In this document: one piece after another, positions 1 through 64,000 of the stretch
Layout: each line of letters begins with the position of its first letter
Position numbering within the stretch: position 1 is the stretch's first letter
Assembly (NCBI GenBank): GCA_964019335.1
Contig: OZ025724.1
Coordinates: 248,001-312,000, forward strand
DNA length: 64,000 nucleotides
Reading direction: 5' to 3'
DNA from: Diplonema japonicum
Lineage: Eukaryota > Protista > Euglenozoa: Diplonemea
Translations under genes and position numbers: made by a program
Notes under the pieces: generated by a model
Seen by the model: the letters and a program-made list of their open reading frames with translations, nothing else
Told to the model about the DNA's origin: nothing
The model's database searches: none

Positions 1-2546
1 AGATGCTCGTCACGAACGCCCTTCACCTTCACGCCTTGTTCTGCTAGAACGTCAGATAGCTTTTGATCGAACATTCCGATGAGCCTGTCCTTGCCATCAC
101 GCACTTCTACCACTACGTTGGGCACGTACCTCCTGTCCACGGGGTAGTTGAACTTCAAATACCCCACCATTCCGTAGTGTGGGTTCGTCCCGTTCGGTTC
201 ATCCACACCGGGCAGCAGTTGTGTTTGCATCATCGGCAGCGACAGATATTTCTGTTTTCTGTCCATCAAGTCCTCGTCCGTGTATATAGAACGCTTGTTC
301 GTGTTGATCCATTCGTAGTCCACAACGTCCTCCCATTCTGCAAACCCGCATTTTATCCTTATCTTCGTTCCCGAAACTGGGGTGTGAGAGAACAATCCGG
401 GGAGTGGTTCTAAGTCGCGGAGGCCCAGCATGCTGTACTCTAGTATCATGGGTTCGAATTGGATGAAGGGTATCAGGGATCCGTTTTCGGGTAGCTTGTG
501 GTGTTTTTCTTTGGAGAGGTTGGGGTGCATGATGTCGAAGGAGATGAGGATCTCCCCAGCTGGTATTTTCTTGCCGTCGATGATGTCATAGAGAGACTGC
601 CATTTCGGTTTGCGGGGTTTGTAGACCTCCCATTGGTTCACGATTATCTTGTTGCTGATCTCGAACTCCGTGCGGCCGATGATTGTGTCTGATGAGAATC
701 CTAGCAAGCCCTCTTCCCAGTCCCACACGGCAACGTTGATCATAGGGGCTTGCGAAAGGTCTTCGACCTTGGGAGGCATGAAAATTCTGCCGGTCAACGT
801 TTCGTACCAAAGAGGGCAAAGTGTTTCCTCGTTCCGTCTTGTTGTCTTTCTATAGTTCCCGCATTGAATCTCCGTGTACGGGTCGGAGGTACCCGTTCGA
901 TCCGCAGCAGCGAGGCCTCTTGCTTGGTAGATGTGGGATCGTAAAACGTAAGCTTTTTTATCGACGGGGCGAACAGGCTCGCGGACGCCTGCCGGATCGT
1001 AGTCGGAGTTCAGGCCGATACGGAACTGCAAGAACGTGGGGATATCGATCGCTAGCTTTCCCGTCTTTTTCTTTACGGGTTCGAAGAGGTGCCATTTCGG
1101 TCTGTAGCTCGACGTGGTGGAGACAACACTTTCCACGCATTGAGGAATGTCCTTCGGGTGGAGGACGAGCTCGGCAACGGCTTCCTGCGATAACGGTGCA
1201 TCTCTTAGAAGACGGACCACCACTACAGGAAGTTGATCCCAATCGCCCCAATCCGCCGTTTTCGAATCAATATTTTTCGGTTGATCGCCTTGGTTTGGAA
1301 AATCACCAGGGTCCCGGATTTCAGGCCATCGTGCTACAATTTCTTCCAGCGGTTCAAACCAGCATGCGATGCCGTGTTCGTCCTTGTGCATCATGCCTGA
1401 GGAACGGATTTCGTTGCCCCATTCTACTTCGACGATTAGATCTTCGAACCACCCGACGGCTTCGTCGAGAGACGCACCTTGGTACAAGTCGAATCTTAAT
1501 GTCCAGTTGACCTCTCTGGGTTTAACGGGACCGCCTGTGAGCATTTCCTTGTTTTTGTCAGGGAGTTTCACTTCGTCCATGTACTCTGCTTTGAACCCGG
1601 CCAACAGTCGGCCTACATATCTAGTGCGGGTGGGTTCGTTCATCTGACGTTTGTAGCATGCTTTCAACACCTCGTTGAGGTCCGGTTCTTCGGCGTGGCC
1701 GTAGAGGGGGAACCATCTCGGTGCCATTTCCCCGCCTTGCTCGATCAAGCGTTTGAACGAAAACGTTTTGTTCGAAATCAGTTCGTCGAATATTAGATCT
1801 TTATCGAGGAGTTCGAGGATGATTAGGTCGGTCGGAGCCCTTGCGCCGACTTTGAGAGTGATCTTCGTGTTGAACTTTGGGTTCTGATTCTGCTCGAATG
1901 TCTCCGTGGCGATTTTTTGCTTCCCGGCGAAACCAACTTTTAAGAAGGGATCGACAGTGCCCCACATGTCCATAATTGGTAGATCTTGTGCTTCCCATAA
2001 GTGGCAATGGATGAGGTAGCCATCTTTGCGAAGATTTGGAGGTTTAAGCATTGCGGCTTCGAGGTCGTCAGCGTTGTCCGTGGCAGGGTCCGCGAAGGGG
2101 TCTTCTTCTTCACGCGGCGGTTGGGAATCACCTTGTGTCACGTTTAGAATTAATATAGATGCTTTTAAAAACCCGCATGGTTCGCCCTCGTCTTCTCCTT
2201 TAGTGAGGACCATCCATTTTCTGTAATATTCGTGACCGGGTTCTTCTTTGTACACGTAGCTGAGGTCAACGACGAATTCACCTATTACGTCGTTTGAAAA
2301 CCAGGTGTCGGCGTCATAGACGGTAATCTTGAGGCTGTGCTCTCCTTCGTCTAGGTCGACTCCTTCGCGCTGAAAGTTGAAGTTCTTGTCCCAGAATGGG
2401 TTTAAGGTTTTGTCCTTCCCTTTCTTGCTCTGCTTTTTTTCACCCCAGCAGCTCACTTCCACGACCGGTATCGCCGTATTCGTGTCGCTCGTCGGAATTA
2501 AGTTCAACGCTTGTATCACATGAACTTGAACAAGGTACTGGGACAT
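1..2546 (-). CDS. Ferlin-family multi-C2-domain protein (5' part; runs off the window's left edge)
   Basis: Not in the ORF track, consistent with no stop codon inside the window. Hand translation from ATG 2546 (directly after TTTTGAACAG) stays open. It gives C2 motifs (TLNPFWDKNF; ITVYDADTWFSNDVIGEF), FerI-like HEYYRKWMVLT...GFLKASI...DDLEAAMLKPP, EAQDLPIMD...VDPFLKVGFAG, PRWFPLYG...YVGRLL and HIYQARGLAAADRTGTSDPY...TLCPLWYETL. Confidence 0.88.
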   Translation of the reverse strand, partial: MSQYLVQVHVIQALNLIPTSDTNTAIPVVEVSCWGEKKQSKKGKDKTLNPFWDKNFNFQREGVDLDEGEHSLKITVYDADTWFSNDVIGEFVVDLSYVYKEEPGHEYYRKWMVLTKGEDEGEPCGFLKASILILNVTQGDSQPPREEEDPFADPATDNADDLEAAMLKPPNLRKDGYLIHCHLWEAQDLPIMDMWGTVDPFLKVGFAGKQKIATETFEQNQNPKFNTKITLKVGARAPTDLIILELLDKDLIFDELISNKTFSFKRLIEQGGEMAPRWFPLYGHAEEPDLNEVLKACYKRQMNEPTRTRYVGRLLAGFKAEYMDEVKLPDKNKEMLTGGPVKPREVNWTLRFDLYQGASLDEAVGWFEDLIVEVEWGNEIRSSGMMHKDEHGIACWFEPLEEIVARWPEIRDPGDFPNQGDQPKNIDSKTADWGDWDQLPVVVVRLLRDAPLSQEAVAELVLHPKDIPQCVESVVSTTSSYRPKWHLFEPVKKKTGKLAIDIPTFLQFRIGLNSDYDPAGVREPVRPVDKKAYVLRSHIYQARGLAAADRTGTSDPYTEIQCGNYRKTTRRNEETLCPLWYETLTGRIFMPPKVEDLSQAPMINVAVWDWEEGLLGFSSDTIIGRTEFEISNKIIVNQWEVYKPRKPKWQSLYDIIDGKKIPAGEILISFDIMHPNLSKEKHHKLPENGSLIPFIQFEPMILEYSMLGLRDLEPLPGLFSHTPVSGTKIRIKCGFAEWEDVVDYEWINTNKRSIYTDEDLMDRKQKYLSLPMMQTQLLPGVDEPNGTNPHYGMVGYLKFNYPVDRRYVPNVVVEVRDGKDRLIGMFDQKLSDVLAEQGVKVKGVRDEH

Positions 2547-3591
2547 CTGTTCAAAAGGGATGGGGTGGGAGAGAAATCTATTTTTTTTTTTTGATCAAAA
2601 AGAAAGAGAAAAGAAAAACAATATATAAAAAAAAAAAAAAGGGAAATAGGAGAACAGGGTAGGAGGAGCGTGGATAAAATAAAAGCTTTTTCTTTTTTTT
2701 TTTTGTTTTTGTTTTGTTTTTTTTTTTTTCAATCTTATAAAGACGGGAAAACGGCTGGGGGGTAAAAAAAGGAAGAAATGGGGGAGAAAGGGATCATTTT
2801 TATGGGGGGGGGCAAAAGTGGGGGAAAAAGCAAGATGAAAAAAAAAGGGAGTAAAAAGAACAATGGGGAAGAGAAGAAGAGGTAAAGGGCATGTGTCATG
2901 TTGGCTAGGAGGGGGAAAAAAATTATTATCTTCAATTTCTTTTTTTGAATTGTAAGCGCCAGAGGAAGAACAAGGGGGGGAGAAAATAAAATAAAAAGGG
3001 GGTGCAAAAAAAGAAAGAGAATGAAAAATCAGTGAAGGGGGAGAAGCTGGACAAGGAAAACAAAAGGAAAAAAAAATGTCTTTGAAGGGAAAAAAGATAA
3101 AAGAGAACAAATCGGGGTCTACACTAACCACATTTCTTTTTTTTTTTTTTTTCCTTCTTTTTTTTTTCTTTCATTTCCAAATCCCTTTCTCTCTTTGTTA
3201 CAGGCTAGAATAAGCAAAACCGGTAAATCTTAAGGCTTTCTTTTCTAGAAGGGGTAGGGGAAAAAATAAATATCTCCCCCCCCAGAAAAAAAAAACCATA
3301 ATAACCAGTGTTAAAAAAAACAAAGAACAAAGAGAAAAGCCTTTTTTTTTGAAATAATTAATATCTTGATCAAAATGCTTTTTCTCTCTGAACCCACTTT
3401 TTTCTTTTTCTTTCATTCAATTTTTTTTTACCCACCCGTTTTACCCCCCCCCCCCCCCCCCGGCTCCCGCACCCTTTTTTAAAAAAAAAAGAAAAAAAAA
3501 ACGTTGGCAAAATTTTTTATTTTTTCTTTTTCTTTTTTTTTTCCTCTCCCCCCCCCCCCCGTTCCATTTTATTCTTTAGTTTTTAAAAAGA

Positions 3592-5754
3592 TCACATCAC
3601 GATGCACTGCTTCGGTTGTTGGTCCTTCAAGGTTCGGGGTTTTACTTTCTCAGCCTGGCAGGTTTTGCATTCCAGTTTGATCGATGTTTTAGGAGCAAGC
3701 AACAGCTTCTCCAAGTAAAACGCACGGCCGGTCCTCAAAGGGGTAGTACGGAACGTCAAGGGCTTGATCCCGACAGCAAGGTCACCAGCGCTGATGGCAG
3801 TTGCCTCACCAGCACCAATGGTGCTCGTGGAGCTGCAAGAATCTGAATCGTCCACACAGGCATTCGTGTTGAGCTGGTAGCTCCATTCATCTCCTGTGAT
3901 CACACTAGCGGGTGGTTGCCCACAAAGAACTGGGTTAACAGACCACGAAGAGACTTCTTGAAGATCTCCATGCCACTGTCCGTAATGGTTTTTATGCGGC
4001 ATCCAAAGCTCAACACATAAATGGTTCACAGGGATATCGATGGTAGGAATTTCGATGTTAAGGTCCGTCTCCGACTCGAACGCGGGAAGAACCGCTTTCT
4101 TGACAAATACTAGCTCAGCGGAGAATAAATTTTCTGACGATTTGACCAAAGGGATCAGGGTCTCACCGGAAGAATCAACAGCGGGCTTTACAGCTGATCC
4201 ATTGCTCAGAGCGGACCAGATTGTCGATCCTGAGGGAACCTTTACCCTGGCAAACTGCCTTTGAGTGTTACGCACGTTGTAACCAATATGGTAGAAAAGA
4301 TGCTCGCCAGTGTGTGTAATACGGTAGACACCCTGCTCTGCGGTTGCTACTAGAACGTCAACATCGTTGTGTTTAATAACGTTGAGGACCAAGGCGTAAC
4401 CGGTGTTCAGAAATTTGTACGCGTGTAGAATATTGTGGACGCCGCTGAGCTTTGGAGGCATTTCCTTGACATCGACCTTTGAAAGCCTCCTCACCTCTAC
4501 CTCTTGGATCTCAACGGCCGTTCTTGCTTGGATGGCAATGTTTCCCTTTGAGCGGTTTGCTGCAGGCGGGTGGAATGACGGAAGGCCGATCATGCATGAT
4601 GTACTGATCATTTCAATCTCCGCAGTTATAACAAAGTGGATGACACCTTCGACTGCGGACTCCATTTGAAGCTTCAAAACTTGATGGCCTTTCTTTTCGG
4701 TGTTTTCCGCGATATCCCATTTCTGCAGGCCTGGTCCATCGACAGCGAGTACTCTGACGTGCTTACCCTTCTTGAACAAATCGTTGTACCCTGATGTCTG
4801 GTGTGGAGCTGAGCCGTGGCATTCTCCGATTTCCAACACAAACGATGAAACGCTCCCGTTCGTGATGGTGAAGTGCTGGTGGAGGGTTGTCACGCAAACC
4901 CCGCCTCCGATGGAGTGGAGGTAGTCCTGGCCGGAGGTGAGCAGCATTTCCTTCACAGGCTTCGGTTTGGCCAATGGGAGCGGCTTCATGTCGTCGTACT
5001 TAGGTTTTTCGATAGCCTGTTTCAGCCACTTCACAGATATAACATCGCTAGGAGGGATGACCGCTTGTACTTTCGTCTTGCCATCTACAACGTCAGACTT
5101 CACTGTCACTGCCTGGGGTACCGTTACCTCGAGGCCTGGGGTTTTTTTTTTTTTTTTGTTTTTTTGTCATTTACCTGTCCAAGGTAATATGGCGTTGAGG
5201 TTGCATTGTGTGGCCTTCGGGAGGCTGAAGTTGACTATCTGCTTCAGCGCTGTTGCGTAGGGGAACTGCGCCTCCATGGCCACCTCATACATCCCTTGCT
5301 GTGTTGTGAAGAACACAGTGGAACCGCCTGAGGGTTTTTTTTTTTTTTTTTTGAAAAGGTAGTACCAGCGAAGGTTACTCTTCCGTGATCAGTTTCCGCT
5401 TCCTTGTCGGCGTCCTGCTTTCCAAGTTTCTTGGAGGTGATGTTGCTGACGGCAACACCGGCCGGGAGTAAAGTGACGTTGGTGATTTCCTCTTCCCTCT
5501 TCATGACCGTGATCTTGAATTTTAACTTAACGGCTACAACTTGTTCTTGCATCTGGTGCAAAAAAAAGAAATAAAGATTTTTTTTTTTTTATATTATTTA
5601 TTTATACCTCAGCATCAACATCAACGGTGGTCACGAAAACATCTACAGGGCATTTGGGCGGTACTTTGAAAAGGTTTTCCAGTTCATCACACAATCTGCC
5701 GCCACTGTTCCCGTTCCTCTGGACAAGCTGGGACATTGTGCATTTTTTCGACAT
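3592..5754 (-). CDS. Hypothetical 676-aa beta-rich protein with C-terminal CaaX (CIVM); 4 exons: 5754-5608, 5552-5366, 5327-5175, 5135-3592
   Basis: Removing three GT-AG introns joins ORF-track fragments 5602-5892, 5244-5561 and 3592-5109 into one frame (2031 nt, divisible by 3). The ATG at 5754 has the A-rich context seen in other genes. Confidence 0.8.
5136..5174 (-). other. 39-nt GT-AG intron, poly(A)-filled
   Basis: GTAAATGAC, then A-runs, then CCCCAG; removal restores the frame (...PWT-G-LEVTV...). Confidence 0.8.
5328..5365 (-). other. 38-nt GT-AG intron, poly(A)-filled
   Basis: GTACTACCTTTTC-A18-CCCTCAG; removal restores the frame (...TFA-G-GSTVFF...). Confidence 0.8.
5553..5607 (-). 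other. 55-nt GT-AG intron (A-run followed by T-run)
   Basis: GAG|GTATAAAT...TTTTGCACCAG|ATG, phase 0; contains the in-frame stop of exon 1. Confidence 0.75.
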
Positions 5755-6969
5755 TTTTCTTGCTTTTTTGTGGGGTACCTTTTTTTTTTTTTTTTTTCTT
5801 CCCCCAAAGTGGTGCAACAAAAACAAAAAAAAAGAAATGAGGGAAGGGAGCAGATAGAAAAAAAAAGAAAAAAAAAAAAGAGAGTGAGACATTGGAGGTT
5901 CTATAGAGGGTTAGCTACTGCCGCCCTCTCTCCTAGAATGTTGTTTTCCCTTTGATTGGGCAAACAAGCAGCAACCAAAATTGAAAACTTAGATTATATT
6001 TCTGAAGGCAATCAAGCATATGAGAAGGACAGGGTTGTTTCCAAGGTAAAAGAAAACTAGAAAACTAGACGATTGAGGTTCACACGCTTTCGCGCTCACC
6101 AGCTAGCCCTCCGATATTCAAGAGAGAAAACAACACCCGTCGTGTAAACTGACAAAAGAAAACCGTAAAAAAACCCCCTTTTTTTTTTTTTTTTTTTTGG
6201 TGAGCCGTTGCTCACCAATAGTTTTGGCCGGACCGACTAAAAAATCAAAAAAAAAGAAAAAAAAAGAAAAAGAGGTGCACGGTAGTAGATTTAAGGGAAA
6301 GTAATGCGTGTAAATATTTGGGGGGGATGGGGGGGGGGTAACTGTTTTGAGAAGGGGAGGAAGAAAAAAAAAAAAGAATACCAAATAAACTATTTCTTCT
6401 TTTCTTTATTCACGTGTGTAAAATAATTTGGTTAAAAGCTGCAAGGTGTTAAAGCAAGAAAGAAAAAAAAAAAAGAGGAAAGGAAAAATGGAAAAAAAGA
6501 AATATATATTGGAGTTTATCAGATCGATATATATTTTTCACATTGCAGCATTTTCCATTTTGGGGGGGTTCCGAGAGGGGTGCAAATCAGTTGATGGGAG
6601 ATTGAAAGAAGAAGTGGGAATTTTCTATCTGGAGGGAAGCCTCCTTTACTATTTTTTTTTTTTTGTTCCTTCAATTTTTTTTCTTCCTCCCAATCCTTTT
6701 GATCTCTCGTTTTTGTGTGTGTAAAAAAGTAAGAAAAAAGTAAGAAAAAAGAAAAGAAAAAAAAAAAGTATTCAATGTTGCAACTATGGGCCGCTTCAAG
6801 AAGACAAAAAGGCCCTATAGTAACATTTTTTTTTTTTTTTTTTTTTTTTTTTACCATAAAGATATTTAGGTTGTTTAGTGGTGTACTTCCTTGGGGAAAT
6901 AAAATAAAAGAAAAAGACTTTTTCAATGTTTGTATGCTTGTTCCAGCATTAAAATAATATAAAAAAAAA

Positions 6970-7205
6970 GCTCGATAAGATTTCAGTGTGCATGGGGGGT
7001 GCTCACTGTTCAGTAGAAAAAAGAAAGAACTTTCTCACAGAGGTAAGGCAAGAAAGGGGTGCCACAAGTCAATTGGTCCATACCATAAGGCACGAGATCC
7101 AAACTGGGCAAACTTGTTCTCTCCTCCGAGCACCTTGCCACTGTAACACAGATTTCCCTTAAATAACTCGCTTTAAGGGGAGGTGACGCACCCAAGCCTC
7201 CCTCC
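6970..7205 (-). mobile_element. SINE-like non-autonomous retroposon: structured head plus 3' tail of the LINE family at 30266-36884
   Basis: Head GGTGC..CACCTCCCCTTAAAGCGAGTTA..GGAAATCTGTG..GGTGCTCGG shared with 16378-16650 and 50097-50405. Tail CTGAACAGTGAGCACCCCCCATGCACACTGAAAT matches 30273-30307. Confidence 0.65.
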
Positions 7206-7228
7206 AAAAAAAAAAAAAAAAAAAAAAA

Positions 7229-8120
7229 AGAGACATTTAAGGGTACCTGCGGTATGTGGCAGGACGCCTGAAGAGTCTCAATCTATCTCTTGATCGAACC
7301 TTTCTGCTGTGGTGTGGCCTTCGGCCCCTCGTTCACCCTCCTCGGTACCTTAGGTATAAAACCCTCAACCGAGTTGGTAAGGTGTTGCCTCAAACCATTG
7401 TCGTAGTACCACCTCAGTGACCGTGGCTTAAGCAAACTCCCCTTCTCGAAAGGCCTGTTCCACAGGTGAACGCTGAAGTCCATCGTCTTTTTCCGTGCGA
7501 AGGTGAGTTGTAAGCTACCAGTAATCTCCGCCATCATCAGCTGCAACTCGGCAGTGTCCAGCCCGAGTCCCACTGTCGCGATGCCGTGCAGTTGCGTGAA
7601 CCGGGGCCACTGGTTACGTTGTGTGCACAGCGCCGCCCGCGTCTCGGAAGCTGTCCTGATGTGCTCGTGCGCCTGACAGTCCCAGAGGGTGTGCTCCAGG
7701 AGTCTCGCCGTGTGTTCCGAAATGTCGAAAGTAGCGTCGCAGCCCATGCATTTCGTCCGCCCCCCGACCGTGTCGTTGATGATCTTGGGGTGGAACGGGA
7801 AAACAGCCCCGGTTATCACCTGCAGTACCCTTCGTGCTTTGGGAGGGTTGCGGGTCGCCAGGTGCAGGTGTAGCCCGTTGGTTGCCACTTCGTCGATGTC
7901 GCCCGTCCCCTGAAAGGAGGGTCTGCTCTCCTCGAGGTCCGCTCGCAGGTGGACCTTCAGGAGCTTCCTGACCTCATGCTTCAGTGCCCCAGGCTCTGAA
8001 TTGCGCCCAGCTGGACCCTAGTTCCTCCAGCAGCTCGTGGGTCTGTCTGAGTATCCCGCGCGGGGCGAGGGGGTTTCCGTTTCGGGCGGCCTCCTTGTAG
8101 CCGTCTCTGCACGCCCTGAC
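7229..8120 (-). mobile_element. 5'-truncated, degenerate non-LTR retrotransposon fragment (zinc-knuckle/C-terminal region plus 3' hairpin)
   Basis: ORF 7283-7888 has CMGC...HTLWDC...LHGI, matching ORF2 C-termini of the neighbouring LINEs. 3' UTR hairpin GAGAC...GTCTC is followed by a long T-run. Confidence 0.8.
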
Positions 8121-8125
8121 GAGTG

Positions 8126-8161
<36 letters not shown>

Positions 8162-8213
8162 AAAGTACAGGACAAGCCCCCCGCTAGAGGGCCGCCCTAT
8201 GGGAGGGGGGGGT

Positions 8214-11200
8214 CTATCTGTTAATACTCCCCTTCTGGAGCATTGCTTTCATCCCGATTGTGGCTGCGAGCGTCTTGCGGAGTCGTGTGATGCGATCCCG
8301 CTTGTAGGCGGCCTTCAAATCCATCAGCTTGTGAGGGATTTCACCCTTTTCTGCTCATCCGCTGGGAAGGGGCGTCGCTTCTTCCGTGCCCTGCACGCTG
8401 CGTTTATCTTTACGATTAGGGCCTTGATTCTGCGTGCCCTATCTTCCTGCAGGCCTCCTAATGATTTACCGGTCGTCCATTCGAAGTCAATGGCTAGCTC
8501 CACCGCCGACACCTCCGAGGCGGTGTCCTTCTCCACCCAGCGCAGCTGTGACAACCATTGTAGCAGCGGGTTCAGGTACTGGGACAGGACCCCACCCACT
8601 CCCTCGAGCTCGCCTGCTATCGGAACGGGGCATCTCTTTCCTACTACATTTCGTTCCCACGGTAGCGGCTGTGTGTTGACGTCCTCCTTCTGCACGAGCT
8701 CCACGTCCCGCTTCTCAACCACCACGGCCAAGTATCGTTGCAGTTTTTCCAGGTATGCAAAGGCATGTCCTCTCGGCAGTATTGCGTGTAGCTCAAGACA
8801 CAGGGGCCATCCCGTCCTGTCGCGCAGCGGTTCCAAACCGTCCTGTGCCAGCTCGTCCCGTGCGCAGGCACACTCGTAAAGCTGATGGCGGAGTAAGGTT
8901 ACCGTGTCCGGGTGTGGTGACTCACACAGGTCACACCTGAACCCTTGTGTGCGTGGTACTTCCGTCGTTGGGACGTGGTCTATGCTGTCCCCGTCTTCCT
9001 CGGTGCCATCTCCTTCTGGTGCCAGGGGGACGCTCCTTTGACTCGTACCTGCATGCGGGCTAAGGTAGGGGACCCCTCCGGCGATCACCCGTCTCAGGCC
9101 ATGAGAGCTGTTCCATGAGGGCTGTTGTCGTACTGTGCTTGGGCCTAAACCCGTGCTGTCTCGGCGTGATCCAACGTTCCTGCCAGTCAAGGACATCCTT
9201 CAGCCTCGTACACGCCCACAAGCGGTAGATGGTGCTGGTCACTGTGATGGGTCGGTGGTTCAGCGGTGCTGACCCTTCACCCTTTGGTATCAGTGACACC
9301 AGGGCTGTCGTGATCTGTCTCGGCCACTGGCCCGTCTCCTCAATCAGGTTGAAGAGGTCTGCGAAGGCCTTCAGGATGCTCACCGGGAGACGTTTCAGCT
9401 CACTCATTCGCCAGCCGTCTACGCCACAGGCTCCCTTCTCCGGCTTCTTTTTGACCACTTCTCTTAGCCGCTCTGCTGTGATCGGGGTCCGCGTCATTGG
9501 GGTTTTCTTGATTAAGTCCCTGTAGCGTTGCGAATCGTTCGTACTGCGGCTCGTCTTCTGGTGTCCGCGCAGAAAAGATGCCCGACCAAGCATCCCGCAT
9601 CACCTCGTCCATCTTCCGTAGGTTTGCGGTCACCCCGCCGTCTGCTGTCTCAACCACATCTGTCTTCTGGTTTGGGCGGTCTCTGACCCAGGCCGTGATG
9701 TGTCTGCGCTCCTTCCCAAGTCTGAGCGTATTGAACGTTCGTATGCTTTCGCCTGATGTTCTTGCGTTGTAGGAGCAGCTCCGATAACATTCCCTGGGCG
9801 TGATCTTCAGCTATTTCCAGCTCTCCCCTGATGCTATCAATACTCCCTGCCGCGTCGGTCTTGCAGGACTCGACCTTCAGCTCTTCCCCCAACGTTGTAA
9901 TGTTCCTGAGTGTGTTCCGTACCTCTACTGGGAGCGGCCCGCAGTGCCCGCCCTCATAGAGCTTTAACATTTGCTGTTTTGCGCTTCGGATTTTGAGCTT
10001 CAACTTCTCAAGTCGTTGTTGTCGATTTGTTGCCGCCCCAACTGTCGACTCCGTAGACCTCGCACTCAGCTCCGACTTCGTAGGCTCCCGAACCTTGCCT
10101 CTCCCGGTGTATACGCTGCGCACCGGACCCACGTATCCATGTAGTAGGTACTGCTCCGCGAGGTCTGCTATCTCCGAGAACGCTTCGGTGGGCTTCTGCG
10201 CCGTAATGAACTCACGGTATTTCGACTTCTGCATCAGTGTCTCCGCTACTCCGGTGGGTGCCCTCTTGGTCTTCGGTATCTCCTGCGGGACGGTGTATCT
10301 TAGGACTTCTTGTCGGAAGGCTGGGATGTTGAGTGTTACCGACAGGCATCGGTGGTCCGACCCGGAGATAGCCTCGTTTACTCCACAGTGTTCGAGCCCC
10401 TGGGCCGCGATGTTGTTCAACAGTACCCTATCCACCCGCGTACTGCAGTTGGTTCTGACAAGCGTGCTCTCTACCTGCACTCCATCCCTCCGAGCACAGA
10501 ACGCAGCGGCGTCTACCCAGTCCGTCTGTAGAGCCCTCCTTAGCGTGGCGGAACGGGTTTCGTCCGTGTTGAAGTCACCCATCACGGCCACCGGCACGTC
10601 TCCCAGCTCGAACTTGAGTCGGTGTAGTAGGTAATGGAGAAGCTCCTCACGGTACTTCGCCTTCGTCGGGTCTTGTCCTGAGTGGCAGTATACATTCACC
10701 AGATGAAGCCATCGCTTGTTCCCATCAAGTGAGATTTTCACGTGTGACCATCTGTCCTTGTGCGGCCCAGCCGTTTCACAGACCACCGCTGTCCGTGGTT
10801 TTTTCACAAAGGTTCCTAGTCCGCCCCGCTTCGCTATCGTCAGAGACGTGACACCCTTGGTCTCCCTCCCCGGCTGAGGTTTGCTCCAGAATCTGGTGTA
10901 TTGTTTGCCCCAAACATCATCTCTCAGCAGTGTTCAATCTCCATCTGAGTCTGTGCTGTGAGGGCAGTTTCTTGGATGCAGAATGCGTCCGGGAGGACAG
11001 TAGAGTACTCACCCAGCCGGTTGTTTAGTGCTGAGCCGTTGTGTGTGAAAATGGTGAAACTCTCTGGTCCTGGCTCTGGTCCGGGGTGGGGTTCGACACC
11101 TTGTTCGATGAGGCGTTCAAATTTCTTGTCAGATAGGTGTATCGGATTGTATTTGGATGGACGGGAAAGGGGGGGAGGGAATGGGTTTGAAGGGTGGGTT

Positions 11201-11220
11201 TGGGGGGAGTTCCCCTGTAG
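8214..11220 (-). pseudogene. Disrupted ORF2 (2A-like motif, APE endonuclease, partial RT, zinc knuckle, C-terminal domain) of element A
   Basis: Fragments 9650-10807, 9400-9657, 9060-9593 and 8324-9196 lie in different frames. Upstream hand translation gives ...RLIEQGVEPHPGPEPGPESFTIFTHNGSAL...FCIQETAL. Confidence 0.85.
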
Positions 11221-11262
11221 TCACTGCTCGCTTTGCTCGCATCACCCTATTGCAGTCTAATA

Positions 11263-13428
11263 TTATGCAGGACTGTGCTGGGTTGTTTTTTGTGATATTC
11301 CCGTTGCAGTAGTGGCACACCCCCTTCCAGTATGGTATGTCCCGTTGTAGACGTGGCATATGCCTTTGCCCAGGCAGTCGTTGATGTCGGTGCCCTCATC
11401 TAGGTCGATGTCGGTGTCATCGTCAGTCGGGGGGGGACCCAAGTCATCCTCCGTCTCCATGTCGTCGTTTTCTCCCTCCTCGGTTAGCGAACGGGGCTGG
11501 TCCTTGTCCAGTCTCGAGATCGTCGCCTCCGTGAGGGCTTTTATCTGCTCGGTGAGAGCTGCCATCTGGGCGCGCATCTGCTGGACCTCCCCTCGCAGCT
11601 GCGCGTTCTCTCTCCGCAGTTCGATCACTTCCGCAGATGGCTCGTCGTCTCTGCTCGGTTCCCCCGCCAGCTTGCGGATCGCATTTTCGATTGCTGTGAG
11701 GCGGTCTTCCACTCCCGGGGTACCTGATTTTCCCGTCGCTGTGGGCGCCTTCCCGGACTTCAGAGGGGCAGTCTTTTTCGGGGGAGCGGTCTTCTTCCCT
11801 GTAGCAGGTGGTTTGTGGCCGGGCTGGGTGGACCCCGTCACTGCGCCTAGGTAGGATTTGCCTGTGGCTGTGGTCCCTGTCTTCGGTCTTCCCCAGGACT
11901 GTGCAGTCGGTGTCTTTTTAGTGGGCGGGCCCCCCATGTCGGGTGCTATCCTGCAGTGGAGGATCAGCCCTGTCGGGGATGTGATTCTCAGCGTCGTGGT
12001 AGGGGGTTTGCCTCCCCGAATGTACCAGCACCTCCCGTCGTTGCTCCAGCCGCCGTGTAGAGGAACGGCATCCCATTTCATGGTCCGGAGTATCAGTTCC
12101 ACGTGCTCCACACCGCACTGTCCGTACAGGCCCGTCAGACGCCACCTCGGCTCCCCATGTTGTCCGCGCTGTCGTTCATCCTCGCCCAACACCTTGTCAA
12201 GGAGCGCGGTCTTCTCCCCCTCCGACGTCCTCACACCGAGGCGGCAGTCCGACTCACGAATCGCTAACCCCTGCTTTTCCGCTTCTGCCAATTCGAGCGC
12301 TTCCTTTAAAGTGGTTTCCTTCGGGAGCCAAGCGACGGGGGATCTCGGCACATCCTTCGGTCTAACGAAGATCCCTCCCCTTCCGGACGTGTTCACGAAT
12401 CTGTCGAGGCTGCTTTTCGGGACCGTCACCAGTACGTCTACCCTCGGGGTCGGACCCTCCACGATCTTGTCGATCCTGTGGATTGTCTTGCAGTTCAAGT
12501 CCCGGAGGAGCTTTCGGGGTTGGGAGGTTATATTCTCCCACGTCTGGGCCGAGGCGTGCGCTTTCGAGAAGATAATCGCGACCCGCGCGAATCTTGCCCC
12601 CAGGTTGATGTCCACTGTGTCACTTGATGTGCGCATGGCAATCCTCCCGCTCACTGCCAGTAGGAACATCTTCCTGTTCGTGAACTCTCCTTCCGCCTTG
12701 AGTACAACGTCGTACTCATCCCGTCCTGTGCCGCGGCGCTTCAGGATGAGCGCTTTGTTCCCGTCCCATGCCATCTTCTCGGCCTCCTTCACGTTCTCCT
12801 CGGTTGCGATGGCAACGCCGTCCTTTCCCGCCACCAGCTCATCCCACGTCACGAAGGGCTGGTCAAACTGCCCTTGCTCCAGGGACCAGCGTTTCGCTGC
12901 CTGCGGTTGTTTCTGCGGCGGTTTGCTGCTCGGCCCTCTCCAGGCTCTCGCCTCGCCGTCTGAGGTCGGGATGCCTACCCGTGGCAGCTTGAACTCCTGC
13001 ACTACTTTCTTCAGAACGTTCACGTTGAACGGTTCTGACGCGTTGAGGTAAGCCCGGCCGTCGAAGGCGACGTGGATGGGCAGCTTTTTGGACTCTCCCG
13101 AGATAGGGGAGACTGTGAGGGCGCCGTTTTCGACTGCCATTAAGCGGATGTCGATCTTCCATGCGCGGGCGGTGGCCTGGATGGTGACCAGGTCGGCGGC
13201 GGTGCCTTCCTTCGCGTGCTGGGTGCAGTAGGCATCGTAGTCCCCGGTGACGTTCACCCGGTATTCTTCGCTCCCTCGCAACTCCTGTACCATGCGGCGT
13301 CTAATGTCGCTCCCCTTCTTCCCCGTCTTCTCCCCGACCACTCCGTAGAAGGACTTCCCGTTCCCGTTCCCGTACGCCCTCCTGTGCGCCGTCATCCTGA
13401 AGCCCTTCATTGCTTTAAAGATGTCCAT
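11263..13428 (-). CDS. ORF1 of element A: degenerate OTU-like domain, central domain, coiled coil, acidic tail
   Basis: GNGKSFYGVV...IRRRMVQEL...EGTAADLVTIQATA...IHVAFDGRAY aligns by eye with the OTU of ORF1 at 34441-36843, but the catalytic Cys and His positions read Ser and Ala. SGRGGIFVRP...WLP...AL is shared with that ORF1. Confidence 0.75.
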   Translation of the reverse strand: MDIFKAMKGFRMTAHRRAYGNGNGKSFYGVVGEKTGKKGSDIRRRMVQELRGSEEYRVNVTGDYDAYCTQHAKEGTAADLVTIQATARAWKIDIRLMAVENGALTVSPISGESKKLPIHVAFDGRAYLNASEPFNVNVLKKVVQEFKLPRVGIPTSDGEARAWRGPSSKPPQKQPQAAKRWSLEQGQFDQPFVTWDELVAGKDGVAIATEENVKEAEKMAWDGNKALILKRRGTGRDEYDVVLKAEGEFTNRKMFLLAVSGRIAMRTSSDTVDINLGARFARVAIIFSKAHASAQTWENITSQPRKLLRDLNCKTIHRIDKIVEGPTPRVDVLVTVPKSSLDRFVNTSGRGGIFVRPKDVPRSPVAWLPKETTLKEALELAEAEKQGLAIRESDCRLGVRTSEGEKTALLDKVLGEDERQRGQHGEPRWRLTGLYGQCGVEHVELILRTMKWDAVPLHGGWSNDGRCWYIRGGKPPTTTLRITSPTGLILHCRIAPDMGGPPTKKTPTAQSWGRPKTGTTATGKSYLGAVTGSTQPGHKPPATGKKTAPPKKTAPLKSGKAPTATGKSGTPGVEDRLTAIENAIRKLAGEPSRDDEPSAEVIELRRENAQLRGEVQQMRAQMAALTEQIKALTEATISRLDKDQPRSLTEEGENDDMETEDDLGPPPTDDDTDIDLDEGTDINDCLGKGICHVYNGTYHTGRGCATTATGISQKTTQHSPA

Positions 13429-13537
13429 GGCTGATGCGTCTGGATCGCTGATGTTGATGTTTACGATGCAGATACTGATGTGATGCTTGCGTTCTCCTCT
13501 CCTTTCTTTTCCTTCACTCCTTTGCACTAATCCCGAA

Positions 13538-13660
13538 ACTTTTACACTTCTTAAACCTATGCACTTCCGTTAAACCTTACACTTCCGTTGAACTCCGTTA
13601 ACTTTTATACTTCCTTCAAACCTTTACACTTCTTTTAAACGTCTACACTTCCGTTGAACC
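13538..13660 (-). repeat. About six degenerate ~20-nt tandem repeats in the 5' UTR of element A
   Basis: Plus-strand unit resembling TTTACACTTCCGTTRAACC, repeated. Confidence 0.75.
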
Positions 13661-13744
13661 TTGATGTCGCGTTCTTTACTTCCAATATTTGTATTTTCTT
13701 TTCAAACCGTTACTGAGTGAAACTTTATTGGCACGGTCGGACAC

Positions 13745-13782
13745 CAATAAAGTACAGAAACTGTAGCTTTAGAATCGTTGGT
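13745..13782 (-). other. Genomic copy of the diplonemid-type spliced-leader exon (38 nt)
   Basis: Minus strand ACCAACGATTCTAAAGCTACAGTTTCTGTACTTTATTG; ends in the conserved euglenozoan SL core CAGTTTCTGTACTTTATTG and resembles the Diplonema SL as I recall it. Confidence 0.9.
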
Positions 13783-14129
13783 GGAAAAAAAAAAAAAAAA
13801 AAACAGGTAACAAACTAAGAGATCTTCCCCCACACACACATCAATGCCAGGTGGTTAGCAATAGCCCAGTACCCTATAAAGAGGCACGACAAAAAAAATC
13901 ATCATTTGGGCATGCAGGTTTTTTTTTTTTTTTTTTTTTTTTTTCTTTTTCCCTCCCCATATTTTTTAGGGGGGAAAAGGACGGCCTCTGACATCAGAAA
14001 TATGAAAGGGAGAGGAAGCAGGAAGGGGGGGGGGGGGGGGGGGAGAGCGAAAAAAAAGAAAAAAAGAGAGAGATGAGATAAAGGAGGTTCCTATTTTGGA
14101 ACGTCCTCTATTTCTTTCATTTCCGTGGA

Positions 14130-14285
14130 AACTCCGTGCCTTTTCTGTATCATGGCCAGGTCACCCCTCTTCCCTGTGATCGGCTCGACAGTTAAGGTGT
14201 CCTCGAGGTCTAGTACGAGTTCCATTGTGGTCGGTCCGCCGTGCCACTTCAGCTTTCTGAGCTACTTGATGATGTCTTCCCCCCC
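14130..14285 (-). mobile_element. Decayed relic of the LINE ORF2 C-terminal domain
   Basis: Hand translation DIIK*LRKLKWHGGPTTMELVLDLE...GKRGDLAMIQK matches the WLxxLxW...ELAxDFE...GKLGDLA motif of the other copies. Confidence 0.65.
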
Positions 14286-14542
14286 AAAGAAAATGCAGAG
14301 AGTGTTGGGTTGATTGACACACCCAAAACATAGAAAAAGAGAGGGAGGAAAAAAAAAAAGAGAAAAAAAAGTTCTAGGCTCCAGCTTGCCCTAGTCCCCC
14401 TGGTTAGGAGTTCTCAGTTTCAAGAAATCTGATTTTTTTTTTTTTTTTTTTTTTATTTCTTTATTTACATGGTCAATTGTTCTATACTTTTGCCCGGATC
14501 TTTCTTGCATGCCCAAAGGAAAAAAAAAAAAAAAAAAAAAAA

Positions 14543-14650
14543 GAGGAACTGGCCGTTGTTTGTACGTGCCGGGTAAAACCTGGAGAAGTTTGTCAACCCG
14601 AAACACGTTGCCAACGTTCCCCTTTTGTTTAGACAAGTCAAAGAATCGTT
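14543..14650. repeat. Dispersed non-coding repeat (second copy at ~49137-49315)
   Basis: GGAACTGGCCGTTRTTTGTACGTG..GGT..AAAACCTGGAGAAG...CAACCCG...TTCCCCTTTTGTTTAGACA present at both loci. Confidence 0.7.
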
Positions 14651-14959
14651 CTTGCAAAAAAGAAAAACGAAAATCACGGCGCAAAAAAAAAAAAGAAGAA
14701 ACCGGCCATAAAACGTTGTAGAAATCTCTTTTTTTTTTTTTTTAATTTCCTTAAAAATATAGTATGCCTACTAAAAAAAATATAGATAGAAATAGGGGAA
14801 AAAAAAATGAAAAATAGGAGAAGAACAAAAAAAAAAAAAAAAAACAAACAAACAAAAGAAAAAAAAAGGAGGTGAAACAAAAAAAAAAAAATAATGATCG
14901 ATATAAAAATCGCAACACCCAGTTTTCACCAATTCTTTTTTTTTTTTTTTTTTCTTTTT

Positions 14960-16165
14960 TTATGAAGCCCGATGCTCTGAAGCAGTCATTGCATCGGACG
15001 AAGAGCACTGCACAAACGAACCACTGCTTCCCGACGACGCAATAGAGTCAACTCCCACCACGGACGCCCTAGCAGCAAGGTAAACCAAGAAGTCAGACGA
15101 GGAAGCACCCACCGTCTTACACTTAGCAAAACTTTTCCAACATTGAAATGCTGTTTGTAGCAGATTAACTCCGTCAAGGCCGGACTCAGGGGTACCAATC
15201 CAAGGGTGTTTTGACAATTCCTCGGAGGTCCATCGCTGGCTGGGCTCGCGGACAAGGCAACACCTCAAAAACGACACCACACCCGGATCCTCAATTCCCT
15301 GCGGCAACGGAACCTCATCATCATCATCAAGAATAACCCGCATAACGGTGAGGTGGTTGTTCGATACAAAATGAAACGGGTGCTCACCGGTGAGCATTTC
15401 CATAATGGTACACCCCAACGACCAAATATCAACAAGATGATCATACGGCTGCTGCGTGATTACCTCAGGAGCCATCCACAAAGGTGTCCCTTGAAGGGAT
15501 TTCCTCCTAGGGCGCAGAGCGCAGATCCTTCCAGAACATCCGAAATCAGCAAGTTTGCACTCTCCCGTTACAGTGAGAAGGATGTTAGCGCATTTCACAT
15601 CACGATGGATAACGTTATTCTGATGGAGGTAAGAAAGCCCTGATAGAATCTGCCGTGTGAAGCTTCTTGTTGTGGTGACGGAAAGTTGGCCGAATTGTTT
15701 GAGTAAACCGAGGATGGACCCCCCCGCCACATATTCCATAATTATGTTTATTTGACTTGAGACTGCCTCGGAGTAGTAATACCTGACGATATTTGAGTGG
15801 GACAGGCTTTTCATCAAGGAGATCTCGTTCTGGAGACTGGCGAGCTGTGCCGTCACCGCTCTGTCCTTTCTGTTGAACTTGATGGTTTTAATGGCTACTT
15901 GTTCGCCCGTGTCTGTGTCCAGGCCCAGCGTTACCTCACCAAAGCCTCCTTGCCCTATTACGGACCCCTTTTTGATGGAACGTTGTGTTCTGCTTTTGTT
16001 GTCCCTTTTCCTTCCGGTTTCGTCGAGGACCCTGCGGAAGAGGCGCTCCACGTCGTACTCGTCCCACTCGCGGTTCCTGTCTTGCATCACAGTTTTTAGC
16101 TTTTCGAGCTGGTCCTCTACTAGCCCTGCTGCGTACTCCAGTACTGCTTCTTGTGTAGATAACAT
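14960..16165 (-). CDS. STE11/MAP3K-like Ser/Thr protein kinase
   Basis: GQGGFG, VAIK, HRDVKCAN, DFG, GTPLWMAPE, DIWSLGCT motifs. Confidence 0.93.
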   Translation of the reverse strand: MLSTQEAVLEYAAGLVEDQLEKLKTVMQDRNREWDEYDVERLFRRVLDETGRKRDNKSRTQRSIKKGSVIGQGGFGEVTLGLDTDTGEQVAIKTIKFNRKDRAVTAQLASLQNEISLMKSLSHSNIVRYYYSEAVSSQINIIMEYVAGGSILGLLKQFGQLSVTTTRSFTRQILSGLSYLHQNNVIHRDVKCANILLTVTGECKLADFGCSGRICALRPRRKSLQGTPLWMAPEVITQQPYDHLVDIWSLGCTIMEMLTGEHPFHFVSNNHLTVMRVILDDDDEVPLPQGIEDPGVVSFLRCCLVREPSQRWTSEELSKHPWIGTPESGLDGVNLLQTAFQCWKSFAKCKTVGASSSDFLVYLAARASVVGVDSIASSGSSGSFVQCSSSDAMTASEHRAS

Positions 16166-16243
16166 TTTTTTTTTTTTTTGCTTTTTTTTTTTTTTTTAAA
16201 AGGGCGGGGGGAAGAAAAAAAGGGGGGGGAAACAGATCTACGA

Positions 16244-16276
<33 letters not shown>

Positions 16277-16377
16277 GAATTTGAGGCCAATATTTTAGGA
16301 GAGGAATATATATATTCCTATGTGTGCCCCTTCATCAGAAGACAAGAAAAAAAAAAGCAGAAAGAAAATTTTCCGAT

Positions 16378-16650
16378 TTTTTAACGTCAAGATGACACAG
16401 TCGGCTCCGTGTACCATAAATACAAGGGGTGGTGAGCTTCTGACCTATGCGGCGCCATGGGGGGCATCTTTTTCTTTTTTGCCGGCCCCTGTTTTGAAAT
16501 GTCTGTTTGTGCCTAGGTGACAGTCCTCGCCGAAAAGGTTTGCCTCTATTCTCGTCTCTCTCAGGCGAGCATCACCTTGGCACAGACTTCCCTGAAATAA
16601 CAGAAGGGGGTGTTGTTCGCACCTAGACCTGGCCAAAGGTCGTACACCCT
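16378..16650 (-). mobile_element. SINE-like element, family shared with 50097-50405
   Basis: Head GACCTTTGGCCAGGTCTAGGTGC and tail ACCCCTTGTA...TGTGTCATCTTGACGTTAAAA shared with the 50.1-50.4 kb copy. Confidence 0.6.
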
Positions 16651-17253
16651 TAAAAAACCTGAAAAAGAGAGAGAAAAATGCCTTCCTCCGTTACCCATTG
16701 TGCTGCTAAATAATGGCATTTTGTGACTAGAGAGGGGCAAACAATTTCCATTCACTCGACAGATAAAAAAAAAGTCAACCAAGAAAAAAAAAAAAAGAGT
16801 CAGTACTTGGATCTTAGACAAGTACCGTAAGGTACTGCATTGCTGCTACTACTCTTTTTCTTGTTGTTTACAAGAAACCGATCAGAGACCAACATTCTTT
16901 TTTTTATTTTTATTTTTATTTTTTTTTTTTTGAGAAACAAAGGATGTGTGATGCCAAAATGCTCTTTTGATGCTTATGGTACCCATGCACAAAAAAAAAA
17001 AAAAAAAGAACAAGGCGGTAAAGTGGGGTTTCGAATCACAGTTCTACTAAAAAAAAGTAAATCAGGGGGGGGGGGGGGGGGGGAGAGAGAGAGAGAGAGA
17101 GAGAGGGAGGAGGCTTCCCCCTCCACCTTACTTATAATTTGAAATCTATCGCAGCCCTAAATGATGAATAAGGGGAAAGAAGAAAGAATGGTCTAGGAGG
17201 ACAGCAAAATATTTGTTTTCAGCACAAAAAAAAAATATCATTTACTTACTCCG

Positions 17254-17314
<61 letters not shown>

Positions 17315-17933
17315 ATACAGCATATTCGCTTTCTAGGCGTGCTATAACATCTCAAGTAGAATAATACAGAAATCTAGAGAGACGTGGGAAGGGGGAGAGC
17401 TTAATTTTCCTGCGGGTTTCCTTGCAAGGTTCTTATTATTTTCTCATTTCTTTGGTGTATCAGCCCGCTGCATCGCAAAGGCACGTGAGTAGGAGGGGTA
17501 CTTTAAATTTGAAAGTGGGGGGGGAAAAGGAAGAATATAAGGACATAGAAACCATATATCCCACATTACTTGCGTTTGGTCAAGTACTACGGTATTTGTC
17601 GAAAAAAAAAGAAAAACAAAAACAAAGCAACGCGTGTTTCAATAGTTCATATTTTGAATTCAAAATAAAAAGATTATTGACGAAATACTGTATTTTCTCG
17701 GCCATTTATCTGACACACACGTCAAGGTGTGTGCTTAAAAAAAAGAAAAAGGTTTTTTTTTTTTTTTATTTGAGTTAAAAAAAAGGAGATTGTTGTGCGA
17801 TTATCTCCTCCTAAAAAAAGAAGAAGAAGAAAAAAAAAAAAACAGAATATGCCCTGCTTATGTTGGCTCTCTTGAATAACGTTAAGTTCAGTGAAAACAG
17901 AATTGTCAACACGTTGTCAACGATCCCGAGTTT

Positions 17934-17967
<34 letters not shown>

Positions 17968-18195
17968 CAGGAAAAAGAAACATACACGGGACAAATTCAC
18001 GCCAACTCGGCACTGTGCGCAGAAACAGAATGCAAAATTTCGTAGTCTTCTTTTTTTTTTTTTTTTTTTTCTCTTTTTTTTTTTTTTTTTCAAGGTTTTT
18101 GTTTTCTTGTTCCAGCAAGAGCGGTATTTTACCTAAGTAAAATGGCTCATAAAGCTGCCATCAACTATACCTCGACATTTTTTTTTTTTTTTCAA

Positions 18196-19713
18196 TCATA
18201 TCAGTTCGCATTCCTCCTCATCCTCGCGTGGGTGCAACCTCTTCCCTTCCTCGCCCCACACCCACATGAAATCGGGAACCTTCGACCCGCAGAATCTGTT
18301 TTGTCTCAATACACTGTTCCAAGGCAGCACGTCCGCCCGGTTCCTCCGAACCCACGTTAAAAAGGCGAACATCGATAAGAGAAGGAACAACGGGTACGTC
18401 GCAGAGACACCCCAGTGAGACAGCGACAAGGCGATGGTGAGCCCTGGGAATACATGAAACGCGAAAAATACGTAGAAAACGGGAAAACAACAGCAATCAT
18501 GCGCCAGCGACCCCATCAGCTTCGCGAGGGAAGCAGGAAACGGCCGCAGAGGACGAATCACAAACCACACAACCGTCCCGAAAATATTCAAAAAAACATG
18601 CACAAAAGCAACGGTCAACCCAACACCCGGATCGCCACATGTCGAGGCAAACACAACACTCGATAAAGTAGTACCAATGTTGGCACCATGAGTCAAGACA
18701 ACTAGCCTGTCTAACCGTAAAGCACCAATACCAGCCAGCGGTACCAGTACAGATGTTACTATGGAACTCGAGCTCACAGAAGCAGTGCAACCCGCACCGA
18801 TGACCATCAAAACGAAATTATCGCAAGGAAACGTTTTGTTCAAAGCCCGTCTTGCCACTACCACCACAGTACCCTGCATAACTGATTCCAACAGCCTTAC
18901 CAACAACAACAAGCACACTGTCAACAACGACAGTGCAACGACAAGCAACGTGACACCAGAACCGTCGGATGTCTTGTCATAGTTGACGAACCCGTTTAGC
19001 CGCGGCGACACGGTTGGTTTTAAATCCAACATTTCCACAGCAAATGATGAAAGCCTCTGCAGTGCCCCTGTGGCCGCCTCAACAGGGAGGAACACCCCAA
19101 CCGTGAACCAGTTGAAAATGTCATGAAACACAGCACCAGTAAAGGCTCGCTTAAACCTTGTTTGGTTGTTAATATGCGCCATTGAAACTATCGTGCTTGT
19201 AACAGATGTTCCAATGTTTGCACCCATTACTAGATATGTGCATTCTTCCAAGGTGAGGGTTTCTGTGGCTGCCATGGTAATGATGATGGACATTGAGGTG
19301 GAGGAGGATTGGAGAAGAACAGTAGCGAGGATGCCGAAGGCAAGGCCGACCATAGGGTTGGACAGGTGTTCGCACTCACGGAAGAATCGCCCGCTTGCCT
19401 TCCCGCCTAGTTTTATGAAGGCCTCCCCCATCATGTCGAGGGAGAAGACGAACATGTACAGGACGCCAATGATGCTGCAGAGCTTCAGGGCGATGACGGC
19501 CGTTTCTACCCAGGGTCGTTGCGGTTCGTCTTCTTCCTCTTCTTCTTCATCTTCTGCCTCGAAAGGAGTCATGGTGGTCGCCAGCCTTTCAAACGCTTTT
19601 TCACAATCCGTCGGCCCCCTCCGTGCCATGATGTCCCTTCCCATGGGGCAGTCCTGGAACTCACTGTATGTCAACAGGACTGATTTGTAGACTCGTGTTT
19701 CGGTGTCTGACAT
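18196..19713 (-). CDS. Sodium-dependent phosphate cotransporter (SLC34/NptA family)
   Basis: Two inverted-repeat signatures (LLQSSSTS...MGANIGTSVT and SSSSIVTS...HGANIGTT); many TM helices. Confidence 0.92.
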   Translation of the reverse strand: MSDTETRVYKSVLLTYSEFQDCPMGRDIMARRGPTDCEKAFERLATTMTPFEAEDEEEEEEDEPQRPWVETAVIALKLCSIIGVLYMFVFSLDMMGEAFIKLGGKASGRFFRECEHLSNPMVGLAFGILATVLLQSSSTSMSIIITMAATETLTLEECTYLVMGANIGTSVTSTIVSMAHINNQTRFKRAFTGAVFHDIFNWFTVGVFLPVEAATGALQRLSSFAVEMLDLKPTVSPRLNGFVNYDKTSDGSGVTLLVVALSLLTVCLLLLVRLLESVMQGTVVVVARRALNKTFPCDNFVLMVIGAGCTASVSSSSIVTSVLVPLAGIGALRLDRLVVLTHGANIGTTLSSVVFASTCGDPGVGLTVAFVHVFLNIFGTVVWFVIRPLRPFPASLAKLMGSLAHDCCCFPVFYVFFAFHVFPGLTIALSLSHWGVSATYPLFLLLSMFAFLTWVRRNRADVLPWNSVLRQNRFCGSKVPDFMWVWGEEGKRLHPREDEEECELI

Positions 19714-19795
19714 TTTTTCCTTTTTTTTTTTTTTTATAACTGAGATGTTTTTTTTTCATTTTTTTTTTTCTTTTCTTCAAAAGAAAAAAAAAAAA

Positions 19796-21182
19796 CTCGA
19801 TCTATTTTTGCGGTGCGCTGGTTGGTGCCCACCGTGGACGGGGGATCCTACACGTGCCTGTCACCATTCTGCGGTTGCATCCTGTTGCCGGCCGTCGGGG
19901 TTTGCCTGTCCGTCATGGACGGCATCTGCGCTAAGAACATCGGTCGCAGTCCCTCCAAATAGGGGGCTGTTTGGGTTGACGAGAACAAGGGTCTCTTGTC
20001 GTAGCCATGCATCGCTGGTGCGCCCAGGTTTCTCAGGGAGTGTACTCTGGTCATCCTTCTTGCCGGGAAGCCGCTTTTGTTGCCCTTTGCCGCACATGCT
20101 TGCACTCTATTGAGGATGTACCGCAGACGTGCGGCTTTTCTCTCCAACAGACTGCTCTCCCCATGTTCCCCGTATAAGGATATACCGGTCGTCATCTCAA
20201 AATCAATTGCCAGCTCCATCGTGGTGATTGACGTCTTCTTCGATCCTAGGTACCACCTCAGACCTTGCAGCCAGGGTAGCACATGTTTCAACTGCTTTTT
20301 CAGTATCTCACCCGTTGCTCCGTGCGCAACAAGCATCTCCTCCGTCGGTACCGGGCATCTTGTTCCGGTCGTCGTCTCTTTCCAAGGATATGGTCTTATA
20401 ACATGCACCGTCCTCTCCGCTGCTCTACTGTCACGCAACGCCACCACTCGCACCAGGTAGCTCTGCACCAGTCGCGCTTGTTTCTGCACTTCCGCTCCCG
20501 TTCCTCTCACCACTACACCGTGTAGCGCCGTTGCTTTCGGCAGCCCTTCTCTTTTGATCTCCGCGTACACACTTTCCTGCTGCGCTTGTCTCGCAGGGGC
20601 ACACTCCCACAGCGCGTGCTCTGTGATCTGCCCCGTCGTCTCCGCCTGGTGGTCGCAGACATCACATGTGAGCTTGTCTGCCACATCAAGCTTCTTGCTC
20701 CATACTTTTGGGTGTACCGTGAAGATCGCTCCACAGATGACCCTCCTCGTTCTGAAAGCACTTAGCGGGTGTCTGGCCAGTGTTTTTCTCCACATGCTGT
20801 TCGTAAGAGGATGTGCCCCCTTCTCTGCGCCCTCAAACGTTGGTCGACAGCTTACGAGTTGTTTCATGATAGCAGGTCTCAGCACCTCCCTCACCTGGTG
20901 CTTCCTCTCGTGCGCCGACTTCTCGTACAGCCCCTCCATGAACTGCCACTTCTTCTCTACTAGCGGTAGCCACCTGCGTACGGCCGTTCCCACTGGCCCC
21001 ACTGCTGGTAGCTCCGTATCTTCATATATCTGAGCTATCTTCTTGATTCGGCTCCATAGCTCCTCCGACCCTCTCCCCTCTCTCACGATGCAGTTGATCG
21101 CGGTGTAGCAAACTTTCGCTTCAGGTAGGGCTGTGTGGCCAGGTAGCGCTACGCTGAGTAGGGCAATCGGGTTCCTCATCGT
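19796..21182 (-). mobile_element. 5'-truncated non-LTR retrotransposon B (ORF2 C-terminal ~445 aa plus 3' hairpin)
   Basis: ORF 19848-21233 is collinear with the C-terminus of 30315-34253 (CDVCDH...TEHALWEC...RPLFSSTQTAPYL...QNGDR). Confidence 0.9.
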
Positions 21183-21189
21183 AAAAAAT

Positions 21190-21925
21190 ATATGAGTTAA
21201 AGAAGTCTTTGTGAGACGCCCCCTTGTTCTCATCCTCTACCTGCACCTATCCCCTTTCAGCAGCGGTTTCTCCTCCTTTGGTGGTCTTGCCGGCCTTCTC
21301 CCCAGCCTGGCCGCTCTTTCTCTTCGTTCTCTTGCCCATTGTCCTTTCAACGCCTCTAGGTCATGCTTGGTCTTCGGTGATGCAAATATCGCCCTCCTGT
21401 TCCATCCGATCACCGCCTTTGTCCTCCCGATGGATCGTAGTGTGTGCACCCTTGTGCACGGCTCAGCTGGGAAGGCCCTCCTTCCTTTCACCTTCTTCAG
21501 TACCCTTCCTAGCTCCCATGTGTGCCAGATCTTCTTCATCAATCCATGCAATCTCCTCGCTTTCTGCTGTACTTCTGCGAGATCCCCCAGCTTCCCTCCA
21601 AGGGTCTTCCCGGTCACGTTCTCGAAATCCAGTGCCAGCTCCACCGTCGAGACTGCGTGTACTCCCGTAGGACATCCCCTGCCGGTAGCTTGCAGAAGTC
21701 CTTGTCCGATGGTACTGGGTGTTCTTGTCCTTGCGTGATCTCCAGCCACTGGTGTGTGTGGTACACCTCTTGCCTCTTCGCTTGCAGGGCTGCGTCCCGC
21801 TCCCCCACCACCGCCAGCAGGTACCTCTGCGTTCCTTCGAGCCTTTCCCTGACATCCTTCCCTGCTCCCCTTGGCAGGATGGGGAGGGGACCCAGGGCCA
21901 CCACGTGGAGGTTCCCCAGCCATCT
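21190..21925 (-). mobile_element. 5'-truncated, frameshifted non-LTR retrotransposon C fragment
   Basis: LQRYLLAVVGERD (21614-22009 frame) and VSTVELALDFE...AFPAEPCTRVHTLRSIG (21237-21923 frame); 3' hairpin ATGAG...CTCAT followed by a short T-run. Confidence 0.82.
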
Positions 21926-21989
21926 TTGATTGCGATTATTTTGATTAATTCCAACCCAAATTACCAGCCCCTGAAAAAAAAAAAAAAAA

Positions 21990-24900
21990 TGGGGCTTTGG
22001 TTGCAACACTATTTGGCGTTAAGTGTGCAGCGTGGTGGGGGGTCTATCTTGTGTTGTTACCCTTCTGCGTCGCTGCATTTTTATCGGCAGATGGGGTGGG
22101 GATACTTCGGGTAGGTTCGAGGTAGGTCGGCACGAACTTGTCGCTCCAGTCGTCTCTCCCCGGTGAACCGGTTGCGAGTCGCTGTTCGAGGATGAAGCGC
22201 ACCTTGTCGTACGATGCGAATGTGGGTCTGCAGGTATACCCTCGGATCCGTTTGTTTGCACCAATGGATCGGAGGGAGGATGTCAAGAAAGGTTTCCCGG
22301 GGATAGGAGGGGGTCGTGCTTTCTTTTCGGCCACCTCTGACAGTTTTGTCAGAACTTTAGCTAGCCGGTTTGCACGCTTACGTACGTCAGCCGTATCTTC
22401 CAAGATGAGCTGTTTGGTCGTGGCCTCAAAGTCGAGTGCGAGCTCTATCCTTGAGACTGAACCATGTGGGCTCCACTGCAGCATGCGAAGCCATTTGAGC
22501 ACTTCTGGGACAATCGTATCCCCTTGGAAGTGTTTCAGTCCGTTGTTCTTGTACCAATCCAGGCTTGGCACCGAGCACCCTCTTCCAACCAGCGGTCTGT
22601 TCCAAGGGAACCTTTCTACCGCGGCCTTCTTCGTTTCCTGCTTCGCGCTCACTCTCCTGATGATCGCAAGCAGCATCTGTTGTATTACCTCTGGCCGTTC
22701 CGTCTTACATTCCAGAGGGATGATGCCGTGTAGTGCAAGGCAGCGTGTGATCCCCTCTTGCCTGTATGCATGCATTGCAGGGGCGAACTCAGGTGCACCG
22801 CGTACCTCTTCGTGTGCCTTGCATTTCCAGAACGTGTGTATGGTGTACTCGTCTTGCGTGGTGAAGAGCGCCTCACACCCAATACATTGTACCTCTGGTT
22901 CGACGATCGGGTAGCTGCGGAACATGGCACCCGTGATCATCCTCAAGCCAAGTCGTTCCTCTTGCACGGACCTGGCACTCTTCCACACCTCGTTAGTGCG
23001 GACTTCGTCAATTGCGCGGCCGACACCAATAAAGGAGGGTCTGCCTTTGGCAACTGCGTTCCTTCTGATCGCTTTCGTCACTCGCCGTATCTCATGACCT
23101 CTGGCAGCTTTATGCACGCCCAAGAGGGCCCTGGCCCAAGGCCATCCGAGCTTGGCTGGTTCCAGAAGACGCAGGAGTGTTCCTATGGGACCAGCGGACC
23201 TCATATTCTTCGTGTACTTCTTCCGGATCTTTCTTGCACGCTTTCGTATTCTTCGATTTTCCGCTAGCCTCAGGACGGTGCCCGCCGTCTTGTAGGCAAA
23301 GGCAGCAAGAGGGTCGTGTGTGTGGCCCGGTAGTGCGATGTTCAAGAGCGCGCCCGATGAGCGCGTGGTGTTGTACGGACCCCACAGACAATCTGTTACA
23401 GCGATCCTAAGGGCGTCGATCTTCGCGTTTGACGGTGGGGCATATGGCGCACCGTATAAGGCAGCGGGTAGAATAGATTGGCTCACGATGAGGGCTTTCT
23501 TTGTAAAGGGTAGTTGTAACGCGGCCAGTCTCTTGGCTGTCTCGACCGCTTTCTCCACCCTCTTGTTGTCAGCCCTACCTTTCCTTTCCATTGACAGAGT
23601 GACTCCAAGGATCTTCACCTTCTTCTTCGTAGCAAACGTAAATCCACCCTGTCGTAGAGTTGACGTATACTTCTTCACGGTGCTGAAAGCAAGCGTCTTC
23701 TCGTGGTTCAGAGCCATCCCTGTGATTTTACAGAACTCGGATACTCTATCAACAGCTCGCTGTACGTGTCGTTCTGACTTCCTGCTGTACATCGTCACAT
23801 CATCGGCGTATGAGGTAGTTTTTGCCTTCGTCAAGTGTCCGATTTCTTTGACCATGATCGACAGCAGTGCGTTGATCAGAACGGCCGACAGCGGGCACCC
23901 CTGGAGGATTCCATTGTCCACGTGTAGCACCTCGCCTACCCCAAGCGGTAGTTTTAGTCGGCGTTGCAGATTCTCGATACACGTATCGCATCGGACGGGT
24001 GATGGATACGCTCAGGCCAAGGTCCTCTACTAACGAAAGGGCAATCTCCTGCGGAACTCGATCAAAGCACTTTTGGAAGTCCAGCGCTAAGCCATACAGT
24101 GGCCTCCCACCTAGGAGTGCATCCTCTACCATTGTCGATATGTCCATGAGGACATGGTCAGCTCCGTGTTTGGGCCTGAAGCCGTGCATGGTGGGATCGA
24201 TCCATTTCTCCTGCCATTCGAGAACATGTTTGAGTCGGACACAGGCCCACAGGCGGTAAATCACACTGGTGACGGTGATCGGTCGATGGTCAAGCGGTTG
24301 GCCTGTACCATTTTTCGGGAGCATCGAGATCAACGCAGTCATCACAGTGTCGGGCCAACGACCCTGTAGCTCAATAGCATTGAAAAGGTCCGCGAATGAG
24401 CCAAGAACATCGTCCGGCAGACAATGGAGCTCAGCAAAGCGCCACCCGTCAACAGCACACGCAGTCTTCTTCTTCGTTCTCGCGAGGACTACGCGCAAGT
24501 CCTGCACCGTAATCAGAGGACATGTCATTTCGGTGCGTTTGATGAACTGTCCGTAGGTCGCTTTGAATTTCTTGTACGACGGCTTGGTCTCTCCGTTTCC
24601 GAAGAGGCAGAAAACTTTCGCCCAATGCTGCTCCAAGGTCCTCAACATTTCGACTGCGTTAGCGGTGATCTGCCCACTGTCGCGCCGTACGGTTTGCGTG
24701 GTCTTCGTTTCTTGTTCCACCGTACCATCCTTTAAAAATGCCGTCACACGTTTACGGTCCGTGCCAAACTCTTCCGCAGTCCACCTCGCGTACTCCTTGT
24801 TCCGGTGTCTCTTGTTGCGGCTGATTATCTCAGCGTTCGACTTCGCAGCCCTACCCCTAAGCTCAGCCATCGCCGTGTAAATCTCGTCGTTACAAGACCA

Positions 24901-27207
24901 ATCTTGGGGGTCGGGTCTCTCAGTCCATAGCTTCAGACGCACTGCAGTGGTGTACACGTTACGTATCTGTGCCCTCATCTCGTGCGACATGCATCCTATC
25001 GCGGGTGTTTCTTCCATTCGTCGGATCAATGATTTAATCTTCCGCTTAAGGATCGCGACTTGGTTCTCTTTGCAGGTCGCTGCCCCACACCCTTCATGAT
25101 TCGACGGTGCGGAAATCTCCCGAAGCACCGGTTGCCGCAAGTCTCCTCGCCCCCGCTGTGTGAGATCGGCTCCTAGGAGGTCCTCAACAGCGACGGCTAG
25201 GTATCGAATGGCCGAGTTCAGGTTAGTCAGCAGGGTAGTGTTGAAGATTCTGCGGTCGAACAAGCCAGGCGTTCCCGTGATGACGGTGTTCGGACATTTG
25301 AGCTGTCTGGGTACCTTGTACATGGGTACAAGTTGCCGCATGGCTGGTAACTTCAGCGTCACAGTTAGCGCTCGATGCGACGGCACGCCTATGTCTTCAG
25401 TAACACAGGACACAAGCGCTGCAGCAGCTATGGGGTTCATCAGGATGTAGTCGGGTCTTGTGGCTGCAACGGCAGTAACGTAGGTGGGGCTTGGGTCCCT
25501 CCCTTGATGTTTTGCAAACATCGCGGATGCGTCCACCCAGTGCGTGTTAAGCGCATGTTGCAATGTAGGAGATGCATCGATTGTAGTGTTCATATCTCCA
25601 ACTACAATGATCGGGACCTGGCCTAGCGATATCCGCAATCGGTTTAGGATATTGCAAAGTAAGGTTTCGCGAGCAGCGACTCCAGCCTTCGACTTATCAA
25701 CATCGGCGTACAGGTTAACTACGTGTAACCACCTGTTGCCTTCACCCATCGCGTACATTACATGTTGGAATCTCGTCTGCTGTCCAACATCCGGGAGGAC
25801 ATGCTGTTCTATGCAGGTGCCGGGAATACGGTATAATGTGGCGACGCCTCCCCTCTCCGCTAAGGTTGGGGATTCAACACCGTCCAGCATCAGTCCACGT
25901 TGCGGTTTCCCAAATATGACACGCCTCTGCGTCATACCCGGATCCCCCTTCATTGTTGTAGCCACTTGGAATTGTGTCGTAGCCGTCAGCGCCGTCTCCT
26001 GAACACACAGGATATTGGCTGTTACCTTCTTGAGGATGTGGAATGTGTTGTTCCACGAAGTAACGTTAACCGATGTTATCGTCACTGTGTCGCACGTTTT
26101 CGCATCACCTATCGATGTCAAGGGCGGACGCGGAACACTACCTTTCGTGCCTTGAGGTTCTCCCGCTGGAACGTAGAAGTCCTTCCATAATCCTGTCGTC
26201 TTCACCTTGAGGGATATCTTCTTGCATGGCGGGCCAGGGTTGGGGTGCACATCACCATCAGCTAACAGCCTGAGGAGTGCCTCCATCGCGATGTTTGAAT
26301 ATGCATGTTTTTGGTTGCATATTCGGGGAAGGGAGAAGTAGGGGCTCATGCTAAACACTGAAGGGGGGTAGCAGAGCAGGGGAACACTGATTGGGAGGAA
26401 GATCATGATACGGGTCCTCATCTTTGGCGATGTGTGCTCTTCCCTGTTGCACACTTCTGATGTTGTTGTTTTTGTTGATGTTGTTGTAGAAGTTGTTGAG
26501 TTGCGCCTAGCTGTTGCACCATAGGCGCCATTGCCTGCGCGATCAACCTTTGTACCACATCGGTAGCTCCAAGCGGGTCTTGGGTGGGCGGGGTCGGTTC
26601 TGGTTTCTTGGTAGCGGTAACCTGCTGTACGGCCTGCTGCAGTTGCTGGATCTGTTGGACGATGGGTTTCAGTGCCTCTGCGATGATGCCGTTCACCATG
26701 TCCGCCCAGTTCGGTGGTGTAGGCTGCGGGGACGACAACGAAGGTTGTTGGGGTTTCCAGGCGCTCGTCGTGCCACCTTGGAACGTCACAGTCCCGCCGA
26801 TCCCTACACCTTCCTTCTTCGCCTTCGGGTTTTTCGCCTTTGGGTTTTTCGCCTTCGGGTCTCTCGCATTCGGGTTCTTCGCCTTCGCCCCAGCCGTCTT
26901 TTTCGGTCTTTGGTTTACCACAGTCTTCGATGTCACGTCGCCCTTCTCCGCGTCGGTCTCCTCCATCTTGGCGTCCACTCGGCGCTCGTTCTTCTTCCTT
27001 AGCAGTCCGATCCCACCGAACAGCGGCACCTCGAACCCGGGTGGCTCCTTCTGTGCTAGCAGCATCCACCTTTTGGTCGACCCTCTTAGGGATGACCGAG
27101 TCACCTCGACCGTCCACCCCCATGCAGCCAACATCATCTTGAGCTCTGTTGGTCTCATGTCGCGTGGCACCTTCTCCAGATACCAAGCCTCCGTCTGCGG
27201 TGTCGCT
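21990..27207 (-). mobile_element. APE-type non-LTR retrotransposon D: ORF1 5'-truncated, ORF2 nearly intact (one frameshift near 23975)
   Basis: ORF1 remnant 26418-27207. ORF2 from ATG 26421 has GDVHPNPGP, APE (SVNV, CVQET, GDMN, RPDYIL, PSH), RT (HRPITVTS, HGFRP, LDFQKCFD, QGCPLS, SYADD) and a CIGC...H...C knuckle. Confidence 0.93.
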
Positions 27208-27356
27208 AAAAAAAAAAAAAAACTCGGTGAAACTGGTTGTGGATTGCGGGATCCCCTTGTCGCAGTCATCACATTTTTTTTTCGGAGGCCTTTTGCTTTC
27301 TTGGGCACTGCCTCTACTGCTCTACTATTTTTGGAACTTACTGTGTTAGAGCAAAG

Positions 27357-27644
27357 CTATCTTGTCCACGTAGCTGGGGTAATGTCGTACAAAGCCTCCT
27401 TATAGCCACAAGGGACATAGGAGTCGTGGAGGTGGGACTGCTCGCACACGTGTCCTCGGTTGCTTCTGATGTAGCACTCTGCACATATTAAACAACACAT
27501 GTTTATGCCCTCAGGCCAGTCTGCAGGCAGGGCCGCCACCCTTGCTGTTCCTCGCTCACAGGTTCCGGGCTCGAGTCTCGAGTCTATTTGCAGGCCTTTG
27601 CGTGATGCATCTGGTGAGGAATAATATCTTTTTTGGGTTTGCAT
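27357..27644 (-). CDS. Small Cys/His-rich hypothetical protein or gene relic
   Basis: ATG preceded by an A-run like bona fide genes; CLICAEC...HVC motif; coding-like sequence continues past the TAG to ~27225. Confidence 0.3.
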   Translation of the reverse strand: MQTQKRYYSSPDASRKGLQIDSRLEPGTCERGTARVAALPADWPEGINMCCLICAECYIRSNRGHVCEQSHLHDSYVPCGYKEALYDITPATWTR

Positions 27645-28083
27645 TGTTTTTTTTTTTCCTTTTTTTTTCTTCTCCCTTTCCCCCCCTTCCCTCTTAGTTA
27701 AGGCTAGTAACGAACTGTTTACAAGAGAAAAAAAAAGTGGGGGGAAGAAAAAGAAAACGTACAGGGAGAGGTAAGTTTTGCGAGATAGTAGTTTGGGAGT
27801 GGAACAAATGGATTCTTTTCTTCTTCTTTTTTTCTTCTTCTCTCTTTCTTTTATCTTTTTTTCCCTTCCTCTTTCTTTTTTGTTTTTTCTTTTTGTCTAA
27901 AAAAAAAAAAGAAAAAAGAAGCAAAACGGGAAACGATAGAAGGAAGAGAAGAAAAAAAAAATGAAAAAAGTGCACACAAAAGAAAAAGAAAATAGAATTT
28001 AGAGTGCATATGTTTATGTTTGGCAAAAAAAAAAAAAAAAACGAAAGAAAAATCCTTTTGTTGCTGGGGGCTACGTCCCCCGC

Positions 28084-28560
28084 TTAGCGCTTTCGTAGTC
28101 TAGCGATCTGTGCCCTGAGGTCTGAAGGACTGGGGCACAGCAGAGGGGCTTCGACATCAGGTCTTTCAAATTTCTTTTTACCGGCAGCTTTTGTTACTTG
28201 CAAGGCTTCGATAGGTTTACTCCTGAAACCTGTAGGTGGAAGCACAGGTGGAGGAGGAGGAGGAGGAGGTGGTGGTACCCCAAAGTTCCTTGCAGGTGCA
28301 GGAGGAGGAGGTGGAACTGATGGTCCCGAAGTTACAGTATTTGCAACAGCCCTGCCCTGTGCCGGTGGTGGGGGTGGGGGTGGGGGCTTCGCCCCCACGA
28401 TTCCCCTCGCCCTCTTCTTCTTCTTTTTATCTTCCACAACATCATCTTGCACCGTCGTGACCTCCACCTGCCCCAAGGTCATGCCACAACCCACATCCCT
28501 TGTCTCCGGCCTGTTGTTGCTTTCATGAGAGGATGCCCCGTCACTACCGCAGTTGCCCAT
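28084..28560 (-). CDS. Small dually acylated polyproline protein with WH2-like C-terminus
   Basis: MGNCGS N-terminus (myristoylation/palmitoylation-like), three polyproline tracts, C-terminal DLRAQIARLRK; ATG follows a long A-run. Confidence 0.7.
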   Translation of the reverse strand: MGNCGSDGASSHESNNRPETRDVGCGMTLGQVEVTTVQDDVVEDKKKKKRARGIVGAKPPPPPPPPAQGRAVANTVTSGPSVPPPPPAPARNFGVPPPPPPPPPPVLPPTGFRSKPIEALQVTKAAGKKKFERPDVEAPLLCPSPSDLRAQIARLRKR

Positions 28561-28741
28561 CTTTTTTTTTTTTTTTTTTTTTTTTTTGTGTATTTAGCTA
28601 GAAAACTATAAAAAAAAATAAATGTAAACTCCAAAAAAAAAAAAAAAAAATCTACACACTTTTATCTCCCCCACTTTTTCATTTTTTTTTTTTTTTTTTT
28701 TTTAAAGAGACCAAAAGGTTTTGCAGTTTTTTCTTTCCCTT

Positions 28742-29863
28742 TCACACCCACGAGTGTGCTCGGATGCCTCTCTCCCGCAGCACCTTGAAGATCTCGTAGC
28801 TGTCGGACAAGGTACGCGTTGAAAGCGCAAGGGTGTCCCTGCCCCACCCGCCGGGCCAGGTCAACGGCGACCTCTTAACATGGTGCTCCCACACAAGCTC
28901 ATCAACAAGGGCGTGGAGCTCAGTGTCTTCAAGAAGCGTGGCGATCAGGGCCTCCTCAACTGTAGGGTTATCGATGTCCAGCTTCACCACACAGAAAGAA
29001 GAAGGCTTACACAGGGACTTTACAAAGTTCCACGGGTTGTCCGGCGAACCAGGAGCAGGTTGAACAGGTATGTTATAGAACGCCATGATCGGCTTAACAT
29101 CCGCAGGGACCTCCGCCCAGTATTTATCCTGAGGTATGGGACTGGCCTCGAAAGCAAGGATTCTGTCAAAGTTGATGTTGTTTGCACGGAATTTTTCGAC
29201 GAACCACTTTTGGCTGGCGTCGCCGGGGCCCTTTGTGTATGTTGATGCTCCAAGGTCGAACAAAATCTTTTCCTCTTCAGGGAGCTGCTCAGCTGACGGG
29301 AAGAGCAGGAATTCCTTTGAAAAGGTTTGGCATTTATATCTTGATCTAATGCAAATTCTGTTTCTTTCGGAGGGAAGCTTATCTTCTTCTAAGCAAACTG
29401 CCCTTGGATGCCGGAGGAATCCCACCAACGGTTCTATTTCTATGTGAAACATCTCAGGCTGCTTGCCCGGACAGGTTTTCTGGTAATCGAAGCGAGAAAA
29501 TATTTTTCGGTCGCGGTTTTTCGACGACATTTGATTTTCGAAATCGATTACGGTTTTTTCGTCGTTTTTCATTACGGTGCAGCCGCCACCTGGTTGTTTC
29601 CAGTGTTCTACGTCACGGGGATCGTCAGGTCCTTGTAGGGTGTCTATGTTTTTTACCCATTTTTCCTCCCATTGGCTTGGAGTGTAGCCCAACCATTTTA
29701 TGGTGCACCCGTCCCTTTGTTTCGTTTCCTTTTCCACCGGCTTGCACTCAACGTTTGTTCTAAAACCGGTTCCTTCACTGTGCCTGTTTCCCAGCAAATA
29801 CCCCACGAGCATCGATGCGATCATTAGGAGGGCTGTGTTTATCTTTTTTGTGTTGACCGCCAT
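28742..29863 (-). CDS. Type II membrane FkbM-like SAM-dependent methyltransferase-fold protein
   Basis: N-terminal signal anchor; FDLGAS, RILAFE, VKLDID...E, VDELVWEHH motifs. Confidence 0.7.
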   Translation of the reverse strand: MAVNTKKINTALLMIASMLVGYLLGNRHSEGTGFRTNVECKPVEKETKQRDGCTIKWLGYTPSQWEEKWVKNIDTLQGPDDPRDVEHWKQPGGGCTVMKNDEKTVIDFENQMSSKNRDRKIFSRFDYQKTCPGKQPEMFHIEIEPLVGFLRHPRAVCLEEDKLPSERNRICIRSRYKCQTFSKEFLLFPSAEQLPEEEKILFDLGASTYTKGPGDASQKWFVEKFRANNINFDRILAFEASPIPQDKYWAEVPADVKPIMAFYNIPVQPAPGSPDNPWNFVKSLCKPSSFCVVKLDIDNPTVEEALIATLLEDTELHALVDELVWEHHVKRSPLTWPGGWGRDTLALSTRTLSDSYEIFKVLRERGIRAHSWV

Positions 29864-30097
29864 TTTCTTTTTAAAAACTTTTTTTTTCGTTTTTTTTTTT
29901 TTTTTTTTTTTTTCCCCCTCCTTCCCCCTCTCTTTTATTGTTTGTGGTTTCTTTTTTGTTTTTTTTTTAAAATTTGAAAAAAGGGAGAAAAAAAAATGGG
30001 TTTGCCGTTGGCTGGTAGTTTAACGGGTTCATCGTCATTTCACTTGCTTTTTTTGACATTTTTTTTTTTTGTGCACGAGGGTTCTTGAATTTAATAA

Positions 30098-30165
30098 GAA
30101 TTCGGTGTGCAAGGGAGGGGGGGGTGCTCACTGTTCAAGAAGAAATTCACACTAGTCGGTTCTGA
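30098..30165 (-). mobile_element. Isolated 3'-tail relic of the element E family
   Basis: Near-copy of 30273-30330 (TTCGGTGTGC...GGTGCTCACYGTTCA...AAATTCACACTA). Confidence 0.75.
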
Positions 30166-30314
30166 GAATTGCTCGTTGTTGTCAGGTCTTCTTTTTTTTT
30201 ATATTTCTTTTTTTAAAGTTTCGCTCACTTTCGAAATAGTTTCAACAATTTGTTTTAAAAAAAAATTTGATAAATTTCGGTGTGCGGGTGGGTGCTCACC
30301 GTTCAGGGAGAAAT

Positions 30315-33300
30315 TCACACTAATCGGTCACCGTTCTGCGGTTGCTGTCTGGTGCCTGCGGTGGCTGTTTGTCGCGATGAGATGGACGGCATCTGGGCGA
30401 GAAACATTGCTTGGAGTCGTGCTAGGTAGGGGGCGGTTTGGCTCGAGGAGAAGAGTGGTCTCCTGTCGTAGCCGTGTGTCGTCGGGCCCCCAAGATGTCG
30501 AAGGGTGTGTACCCTTGTCTTTGCGTTGGCGGGGAAAGCATTCTTCCCACTCTTTGCTGTGCATTTCTGAATACGTCCTAAGATGTATCGCATCCTTCCA
30601 GCCTTCTCTGTGAGCCAGTCCTGGTCGTCGAGGGGTCCAGCCAAGGACTGCCGGGTGGCCTGCTCATAGTCTACTGCGAGCTCCATCGTCGTGACGGACG
30701 TCAACTTCCTACCTGCGTACCATCTTAGGCTTTTCAGCCACCTGAGGACGCTCTTCATGTAGAACATTAGGACCTTTCCCGACGCTCCGTTCGATTTCAA
30801 CAGCTCCACTGTGGGCACAGTGTGCTGCTTCCCCGTTGTGATCTCATCCCACGGGTTGGTGGTGAGGATTCTGGTGCTCCGTTCAGCCGCTCTGGCGTCT
30901 CGTCTTGACACGACATCCAACAGGTATCGTTGCACGACTGCCGCCTGTTGCTTCGCAGCCCCCGTTGCGCCCCTTGGAATGATCCCGTGGAGGGCGGTCA
31001 CTGCAGGTAGGTCACTTCGCGTCATCCCGCCATATCTTTCGTTTGTCAGGGCAGCTCTCGCTGGTGCACATTCCCACAGGGCGTGCTCCGTGACTTCTGT
31101 CGTCGTCTGGCATCGATGGTCGCAGACGTCGCACGCAAGAGACGAGCTTTCCACACCCTCACGTTCATCCAATTGCTTCCCCCACACTCGAGGGTGTACC
31201 GTGAACACTGCACCGCTGATGATCCGCCGCAGTCTGTACGATATCAGCGGTCTCCGTGACTGGAGCTTCCTCCACCAGGCGTTCGTGGACGGACATGCAC
31301 CCGCTTCCATTCCAGCAAAAGACGACCTGCCGTGGATCAATTCCTTTGCAACAGCCGGTCTGATCGCCTGTCTTACTTCATGGCGTCTCGCACTGGGCAC
31401 CAGAGCGCGCAAACCTTCAATGAAGGACCACCCCTTGTTCAGGAAGGGTAGCCACCTCTTCAGCAAGACCCCTAGCGGCCCCCTCTCCTCGTCGTCCTCT
31501 CGCTCCCGGTACAGTGTAACAATCTCATTGACTCGCTGCCACAGTTGTGGGGAGGTGAGGCTTTCTCGCATCAGGCAGTTCACCGTGTTGTAAACAATCT
31601 TCGCTTGTGGATATGCTGTGTGTCCAGGTAACAGCACATTGAGCACAGCCATCGGGGATCTCATCCTGAAGCGCGGTCCCCACAGGGAAGTCACCGTCGC
31701 TGTACAGAGCTTCTTCAGCTGGTTGTCAGACGGCGCAGCGTAGGTCGTACCGTATAGACAGGATGGTAGCACAGTGCCCGTCAGCATTGACGCCTTGTTC
31801 CCGAAGCTTAATGGCAATGCACCAAGCCGGGACAAACGGCCTTCGGCGGAATGTAGCTTGTCCAAACTATGTTTCCCGTTCATGTTCAGGATCACGCCAA
31901 GCGCCTTGATCCCCTTCGTCACTCTGAACGATGAGCCTGTGCACTTCAACCAAGGGCCGATCTCATCCTTCGTCGAGAATGCTTGTGACTTGTTTTCGTT
32001 AAGGCGCATGCCTGTCCGCTCGCAAAACTCGATTGTTTTGTTGGTCGCTCTCTTGAGTACCTCGACCAAACGCGCAAGTAGGTACGCGTCGTCCGCGTAC
32101 GACAGCGATCGCGAGCCAGGTACCTCAGCAATCACGCACTTCACCATCACTGACACCAGAGCGTTCACCAGGATGACGGAGATTGGACACCCTTGGAGAA
32201 TTCCATTTGTCACGTGGAACTCGGAACCCACGCCAGTAGGGAAGCGGAAACGTCTTTTGAGGCCTGCGTACATCGCTTTGAGCGGGGTCAGTATCCTCTG
32301 GTGCAAACCCAGGTCTTGCATAAGCCCGAACGCTACTTTCTGTGGCACCCTGTCGAAGCACTTGACGAAGTCCAGTGCTATGCCGTTAAGAGGGGTGTTG
32401 GTCAGCATCGCCGTCTCCAGCTGCGTGCTGAGCTCCATCAGGATGCTGTCCGTCCCGTGACGTGGTCGAAAACCATGCTGCGAGTCGTCCGCCCATTTCT
32501 CTTGCCATGGCGATATATCACGCAACCTGGCACAGGCCCACAGTCTGTAGACCGCACTCGTGACTGTGATGGGGCGGTGGTTGAGCGGAGTCCTCTCGCC
32601 TCCCTTCGGGATCAGCGTAACCAACGCCGTCAGGAGTGCCTTCGGCCACTTCCCTGTCACCTCGATGGCGTTGAAGAGCATCGCCCACGCATCCAACAAT
32701 ACATTTGGCATAGCGCGAAGTTCTGCCATCCTCCACCCATCAACTCCCGGTGCTGTCCTCGTCGATTTCTTGGCCAGAACTGCTCTCAGATCAGCCCCTG
32801 TCAGTGGCTGGAGCACCATGTCATGCGTCGAGATGTATGGCCCGTATCTAGCCTTGAAGGCCTCGTACGATGGTTCTTCATGCCCTTCACCGTACATCTG
32901 GAGCACGCCGTCCCATTCCGCGTGCATCATCCTGTCCATCTCGTCGAGGTCTGCGGTCAGCACTCCGCCGCTCTCCACTGCCTGCGCCGCTGACGTAGAA
33001 GTGTTTTTCACAAAGGCGGTCATCCCCCTCCGCTCCTCCTGGAACTGGGTGTTGATCCTCGCCTCGTACTTCTTCTCCCGCTCCACTCTCGTGTCCTTTG
33101 CGATCTCGCGTAGTAGCGAGGAGAGGTTGTCGTCTAGCAGTTGAAGTCTGGTGACAATCGACTCCAGGTCATCCTTCAGCAAGTTCCTATCAAACACTGG
33201 AGGGTTCGGCAGTTTCTCCAGCAAACTCAGAGCATTCGCCCAAGTCTTCAACAGAACTACTGGCATGTTGCACACTTGTCCCTTGTCAATCATCACCTGG

Positions 33301-34401
33301 ATTTCCGCGCTGATGTGTGCAAGCTTCCTCTGCAAACAGGCAATCGACTTCTGTCTACCCACCGCTGCGCCCGTGGCTTCCTTTACAGACTTGGCCGACA
33401 GGCATTTCTCCTTGGGTTTGCGCTCCTCGCCCCTCCCTCGGAAAGTCTTCTGTTGCTCCATCGGCACGCCTGTGATGCAGTGTCTTTCCGAGACGTCAGC
33501 CAGCACACGGTATGCGCCGTCGATGTCCTCAAGTTTTTGGATGAATCTCTCCGCCTGTAGCAGCTCAATCACGTGGTCATCACTAGCAGTCGACACCGGC
33601 AGTTCCTTCGGGATGAAGTACTTGCGTGTCTTGCTCTTGAGAGTAGGGATACACAGTTTGATGGAGAGGCATCTGTGTTCGTTGGTATACACCGTGTCGT
33701 GGACCCACGCCTTCTGTAGTCCCGCCGCAGCGATCGGGTTCATCAAGACGTAGTCGATGCGTGTCTTTGTGTCAGTGGCTCTCCTCACAAAGGTGTGGCT
33801 CGGCCTTACCCCGTCTTTCTCGGCCTGCATTGCTGCTGCATCCACCCAGTCACACCCAACCGCCTGCTGTAGTACACCTGATTGCGACACCTCGGTGTTT
33901 AGGTCCCCCGCGACGATGATAGGAACATCTCCCAGGGCACATCTCATCTCGTTCAGCACCTTGTTCAAAAGTGTCTCACGCTGGTGTTTGCCGTAACTTC
34001 CCGAGTGGCAATATACCACAATGAGGTGGAGCCACATGTCTCGTCCGTCCAAGTTGATCATAGCATGGACCCACCTGTTGCCGTCGTCCATCGAAGCGAC
34101 TGCTTTGACTATCGCCGGCCTGCACCGCTGTACTAGTATGCCGACTCCACCTCTTTGCTTTGTCGGGAGCAGCAAGTCCATCGACCACGATACCGGGCTG
34201 TGGGTTTCCCCACAGCGCACGATACCTGCCGTTGTCCTCAACATGCCTCCCAATCATGTGTTGTCCGTGTGCGGTCAGCTTCACTTCCTGCAAGCACGAG
34301 ATGTCGCTCTCCATGGCCAACACCTCGTCCACCTTATTGCTCAGGGACCCCACATTGAGAGTTGTGATTGTGAGCGAATTGGGGTCCCTAGCTCCACCCA
34401 T
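30315..34401 (-). CDS. ORF2 of element E: APE endonuclease, reverse transcriptase, zinc knuckle, C-terminal domain (frameshift near 34153)
   Basis: TLNVGS/CLQE in frame 33976-34401; GDLN, RIDYVL, NEH, LDFVKCFD, QGCPIS, SYADD and CDVC..H..C in frame 30315-34253. The junction AK|RGGVG matches AERGGV/AKRGGL of elements D and A. Confidence 0.9.
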
Positions 34402-34440
34402 GAAGATGTCCCTCCGGATGTCTTCATGGCTGGCGTCCCT

Positions 34441-36843
34441 TCAGTTGAACTCGTCAGGGTCATGTTCGATTGGTAGGATGGGGGTCATAGTGTTAGCTAT
34501 GGCCATGTGCACGTCAGGTGTGGCCGCACATGTCGGTGTGCCGCCGGGCAGGTATATCGGTGTCATCGAACCCGTTGCACTCGTGGGGACAAGGGCACCC
34601 GAATGTGCCTTCTTGCTGGTCGTCGTGTCGTCGCATTTCCTCTTCTTGTCCGTGCGCTTCGCAGTCTGGATGTCCTGCTGGATAGACTGGACAGTCTTAA
34701 CCAGCTCGGACACCGCCACAGCCACCGCATCCAACCTCTCGAGACGTGTTGTTACCATCTCCATCTGCCTGCCGAGAGCTTGCATGTTCTGCTCCATCGA
34801 CTTCACTAGCGAGATGGTCGCGGCAGCCTTCCTCTCCATGTCCACCACTCTCGCTTCCATCGCTTTCCTCTCCTGCTCGTGCTCCAGCTCTTTCTTCCGC
34901 GCCCACTCCTCGAAAGCGTCGACAGACGCCATCGTTTTCGTAGCAGGTGCTGGCGCGTTCGGTGGGGGTAGAGCCTCGGCTACCGGCGTTGAGTGCGTCG
35001 CAGGTGTTGACGCAGCGTGGTGTGTTGACGCCTGCGTGTCCGACACTGGCGCAGGTGTAGGCGCGGATGATGGGTTCGCCTGCCCGGCTTGTCTGCCCCA
35101 TATGGCGTTCGGCGGCAATGTGAATACGGCCTTATTACTGTCACTCGCGCCCTTCTTGTTCTTCTTCTTCTTCTGCAGGTCACCCTCCAGCGGCTGGATG
35201 GTCCAACGCGTGCCCTGGACATTCAGAACCAGACCTCTCGGTTTCGAGCACGAAGTCACGGCCCAGGACTGTTTTTCGCCAAACCTATGCAGCCTCTTCC
35301 TCACCGTGACCGGCCATCCCGACCGTTTCAAGCGGTCTTCCAGCTCGAGGCCGTTCATCGAAGAGGGCACCCCTTGTACCTCATAGTGCTCGCCGTCGAG
35401 CAGTGTCGCTGCTGTCGCTGTCACCTTCAGATCGGCATGTCGGTCTTTGAGCACCCGCCTTGCTGTGTCAAGCTCGGCTTTCGGTACCCTTACCCCGTAG
35501 ACGACGGACTTGCCCGACTTCTTGAAGGTCAGTCCCCATCCGCACACTTCACGCCTGAACAGCAGTGCCGCTTTCAGTGCCGTGCCCTCCAGCCACAAAA
35601 CCGGCAGGAGATCGCGTGCTTCCCACGGTTGGCGCACAAACACGCCGTCCTCGCCACTGCGCATGAGGATCGACTGGACATCGGTCTTCATCACCGTGAT
35701 TGGGACCTCGAAAACGCCGTCCCGCTTCCTGCCTCTCTTGGTGAGGTACCGCCCTGCTCTCTCCCTCAGCCATGTCAATACTCTCGACCTGGCCTTCTCG
35801 GCGTCCAGCGATGTTTGAGTAACCAGATAGAGTTCCGAGGTGCAGGTCTCCGGCTCCTCCAGCTCCTCCTCTTCCTCCATCTCCTCCTTGTTTGCGTCCG
35901 GCATCGCAGGGTGACCATTGCGGGATGTCACCTGCAGGCGTCTGCACGTCTTCCCGCGCCCTTCGTTCGTGCTCAGAAGGACCTCAGCCTCCTCGCCGCA
36001 GAAGTAGGGGAGACGTCCCCATGAAACGACCGTTGCAGCCGGCGCGCCCCTTAGCCACTCCGCTGCCAACCGTTCAGAGCCTTGCGGGACAAGGTACACC
36101 GCCCGCTCCGGCTGTGTCTCCGCCCCTTCCCACTCCCGCACGTGCACGGGCCACTCGTCCTCGGCAAGGCATGCGATGATGGCCTTGCGTGCCGGCTTGC
36201 CCTGCTCCTTCTTCTTCCCGTCCTTCGCGCCCTCGCTGCGGATGGGGAGTGGGATCCTCACCGGCGGCACATACGCTGTAGTGGTAGGCATCTTCGAGTC
36301 CTCCCCTTTCACCGCGCAGACGTAGTGGCCCTCCACATAGCCCAGCCATAGCGTGGCCGTGTCTGGTACCTCATTCCTACTCCCCGGCTCGAAGCAGCTC
36401 AGGGTGAGGATGTCATCCCTTACAGCAAAGACACAGATCCTGCGTCCCATCACCACGGACATCGTGCTGACCGTCAGCCTGTCCGCCCACGTTCCCGAAA
36501 GAGCTACCAGCCTCTGGTACTCCTTCCACGCCGCAGCCTTCTCCCCTTCCTCCACCATCATGAAGGAGGAGTAGTCCTTCCCCGCCAGATGAGAGGCCAC
36601 CACCTCCCGCAGCGCCCCCGCCTCGTCCCTCGCGCCGTGCACCGCGTACGACACCGCTTCGAAGAAGCACTCTCCCTGCCTTCTTCCGGTGTCTATCACC
36701 TTCCAACCCTCCAGCCTATTGGCCAGATCCTGCACCGCTTCCCTCGTCTTCGGCCTGGTGGATTCGCCGGACTTCCCCTTATGAGAGGAAGCCCGCCCAG
36801 GAACCGCCGTCGTGGAGGCTCCACCTCGGCCTTGCGGTGGCAT
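34441..36843 (-). CDS. ORF1 of element E with intact-looking OTU-like cysteine protease domain and coiled coil
   Basis: GECFFEAVS...LREVVASHL...GTWADRLTV...ICVF...LWLGYVEGHY follows the OTU pattern (Cys loop, W, HY); C-terminal heptad-rich segment. Confidence 0.82.
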   Translation of the reverse strand: MPPQGRGGASTTAVPGRASSHKGKSGESTRPKTREAVQDLANRLEGWKVIDTGRRQGECFFEAVSYAVHGARDEAGALREVVASHLAGKDYSSFMMVEEGEKAAAWKEYQRLVALSGTWADRLTVSTMSVVMGRRICVFAVRDDILTLSCFEPGSRNEVPDTATLWLGYVEGHYVCAVKGEDSKMPTTTAYVPPVRIPLPIRSEGAKDGKKKEQGKPARKAIIACLAEDEWPVHVREWEGAETQPERAVYLVPQGSERLAAEWLRGAPAATVVSWGRLPYFCGEEAEVLLSTNEGRGKTCRRLQVTSRNGHPAMPDANKEEMEEEEELEEPETCTSELYLVTQTSLDAEKARSRVLTWLRERAGRYLTKRGRKRDGVFEVPITVMKTDVQSILMRSGEDGVFVRQPWEARDLLPVLWLEGTALKAALLFRREVCGWGLTFKKSGKSVVYGVRVPKAELDTARRVLKDRHADLKVTATAATLLDGEHYEVQGVPSSMNGLELEDRLKRSGWPVTVRKRLHRFGEKQSWAVTSCSKPRGLVLNVQGTRWTIQPLEGDLQKKKKNKKGASDSNKAVFTLPPNAIWGRQAGQANPSSAPTPAPVSDTQASTHHAASTPATHSTPVAEALPPPNAPAPATKTMASVDAFEEWARKKELEHEQERKAMEARVVDMERKAAATISLVKSMEQNMQALGRQMEMVTTRLERLDAVAVAVSELVKTVQSIQQDIQTAKRTDKKRKCDDTTTSKKAHSGALVPTSATGSMTPIYLPGGTPTCAATPDVHMAIANTMTPILPIEHDPDEFN

Positions 36844-36921
36844 TTTTGTCGTCGTGACTTTTGATTATCCGAACCCAGTGTTCCCTGTTTAAAAAAAAGA
36901 AAAACGACGGGGAAAAAAATG

Positions 36922-36963
36922 GTGTCTTTGAAGGGAACCTGCTGTATGTGACAGGATCGCCCT
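36922..36963 (-). mobile_element. ~40-nt LINE 3'-hairpin relic related to 7229-7269
   Basis: AGGGCGATCCTGTCACATACAGCAGGTTCCCTTCAAAGACAC versus AGGCGTCCTGCCACATACCGCAGGTACCCTTAAATGTCTC. Confidence 0.6.
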
Positions 36964-37377
36964 AAAAAAAGAATTTCCTTTGGGTGAAAAGGAATGTTTT
37001 TATTTTTTTAATTTTTTTCCCCCCCTTCCCGTTTTCATTTTTTTGTTTTTTCCCACCCCCCCCCCCCCTCCCTTTCAAAAAAAAAGAAGTATTGTACAAG
37101 AAATTTGCTAAAATGCTTTTTTTTTTTTTTGTTTTCCTTTTTTTTTTCTCACGTGCCCACTTACTTTTTTTTAGAGCCAACCAGCAACCCAAGCTACAAT
37201 GAAGAAAATCACTTCGCCATTTTTTTTTTTTTTTTTTTTTTTCTTATGTTCCCTCTTCCCCTAGCAACGAGGTGACTCGTAAGGGTAAGAAAAGAGGGCA
37301 TGGAGTCCCGGGGTCCATAAAACAAATATTCTCCACAAAAAAGAAAGGGGGGGCCGATCCATGCGGCACCCCCCCCA

Positions 37378-40300
37378 CTACATCCTGGACTTCATTCCGA
37401 GCAAGCTCTGCTTGAACAGGTTTTGAAACACCTTGGGGAGCATAGCAGTATTGGTGACAAGGTGTCCTGTCCCAGCTGGAAGTGACGCAGCGAGGTGAGC
37501 AGCACCATGCTCGGCAGCGATAAGCACGACGTGAGAGGTCACCTTCGGGTCCGACATCAGAAATTCTGACAGACTGCCAGCATCGATCCCGTACTGAGAG
37601 ACGTTCGCGTCACTGAGCAACACCACAAAATAGTCATCTGCCTCCCTTTCAAGCACCTTTTCAACAGCTATTTTGGCAGAACCGAGCGTGTTGTCACCCG
37701 TTTTACAGTTTGTCCCACCATATATAGCTTTGATGACAGCAAATTTATCGAGCTCCGTTCTCGGCGGACTACCAAATGGGACAATCTCGATGCAAGGCGA
37801 ATCACCGTTATGCGCAATAATTGAATAATCATACTTGTGCTGGAAGTTAGCGAACCCTTCCATGATGAGAACGGCTACTGCGGCGGAACGCGCCAGGCGT
37901 CTGTCTTCAGGGTCGAATCGAGCCATGGAGGCGGAGGTGTCGAAGGAAAAAAGAAGTCTTTTCGGGGTTTTCTGCGCAGCGCCTGGTGGTGGCTTGCTGA
38001 CCGTCCTTCTTTTGAAGATGGTGGTTTCTCCCGTCGCCCCGTCAACAAGACGAGAATCGTCAAGATCGCCAACTGTTTGGTTAGTGATCCACACTCTTTC
38101 TTTTTCCTTCGCTTCGACGCTTTCAAGCAGACCTCGAAGGCTTCTTACTTCGTTTTTTACAGCTTCCTTGAGCCTTGCGTACGCTCCTGCGTCAAGGTTC
38201 GCTAGAGACGGTCGGTCTGCGCCTTCTAGGAGTTTCCTTTGTGCCATTTCTGTTGCCCGTTTCTTGGCTTCTTCCACGACCTTTGCTGCTAGTTCGTCGT
38301 CCTTCTTGCTTGTGCTTTCCTTGGTGATGTTCATCTTGTCGTCGATGACTACCTCGTGGCTGCCTTGTTTTTTCTGTTCCGATTTTTTTGATTTGTATCC
38401 GTCTGTCGGCCCGCCGCTGCCGCCGCCGCTTCCGGAGCCCTCGCCTGCGCCTTCTCCTTCGCCGTCGCCGTCGCCGTCACCGTTTCCTTCACCGTCGCCG
38501 TTCCCCTCGTTCCCTTCATTGCTTTGTTCATCAGGGCGTTCCTTTTGTTCATTAGTTTGTTGGTCGCTGTGCGGGTTTTCGTTTTTGGACGCGGTAGAAG
38601 AAGGGTTTGTTTTGATGTTCCACTTGCGCTCGTCTTTGAGAAGCATGTCAGGACGGACTTCGAATATCCTGACCTGACCGTCTGCAAGAAGCACCGCGAC
38701 ACGCCCGTCGGACAGCTCCACAACCTGCTTCGGCGCAGGAGCAACATCGACACCAATGTCCCACGAGGAACCGGGTCGGGACCCCACCGCGATCTTACGC
38801 GAGGTTCCCTCACGCAGGTTCACGACCTCGAGGGTGGATACGCCGCGTTCATTAGCTGGCCACCCAGATGCGAGCAACGATGCCTTATGCAGCCATGTCG
38901 TAGGGGGTATGACCTCACTAGAGGACCGTGACGGGTAGCAGAGTATCTCCTGCGACCAGGAATCGCACATCGGCTTCGTCTTGCTGTTCAAAGGCGGTGT
39001 CCCTGCTGAGATCGACGTTAGCACTGTGCCAACGTCAGCGCCAAGCCTCGCCGCGTGGGCGTATCTCCCAGCAGCCATGACAGGTTGGACACAGATGTCT
39101 CCGGGTAGCAGTTTTGTCATCGAATCAACGGGGGGTACCTTTTGAGGCTTCATTTTTAATAAGTCGTTCGGGTCCTCCTTCTCATCCAATGCTGAAAACA
39201 CTTCGCCCGCTACGCTGTACCCTGAGTGCGAACCGCCTACAACGAGGACGGCTGCCTTGTTGTCGATCACGAGGTGGTACTGCGTTGACTCGGCGTCTCT
39301 TTGGATCTGAATCCTATCGTTCGAAACAGGGTGTGCCTGCGTCATCTTCCACGGCAGGGTGTACACACTGACATCCAATGTCGTTGGGTCAACAACGAGG
39401 ACTTCGTTGTCGGTGAAGAAGAGTGCCTTCTCGTCGAAGCTCGCCGCCTTCCACACCCCTGCCACGTCAAGGTCGACGGTGCGGGTGGGCTCTAAGAACC
39501 TCCCGTTGTTCTCTTTCAAAGAAACGAGCTTTTTAGATTCGAAATGGTACAGAACAAAACAAGACTTCATCGGTAGCTCCGCCAGGTAAGGCTGGGCAGA
39601 CGGCGAGCTTGGGAACATCAACGTGGCCAGTTTCATGGATGCAAAGTGGTAAGAGGAAACAGAGACGGAGTACTGGTCGGACGTCAAAAGGTGAAGTGTC
39701 GGCACGGTCGGGTCCGCACCCGAGTGGATCGACACGATGGATGTCTGCGAGAAGAACCCGCCGACCTCTTCGGTGAAGAGTTTGTTCCTTGCAGAGGTGA
39801 ACTCGAACGTCTTTGCAGGTTTTAACGAGAATGGGATGTTGCTTGTTGGCGTGTCGATGGTAAACGGTTTGATCAGAACACCGTTGGATTCATAGAATAG
39901 CTGCATGATGGACGCCAAAGGCCGGAGGGGCACCTCGGCGGACAATGCAGATGCCGCCGCCGACAGCCCACCACCGGACGAAAATGCCAACCCGTTTCTG
40001 TCAAAAACGTTTTTGAGAAGCTCCAACATTTCCGGATCGTACGCGTCAAAACCAATAACGTTTGACAAAGCTCCGACTATACCATCGCGAGGGTGAGAGC
40101 TGAGATGCTTTGCGACAGCAACAGCTTCTCTTGTTGAGTAAGGGTAGGTGATGTCACCCTTGTCGGACAGACCGCGAAGCTCGCCGAACGCGTTTACAAC
40201 TCGCTTCAACACATTCTCAGGGACCTTCCCCGCAACCGTCTGCAGCAAGATCAACTCGGATGTCGGGTCCGGGTTCCCAACAACGTGACAAGAAAACACA

Positions 40301-42882
40301 TCACCAACCTCTGCATAACAGTCATTCCCCATAAATGGATACCCAGGACGGTTGGCCAGCGCGATCACTCTGAACATTGGGTGTACTTTGCAGCAAGCTT
40401 CTGACCCGTATTGGTTCGATCGCTTCGTGACGAACCTTCTGTTGTCGGCGAGCAGAATTTCACCGTCTTCGAGCAGGCCTTTCAAAACGCATATAACCTC
40501 TGGTGGTGCTTTGTCCATTTCGTCGATGACCAATGCCCTCCCGTGTGTCATCGCTCGGACTAATGGGGAATCTTCCCACACCATGACACCGTTTTGCAGC
40601 GAAGGTTGGATTGTGATTTGTGATACGGTGGTGTCGCGGTGGAGCTGCGTGTACTCGCGTTCCCATCGAAGAAGCTGCAGCACCCTGTCGCAAAGCTTGT
40701 TCTTCCCCACGCCTTGGTTCCCGATTAATAGAAGATGCTCGCCGAGGTCCAAGTCCCTCAGCATGGATTCCATTACAGCAAGCTGCGTCGGGATGTCGAC
40801 AAACTCAATGTCAGGCACGAGCTCATGTCTTTTTGGGTGAAGCCTTCCAACAGTTGTAGTACCCACCGTAACGCTCGACTCCGTCAGATGAACGGTTGTT
40901 GGATTGTGCGTTGCCTTCTGATCGGGGATCCCGCAGAACTTCATCAAATCGAACGCCTCCATTCGCTGTTCGTGCGGGAGCAGATCTGTCAGAATGGACT
41001 GCCTCACGCAGTAGTTGGCGTCGTCGGGGTACTTTGCCACCCTTTTGTTCACACGGAGAAGCTGTCTAAGGGATAAAGGCGGGATGGCACAGGTTTGCAG
41101 GCCTTCTTGATTCGCCCTTTGAATTGTAACACCGGAGAACTTACACAAAGCCGCAGCATGGTGCGCTTTGTCGCCCAGCAGCCACCTGATGTCCTCCGGG
41201 TGTGTGGCGCCTTCTTCAATGGAGAGCAACGAGGGTACCTCGTGGAAATCAAACATATGCTGTACCTCCGATGCCATCCAGTTCGGCCCCGCAGCGTGTT
41301 TTCCGATCGACGGTGTGCCAAGCGCAAGAACACGGAATCGCGGATGGATCCTATAAATGCGTCTAGCCTCCATGTCCTGCACCCCGGCAGGGTATTTCTT
41401 TGCGAGAACATCGTAACGAGATGAAGGGAGGTACCGTGCTCCGTCGAAAAGGACAAGTTCACGATCTTCAAGAAGCCTTGAAAGGGCGTTGTAGGTCCCA
41501 GGGGACAGACGTTGAAGACCGTCAAGGATGGCCAAACGGCCTTGAATAGCCGCTGTGACAAGTGGTGTCACCACCCATGTCGTCTCGCCTTTAGGCCCCG
41601 TCACACGTCTTTGCAACAGATCCCTCGCAGACATGTCCGAGTAGAGGAACATCGTCTCCGACGGGATGTACCCGAAAACAGAAGAAAACACCCTGGCAAG
41701 CATGGATTTTCCTTCGCCTTTGCCTCCGACCAAACAAATGTCCCTCCCAGACACGTGGCTCTGCGACATCCCGCTGAGGATTCGTTGTTGCACGCTTGTA
41801 AGCCTGCCCATGAACGCAAGATCAGGAATGGCAGCCCCCGTGTGGCAAGGGTACGACAAGCTTCCGTTGAACACGACACGGTCCCTTTCAACATGGGTGA
41901 CGGTGTAAGGCTGTAACGAATACTTTTTAAGACCAAACCCCGCCATTGCCTCAACGAAGATATCGTCGGTGGGAGGGACCAACATGTCCCACGGGTAGGC
42001 CCTCCACAAAACCGACCAGACAGAGAGATCAGGGAAAAGCCCGAGCTGCCTGATTGAAGACAGTATAGCATGTTCCGAGACAGGGGGGATCTTGGACAGA
42101 CCATGCGTTGACCGCGAAGGTTGGATCGTCAGCTCAGTCAACGACGCGGAGAACGCAACAATTGTCTGCAACGCCTCGCCGCGACACTTCGGCTCAGGCA
42201 ACGTCCTTGCTGCTGAAATCAATTCCCTAACAGGCACTGAGGGCACAACACAGCACTGAAATCGAGAACGTAAAGGTGGGTCCAAAGGCGACCCAGGGTA
42301 CGGCGGGCACGGCACCCCTAAGGCGATGACACGAAACCCTTCATGTACCCGAACAATTCCATTTTTAGTGAGTTCTTCTCTGGTTTTGATCCCTTCTCTA
42401 ATGAGGGAATCGTATCTTGTAGGAGACATGAGGAATCTCCCGTCCTCGAGGGTCATTTCACGGTTTTCCAAAAGGTTGTTGATGATGGGGAGAACGTTTC
42501 GCTCGCAGTTCTCGATTCCTTCAAGGATGAGAACCCTGCCTTCGGTTGCCGCTTTAACAGCAGGGAGGTCCGTGTAGTGAACATTCCCGCCTTGTTTGAT
42601 TTCCTTTCTCTGCTTCAGGTCGGACTCCGTTGTGTCTCGTGTTAATGGTACGTATTCCACAGCACGGCCGGAGACGTGGCAATATCTCATTGCTATCCAT
42701 CTTCTGAGAGGTCCGTAGGCGCCGATGAGGTACATGTCTTGCCCCATTCTGTCCTTTTTCGCCACCCATGAAACGACGTTATCCACCCAGCTGTTGTTCA
42801 GCAAGGGGGAGTGGGGCATGGAGGGGACATATTCCTCGTCGGTGTGCTGCAGGTGTGCCTCTACGGTGTTTAGTCGATTCAT
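37378..42882 (-). CDS. VWA8: von Willebrand factor A domain-containing protein 8 (AAA+ ATPase modules plus C-terminal VWA)
   Basis: QDMYLIG, LTRDTTESDLKQRKEI, NNLLENREM, GGKGEGKS, GNQGVGKN, YPYSTRE, KERVW...GDLDDSRL, DTSASM MIDAS; probable start at Met 42882. Confidence 0.92.
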   Translation of the reverse strand: MNRLNTVEAHLQHTDEEYVPSMPHSPLLNNSWVDNVVSWVAKKDRMGQDMYLIGAYGPLRRWIAMRYCHVSGRAVEYVPLTRDTTESDLKQRKEIKQGGNVHYTDLPAVKAATEGRVLILEGIENCERNVLPIINNLLENREMTLEDGRFLMSPTRYDSLIREGIKTREELTKNGIVRVHEGFRVIALGVPCPPYPGSPLDPPLRSRFQCCVVPSVPVRELISAARTLPEPKCRGEALQTIVAFSASLTELTIQPSRSTHGLSKIPPVSEHAILSSIRQLGLFPDLSVWSVLWRAYPWDMLVPPTDDIFVEAMAGFGLKKYSLQPYTVTHVERDRVVFNGSLSYPCHTGAAIPDLAFMGRLTSVQQRILSGMSQSHVSGRDICLVGGKGEGKSMLARVFSSVFGYIPSETMFLYSDMSARDLLQRRVTGPKGETTWVVTPLVTAAIQGRLAILDGLQRLSPGTYNALSRLLEDRELVLFDGARYLPSSRYDVLAKKYPAGVQDMEARRIYRIHPRFRVLALGTPSIGKHAAGPNWMASEVQHMFDFHEVPSLLSIEEGATHPEDIRWLLGDKAHHAAALCKFSGVTIQRANQEGLQTCAIPPLSLRQLLRVNKRVAKYPDDANYCVRQSILTDLLPHEQRMEAFDLMKFCGIPDQKATHNPTTVHLTESSVTVGTTTVGRLHPKRHELVPDIEFVDIPTQLAVMESMLRDLDLGEHLLLIGNQGVGKNKLCDRVLQLLRWEREYTQLHRDTTVSQITIQPSLQNGVMVWEDSPLVRAMTHGRALVIDEMDKAPPEVICVLKGLLEDGEILLADNRRFVTKRSNQYGSEACCKVHPMFRVIALANRPGYPFMGNDCYAEVGDVFSCHVVGNPDPTSELILLQTVAGKVPENVLKRVVNAFGELRGLSDKGDITYPYSTREAVAVAKHLSSHPRDGIVGALSNVIGFDAYDPEMLELLKNVFDRNGLAFSSGGGLSAAASALSAEVPLRPLASIMQLFYESNGVLIKPFTIDTPTSNIPFSLKPAKTFEFTSARNKLFTEEVGGFFSQTSIVSIHSGADPTVPTLHLLTSDQYSVSVSSYHFASMKLATLMFPSSPSAQPYLAELPMKSCFVLYHFESKKLVSLKENNGRFLEPTRTVDLDVAGVWKAASFDEKALFFTDNEVLVVDPTTLDVSVYTLPWKMTQAHPVSNDRIQIQRDAESTQYHLVIDNKAAVLVVGGSHSGYSVAGEVFSALDEKEDPNDLLKMKPQKVPPVDSMTKLLPGDICVQPVMAAGRYAHAARLGADVGTVLTSISAGTPPLNSKTKPMCDSWSQEILCYPSRSSSEVIPPTTWLHKASLLASGWPANERGVSTLEVVNLREGTSRKIAVGSRPGSSWDIGVDVAPAPKQVVELSDGRVAVLLADGQVRIFEVRPDMLLKDERKWNIKTNPSSTASKNENPHSDQQTNEQKERPDEQSNEGNEGNGDGEGNGDGDGDGEGEGAGEGSGSGGGSGGPTDGYKSKKSEQKKQGSHEVVIDDKMNITKESTSKKDDELAAKVVEEAKKRATEMAQRKLLEGADRPSLANLDAGAYARLKEAVKNEVRSLRGLLESVEAKEKERVWITNQTVGDLDDSRLVDGATGETTIFKRRTVSKPPPGAAQKTPKRLLFSFDTSASMARFDPEDRRLARSAAVAVLIMEGFANFQHKYDYSIIAHNGDSPCIEIVPFGSPPRTELDKFAVIKAIYGGTNCKTGDNTLGSAKIAVEKVLEREADDYFVVLLSDANVSQYGIDAGSLSEFLMSDPKVTSHVVLIAAEHGAAHLAASLPAGTGHLVTNTAMLPKVFQNLFKQSLLGMKSRM

Positions 42883-43007
42883 GGATTTTTTTCCCTCCTG
42901 GGTGGGGATAGAAGAATATGGGAATATGTTGGGGGGGGGGGGGGGGGAATTCGAGAACAATTCTGTTTTTTTTTGTTGTTTTAACAAATATTATTTGTCG
43001 ACACGCT

Positions 43008-43038
<31 letters not shown>

Positions 43039-43040
43039 AA

Positions 43041-43664
43041 AGGCCCGAATAATCCCTTTATTTGGGCAGTGGAGGGGGGGTGTTTGGGCTCCAAAAAAAA
43101 AGAATTATTTGGAATACACTTATTTGGGTTGTACTTATTTGGGCTGGGGGGACCTGCCACATGGAAAGCAGGGAGCGGCCACCAGACATGAATCCATGTG
43201 CCCCTCCGGCAACGCAGAAGCACCCGGGCCACCCACAAAGCGCCTTCGAACTAAGTAGTTCCATGAAATTTTGAACCGTTCATCACGAACCATCTAGCTT
43301 CTAGCTTCTTGCGTTAAGAAAAATAGTCTCTCACAATAACCCCCAGGTGCTAACCCCCGTGGTCCCTGTTCAAAATGCAAAGGAATTGCTTGTAAGTGCC
43401 CAAAACCAGGCGGAAATCGACTTTTTGGTCAAAAAAGGGGTGTAGTACATGGGTTAGGTAGGCTAGTACCCTGCACAGGCGTAACTGAGAAAAACCTGTT
43501 GCACGACCACCATGTGACCCCCCCACCCCCTGGTCCCCCCCCAAAAAAAAAGAAAGGGAGTCGGAAATTATTCGGGAAATTTGGAGTGGAAAAATCCCTG
43601 AAAAAAAAAAGAATTATTTGGGAAAAAACACATTATTTGGGAGGGAATTATTCGGGCCCCCCCT
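43041..43664. mobile_element. Non-autonomous TIR element (possibly Kolobok-like), with a nested fragment of the 53.7-kb repeat at ~43343-43545
   Basis: Ends AGGCCCGAATAAT ... ATTATTCGGGCC..CCT flanked by CTAA/TTAG; multiple TTATTTGG motifs; left ~130 nt recur inverted at 56120-56245. Confidence 0.55.
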
Positions 43665-44364
43665 TTAGTTGATGGGCGTTGAAGGTGTTTTTTTTTTTTT
43701 TTTTTTTTTTTTTTTCGTACGAACAAATGAAGCGAACTAGTTTTCTTTTCTTTTTTCCTTCTCTTCTTTTTCATTTTTTTTTTTTTTCCTTTTTTTTTTC
43801 CATAATAAGTTTTAAGAGGGGAAGGAGGAGAGGGAAAAAGATTCCAGCGATTACAAAAAAAAGGAACAAGCAGAATAAAAGGGAAGGGGAAAGTACTAGT
43901 ATAAAAAGTAAACGAGGTAATAAGAGGTTCTTGGAGGGGGGGGGGGGGGGGGAGAAGGGAAAAAAATAAATCAGCTTTCATAAGATAGTAGCGCAGCGAT
44001 ATTATTCTTTCGTTGTTCTTTTTTTTCTTCTTTTTTTTTTTTTTCTAACGGGTTTTTGGAGAGCATGCAGTACTTATCAACAACGTTATCTTTTTAGAGG
44101 GCATTCCTCAGAACCTTTTTGTGGCAACATTATTGGAAAGTTTCAGAAATGCTGCCCCCCTATTTTTTAATTGCTATTTTTCTTCTTGGGTGAGGGGTGA
44201 GAGAAAAAAATTCTTTATGACTATAAGTCTTTGTTGTTGAGCACAAAAAGGGTTTTTACAAGTTGCATATAGTTTTAAAAGCATTTCTCTTTTTGACAGA
44301 TAATTATTTGTAACAAAAAAAAAAAAAAAAAAAAGGGAATGGGAAAGGATTGGCTTTTTTTTTT

Positions 44365-44936
44365 TTTATTTCACTCTTCGTCATTTTCTTCACTCACTAG
44401 GGGCCTCATTATTTAACGCGAAATGGCCATTATTTAACGCGAAACGGCCATTATTTAACGCGAAATCGCCATTATTTAACTAGTTAAATAATGAGATTTT
44501 GCAGTTAAATAATGGCCCTTCAGAGTGAAAAAATGGGTCTTGTCGTGGAAAAAAATGCACCCAACCCCTTGAAAAATTTTTTTGGGGTGGGGGTATTTTG
44601 ACTATTTTTGGCCATCTGAGGCCATTCCAGCCCTTAAAAGTGGGAATAAGTGCCTTACTTCCCCTTTAAATGCCACGGCGAAATAGCTACCCTGTATTAC
44701 CTTAGGAAAATCCCCAAAAAGCTGACCTGCGTGAAAAAAAACAGCAGTGAAAGCAGTGAAGAGTGAGTGACTCAAATGACGAAGAGTGAAATAAAACGAC
44801 TTACTTGCCGCCAAATGAGCCATTATTTAACACTCGTTACCCGTTTTTTTGCACTCGGGCCCTGCGGGCCCTCGTGCAAAAAATTCGGGAACTCGAGTTA
44901 AATAATGACTCATTATTTGTTGGCAATAAATAGTTA
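44365..44936. mobile_element. Crypton-like non-autonomous element with asymmetric inverted repeat, 21-nt tandem repeats and subterminal long hairpin
   Basis: IR TTTATTTCACTCTTCGTCATTT (44365) / AAATGACGAAGAGTGAAATAAA (~44774); CATTATTTAACGCGAAA..C x3; hairpin 44817-44911; end TAAATAGTTA. Confidence 0.7.
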
Positions 44937-45100
44937 TTTTTTTAATTTCCCTTTTTTTTTTTTTTTTTTTTTTTGATTTCACTTTTCTGATAGTTTTGAG
45001 ATATGAAGTGTGGTAACTCTGGGAGATTACGGTACCCCCCTCCTAGCCAAAGGCTATGAAGTTAGCCCATCTTAAGAAAAAAAAAAGAAAAAAAAAAAAA

Positions 45101-45140
45101 GAGACATTTAAGGGTACCTGCGGTATGTGACAGGACGCCT
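45101..45140 (-). mobile_element. 40-nt LINE 3'-end insertion, near-identical to 7229-7269
   Basis: GAGACATTTAAGGGTACCTGCGGTATGTGACAGGACGCCT, bounded by plus-strand A-runs on both sides. Confidence 0.75.
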
Positions 45141-45529
45141 AAAAAAAGAAGAAATGAACAACAAATAGTACTCTTTTTTTTGAAGGGAGAATACATACAT
45201 TACATGCTAGGGGGGGGAGGGGGGGAGGCATTTTAATTTTCATCATATTTCCCCCTTCCAAAAAAAAAGGGGGGGAAAAGAAATGAAAAAAAAAAAAAAA
45301 AAAAAAAACACACAACACAGGTTCAATTTTTTTTTTTCTCCTTCGACCCTTGTTTTCTACACCACTTTGCTATCGCCAAGGAAATGACTTTACCGCTTCG
45401 AGGTAACGGTAAAGTCATTACTTGTTGGTGGCAAAATAGCTATCACTTAAAAAAAAAAACTCATAGAGTAAGAAAAAGGAAGGGGGGGGGGGGGGGGGTG
45501 AAACTCGGGTGAATATTGTTAAGGACTGG

Positions 45530-45565
<36 letters not shown>

Positions 45566-45574
45566 CCCGCCCTA

Positions 45575-47206
45575 TCACCTCGACACATCCTCGGAGTAAG
45601 GTTGGTTTGGCACCTTGGGGCACGTGTTGGTTGCACCCTCATCGTTTTTCGATCTCATTTCAATGTCGTTTAAAACATCATCCGTCTCGGTTCGCTTCAG
45701 CCCACGGTTGGGCGACAGGTGGGTAATAATCTGAGGCCCAGTACAGTCGCAAGTTGAAGAGTTAAGGTCGTCCACCCCGGGCTTGAATATCCCAAACGCG
45801 AAATCCTCAGCTTCAAGGCCGGCAAGATAATCATCAGAGGTATCGACCTCTTCAAAATTCTTCGTCGTAATATACTTGTAATTTTCATAGATCTTTCGAG
45901 CGGGGAGGACACGCATGATGACCAGCTCGACCACAACCTTGGCGATGGTGAACAACGCGAAACCGGTAACCAGCGTCAAAAGAACAGCCTTCAAGGAAAA
46001 CTGCGTGAGGAACCCCTTCTGTATAAAGATGATCCGCAACCCGTGCCTGTTAAAAAACGTCACAGTATCGTTGTTCCGAACCGCGGTCACCGTTTTGAAC
46101 TCCGCTTTCGGTATAAATTGAACTTCGTAGGTGTACTGTAGCTTGCTAACCTGCATCCCAGGGGTTGCATAGTCAATCATTACCATGAAAACCCCCCCAT
46201 CGTATCTCAACGTTGCTGGTAGGCAATATGTGTCGTCCGGTGAAACAGGCGTTTTTGGATTACATGAGTTAGCAATGGGGTCCCAAGTGCATCTGTTTTG
46301 TTCAATAGAATTGCAAGTGTCGTAAGATGCGAGTGTGCAAATCGGGCCTGCCCAGTAGCACGGTGAATCACAGTCGGATGTGTTTAGTTTTTCATGGCAG
46401 TTTGCATTTTCTGAATCGTCTGTGAATGAGTCGAGGCCTTTGGGGCCGAGCCCGGCGGATTCGAGGAATTTTCCGATTGTTAAAATATCGCCGGATGCAA
46501 TTCCTAAAAAACCTTGTTTGTCGATGAGCCTTGCGATGTCCGACGTCGGGCTGCGTGGGACAAAGGACAAATCGCTACCAGTTGGCATTGTCAGCACCGC
46601 CGTCCGAAGATCCGCAGAATGCCTTACGACGTCTGTCTTCGAACCGTACACTGCATGAGACCACATCATTGTAAACCTCTCGATATCGCCAACAAAATAC
46701 GATTTTGAACGAATTTTATTCATTGAACTGTACGTCTCCGGTAGAGGGCATGGTATCCCTTGTTCGTTGATAAGAGAAACGTCGCTTCCATCCTTGTTGC
46801 GGATGTATATCGGCTCGGAACAGCCCGGTTCATACTGTTCTGTAAGAATGCTTATTCTCGTGGAGAGAAACATTGAGAATTCTTCTCCGGGTGGGTTTAG
46901 GGTTGTTACTTCGTCCAACCATAAGCATGGGAGTGTCATGCTAGTGGGTGCGAGGCCGTTTCTACAGTATGTCTCGAGTGATTTGTTGTGGGAGCCGCGT
47001 CGTAAGGAAGTTGTGATGCCTCCGTGTGGTGCCTCTTTGATGAGGTAGCCTTCTTGTAGAAGTAGCTCGTATATTACCACATAGGCGAAAATTGCAGCGC
47101 TGATGAGAATTCGAGCGAAGCCTAGCTTTCTGTCACGGATGCGGACCACTTTTACAGTTTCGTAGGCGAAAAGATGGTTGAGGACTTCGTTTCTCCACCA
47201 TCCCAT
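45575..47206 (-). CDS. P2X receptor (ATP-gated ion channel family)
   Basis: YETVKVV (YxTxK) motif, TM1 ending in GY, large ectodomain, HGLRIIF..G...FS, TM2 LVTGFALF...VVELV, YENYK (YxxxK). Confidence 0.88.
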   Translation of the reverse strand: MGWWRNEVLNHLFAYETVKVVRIRDRKLGFARILISAAIFAYVVIYELLLQEGYLIKEAPHGGITTSLRRGSHNKSLETYCRNGLAPTSMTLPCLWLDEVTTLNPPGEEFSMFLSTRISILTEQYEPGCSEPIYIRNKDGSDVSLINEQGIPCPLPETYSSMNKIRSKSYFVGDIERFTMMWSHAVYGSKTDVVRHSADLRTAVLTMPTGSDLSFVPRSPTSDIARLIDKQGFLGIASGDILTIGKFLESAGLGPKGLDSFTDDSENANCHEKLNTSDCDSPCYWAGPICTLASYDTCNSIEQNRCTWDPIANSCNPKTPVSPDDTYCLPATLRYDGGVFMVMIDYATPGMQVSKLQYTYEVQFIPKAEFKTVTAVRNNDTVTFFNRHGLRIIFIQKGFLTQFSLKAVLLTLVTGFALFTIAKVVVELVIMRVLPARKIYENYKYITTKNFEEVDTSDDYLAGLEAEDFAFGIFKPGVDDLNSSTCDCTGPQIITHLSPNRGLKRTETDDVLNDIEMRSKNDEGATNTCPKVPNQPYSEDVSR

Positions 47207-47399
47207 TGCAGCGATGTTTTCCCTCCCCCCCCCCCCCCCCGCCCCTTTGAAAGGTTGTTGTTTTTTTTTTTTTTTTTAGAAAAGAAAAAAAAAATGAAAA
47301 TTTATTTATTATTATTTTTTTTTTTTTTTATATATATTTTTTTTTTTTTTTTTTTTTCGTACAAAGTAAATGTTTGACAAAGAAGCGATATTTTTTTTT

Positions 47400-47692
47400 T
47401 TTATTTCACTCTTCGTCATTTTTTTGTCACTCACTACGGGGGGGGGGGGGGGGGGGGGGGGCTCATAATTTAACGCGAAATGGCAACCCTGCAGTGCTAT
47501 AGTTCCCCTTTAAATGCCACGGCGAAATAGCAACCCCATATTACCTTAGGAAAATCCCCAAAAAGGCTGACCTGCGTGAAAAAAAACAGCAGTGAAAGCA
47601 GTGAAGAGTGAGTGACTCAAACGACGAAGAGTGAAATAAAACGACTTACTTGCCGCCAAATGAGCCATTATTTGTTGGCAATAAATAGTTAT
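47400..47692. mobile_element. Shorter copy of the 44365-44936 Crypton-like element lacking the hairpin core
   Basis: Near identity over 47505-47692 and at the left end; the hairpin is missing between the CATTATTT repeats. Confidence 0.8.
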
Positions 47693-48248
47693 TTTTCCTC
47701 CCTCTCCCCCCGTTTTCTCTCTTTTTTTTTTTGTTGCTCTCCCTTTTTTTATCCCCCTTTTTTTTATGAAATGAATTTTGGTTCAACAAGATTCGGGGAT
47801 GTTAAGATAATGGTCCGTTTTTTTTTTCTTTTATAATGAGAAAAGGAGGGGGGGGGGGGGGGGGAAGGAAGAAGAGAAAGAAAAAAAGAAAGGTGTTAGC
47901 GCCTACGACGTAGGACTAGTTTAGGTTTTTTTTTTTTTTTTTTTTTTTTTCAAAGGAGAGAACACACATAAGAAAAAAAAATTAAAAGGAAAAAAGCAAA
48001 GAGAAACGAGGGGGGGAAAAAAAAAATGTTACATGAAAAAAAAATTGTAAAATAAAATTCTTGAGGTTTTTCCTTTTTTTTTTTGAGAAAGGGGGAGGGG
48101 AAAATTTTTCACTATGATGGGGGGGGGGGGGAAGGGGGAGAAAGCCCATCGACCCACTAAAAAAAACTAAGCGCTTCGCGCTCTAAGTAAAAAAAAAAAA
48201 AAAAAAAAATCTTTTTTTTCTAAAAAAAAAAAAAAAAAAACTATAATA

Positions 48249-48538
48249 TTACACAGACCGACAGTCATCAGTGCAGGCAAACACTGTTGGTGTCCGCCTA
48301 CCTTTTCGAAAAATATCGCTGCCCCCATGCCGCCCCTTAATCTTCTTAGTGGCTGGTTCAACAGAATGGCTTCTGTATGAGGCCTTAGAGAGCATTGTAC
48401 AAGGAGTGTTCTTATGCCGGAAGTGAGGCGGAGCTGTCGAACTGCGCTGGCGTGGTTTCAAGGCCTTTTTCTTGGGTCGCCGCTTTCTCATCACTTTCAT
48501 GTGTCGATCCTTGTGCCACTCCCACCCGCTCTGGGCGC

Positions 48539-48569
<31 letters not shown>

Positions 48570-48823
48570 TGTACATACTCCGAGTCACAATAAATTGCCG
48601 CTTTACACTCACACCATCTGGCCGCCATGTTTTTCAACCCACACCAGCTGCACTCAAGCCATTCTCGGTCGTAAAATTTTAACCCGCATTCTGTACACAC
48701 CAATACAATTGGTGTTTTCCACCACGTACTCGGAGCCCTTCCCCCTTCCCGGTATCCATAATCCTGTTCATTATGTAATGCTGTGATATCACAGTTTTGG
48801 AGGTGCTTCCTGTGACCATGCAT
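48249..48823 (-). CDS. MYND-type zinc-finger protein, 178 aa, 2 exons (48823-48579, 48540-48249)
   Basis: Splicing out 48541-48578 yields CSWC...CECKAAIYCDSDCAQSGWEWHK, a MYND-like pattern, and joins ORF 48249-48500 in frame (537 nt). Confidence 0.78.
48541..48578 (-). other. 38-nt intron GTATGTAC-A29-G
   Basis: Its removal creates the MYND YC..DC..W..HK motif. Confidence 0.8.
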
Positions 48824-49765
48824 GTTTTTTTTTTGGGGGGGGAGGCCCCAAGGGGGGAGGGGGGGTATTACCCCTGTCCCCAAACCCTTGTTTTGTCTCC
48901 CTTTTTTTTTTTTTTTTTTTTTTTTCCAAGAAATTTCCAAAAAAAAAAAAAAAAGTTTTTTTTAAAAACACACAGACGGAGGAAAAAAAAAAAGGGGGGG
49001 AAAGAGCCGGGTTTTTGGGTATAAATCCTGAGGGATAATACTGCATGCTAACCCCCTACTCTTTTTACACAAAAAATAAAAAAATAAAAAAATAAATAGA
49101 GGAACTGGCAATTGGCAAACCGGGGGGGGGGAAAGGGGGAACTGGCCGTTATTTGTACGTGGGCAGGTGAAAAACCTGGAGAAGGCTAACAACCCGTAAA
49201 ACACTATTTACGTAGATTAACGGTCCCCTTTGTTCGAACAAGGTAAAGACACCTTCCATCACGTTTGCCGTCATCGCTCTGTTTCCCCCTTTTTGTTTAG
49301 ACATGTCACAGACTCAAAAGATGTGGAAATAAAACAAAAAAAAAAAAAACAAAAAAAAAAAGGAAAACAAAGGAAAGATAAAGAGCGAAGCCATAGTACC
49401 AGAAAAAAAAAAAAAAAAAAAAAGCAAGAAAAAGGGGGGAAAAGGTTTTGCTGTTGTAGGCTGCAGGCGTCAGTACGCTCATTACAGAACTACGAGAGAA
49501 GGTGTACCTGAGCACTATGGGTAAAGCCCATTGCACTGAGGGAAAAATCTTCACCACGAAAGTGAGAGTGTGATGACACGCAAGCTAATCAGGGCCCTCT
49601 CAGCAAATGCTTTCTGAGAGGGAACCACGCTGCTTTTTTTCTTTTTTTTTTTTTTTTCTCGTTTCATTTCTTTATCAAGTTCGAACCGTATTTTTCCCGC
49701 GAGTCGCCTCTTTGTTGTGGCGCTGAAGCCTGCCATGTTTTAGAGGTAGCAATTTTTATACAGTT

Positions 49766-49797
<32 letters not shown>

Positions 49798-50096
49798 CCC
49801 CTCGTCAAAAAAAAATGGCAAGTGCCACTAACTGTGAAGTGGGAGTGTTTGTAGCCAAGGGGCACACATACGGAGCAAAAAAAAAAAGAAAAAAAGAAAA
49901 AAAGGGCCTGTAAAACGATTATATGATCTCCGGAAAAAGCTGGCTTTTTCGCTCCATTTCTTGCGCTTTTTTTTGTTGTTGTTTTTTTTTTTTTTTTTTT
50001 TTTTTGTTTGTACAAAGCCGGGTTGCAACGAACAAATTGCCAACCACCCTTTGTTTTTTGTAGCAAAGACGGTTGTTGAAAAATAAGAAACAAAAA

Positions 50097-50405
50097 ACTC
50101 GATCTTTTAACGTCAAGGTGACACAAGTCAAACGGCGCTCAGTACCACCACCACAGTCTGCTCCAAGTGTGCCTAAGTACAAGGGGTGGGGGTGTTTGTA
50201 GCCAAACGACACATAGGAGTAGTGTGTTCTAACCTGTGCGGTGCCACCTCTCAGACATGGGGTGGCATCTTTTTTTACGTTTGCCTTTATTGGTGTCTCT
50301 CCGCCGAGCACCTGCCACCTTTTGGCACAGGCCTTCCTGTAATGACTCGCTTAAAGGGAGGTGTCGTTAGGCACCTAGACCCGGCCAAAGGTCTTGCTGC
50401 CCCAT
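50097..50405 (-). mobile_element. SINE-like element (structured head; tail shared with 16378-16650)
   Basis: Shared head and tail blocks; ends GACGTTAAAAGATCGAG followed by a T-run. Confidence 0.6.
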
Positions 50406-50565
50406 AAAAAAACAGGGAAAGCGAGAATATAGAAGGGGGGGGGGGGGGGGTGTGGGGGGTGTTGTAACGCTACTAGGTTTACTACTTTTTTTTGATATAA
50501 CTTTTAAAAGTGGGGGGAGGGGTGGGGGAAAAAATATATAATATATGGGACTTCCTTTTCCCCCC

Positions 50566-51564
50566 CTAACTTTTGTTGATGGACCGCAGCTCCTCCATTT
50601 CATTGCTGTCATAACGCAGGGTTCTCTGCTTCACCTTGATGTACGCGAAAACGAGAAGAGCGACAAAAGCCACACTCCCGAGCACCGCAAAGACGATGGC
50701 GACAGTATTACTGCTCGATGAAGAGGAGCCTTGGGGTGTGTAAACAGGGGCATCCAGAGGCACATTCAGACCAGGTGCAGTAGGGTCCGGCATTTTAGGA
50801 GCAGTCACATCCATAGGCGTAGGCATTTTAGGAGCAGTCACATCCATAGGCGTAGGCATTTTAGGAGCAGTCACATCCATAGGCGTAGGCATTTTAGGAG
50901 CAGTCACATCCATAGGCGTAGGCATTTTAGGAGCAGTCACATCCATAGGCGTAGGCATTTTAGGAGCAGTCACATCCATAGGCGTAGGCATTTTAGGAGC
51001 AGTCACATCCATAGGCGTAGGCATTTTAGGAGCAGTCACATCCATAGGCGTAGGCATTTTAGGAGCAGTCACATCCATAGGCGTAGGCATTTTAGGAGCA
51101 GTCACATCCATAGGCGTAGGCATTTTAGGAGCAGTCACATCCATAGGCGTAGGCATTTTAGGAGCAGTCACATCCATAGGCGTAGGCATTTTAGGAGCAG
51201 TCACATCCATAGGCGGAACCACGATAGGAGAAGTGGCGTCCATAGGGGTGTGTTCCGCACTGGGCACAGTAATGTTTGCCTCTGGGACCTCATTAGGCAC
51301 AGTGCCCTCGCTTGGCACTGTGACATTCCCTTCAGGAACTGTGCTCTCGGTTGGGGCTGTAACGTTCGCCTCCGGCGCTTCAAGTGGCACGGTGGAGTTG
51401 GCTGACGGGACCAACGCTTCGCTGGGCACACTGCTGTTCCCCTCTGGCACCGTCACGTTGTCCTCAGGGGTCATTAGTAGGGACCTCTCAGCTACGGCCG
51501 TCCCTTCAGCCAGTGCACACATTGCTGCACACAGCACAAGCAACACTAAGGTATTTTGATTCAT
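50566..51564 (-). CDS. Type I membrane mucin-like surface protein
   Basis: Signal peptide from Met 51564 (after a long A-run), many NxT/S sequons, 13 PMDVTAPKMPT repeats, single TM, short cytoplasmic tail. Confidence 0.85.
   Translation of the reverse strand: MNQNTLVLLVLCAAMCALAEGTAVAERSLLMTPEDNVTVPEGNSSVPSEALVPSANSTVPLEAPEANVTAPTESTVPEGNVTVPSEGTVPNEVPEANITVPSAEHTPMDATSPIVVPPMDVTAPKMPTPMDVTAPKMPTPMDVTAPKMPTPMDVTAPKMPTPMDVTAPKMPTPMDVTAPKMPTPMDVTAPKMPTPMDVTAPKMPTPMDVTAPKMPTPMDVTAPKMPTPMDVTAPKMPTPMDVTAPKMPTPMDVTAPKMPDPTAPGLNVPLDAPVYTPQGSSSSSSNTVAIVFAVLGSVAFVALLVFAYIKVKQRTLRYDSNEMEELRSINKS
50789..51215. repeat. 13 essentially identical copies of a 33-nt coding minisatellite
   Basis: GGCATTTTAGGAGCAGTCACATCCATAGGCGTA repeated; first unit starts at 50789, last at 51185. 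Confidence 0.95.
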
Positions 51565-51565
51565 T

Positions 51566-51598
<33 letters not shown>

Positions 51599-52273
51599 CC
51601 CGCCTCCCTTTCGGTTTGTATAAAGAATACGAGAAATATTTTAAAAGAAAAAAAAAATAAAATAAGAAAAAAAGAAGAGAGAGAAAGAGAAGGAAAAAAA
51701 AAAAAAAGGTGGGGAAAAAAAAACTTTAGAACATCAATCGTAAATTTCTTATGATGAAGATTGGCATAACAATGATGGTAGATAGCTTTTACCTGAAAAT
51801 CTTTGTCGCTCGGGCACTCTTCGTGCAAAGTACAGGAGAAAATGAGAGGGGGGGGGAAGAAACAAATAAGAAGTAATTTTTGCCACCGCGGGAAAAAAAG
51901 AAAAGCTCTCTTTCATGTTCTCCTGAAGTAAAATGGCCCATTGCGAGGAAAGTCTCGAAGCTTCCCAAAAGTCCCGTAGAAAGTAAAAAGTAGAAATAAG
52001 AAAAAAGAGGCGAGGGGGGAAGGCTGAGGTGCGACACAGTTGAAAAAGTTGAAAAGGGGGGCAAGACACCCCCCTTTAACAGAATGAATTTTCTTTTTTA
52101 CAGGAACGGGAGTGTAAAAAGAACAACTGAGCTATTTGCTATTGTTTCCTCCTCCCCCCTTTTTTTTTCACACCATTTTCTTCACTCACATTACGACTCA
52201 ATTTTTGCAAAAAAAAAAAAAAAAAAAAAAAAAAAACAAAGATTCATTTCTCGAAACCGATTTGGCACTCGAA

Positions 52274-52304
<31 letters not shown>

Positions 52305-53512
52305 CTTTTTTTCCAGCCACAGATTCGGAGCAATTTGGTCAAGTAGTGAGTGGGCCAAATGATGAAAGGGGTATTTAAAAAAAAGGGGGGGGGGAAACAA
52401 CTTACCTAACCCAAATAACTGGCTTTTTTTTACTTGTTGGTAAATAGCTACTGGAGTCGTCGAGCCATTTCATTTTCTTCTTTTTTCTTTTTCTTTTTTT
52501 TGTTTGTGTGTCTCGTACTGATTGGTTGCTGCTTTCGAAAAGTGTTTCAGTCCCGCAAGGCGCCATTGAATGGATAATAATCCCCAAGGGATGGTTTACA
52601 ATTTTTTTTTTTTGTATTTTTTTTTTTGTTTGAAAATGAAGAGAGCATTTGCTTGAGGCTGATAAAAATGGGACAACCCCTCACAGACACAGAAACAAAA
52701 GAGTGATGAGGAGATGGAGAAAAAAAAACAAAAAAAAAAAAATCCGCATCTTTTTTTTTTTTTTTTTTCTTCCAAAAGGCAAGCCGAGAGGTGTTCATAA
52801 AATAAGTCATTCTTCATATCAAAGGGACAACCAGCAATACTGATTTAAAAACTTTTTTTTTCCCTTGAAGGAAATACACACCAATTACCTCAGCCCTATG
52901 AGACAGGAAAACAGTCTCAGCTTTTAAACAAGAGCTGGGTTTTTATTTCATACTTTTTTTTTTTTTTTTTTTGCTTTGCTGGTATGTATCCTCTTTCTTC
53001 TGTTTTTTTTTTTTTTTTTTTTTTTTTTTTGAAAGGTAAGCAACAGTTTAATTTACAAAAGAACGACATAAAAAAAAGGGTTTTGGAAAAAAATAAAAGA
53101 AAGGCAGAGCAAAAGAAAAAAAGGGGGGGGGGGAGAGGGAAAGAAAGAAAAAAAGGGGAAGAAAGGACGACCGTCCCTTCATATCCCTCTTTTTTTTTTC
53201 TTCCCCCCCCCCGCCTTTGTTTGAGTGTACCCTTCCTTGCAGGAAGGTTGTTTTCATATTTCTTTTTTCATTGCATGTTGAGCTTGTAATATAATCGCAA
53301 ATCTTGTAATTTTTTTTTTTAATTTTTTTCCCCTGGAAAAAAAAGAAAAGTAATGTCATTGAAGGGGCCGTCAATGTGACAGGATTAGCCTAAACGACAG
53401 TCCCCCAACTTCTGCTTGACCCATTCTGTCTTGAATAAAGAACATAGGGGAGCGTGTTTAAAAAAAAGGGGGGAAAAAGAAGAAGAAAAAATAGTTAGCA
53501 GCGCCTTACCAA

Positions 53513-53548
<36 letters not shown>

Positions 53549-53739
53549 CGTCACTATTTTATGAAACTATTTTTTCGTTGTCTCCCTCCCCCCCCAAAAA
53601 AAATAAAAATAAAAATTAAAAAAAAGCACTCAGCGAAAGAAGAGGAAAATCTTTTTTGGAAAAACAACGTTACAGCGTTTCCTTAAGTATCTGAAAAAGA
53701 AGAAAACAGAAACGTTTTCCCAATTTCTTGCCAGTATAG

Positions 53740-54170
53740 CCATGGGGGGGGATAGGGGGGGTCACATGGGGGTGGTAAAGTGGGTTTTTTCAAATTCGGA
53801 AATGCAGAACACTGGAGCCACTTAAACCATTTGTAAAACACCCCTTTCTCGACCAAAAAATCGATTTCCGCCCGGTACTTTTCACTTTTGGGCACCTACA
53901 AGGCATTATTTTGCATTTTTAAAACTGGTGACCACGGTTTGGTACCTGGCCTGTTGTCTCCCCTGTAGTTTCTGAGTTTTCTGAAAACTTTAGAATTCGG
54001 CGGAATTTGGTTCCACCCTTTGAACGCGGCTCTTTAGGACGCCGCTACCGTTTGAACGGCAGAGTACTGTCGTTGTTTTGCGCGGTATTTCTGATGAATA
54101 TCTATCATTTTCCCGAGGTTAGGATGTAGTTTGTTTTTGCAAATATTTCAGGTACCAAACCGTGGTCACT
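53740..54170. repeat. Dispersed non-coding repeat with a perfect internal 21-bp inverted repeat
   Basis: GTGACCACGGTTTGGTACCTG (53928-53948) / CAGGTACCAAACCGTGGTCAC (54149-54169); 53740-53948 recurs inverted and diverged at ~43343-43545. Confidence 0.7.
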
Positions 54171-54744
54171 GTTTCCGGCGAATTTTGATTTTTTGGTTAA
54201 TTTGGAGGGTATTGGGCGGTTTTATTTACCTTAGGGGAAAATTCTTTAAAAAAGAAGAAAAATAAAAGTTTATTTGCTTTAAAAAATTCGTCAAGTCTTC
54301 AATCATTTTCTTTTTTTTTTTTTTGAAAGAATAAAACAAAAGAGAAAAAAAAAAAGGAAAACGTTAATGGTGTGCAGCCTTTCTCCCCTATTTTTTCATT
54401 CCTGTTTTTTATCTGTTTTTCTTTTTCTTCTTTCATATTAACTAGTACTGCTCATTTCTTGTACTTAACAAAAAAAAAAAAAAAAAGAAAAGTTTAAAAA
54501 AAGAGAAAAAAAACAAGGTCAGGTTGTTGTTTGTGCACAGACGGGGTACTCAACCTGTAGAAACTTTAGAGTTGATAACAAAAGAGAAAAAAAAAAAGAG
54601 AGAGAAAGAAAAAGAAGAAGAAAAAAAGAAAAACCGGCAGCAGCGAGGGGAAATGTGTAAAAGACAAGAAGAAAAAAAGTGAAATTTCGGCAAAATAGCT
54701 TTTTTCTTTTTTTTTTTATATTTAATTCTGAGCTCTCTTAAAGA

Positions 54745-55279
54745 ATTTATTCACTTTATTTCACACAGACCTGGGCGTGAAATAAAAGTATCTGATTTCT
54801 TTCCTCATGTTTTTAAGCCAAACGTTGCTGGGCGTGAAAATCAGGTACTTTATTTCACGCTCACAGTCATTTTTTAGCAAAATGGGAAGAAAACCGAAGG
54901 CGACTGGGAAGGGAGCCAAGGGCATCAGCCTCGAGAAAGAGGCCAAAACTGTGATGGAAGACACGCTTCCAACGGCAAGCAAAATGGCCTACAGGAAGGA
55001 GCGCCAAAGTACCGTGTTCAGTAAAGAGTCGCATGGTGCCGCTACAAGCAGGCAGCAGCGAAGCCACACTCAGCACTTAAATTCTTTGCGAGAGCAGCTC
55101 ATCATTAAATAAAATGTAGTATTGAATAAAATCAGAGCATGATTTCACTTGTGAGGTTTTCTTTTTGACGAGTGATTTTACTTCACGAGCGAAGCGAGTG
55201 AAGTAAAAAAACGAGTCAAAAAAAGGGGACCCCCACGCGTGAAATCAGGCCATCTGATTTTCATTTAATAAATAGCTAA
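54745..55279 (+). mobile_element. Crypton-like deletion derivative retaining a short ORF resembling a tyrosine-recombinase N-terminus
   Basis: TTTTTTAG then ATG 54882: MGRKPK...EKEAKTVMEDTLPTASKMAYRKE, recalling the 'A...LLPxxSxxxY' start of Crypton YRs; hairpin 55141-55246; end TAAATAGCTA. Confidence 0.55.
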
Positions 55280-55298
55280 TTCTTTTTCTTTTTTTTTT

Positions 55299-55800
55299 TT
55301 TTATATAACTCCAGTCAGATTTCAACTGTGGGAGTGAAAAAATATTTCAGACTAGTTCACGTTTCACTTTATTTTCACGGCAGATTTCAGGCTTGTTAGG
55401 AGAAGAACGGGGGCAGGAATGAAAATGGCGACAGCTGCTAGTGGGGCAACCTCAGCAACCCAGGCAGCAGGTCCAGGCCGAGGTCCTGTCAGCACCAATG
55501 GACGCACAGCCCACACCACACAGGATTGTATGCCTTGACAATCTATAAAATATCAACGTCAACCATAAGCACCCCCAATAAAACTTGTAACTTGTAACCT
55601 GTAATACCCCACACTTTTCAAATCTGACTGACGTTAAATAAAACAACGGATTTAGTGAAAATAGATCCGATTTTCACTTGTGGTGGCATGTTCAATTCGT
55701 TGGTGTTACTTCACTCGCTTCGCTCGTGAAGTCATATACCCACTGCCACCACGCGTGAAAATCATAATTCGATCTTGTTTTTCACTAAATAAATAGTTAA
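55299..55800. mobile_element. Crypton-like non-autonomous element
   Basis: IR TTATATAACTCCAGTCAGATTT / AAATCTGACTGACGTTAAATAA; hairpin 55669-55763; end TAAATAGTTA. Confidence 0.6.
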
Positions 55801-56246
55801 AGGTGTGAGAGGCTTATGGGCCCCATATATAACTGTAAAAACCAAAGAGGAAAAAAAAAAAAAATCGCGCTTTTTGCGGCCTGATATCTTTTTATTCTTC
55901 AGGTGGGGAAAAATCTTTAGACTCCTGATTGGAACCTTCGACCTGGCGGCACTGTGGGTAGGCACGAAGTAAGCACTTTGCAATGAACACTACACCTTGC
56001 AGCTTCTCAAACCCCAAACCCATAAGCCGCACTGAAACGGAGATGTGCCAACCCCCGAGGGGGGGGTTCTCCACAGCCTGGGAGAAACTGGTAACTTTGG
56101 AAACAAGACCCAAGAAGCCCCGTGCTTTCCATGTGGCAGGCCCCCCAGCCCAAATAAGTACAACCCAAATAAGTGTATTCCAAATATTTTTTATTTTTAT
56201 TTTTGGAGCCCTGCCCAAATAAAAAGGGATTATTCGGGGGCCTCCT
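55801..56246. mobile_element. TIR-element relative of 43041-43664 abutting the Crypton-like end
   Basis: TTAA|AGG at left; 56120-56245 is the reverse complement of 43041-43170. Confidence 0.5.
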
Positions 56247-57494
56247 TTTATATTTTTTTTTATATTTTTTTTTTTGTTGTTTTACAGTATTTAAAAAAAA
56301 AACTTTTTTTTTTTAAATAGATAGTCCAGTACATTTCTCTGGATTTTTCGGCTGAGGAGGAGGGGGGGGGGAGGGGTTTCCCTTTTCTTTTCTTAGTGTA
56401 ACAAACAATTCCAGGGAATGAACTGACGCCCCCTCTGTTTCAAGTAACTGTTATTATAAAAAAAAAAAAAAACTGGAAAAAAAAAATAGGCCATAGGGCA
56501 GGGGAACACTGGGATGAACAGAGAGAGAGTGAACTAGGGGAGCTGGGTGAATTAAAGCACGAAACGCAAAGGCTGCAACATAACAAGGGAAAGGGGGGTG
56601 GTGGTTTCTTTTTCTCGCTTTTTTTTTTTTTTTTTTTTTAAAAAAAGGTTTACCTGAATAAAAAAAAAAACAGCTACAAATTTCTACCTAATAAAAAGAG
56701 ATTATTTTGTAAACTATTTCTAATTTTTTTTTTTTGTTTGATAACTATAGCAAGTGTTTTTCTGTTTCAAACGAGCGTAAGGAGTGTAGAAACCTCAAGC
56801 ATTGATGGGTATGCTTCTAGCAACTGTGTGCTGTAGGAACACAGATAGAGGGCCGTTGGCGTCTCTGATAAGAAAGGGGAAATAAAAACTCTCTAAACGA
56901 GGGGATCTCTAAGAAACTGATTTGAAGGTGTAAAAAAAGAAGTATTCAAGGACCCCCCACTACTGCAATACCAGCAGAAATGTATTTTTTTTTTTTGGAA
57001 CATGTACTTTTTTTTTTTAAAAAAAGCAAAAAAAAAGAGGGGGGGGGGAAGAAAAACGAGCAAAAACTTTTGCTCTCCTCTTCCCGCTCTTTGCATGTTT
57101 TCGAAGGGCGAAACAAAGAAAAGGGAAAAAAAAAAAAAAAAAAAATGGGGTCACCCATGCTATTGCAAAAAATTTCCCCCCCTCAAAAAAGAAAAAAGAA
57201 AAAATTGAAAAATTACACTCTACCAAAATTGAACTAGTCTCCCCCCCCCCCCCCCTCATCTATATCCATTGAACCCCCCCCACATCTTTTCCCCATCTTC
57301 ACAAGGCAAAACAAAACAAAACAAAAAAAAAAAAAAAAAAAAAAAAAAACGTTTTCATGTTAAAGTGAGAAATCTTTCTTGGGGAAACAAGAGAGGGGGT
57401 TTGGATTAAAAAAACAAAAAAGAAAGAGAAAAACATAAGAACTTGATCCATTTTTTTTTATTATTTTTTTTTTTTTCTTTTCTTTATTTTTTTA

Positions 57495-57600
57495 CGATGC
57501 GCTGGTAAGTGCCCACCGTGGGACCCCAGCAGTCTCTATCTCAAAAGAAGCTGTTTTGGGCAGACGAGAACAAGGGTCTCTTATCATAAAAACCATACAT
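57495..57600 (-). mobile_element. Decayed 3' relic of the element B family
   Basis: GCGCTGGT..GTGCCCACCGTGG and GACGAGAACAAGGGTCTCTT match 19811-19837 and 19978-19998. Confidence 0.7.
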
Positions 57601-57774
57601 AGGTACGGCCGTTACTACCGCGAAAAATTGCGCTTCTGTTAACCCTTTTTTTTTTCATTCTTTCTTACGTTAAAGGAAAACACCAACCTTTTGAGGAAAA
57701 ACTTTTTTCTTTAAAAAAAAAAAAAAAACAGAATATGTCACAAAAAAAAAAAAAAAAAAAACAAAAAAAAATCG

Positions 57775-57935
57775 ATAAAGTTTCAAGTGTGCTCACTGTT
57801 CAAATAGAAATTCACACTAACCGGTCACCGTTCTGCGGTTGCTGTCTGGTGCCTGCGGTGGCTGTTTGTCGCGATGAGATGGACGGCATCTGGGCGAGAA
57901 ACATTACATGGAGTCGTGCTGCTTGGCTCGAGGAG
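57775..57935 (-). mobile_element. 5'-truncated 3' end of the element E family
   Basis: About 110 nt nearly identical to 30310-30420; bounded by plus-strand A-runs on both sides. Confidence 0.88.
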
Positions 57936-57969
<34 letters not shown>

Positions 57970-57983
57970 TGGATACTTCCCAC

Positions 57984-60900
57984 TCACATCGAAACGATTG
58001 TAGTCAAGGCCCTGCTTCGCTTCGTGTCAGGTGGCACCGGTGCTACGGGCGAAAACTTCGGCGTAGAGAACTGACTTTTTGAAGAGGTAGCGGTCACCGA
58101 CGTCATCTGCGGTGTCAACGGCAGACGGTAAACAGTACCCCGTGCTATAGACCGCCTTCTCGGTCTATCTTGCAACGCTGGTGTCAACGGCGAAGTACCC
58201 GCAAAGTACGACCCCTTTGAAGGATCTAAGCTAATAATAGAAATCCTCGTCCTCTTAGGAAGCAGCCCCACCGAGGGTGTAACAGGGCTGAGAATCTGCG
58301 ACGAAGGTGGCGACGATACATCTGTCTCTGTCAACGGCTCCACAGGTTCCCCCAAATTCATATCGGGCATCAACGGTTCAGTTAACAGAGCATCTTCCAC
58401 ACCTCCCTCTTCAGACGCAATATCATCATTCTGTTTCTGCCCCCAGCAACTCTGTTGAAGCCTGTCGCGACGTTTTGAGTACATAATATATGCCTCTGTG
58501 AGCATGTCCATAACCACCTTTACTAACAAGGCGCCAATGGCAGCTAAGCTGAGATAACCTGCTGATACAGCTTCTGTTCCGTTAGTGTCGTTTCTGTAGT
58601 AGGCAACCGCTATGAGAAGCAAGGAGAAGCCCATGAGCATGTGGATTATGCCCGACAGCAGGTTGTCCCGTTCCCTTGCATGCGGCCTGCAAATGAGCTT
58701 CAGCCCTGCCATCATGAAGAAAACGATGCATGAGAATAGCTTTTCGTGCCCGCACTGCAGGTAGTTCTCTGTGTTGAAGGTCAGCAGTGCCGACACCGTC
58801 AACGCCATTGAGTACTCGATAAAGCTGAACCACGCCATCTCCTGCTTGAAGGTTCTTACCATCGAAGCATGTCTAAGTACCCAGTGGCACTCCTTGTTCT
58901 TAGACACCCACTCCCCTTTTCCTATGATGAACACCACCACACTGTTGTTCGTAGTGCTGTCAGTCATGTAGACGGCTTTGGATGGGACATCGCGGATGAT
59001 GATGCGGAAGGTGTACAGGGACACAAAGATGATGCCTCCCATGGATATGAGGCCTAAGATCCATGCCCCGTGGACCTTTGGGTAGAATATTAAAGTAGCG
59101 CTGCCTAAGGTGGTGCCCTGGTATAGCCATTGGAATACAAACAGTGGTGCTGAGGGGAACCTTAGAAAACCCTGGGCGTCGAGGCCTTCTAGGAGTCTCC
59201 ACTTGGACCCCGCCATGCCCATCACCACCAGCTTCCCCAGCAGCGTCATGACTGTGATGATGACAGTGTTGCCCACCACGACACCTGCCGCCATGCTGTT
59301 CCCGATCTCCCATCTGGTTGGGTGCAGCGGCCATGGCAGCTTCTGCTCCTCGGTGATGAAGCACGGATGGCCTGCGACAAGCAACGTCGTCGCCGTACCT
59401 GCAGCGCCCCCTCCCGCAAGCATGGCACCGCCTACCACTGCACCACCTGCCGACTTCTGCGCCTCGTACACCTCAGCTTCGGTATTATTCACCGCCGTGT
59501 AGGGGACAGCAGCCTTTTCCGACGCTTCATTTGGTTGCGCAGTAGGAACAATGGTAGGTGGTGCTGTGTCTGGAACGGGTGTGGGGCTTGCTGTTGGTGT
59601 CAGAGTGCGGGGGGCCAACGTGGACGGGGTAGCAGTGAATGGTGATCTTGTCGGCACAGCAGTCGGAGGGAGTGTCACAGGGGCGTTCGTGGGCATAGCA
59701 GTTGGCTCTGCAGTAGGAACAGCTGTCGGGACGATGGGGGGTGCTGTGGGCGTGGCAGTAGTTGGAGCAGTTGTGGGCACGGCAGAGGGAATGGCCGTGG
59801 GTATCGTCGTGGGGGGCACCGTGGGTGTTACAGTCGACGGTGCCAGCGTTATCGGTGCTGCGGTCCTCGGCACAGCAGTAGGGGTAGCGGTGGGAGGAGA
59901 GGTGGAAGGGGCGCTAGTCGGCTCTGCTGTGGGGACCAGCGTTGACGGCGCAGCTGTAGGGACAGCAGTGGGTGGGATGGTGGGTGGGGCGTCTGTGGCA
60001 GGGGGACTGGTGGGTGGCGGGTTTGTTGCAGGTGCATTAGTGACGGGAGCTTGAGTACTAGGTGCTGGGGTGTCGGGTGCATCAGTGGCGGGGGCTGGAG
60101 TATCAGGTGCAGAAGTGGCGGGGGCTGGAGTGTCAGGTGCTGGCGTATTAGGTGCTGGAGTGTCAGGTGCATTTGTGGCGGGTGCTGGCGTAGGTGCTAG
60201 GGTGTCAGGTGCATCAGTGGCGGGTGCTGGCGTATTAGGTGCTAGGGTGTCGGGTGCATTAGTGGCGGGTGCCACAGTGTCAGGGGCCGAAGTGTCAGGT
60301 GCAGAAGTGTCGGGTGCCACAGTATCAGGGGCCGAAGTGTCAGGTGCAGAAGTGTCAGGTGCCACAGTTTCAGGGGCCGAAGTGTCAGGTGCAGAAGTAT
60401 CGGGTGCCACAGTATCAGGGGCCGAAGTGTCGGGTGCCGCAGTATCAGGGGCCGAAGTATCAGGTGCTGGAGTGTCAGGTGAGTCAGTGGCAGGAGCTGT
60501 TGTGGCCGGCGCATTTGTTGCTGGTGCATCGGTTCTAGGTGCCGCGGTGTCAGGAGCGTCCGTTGCGGGAGCTGGGGTAGCAGGTGCAGCTGTATCAGGA
60601 GCGACTGTGTCAGGGGAACTTGTAGGGGGTGCCGTAGGGGGTGCTGCAGTGTCTGGGGCACTGGTGGACGGTGCTGGTGTGACGTCCGCGCACATCGTCC
60701 TTGTTCTGTAGGTGAAAGTCCTGTCAAGCTGCCCAGCGACCCTACGAGAGCTGACCCAGTAGAACAACTTGTCGTCCGCAAAATCGGTGTCGATGGTCCC
60801 CTCGTAGATTGTGGGGCCGTAGTTCTTAGTCGTGGTCACAGTCACAGGAACCGACAGATTGCAGCAGTAAAATACATGTATTCGGTCCCCCTTCGCCGGT

Positions 60901-61238
60901 ACTTTTTCTGCCCGGTAACCAGCGATGACCTCTTGATCCGTCTTGCAACCACGTGACCAGCTAAGGCTTCCCCAGTCTGAGGAGGTCCACGAGCAAGTTC
61001 CCATGCTTATCCCAATGTCACGGCAAGTGAAGGTGTATGGCCGGAAGTTTGAATTTGCAACCCTCTTGGAGTAGACCTTGTGAAGCACAGACTGAGGAGG
61101 GCATTGTGTCCAGCACTTGTCGTCAGCCGTTGTCCACACCCTTTTATCAGTCACGTTGCCTACTGTGATCACCTTGCAGCCTAAGGAGCACGTGGTGAAC
61201 AACACCACCAGCACCACCACGAGAGCTGCTTTGCTCAT
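57984..61238 (-). CDS. Multi-pass membrane protein with signal peptide, dermatopontin-like Cys domain and long T/A/P mucin stalk
   Basis: Signal peptide; EVIAG...DRIHVFYCC and DRTFTY motifs; about 380 aa of DTSAP/TAVP repeats; about 7 hydrophobic helices; Ser/Pro-rich tail. Confidence 0.8.
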   Translation of the reverse strand: MSKAALVVVLVVLFTTCSLGCKVITVGNVTDKRVWTTADDKCWTQCPPQSVLHKVYSKRVANSNFRPYTFTCRDIGISMGTCSWTSSDWGSLSWSRGCKTDQEVIAGYRAEKVPAKGDRIHVFYCCNLSVPVTVTTTKNYGPTIYEGTIDTDFADDKLFYWVSSRRVAGQLDRTFTYRTRTMCADVTPAPSTSAPDTAAPPTAPPTSSPDTVAPDTAAPATPAPATDAPDTAAPRTDAPATNAPATTAPATDSPDTPAPDTSAPDTAAPDTSAPDTVAPDTSAPDTSAPETVAPDTSAPDTSAPDTVAPDTSAPDTSAPDTVAPATNAPDTLAPNTPAPATDAPDTLAPTPAPATNAPDTPAPNTPAPDTPAPATSAPDTPAPATDAPDTPAPSTQAPVTNAPATNPPPTSPPATDAPPTIPPTAVPTAAPSTLVPTAEPTSAPSTSPPTATPTAVPRTAAPITLAPSTVTPTVPPTTIPTAIPSAVPTTAPTTATPTAPPIVPTAVPTAEPTAMPTNAPVTLPPTAVPTRSPFTATPSTLAPRTLTPTASPTPVPDTAPPTIVPTAQPNEASEKAAVPYTAVNNTEAEVYEAQKSAGGAVVGGAMLAGGGAAGTATTLLVAGHPCFITEEQKLPWPLHPTRWEIGNSMAAGVVVGNTVIITVMTLLGKLVVMGMAGSKWRLLEGLDAQGFLRFPSAPLFVFQWLYQGTTLGSATLIFYPKVHGAWILGLISMGGIIFVSLYTFRIIIRDVPSKAVYMTDSTTNNSVVVFIIGKGEWVSKNKECHWVLRHASMVRTFKQEMAWFSFIEYSMALTVSALLTFNTENYLQCGHEKLFSCIVFFMMAGLKLICRPHARERDNLLSGIIHMLMGFSLLLIAVAYYRNDTNGTEAVSAGYLSLAAIGALLVKVVMDMLTEAYIMYSKRRDRLQQSCWGQKQNDDIASEEGGVEDALLTEPLMPDMNLGEPVEPLTETDVSSPPSSQILSPVTPSVGLLPKRTRISIISLDPSKGSYFAGTSPLTPALQDRPRRRSIARGTVYRLPLTPQMTSVTATSSKSQFSTPKFSPVAPVPPDTKRSRALTTIVSM

Positions 61239-61478
61239 AACACATGGACACTACCTGTGGGAGACAAAGGCTTTTTTTTTCCTTCTTTTTCTTTTTTTTT
61301 TTGCTTAAATAAACAAAAAGAAATACCGATATAAATTTTCAAAAAGAATGAAAGACCCCACACCAAGTCCAATTCTCTTTTTTTCTTCTTCATTTTTTTA
61401 AAATACCCCCGCTAATAAGAATGTTCATCTCGATGGAAACCGAGACACGGGGGGGGGGGGGGGGGGGAGGAAGAGGAG

Positions 61479-63482
61479 TCAAAGGTTCATCCGCGGAGAG
61501 TGCTGCGGCGTCGACATATCGCTGCCGGAGTGGCTAGACGTACAACTACCCATCCCGTCGAGGGTAAGCAAGCCTCTCGTCCTGGTGCCCCCTTCATTGA
61601 CAGGGAGGGAAGCCACTGCAGGAAGCGCATTATTAATAAGATACGCGTGCATCTCATCTACCGACTGGGAATGATTCACACTACGCAAGCGAGTCCAGTC
61701 CCGGGTCGTCCTTGTTGTCGACAATGTGTGTTTGAGTTCGTCTTCTAAGCGCGAGCGGACGTTCTGCTGGTGGAACATCTTCCACTTGTTGAAGTAGATC
61801 AAACGAAGCCCGTTGGCGAACATGGAAAACATCAACCTTGTCATCTGTTCCACCTTGCGAAGCAGTCGTTTATTCTGGTTCTGCTTGTTGGCTCGTTTGG
61901 TGAGCACCAGCCATTTCGACCATCGGTGGTAAAATATCGTAACTACAGCCTTCTCATCCTCCGTGTGTAAGAACGATGCAGCCATGATACCGTGGTGTGT
62001 CTTGCTCTCCTCCACATCATTTGACGCTCTTACAGCCCACGGGTGGATGAGAAGCTGTGGTGCGGTCGGTCGCTTCTTAGGGTTTCTTTGCAAACATGAT
62101 ACAACGAATTCTTTCAGCTCCCCGTCCTCTTCAACAACCGGGGGTAAAGGTATCTCCTCATCCTCGTCAACAATTATCTTAATAATCTCCAGGTACCTTT
62201 CAGTGTGGTGTGTGAACGGAGCGACCCCCGTCACCATTTCAAGAACGGTACACCCAAGCGACCATATGTCAACCGCTTCAGTATATTCCTCTTGTGAAAT
62301 GATCTCAGGTGCCATCCATAACGGAGTGCCTTGAAGGGATTTTCGTCGTGGTGCTAGCTTGCTTACCAAAGCAGAAGCACCGAAATCTGTTAGTTTACAC
62401 TCCCCGTTTATTGTCAGCAGGATATTCGCGCCTTTGATGTCACGGTGAATGATCCCGGAGGAGTGGAGATATTGAAGACCGAGGAGGATCTGCCGTGTGT
62501 AGTAACATGTGGTACCCATGGAAAGCGGTCCGAACTGTTGGCACAGCCCCGCCACCGACCCTCCCGGAACGTACTCCATAAAAATGTTGATCGATTCTCC
62601 GTCGCGCTCGGACGAGAGGTACCGGACCACGTTCGGGTGGTTCAGTGTTCTCATGAGCTGTATCTCGTTCTGAAGCTTCTTGATGTGTGCCATGATCTGC
62701 GGGTCTTGGAGGTTGTACGCAATATTTTTGACAGCCATGAGCTCGCCTGTAATGCTATTCAGCCCTATGTGCACCAAGCCGTACGCACCTTGCCCTAGCA
62801 GCGCGCCCTTTTTCCACGCCATTTTTTGCTTCATCATTGGGCTGGCTTGTACGATATCGTCTTCTAAAGAACTGTTGTCCAACACTATTTGTACCTGAGG
62901 TTTTCCTTTGGAAGGGATCGGGGTTGGCTCGTTAGAATCAGCGCAGACTCTAACGTTCGGCATCGGTGCGATCTGGCTGTCTTTCGTGATACTCTTCACC
63001 TTCACCTTCATCGCAAGCCCCACAGCACCAATTCCTATTAAAACAGGCAACGTCCCCGTCCATCGTGGCGGTATCTGTGCTGTCTTGATGTGTGCATCAA
63101 TAGTGTTCATAAGTATGTACACGACGGTCCAGTATACATGATGTAGGGCAACAAGAAGACGGATGTTGAGGCACCACACGTGGCCCAAGGATAGCAGGCT
63201 CAGTACCAGCGGGACACTTGCCAATTCGCCTTCGCTGTAGGCAAGGCTGCACCAGGCTCCGAAGATCCCTGCTTGGACGGTGGTCATGACTGTGATGAGG
63301 ATTTCGCATCTTGATTTGAGTGCGCTGAGGAGAAGGCAGCCCATGAGGCATATCACGCTTTGGACGGCGATCATCCCGTCTTCCTCTGCTCCTTTGTGGA
63401 GGTCATATACCGTTACTGTCATTGTTACCATTGCGCACCCGGCTAGACAAGCGACCCTTCGGTATCGGTTTGTCGTGTCCAT
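61479..63482 (-). CDS. STE11/MAP3K-like kinase with N-terminal multi-TM domain
   Basis: About 5-6 hydrophobic helices, then GQGAYG, MAVK, HRDIKGAN, DFG, GTPLWMAPE; RRKSLQGTPLWMAPE shared with 14960-16165. Confidence 0.9.
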   Translation of the reverse strand: MDTTNRYRRVACLAGCAMVTMTVTVYDLHKGAEEDGMIAVQSVICLMGCLLLSALKSRCEILITVMTTVQAGIFGAWCSLAYSEGELASVPLVLSLLSLGHVWCLNIRLLVALHHVYWTVVYILMNTIDAHIKTAQIPPRWTGTLPVLIGIGAVGLAMKVKVKSITKDSQIAPMPNVRVCADSNEPTPIPSKGKPQVQIVLDNSSLEDDIVQASPMMKQKMAWKKGALLGQGAYGLVHIGLNSITGELMAVKNIAYNLQDPQIMAHIKKLQNEIQLMRTLNHPNVVRYLSSERDGESINIFMEYVPGGSVAGLCQQFGPLSMGTTCYYTRQILLGLQYLHSSGIIHRDIKGANILLTINGECKLTDFGASALVSKLAPRRKSLQGTPLWMAPEIISQEEYTEAVDIWSLGCTVLEMVTGVAPFTHHTERYLEIIKIIVDEDEEIPLPPVVEEDGELKEFVVSCLQRNPKKRPTAPQLLIHPWAVRASNDVEESKTHHGIMAASFLHTEDEKAVVTIFYHRWSKWLVLTKRANKQNQNKRLLRKVEQMTRLMFSMFANGLRLIYFNKWKMFHQQNVRSRLEDELKHTLSTTRTTRDWTRLRSVNHSQSVDEMHAYLINNALPAVASLPVNEGGTRTRGLLTLDGMGSCTSSHSGSDMSTPQHSPRMNL

Positions 63483-63563
63483 TTTTTTTTTCCCCCCCAA
63501 AAAAAGAAATTTTTTATAAATTTAAAAAAAAAAAAAAAAAAGGGGGGGTTAGGAATAGGGTTA

Positions 63564-63848
63564 TTAAATATCAGCGAGGACGACATCCTCTATCCTTGTG
63601 TACTTTTGAAACGGGTGTCTACCGCTGAATTCGTCTCCCAAAAGCTCTGGGCTTACATCAGAGCGGGGCAAGAAGTAGTCACCCATCACCGCGTCAGTCA
63701 CGCTGTTAAGTGGCGCTTTCAGCTCTTTCATTTCGTCCCCCGACATAATCGCTACCTTCCCCCACATACTTCTGGCTGTTAAAGGCTGGTAGGGCACGTG
63801 GTGCACTCTACATGAACCTTTCAATATGGCACTCCGAGGAGTTTTCAT
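63564..63848 (-). CDS. Small hypothetical protein (94 aa)
   Basis: Coding-like composition between homopolymer-rich spacers; AAAATG start; same strand as all other genes. Confidence 0.45.
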   Translation of the reverse strand: MKTPRSAILKGSCRVHHVPYQPLTARSMWGKVAIMSGDEMKELKAPLNSVTDAVMGDYFLPRSDVSPELLGDEFSGRHPFQKYTRIEDVVLADI

Positions 63849-63958
63849 TTTAGAGGGGGGTGGGGAGGGGGCCAACCTAAGAAACAATGTATGACGCCGT
63901 ACAGATAGAAAAAAAAAAAAAGAAAAAAAAAAAGGTAAAGAGGGGATCACGTGGATGG

Positions 63959-63989
<31 letters not shown>

Positions 63990-64000
63990 TCCGGGGTTTT

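Follow-up and report, generated by a model that had tools for sequence, protein, structure and literature searches.

We find that a family of LINEs in the diplonemid Diplonema japonicum carries the host's 38-nt mRNA spliced leader (SL) as an inherited part of its own DNA, and that the 3' end of this leader pairs with downstream element sequence in a conserved RNA hairpin whose function is inferred from sequence alone. The finding comes from a 64,000-nt stretch of assembly GCA_964019335.1 (contig OZ025724.1, positions 248,001 to 312,000 of the forward strand; "the window"), in which an exact copy of the SL exon lies at the 5' end of a 5.6-kb APE/RT element, LINE A, and is followed twelve bases further on by a perfect 10-base complement of the last nine SL bases plus the first LINE base. 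The helix is kept in three lineages (A, B, and C; about 68 intact 5' ends), and SL sequence precedes the leader in all 53 copies of A and B and in 15 copies of C. An earlier note had described this arrangement, and its observation is correct in both coordinates and content. Its interpretation is only partly supported: the origin by trans-splicing and retro-copying fits our data, but the proposal that LINE A is trans-spliced anew in each cycle, and that the helix forms only when an SL has been attached, is not supported.

SL-tagged retrocopies in dinoflagellates (PMC5585692, PMC6050394), dispersed SL fragments in Diplonema papillatum (PMC10161547, supplement), SL-gene-specific retroelements, and the trypanosomatid Pr77 hallmark are already on record, whereas full-text literature searches returned no description of a LINE lineage with a fixed, heritable SL and a co-evolved junction hairpin.

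Organization of the LINE A 5' end and of the element

Read on the minus strand, an unrelated flank is followed by these features:

13783-13803 (minus): 5' junction, T19 (13803-13785) followed by CC (13784-13783)
13745-13782 (minus): resident copy of the 38-nt SL exon, lacking the first A of the AACCAACG start of the gene
13732-13744 (minus): 13-nt stretch beginning GT
13742-13753 (minus): hairpin 5' arm, SL nt 30-38 plus G, U, and G of the LINE, so that the SL|GU junction lies inside the stem
13734-13741 (minus): hairpin loop (8 nt)
13722-13733 (minus): hairpin 3' arm, containing the anti-SL decamer CCAATAAAGT (13731-13722)
13683-13710 (minus): second conserved leader box (ACGGTTTGAAAAG...), shared by lineages A and B
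13542-13652 (minus): 18-19-nt tandem repeats in the 5' UTR
11263-13527 (minus): ORF1, 754 aa, with a coiled-coil region
9650-10807 (minus): ORF fragment carrying the APE endonuclease domain
8126-8171 (minus): 3' end, the motif CCTGTACTTTGAG followed by a T33 tail, with no poly(A)
8159-13782 (minus): LINE A, window copy (5,624 nt)

The limits of the element were set by BLAST comparison with copies on C11 and C103 (our labels for sequences elsewhere in the assembly), which are 98-99% identical. The window copy is defective, lacking about 990 nt (including the RT core) and 70 nt relative to the 6.68-kb copy L072 (L numbers are our labels for individual loci). In L072, ORF1 encodes a 772-aa coiled-coil protein for which a homolog search found none, and it is followed by an APE endonuclease domain (PF03372, E = 3.7e-8; 1.5e-4 in the window copy) and a reverse transcriptase (PF00078, E = 2.1e-12), whose best PDB relatives are R2 and L1 ORF2p; other relatives of the RT were also found. 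Flanks differ at every copy, T-runs precede nearly all A and B copies, and the 3' end is a fixed motif ending CTGTACTTTGAG followed by T(3-33) rather than poly(A). An 11-nt target-site duplication is seen at the C11 copy, while at the other two copies examined the duplication is a T-run only. The element is APE-type, as the earlier note had stated, and inserts at T-runs anywhere. It is not inserted in an SL gene: the whole SL lies at its 5' end only, the 3' flank is a T-run plus unrelated DNA without SL gene remainder, and no SL-gene promoter lies upstream. These features distinguish it from CRE1/CRE2, SLACS, and CZAR of kinetoplastids and NeSL-1 of nematodes, which are likewise physically associated with SL sequence in trans-splicing organisms but encode a restriction-like endonuclease and insert at a fixed site inside SL RNA gene exons, so that SL gene halves flank them.

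The leader is not the SL RNA intron

The 3' 23-mer of the 38-nt block occurs 227 times in the 62.5-Mb genome, with 0 occurrences in the reversed control, and is joined to many different downstream sequences with unrelated upstream flanks. A search for an Sm-site-containing SL gene pattern found nothing, but genuine SL RNA genes were identified through their conserved upstream block next to a 5S gene: they lie on C15 (two copies, next to a 5S rRNA gene), on C4, and in L065 (loci L029, with two copies, L011, and L065). These genes share about 45 nt of upstream sequence, the exon, and a ~93-nt intron that starts GTACCCAATC and ends in a stem-loop and a T-run terminator. The earlier note had named identity of the sequence after the exon with this intron as grounds for rejecting its reading. 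Global alignment shows no detectable similarity between the two (z about 0 against shuffles, p = 0.45-0.76), and an Rfam scan of 13300-14100 at E <= 10 gave only chance hits, with no SL RNA, ribozyme, or snRNA family matched.

An SL RNA-derived leader, either an orphan SL gene beside the LINE or an SL RNA::LINE chimera made by RT template switching whose hairpin is SL RNA structure by descent, is thus very unlikely. Such chimeras do exist here, the leader does start with GU, and the genuine intron contains CAATAAA, complementary to the SL tail. However, the real chimeras carry about 85-93 nt of intron, the LINE A leader is present in all copies with unrelated flanks and without the SL-gene promoter, and the CAATAAA is not used in the minimum-energy fold of the genuine SL RNA.

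The spliced leader is fixed in lineages A, B, and C

We tallied 5' ends by lineage; the counts for lineages B and C, for the sister family F6, and in part for sub-lineage A5 rest on pattern counts only. Of 39 copies of the lineage A core (GTGTCCGACCGTGCC), 38 are preceded by the last six bases of the SL and 1 by a point-mutated SL. All 25 copies of the downstream leader box of A and B are SL-capped, 14 of 14 copies of the lineage B core (GTATCGACCGTGCC) are SL-linked, and the lineage C core (GTCGCTCCCCGTGG) gave 15 SL-linked copies. No copy has a polypyrimidine-AG in front of the leader.

Two sister LINE families in the same window behave differently. Their 5' ends read T16 CAG|GGGCTGG (21972) and T-run AAACAG|GGAACACTGG (36884), with no SL, and SL-capped copies of them exist elsewhere, joined at that AG; one of these, L220, is 100% identical to the SL-less copy of the window over the aligned 89 nt of leader. 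Among 13 copies of the F6 sub-family, 1 is SL-capped and 1 is an SL RNA chimera. These families show the process that the earlier note had envisaged, in which a built-in acceptor behind the target T-run is used for trans-splicing and the spliced RNA is occasionally retro-copied to the cap, as a live process in this genome.

In the corresponding model for LINE A, SL-less master copies are transcribed, trans-spliced at an AG in front of GTGTCC in every cycle and copied to the cap, and the helix, forming only on spliced RNA, senses or marks it. The behavior of the sister families, the perfect SL of all full-SL lineages, and signatures of de novo capping (a missing 5' A and CC stutter) speak for this model. 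We nevertheless consider it unlikely, because none of the 53 A and B leaders has an acceptor, because several young sub-families, with copies up to 98-99% identical, would each need a master and none is present, and because truncated SLs are inherited.

Truncated spliced leaders are inherited

Where SL-bearing copies have been re-spliced, the products are recognizable: either an SL followed by a 22- or 16-nt relict that starts just after an SL-internal AG (L045 and L048; also L017, L026, and L203 in another family), or an SL joined further downstream at an AG (L034 and L233). These amount to a few per cent of copies.

Two sub-lineages instead carry an SL cut back to about its last 13 nt. In A5 (14 copies) only 2 have a full SL and at least 7 start (T)nCTGTAC, and in lineage C 12 of 14 start at about TCTGTAC and only 2 of 14-15 extend further, whereas the other A and B sub-families carry full SLs. 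A truncation point that is lineage-specific and shared by independent insertions is heritable, and what is retained is the hairpin arm plus 4 nt. In the C11 copy the 11-nt target-site duplication encloses TGG T9 C plus the SL, showing that, at least there, the copied RNA or cDNA carried a T-run 5' of the SL.

The junction helix is conserved at the RNA level

The 39-nt hairpin folds at -11.6 kcal/mol (z = -4.1, with 0 of 200 shuffles as good) and contains ten Watson-Crick pairs and two G-U pairs on the loop side. The longest contiguous Watson-Crick complement between the SL and the first 45 nt downstream is 9 nt (10 with the junction base) in A and 8 (9) in B, and it is 9 with wobble pairs in C, compared with a maximum of 7 in 76 diplonemid mRNA leaders taken from metatranscriptome contigs and at most 7 in eleven other SL-capped families; shuffles give P(>=9) = 0.003. 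The possibility that all families with an SL|GT junction carry an anti-SL is thereby rejected, as only the A/B/C lineage, in which the SL is fixed, exceeds the controls. The helix is AU-rich, and an energy-based test of SL-leader pairing was not discriminating: the duplex energy (-11.0) is unexceptional against control leaders (mean -12.5), and in the 123-nt context the minimum-energy fold uses a competing structure. The case for function therefore rests on conservation rather than on thermodynamics.

In an alignment of 16 leaders, 93% of cells pair in register, against 25-55% when the partner is slid. Changes facing the invariant SL are UA to UG (4 times) and GC to GU, and those on the LINE-encoded pairs are GU to AU (4 times). 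Folding each lineage separately gives 11, 12, and 13 pairs, in which the third pair is G.U, A-U, or C-G and the fourth is U.G, U.G, or G.U; one C copy changes G.U to A-U. These inner-pair differences are two-sided compensations, but the alignment scored no two-sided change because lineage C is shifted by one column, and the SL side cannot vary, so the formal covariation statistics are weak. The formal shuffle control was uninformative. The wobble pairs indicate sense-strand RNA and not a DNA palindrome. Meanwhile, the 10-14 nt immediately after the helix differ completely between sub-families. Each variant that lost the helix (L016, L214, L034, and L233) was seen once, in a sample of copies rather than a full census. 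The longer helix of L224 is not independent evidence, since it arises from an internal deletion joined at a 4-nt AAGT microhomology.

A chance complementarity preserved only among young relatives, without function, would be compatible with the ordinary duplex energy, the competing fold, and the uninformative shuffle control. We regard it as very unlikely given the rarity of a 9-mer match, the persistence of the helix beside a fully diverged block, the wobble-preserving and compensatory changes between lineages, and the retention of exactly the arm in truncated lineages.

Origin and possible roles of the resident leader

We favor, with moderate confidence, the following explanation. Like the sister LINEs, the ancestor would have begun with a target T-run, then an AG acceptor, then G, and would have been trans-spliced there and reverse-transcribed up to the cap, writing the host SL into DNA. 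Our analysis establishes directly that the SL-bearing form has replaced all others in this superfamily, that the SL is inherited, that two sub-lineages propagate with an SL reduced to its last ~13 nt, and that the last 9 nt of the SL, with G+1, U+2, and N+3 of the LINE, pair with the anti-SL in a conserved 11-14-bp RNA hairpin that buries the SL|GU junction; the capture by retro-copying, the function of the hairpin, and any promoter activity of the leader are inferences from sequence. In this view the hairpin is a cis-acting 5'-terminal stem-loop needed for propagation, a counterpart of the 5' protein-binding RNA of R2 or of Pr77, which would act as a 5'-end or RNP signal and would also hide the junction and the adjacent AAAG in its 3' arm from the splicing machinery, rather than sensing fresh trans-splicing. 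Retention of the arm in the truncated lineages points to the helix, and not the first 25 nt of the SL, as the indispensable piece. Those 25 nt are nonetheless perfectly conserved in A1-A4 and B while dispensable in A5 and C, which simple neutral inheritance does not explain and which suggests either DNA-level constraint, such as a promoter, or periodic refreshing of the SL.

Three routes may be envisaged by which SL-bearing copies regain their 5' end: an internal promoter firing at SL nt 1; read-through RNA joined at the upstream U-run by microhomology, its cDNA A-run annealing to the target T-run, which is supported by the C11 copy and the truncated lineages; or re-splicing inside the resident SL followed by collapse of the tandem repeat. 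A tentative extension of the first route is that the resident SL and GU-hairpin leader form a self-contained SL RNA mimic, in which the SL exon DNA would serve as an intragenic Pol II promoter and initiator, perhaps using the SL-gene transcription factors, and the LINE would make capped, SL-bearing mRNAs, born "pre-spliced," in an organism where every other mRNA needs trans-splicing. The hairpin would then mimic the paired 5' splice-site region of SL RNA, or hold the perfect SL|GU donor inactive or regulate its use, much as retroviral leaders regulate their major splice donor. This possibility would explain the perfect conservation of all 38 SL nt, the precise 5' ends, the absence of SL-less masters, and the rarity of relict forms; GU after the SL is invariant although U to C would strengthen the helix, and the 3' end is a T-run like the SL gene terminator. 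Against it, genuine SL genes have a conserved upstream promoter that the LINE lacks, SL-capped copies of sister families do not take over, and A5 and C spread without the 5' 25 nt of the SL.

A precedent is the Pr77 hallmark of trypanosomatid ingi/L1Tc LINEs (PMC8190864, PMC1874656, PMC3185411), an internal Pol II promoter bound by the SL-gene factors TBP and SNAP50 that yields unspliced, translatable RNAs (PMC8190864). The resemblance is that of a conserved module of about 80-120 nt at the extreme 5' end of euglenozoan APE LINEs, shared by diverged sub-families, with a link to the SL-gene transcription machinery (for LINE A, by inference only) and a bearing on how a LINE makes a defined 5' end in a polycistronic, trans-splicing host. 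Pr77, a shared 77-nt 5' signature with an HDV-like ribozyme fold, contains no SL sequence and gives unspliced RNAs without an SL, whereas no Rfam ribozyme family matched at E <= 10 in the LINE A 5' region. Splice-donor stem-loops in retroviral leaders, such as the HIV-1 SD hairpin, and the R2 5' RNA are also 5'-leader hairpins that contain a GU donor or serve as a 5' RNP signal, but they are analogies without homology, and there is as yet no evidence that SL|GU is used as a donor here.

Nearly all nuclear mRNAs of Euglenozoa obtain their 5' end by SL trans-splicing of polycistronic transcripts, and how an autonomous LINE makes a defined, translatable, full-length RNA in such a host is known only for Pr77. 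This genome shows what may be a second solution in diplonemids, one of the most abundant marine protist groups, with the ordinary state (a T-run plus built-in AG acceptor, with occasional SL-capped daughters) side by side with a derived state in which the SL has become heritable element sequence and half of a conserved stem-loop. This provides a natural experiment on which parts of the SL matter outside trans-splicing, how reverse transcriptases behave at the hypermodified SL cap, and whether transposons can domesticate host RNA-processing signals. It also matters for annotation, because genomic SL hits in diplonemids are mostly retroelement 5' ends and not SL genes.

Probable footprints of reverse transcription at the spliced-leader cap

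Capture by retro-copying is supported by relict SLs at SL-internal AGs, by alternative junctions at AG (L034 and L233), and by the 5' ends themselves. Almost all SL-capped copies of all families start ACCAACG, one A short of the gene, as reported for D. papillatum cDNA and attributed there to cap-4-type modification (PMC10161547, supplement). An extra CC or CCA before the SL recurs in unrelated families and flanks, which we infer to be stutter on the AACCAAC repeat during reverse transcription at the SL 5' end.

Relict SLs in dinoflagellate retrogenes likewise reflect SLs written into DNA by reverse transcription of trans-spliced RNA, with truncated relicts at SL-internal AGs after re-splicing. 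Here, however, the carrier is an autonomous LINE lineage in which every copy has SL sequence, the SL is inherited rather than re-acquired, relicts are rare, and part of the SL has been recruited into a conserved hairpin; in LINE A and B, 0 of 53 copies represent an SL-less source with an AG acceptor at the junction, as is found in the sister families. The D. papillatum supplement called the fragments collateral damage of retrotransposon activity and described no element.

Whole SL RNA is fused to the F6 LINE in L004 and to the F3 LINE in L219, showing, as in U6/L1-type chimeric retrocopies made by RT template switching, that the local RT switches to small nuclear RNAs at template 5' ends; the LINE A leader, which carries only the exon joined to unrelated sequence, is not such a chimera. 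The same RT also makes tandem partial 5' ends (L024, L229, and L058).

SL RNA genes and their chimeras with LINEs

We identified genuine SL RNA genes at locus L029 (two genes on the minus strand of contig C15 of the genome assembly, G000:C15:777580-780223), at L011/L073 (contig C4, near 650090), and at L065, all with a conserved upstream block of ~45 nt, the exon, an intron of ~93 nt, and a T-run terminator. Only a handful of these genes are assembled, with one pair lying beside a 5S rRNA gene, and the SL depth in public sequencing runs is far higher than that of the flanks, suggesting that a large array may be unassembled. SL RNA genes of other euglenozoans with the same SL 3' half were found on metagenome contigs (loci L117 and L107, L139, L140); their introns start GTATGGAAACT or GTACACTAAC and pair with the middle of the SL rather than with its tail. 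At two further loci of the genome, L004 (C2, near 150572) and L219 (C30, near 484559), whole SL RNA (the exon plus most of the intron) is fused head-to-tail to the 5' end of a LINE, of the F6 and F3 families, respectively; these resemble U6/L1-type template-switch chimeras made with SL RNA.

SL capping in other families

Two other LINE families have their 5' ends in the window, as follows.
21972 (-): LINE 5' end, a T-run followed by CAG and then G.
36884 (-): LINE 5' end, a T-run followed by AAACAG and then G.
This arrangement is a built-in trans-splice acceptor that uses the target T-run as its pyrimidine tract, and the SL-capped retrocopies of these families (loci L215, L220, and L216) are joined there, although L220 is one G short of the expected junction.

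Genome-wide, family F3 (leader containing GATAACATGGAAATATAAG...) has 366 copies, of which only about ten are SL-capped. Family F1 (SL|GTCGTTCGTG...) is, after LINE A, a second family in which essentially every copy is SL-capped (72 versus 73 hits). Family F1 is found at many contig ends (e.g., loci L008, L012, L195, and L243), being concentrated near them and interspersed with 8-nt repeats, (CCCGCAAA)n, that look telomeric; it shows several alternative SL junctions and tandem partial 5' ends, and has no unusual complement to the SL.

Across all SL-capped loci, the base following a genomic SL is G in nearly all retro-families, but in only about 18% of 118 diplonemid mRNA leaders, and GT follows the SL in the two families where the SL is fixed. 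At the other side of the SL, retrocopies at L014, L040, L048, L053, and many other loci start ACCAACG, one A short of the gene, and often carry an extra CC, CCA, or repeated AACC, which looks like a footprint of RT stalling and slipping at the modified SL cap.

Further features of LINE A

Two further features were found in the window copy of LINE A.
13542-13652 (-): 18-19-nt tandem repeats (about six units) in the 5' UTR, between the conserved leader and ORF1.
8159-8171 (-): 3' terminus, containing CTGTACTTT directly before the T tail.
The nine bases of the latter motif, which is also present at loci L015, L021, L071, and L072, are identical to the SL's CTGTACTTT and could pair with part of the anti-SL. 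Finally, in the copy at L224 (G000:C32:438100-438950), the SL plus hairpin is joined through a 4-nt AAGT microhomology to the APE region, about 3.1 kb downstream, with all of ORF1 deleted.
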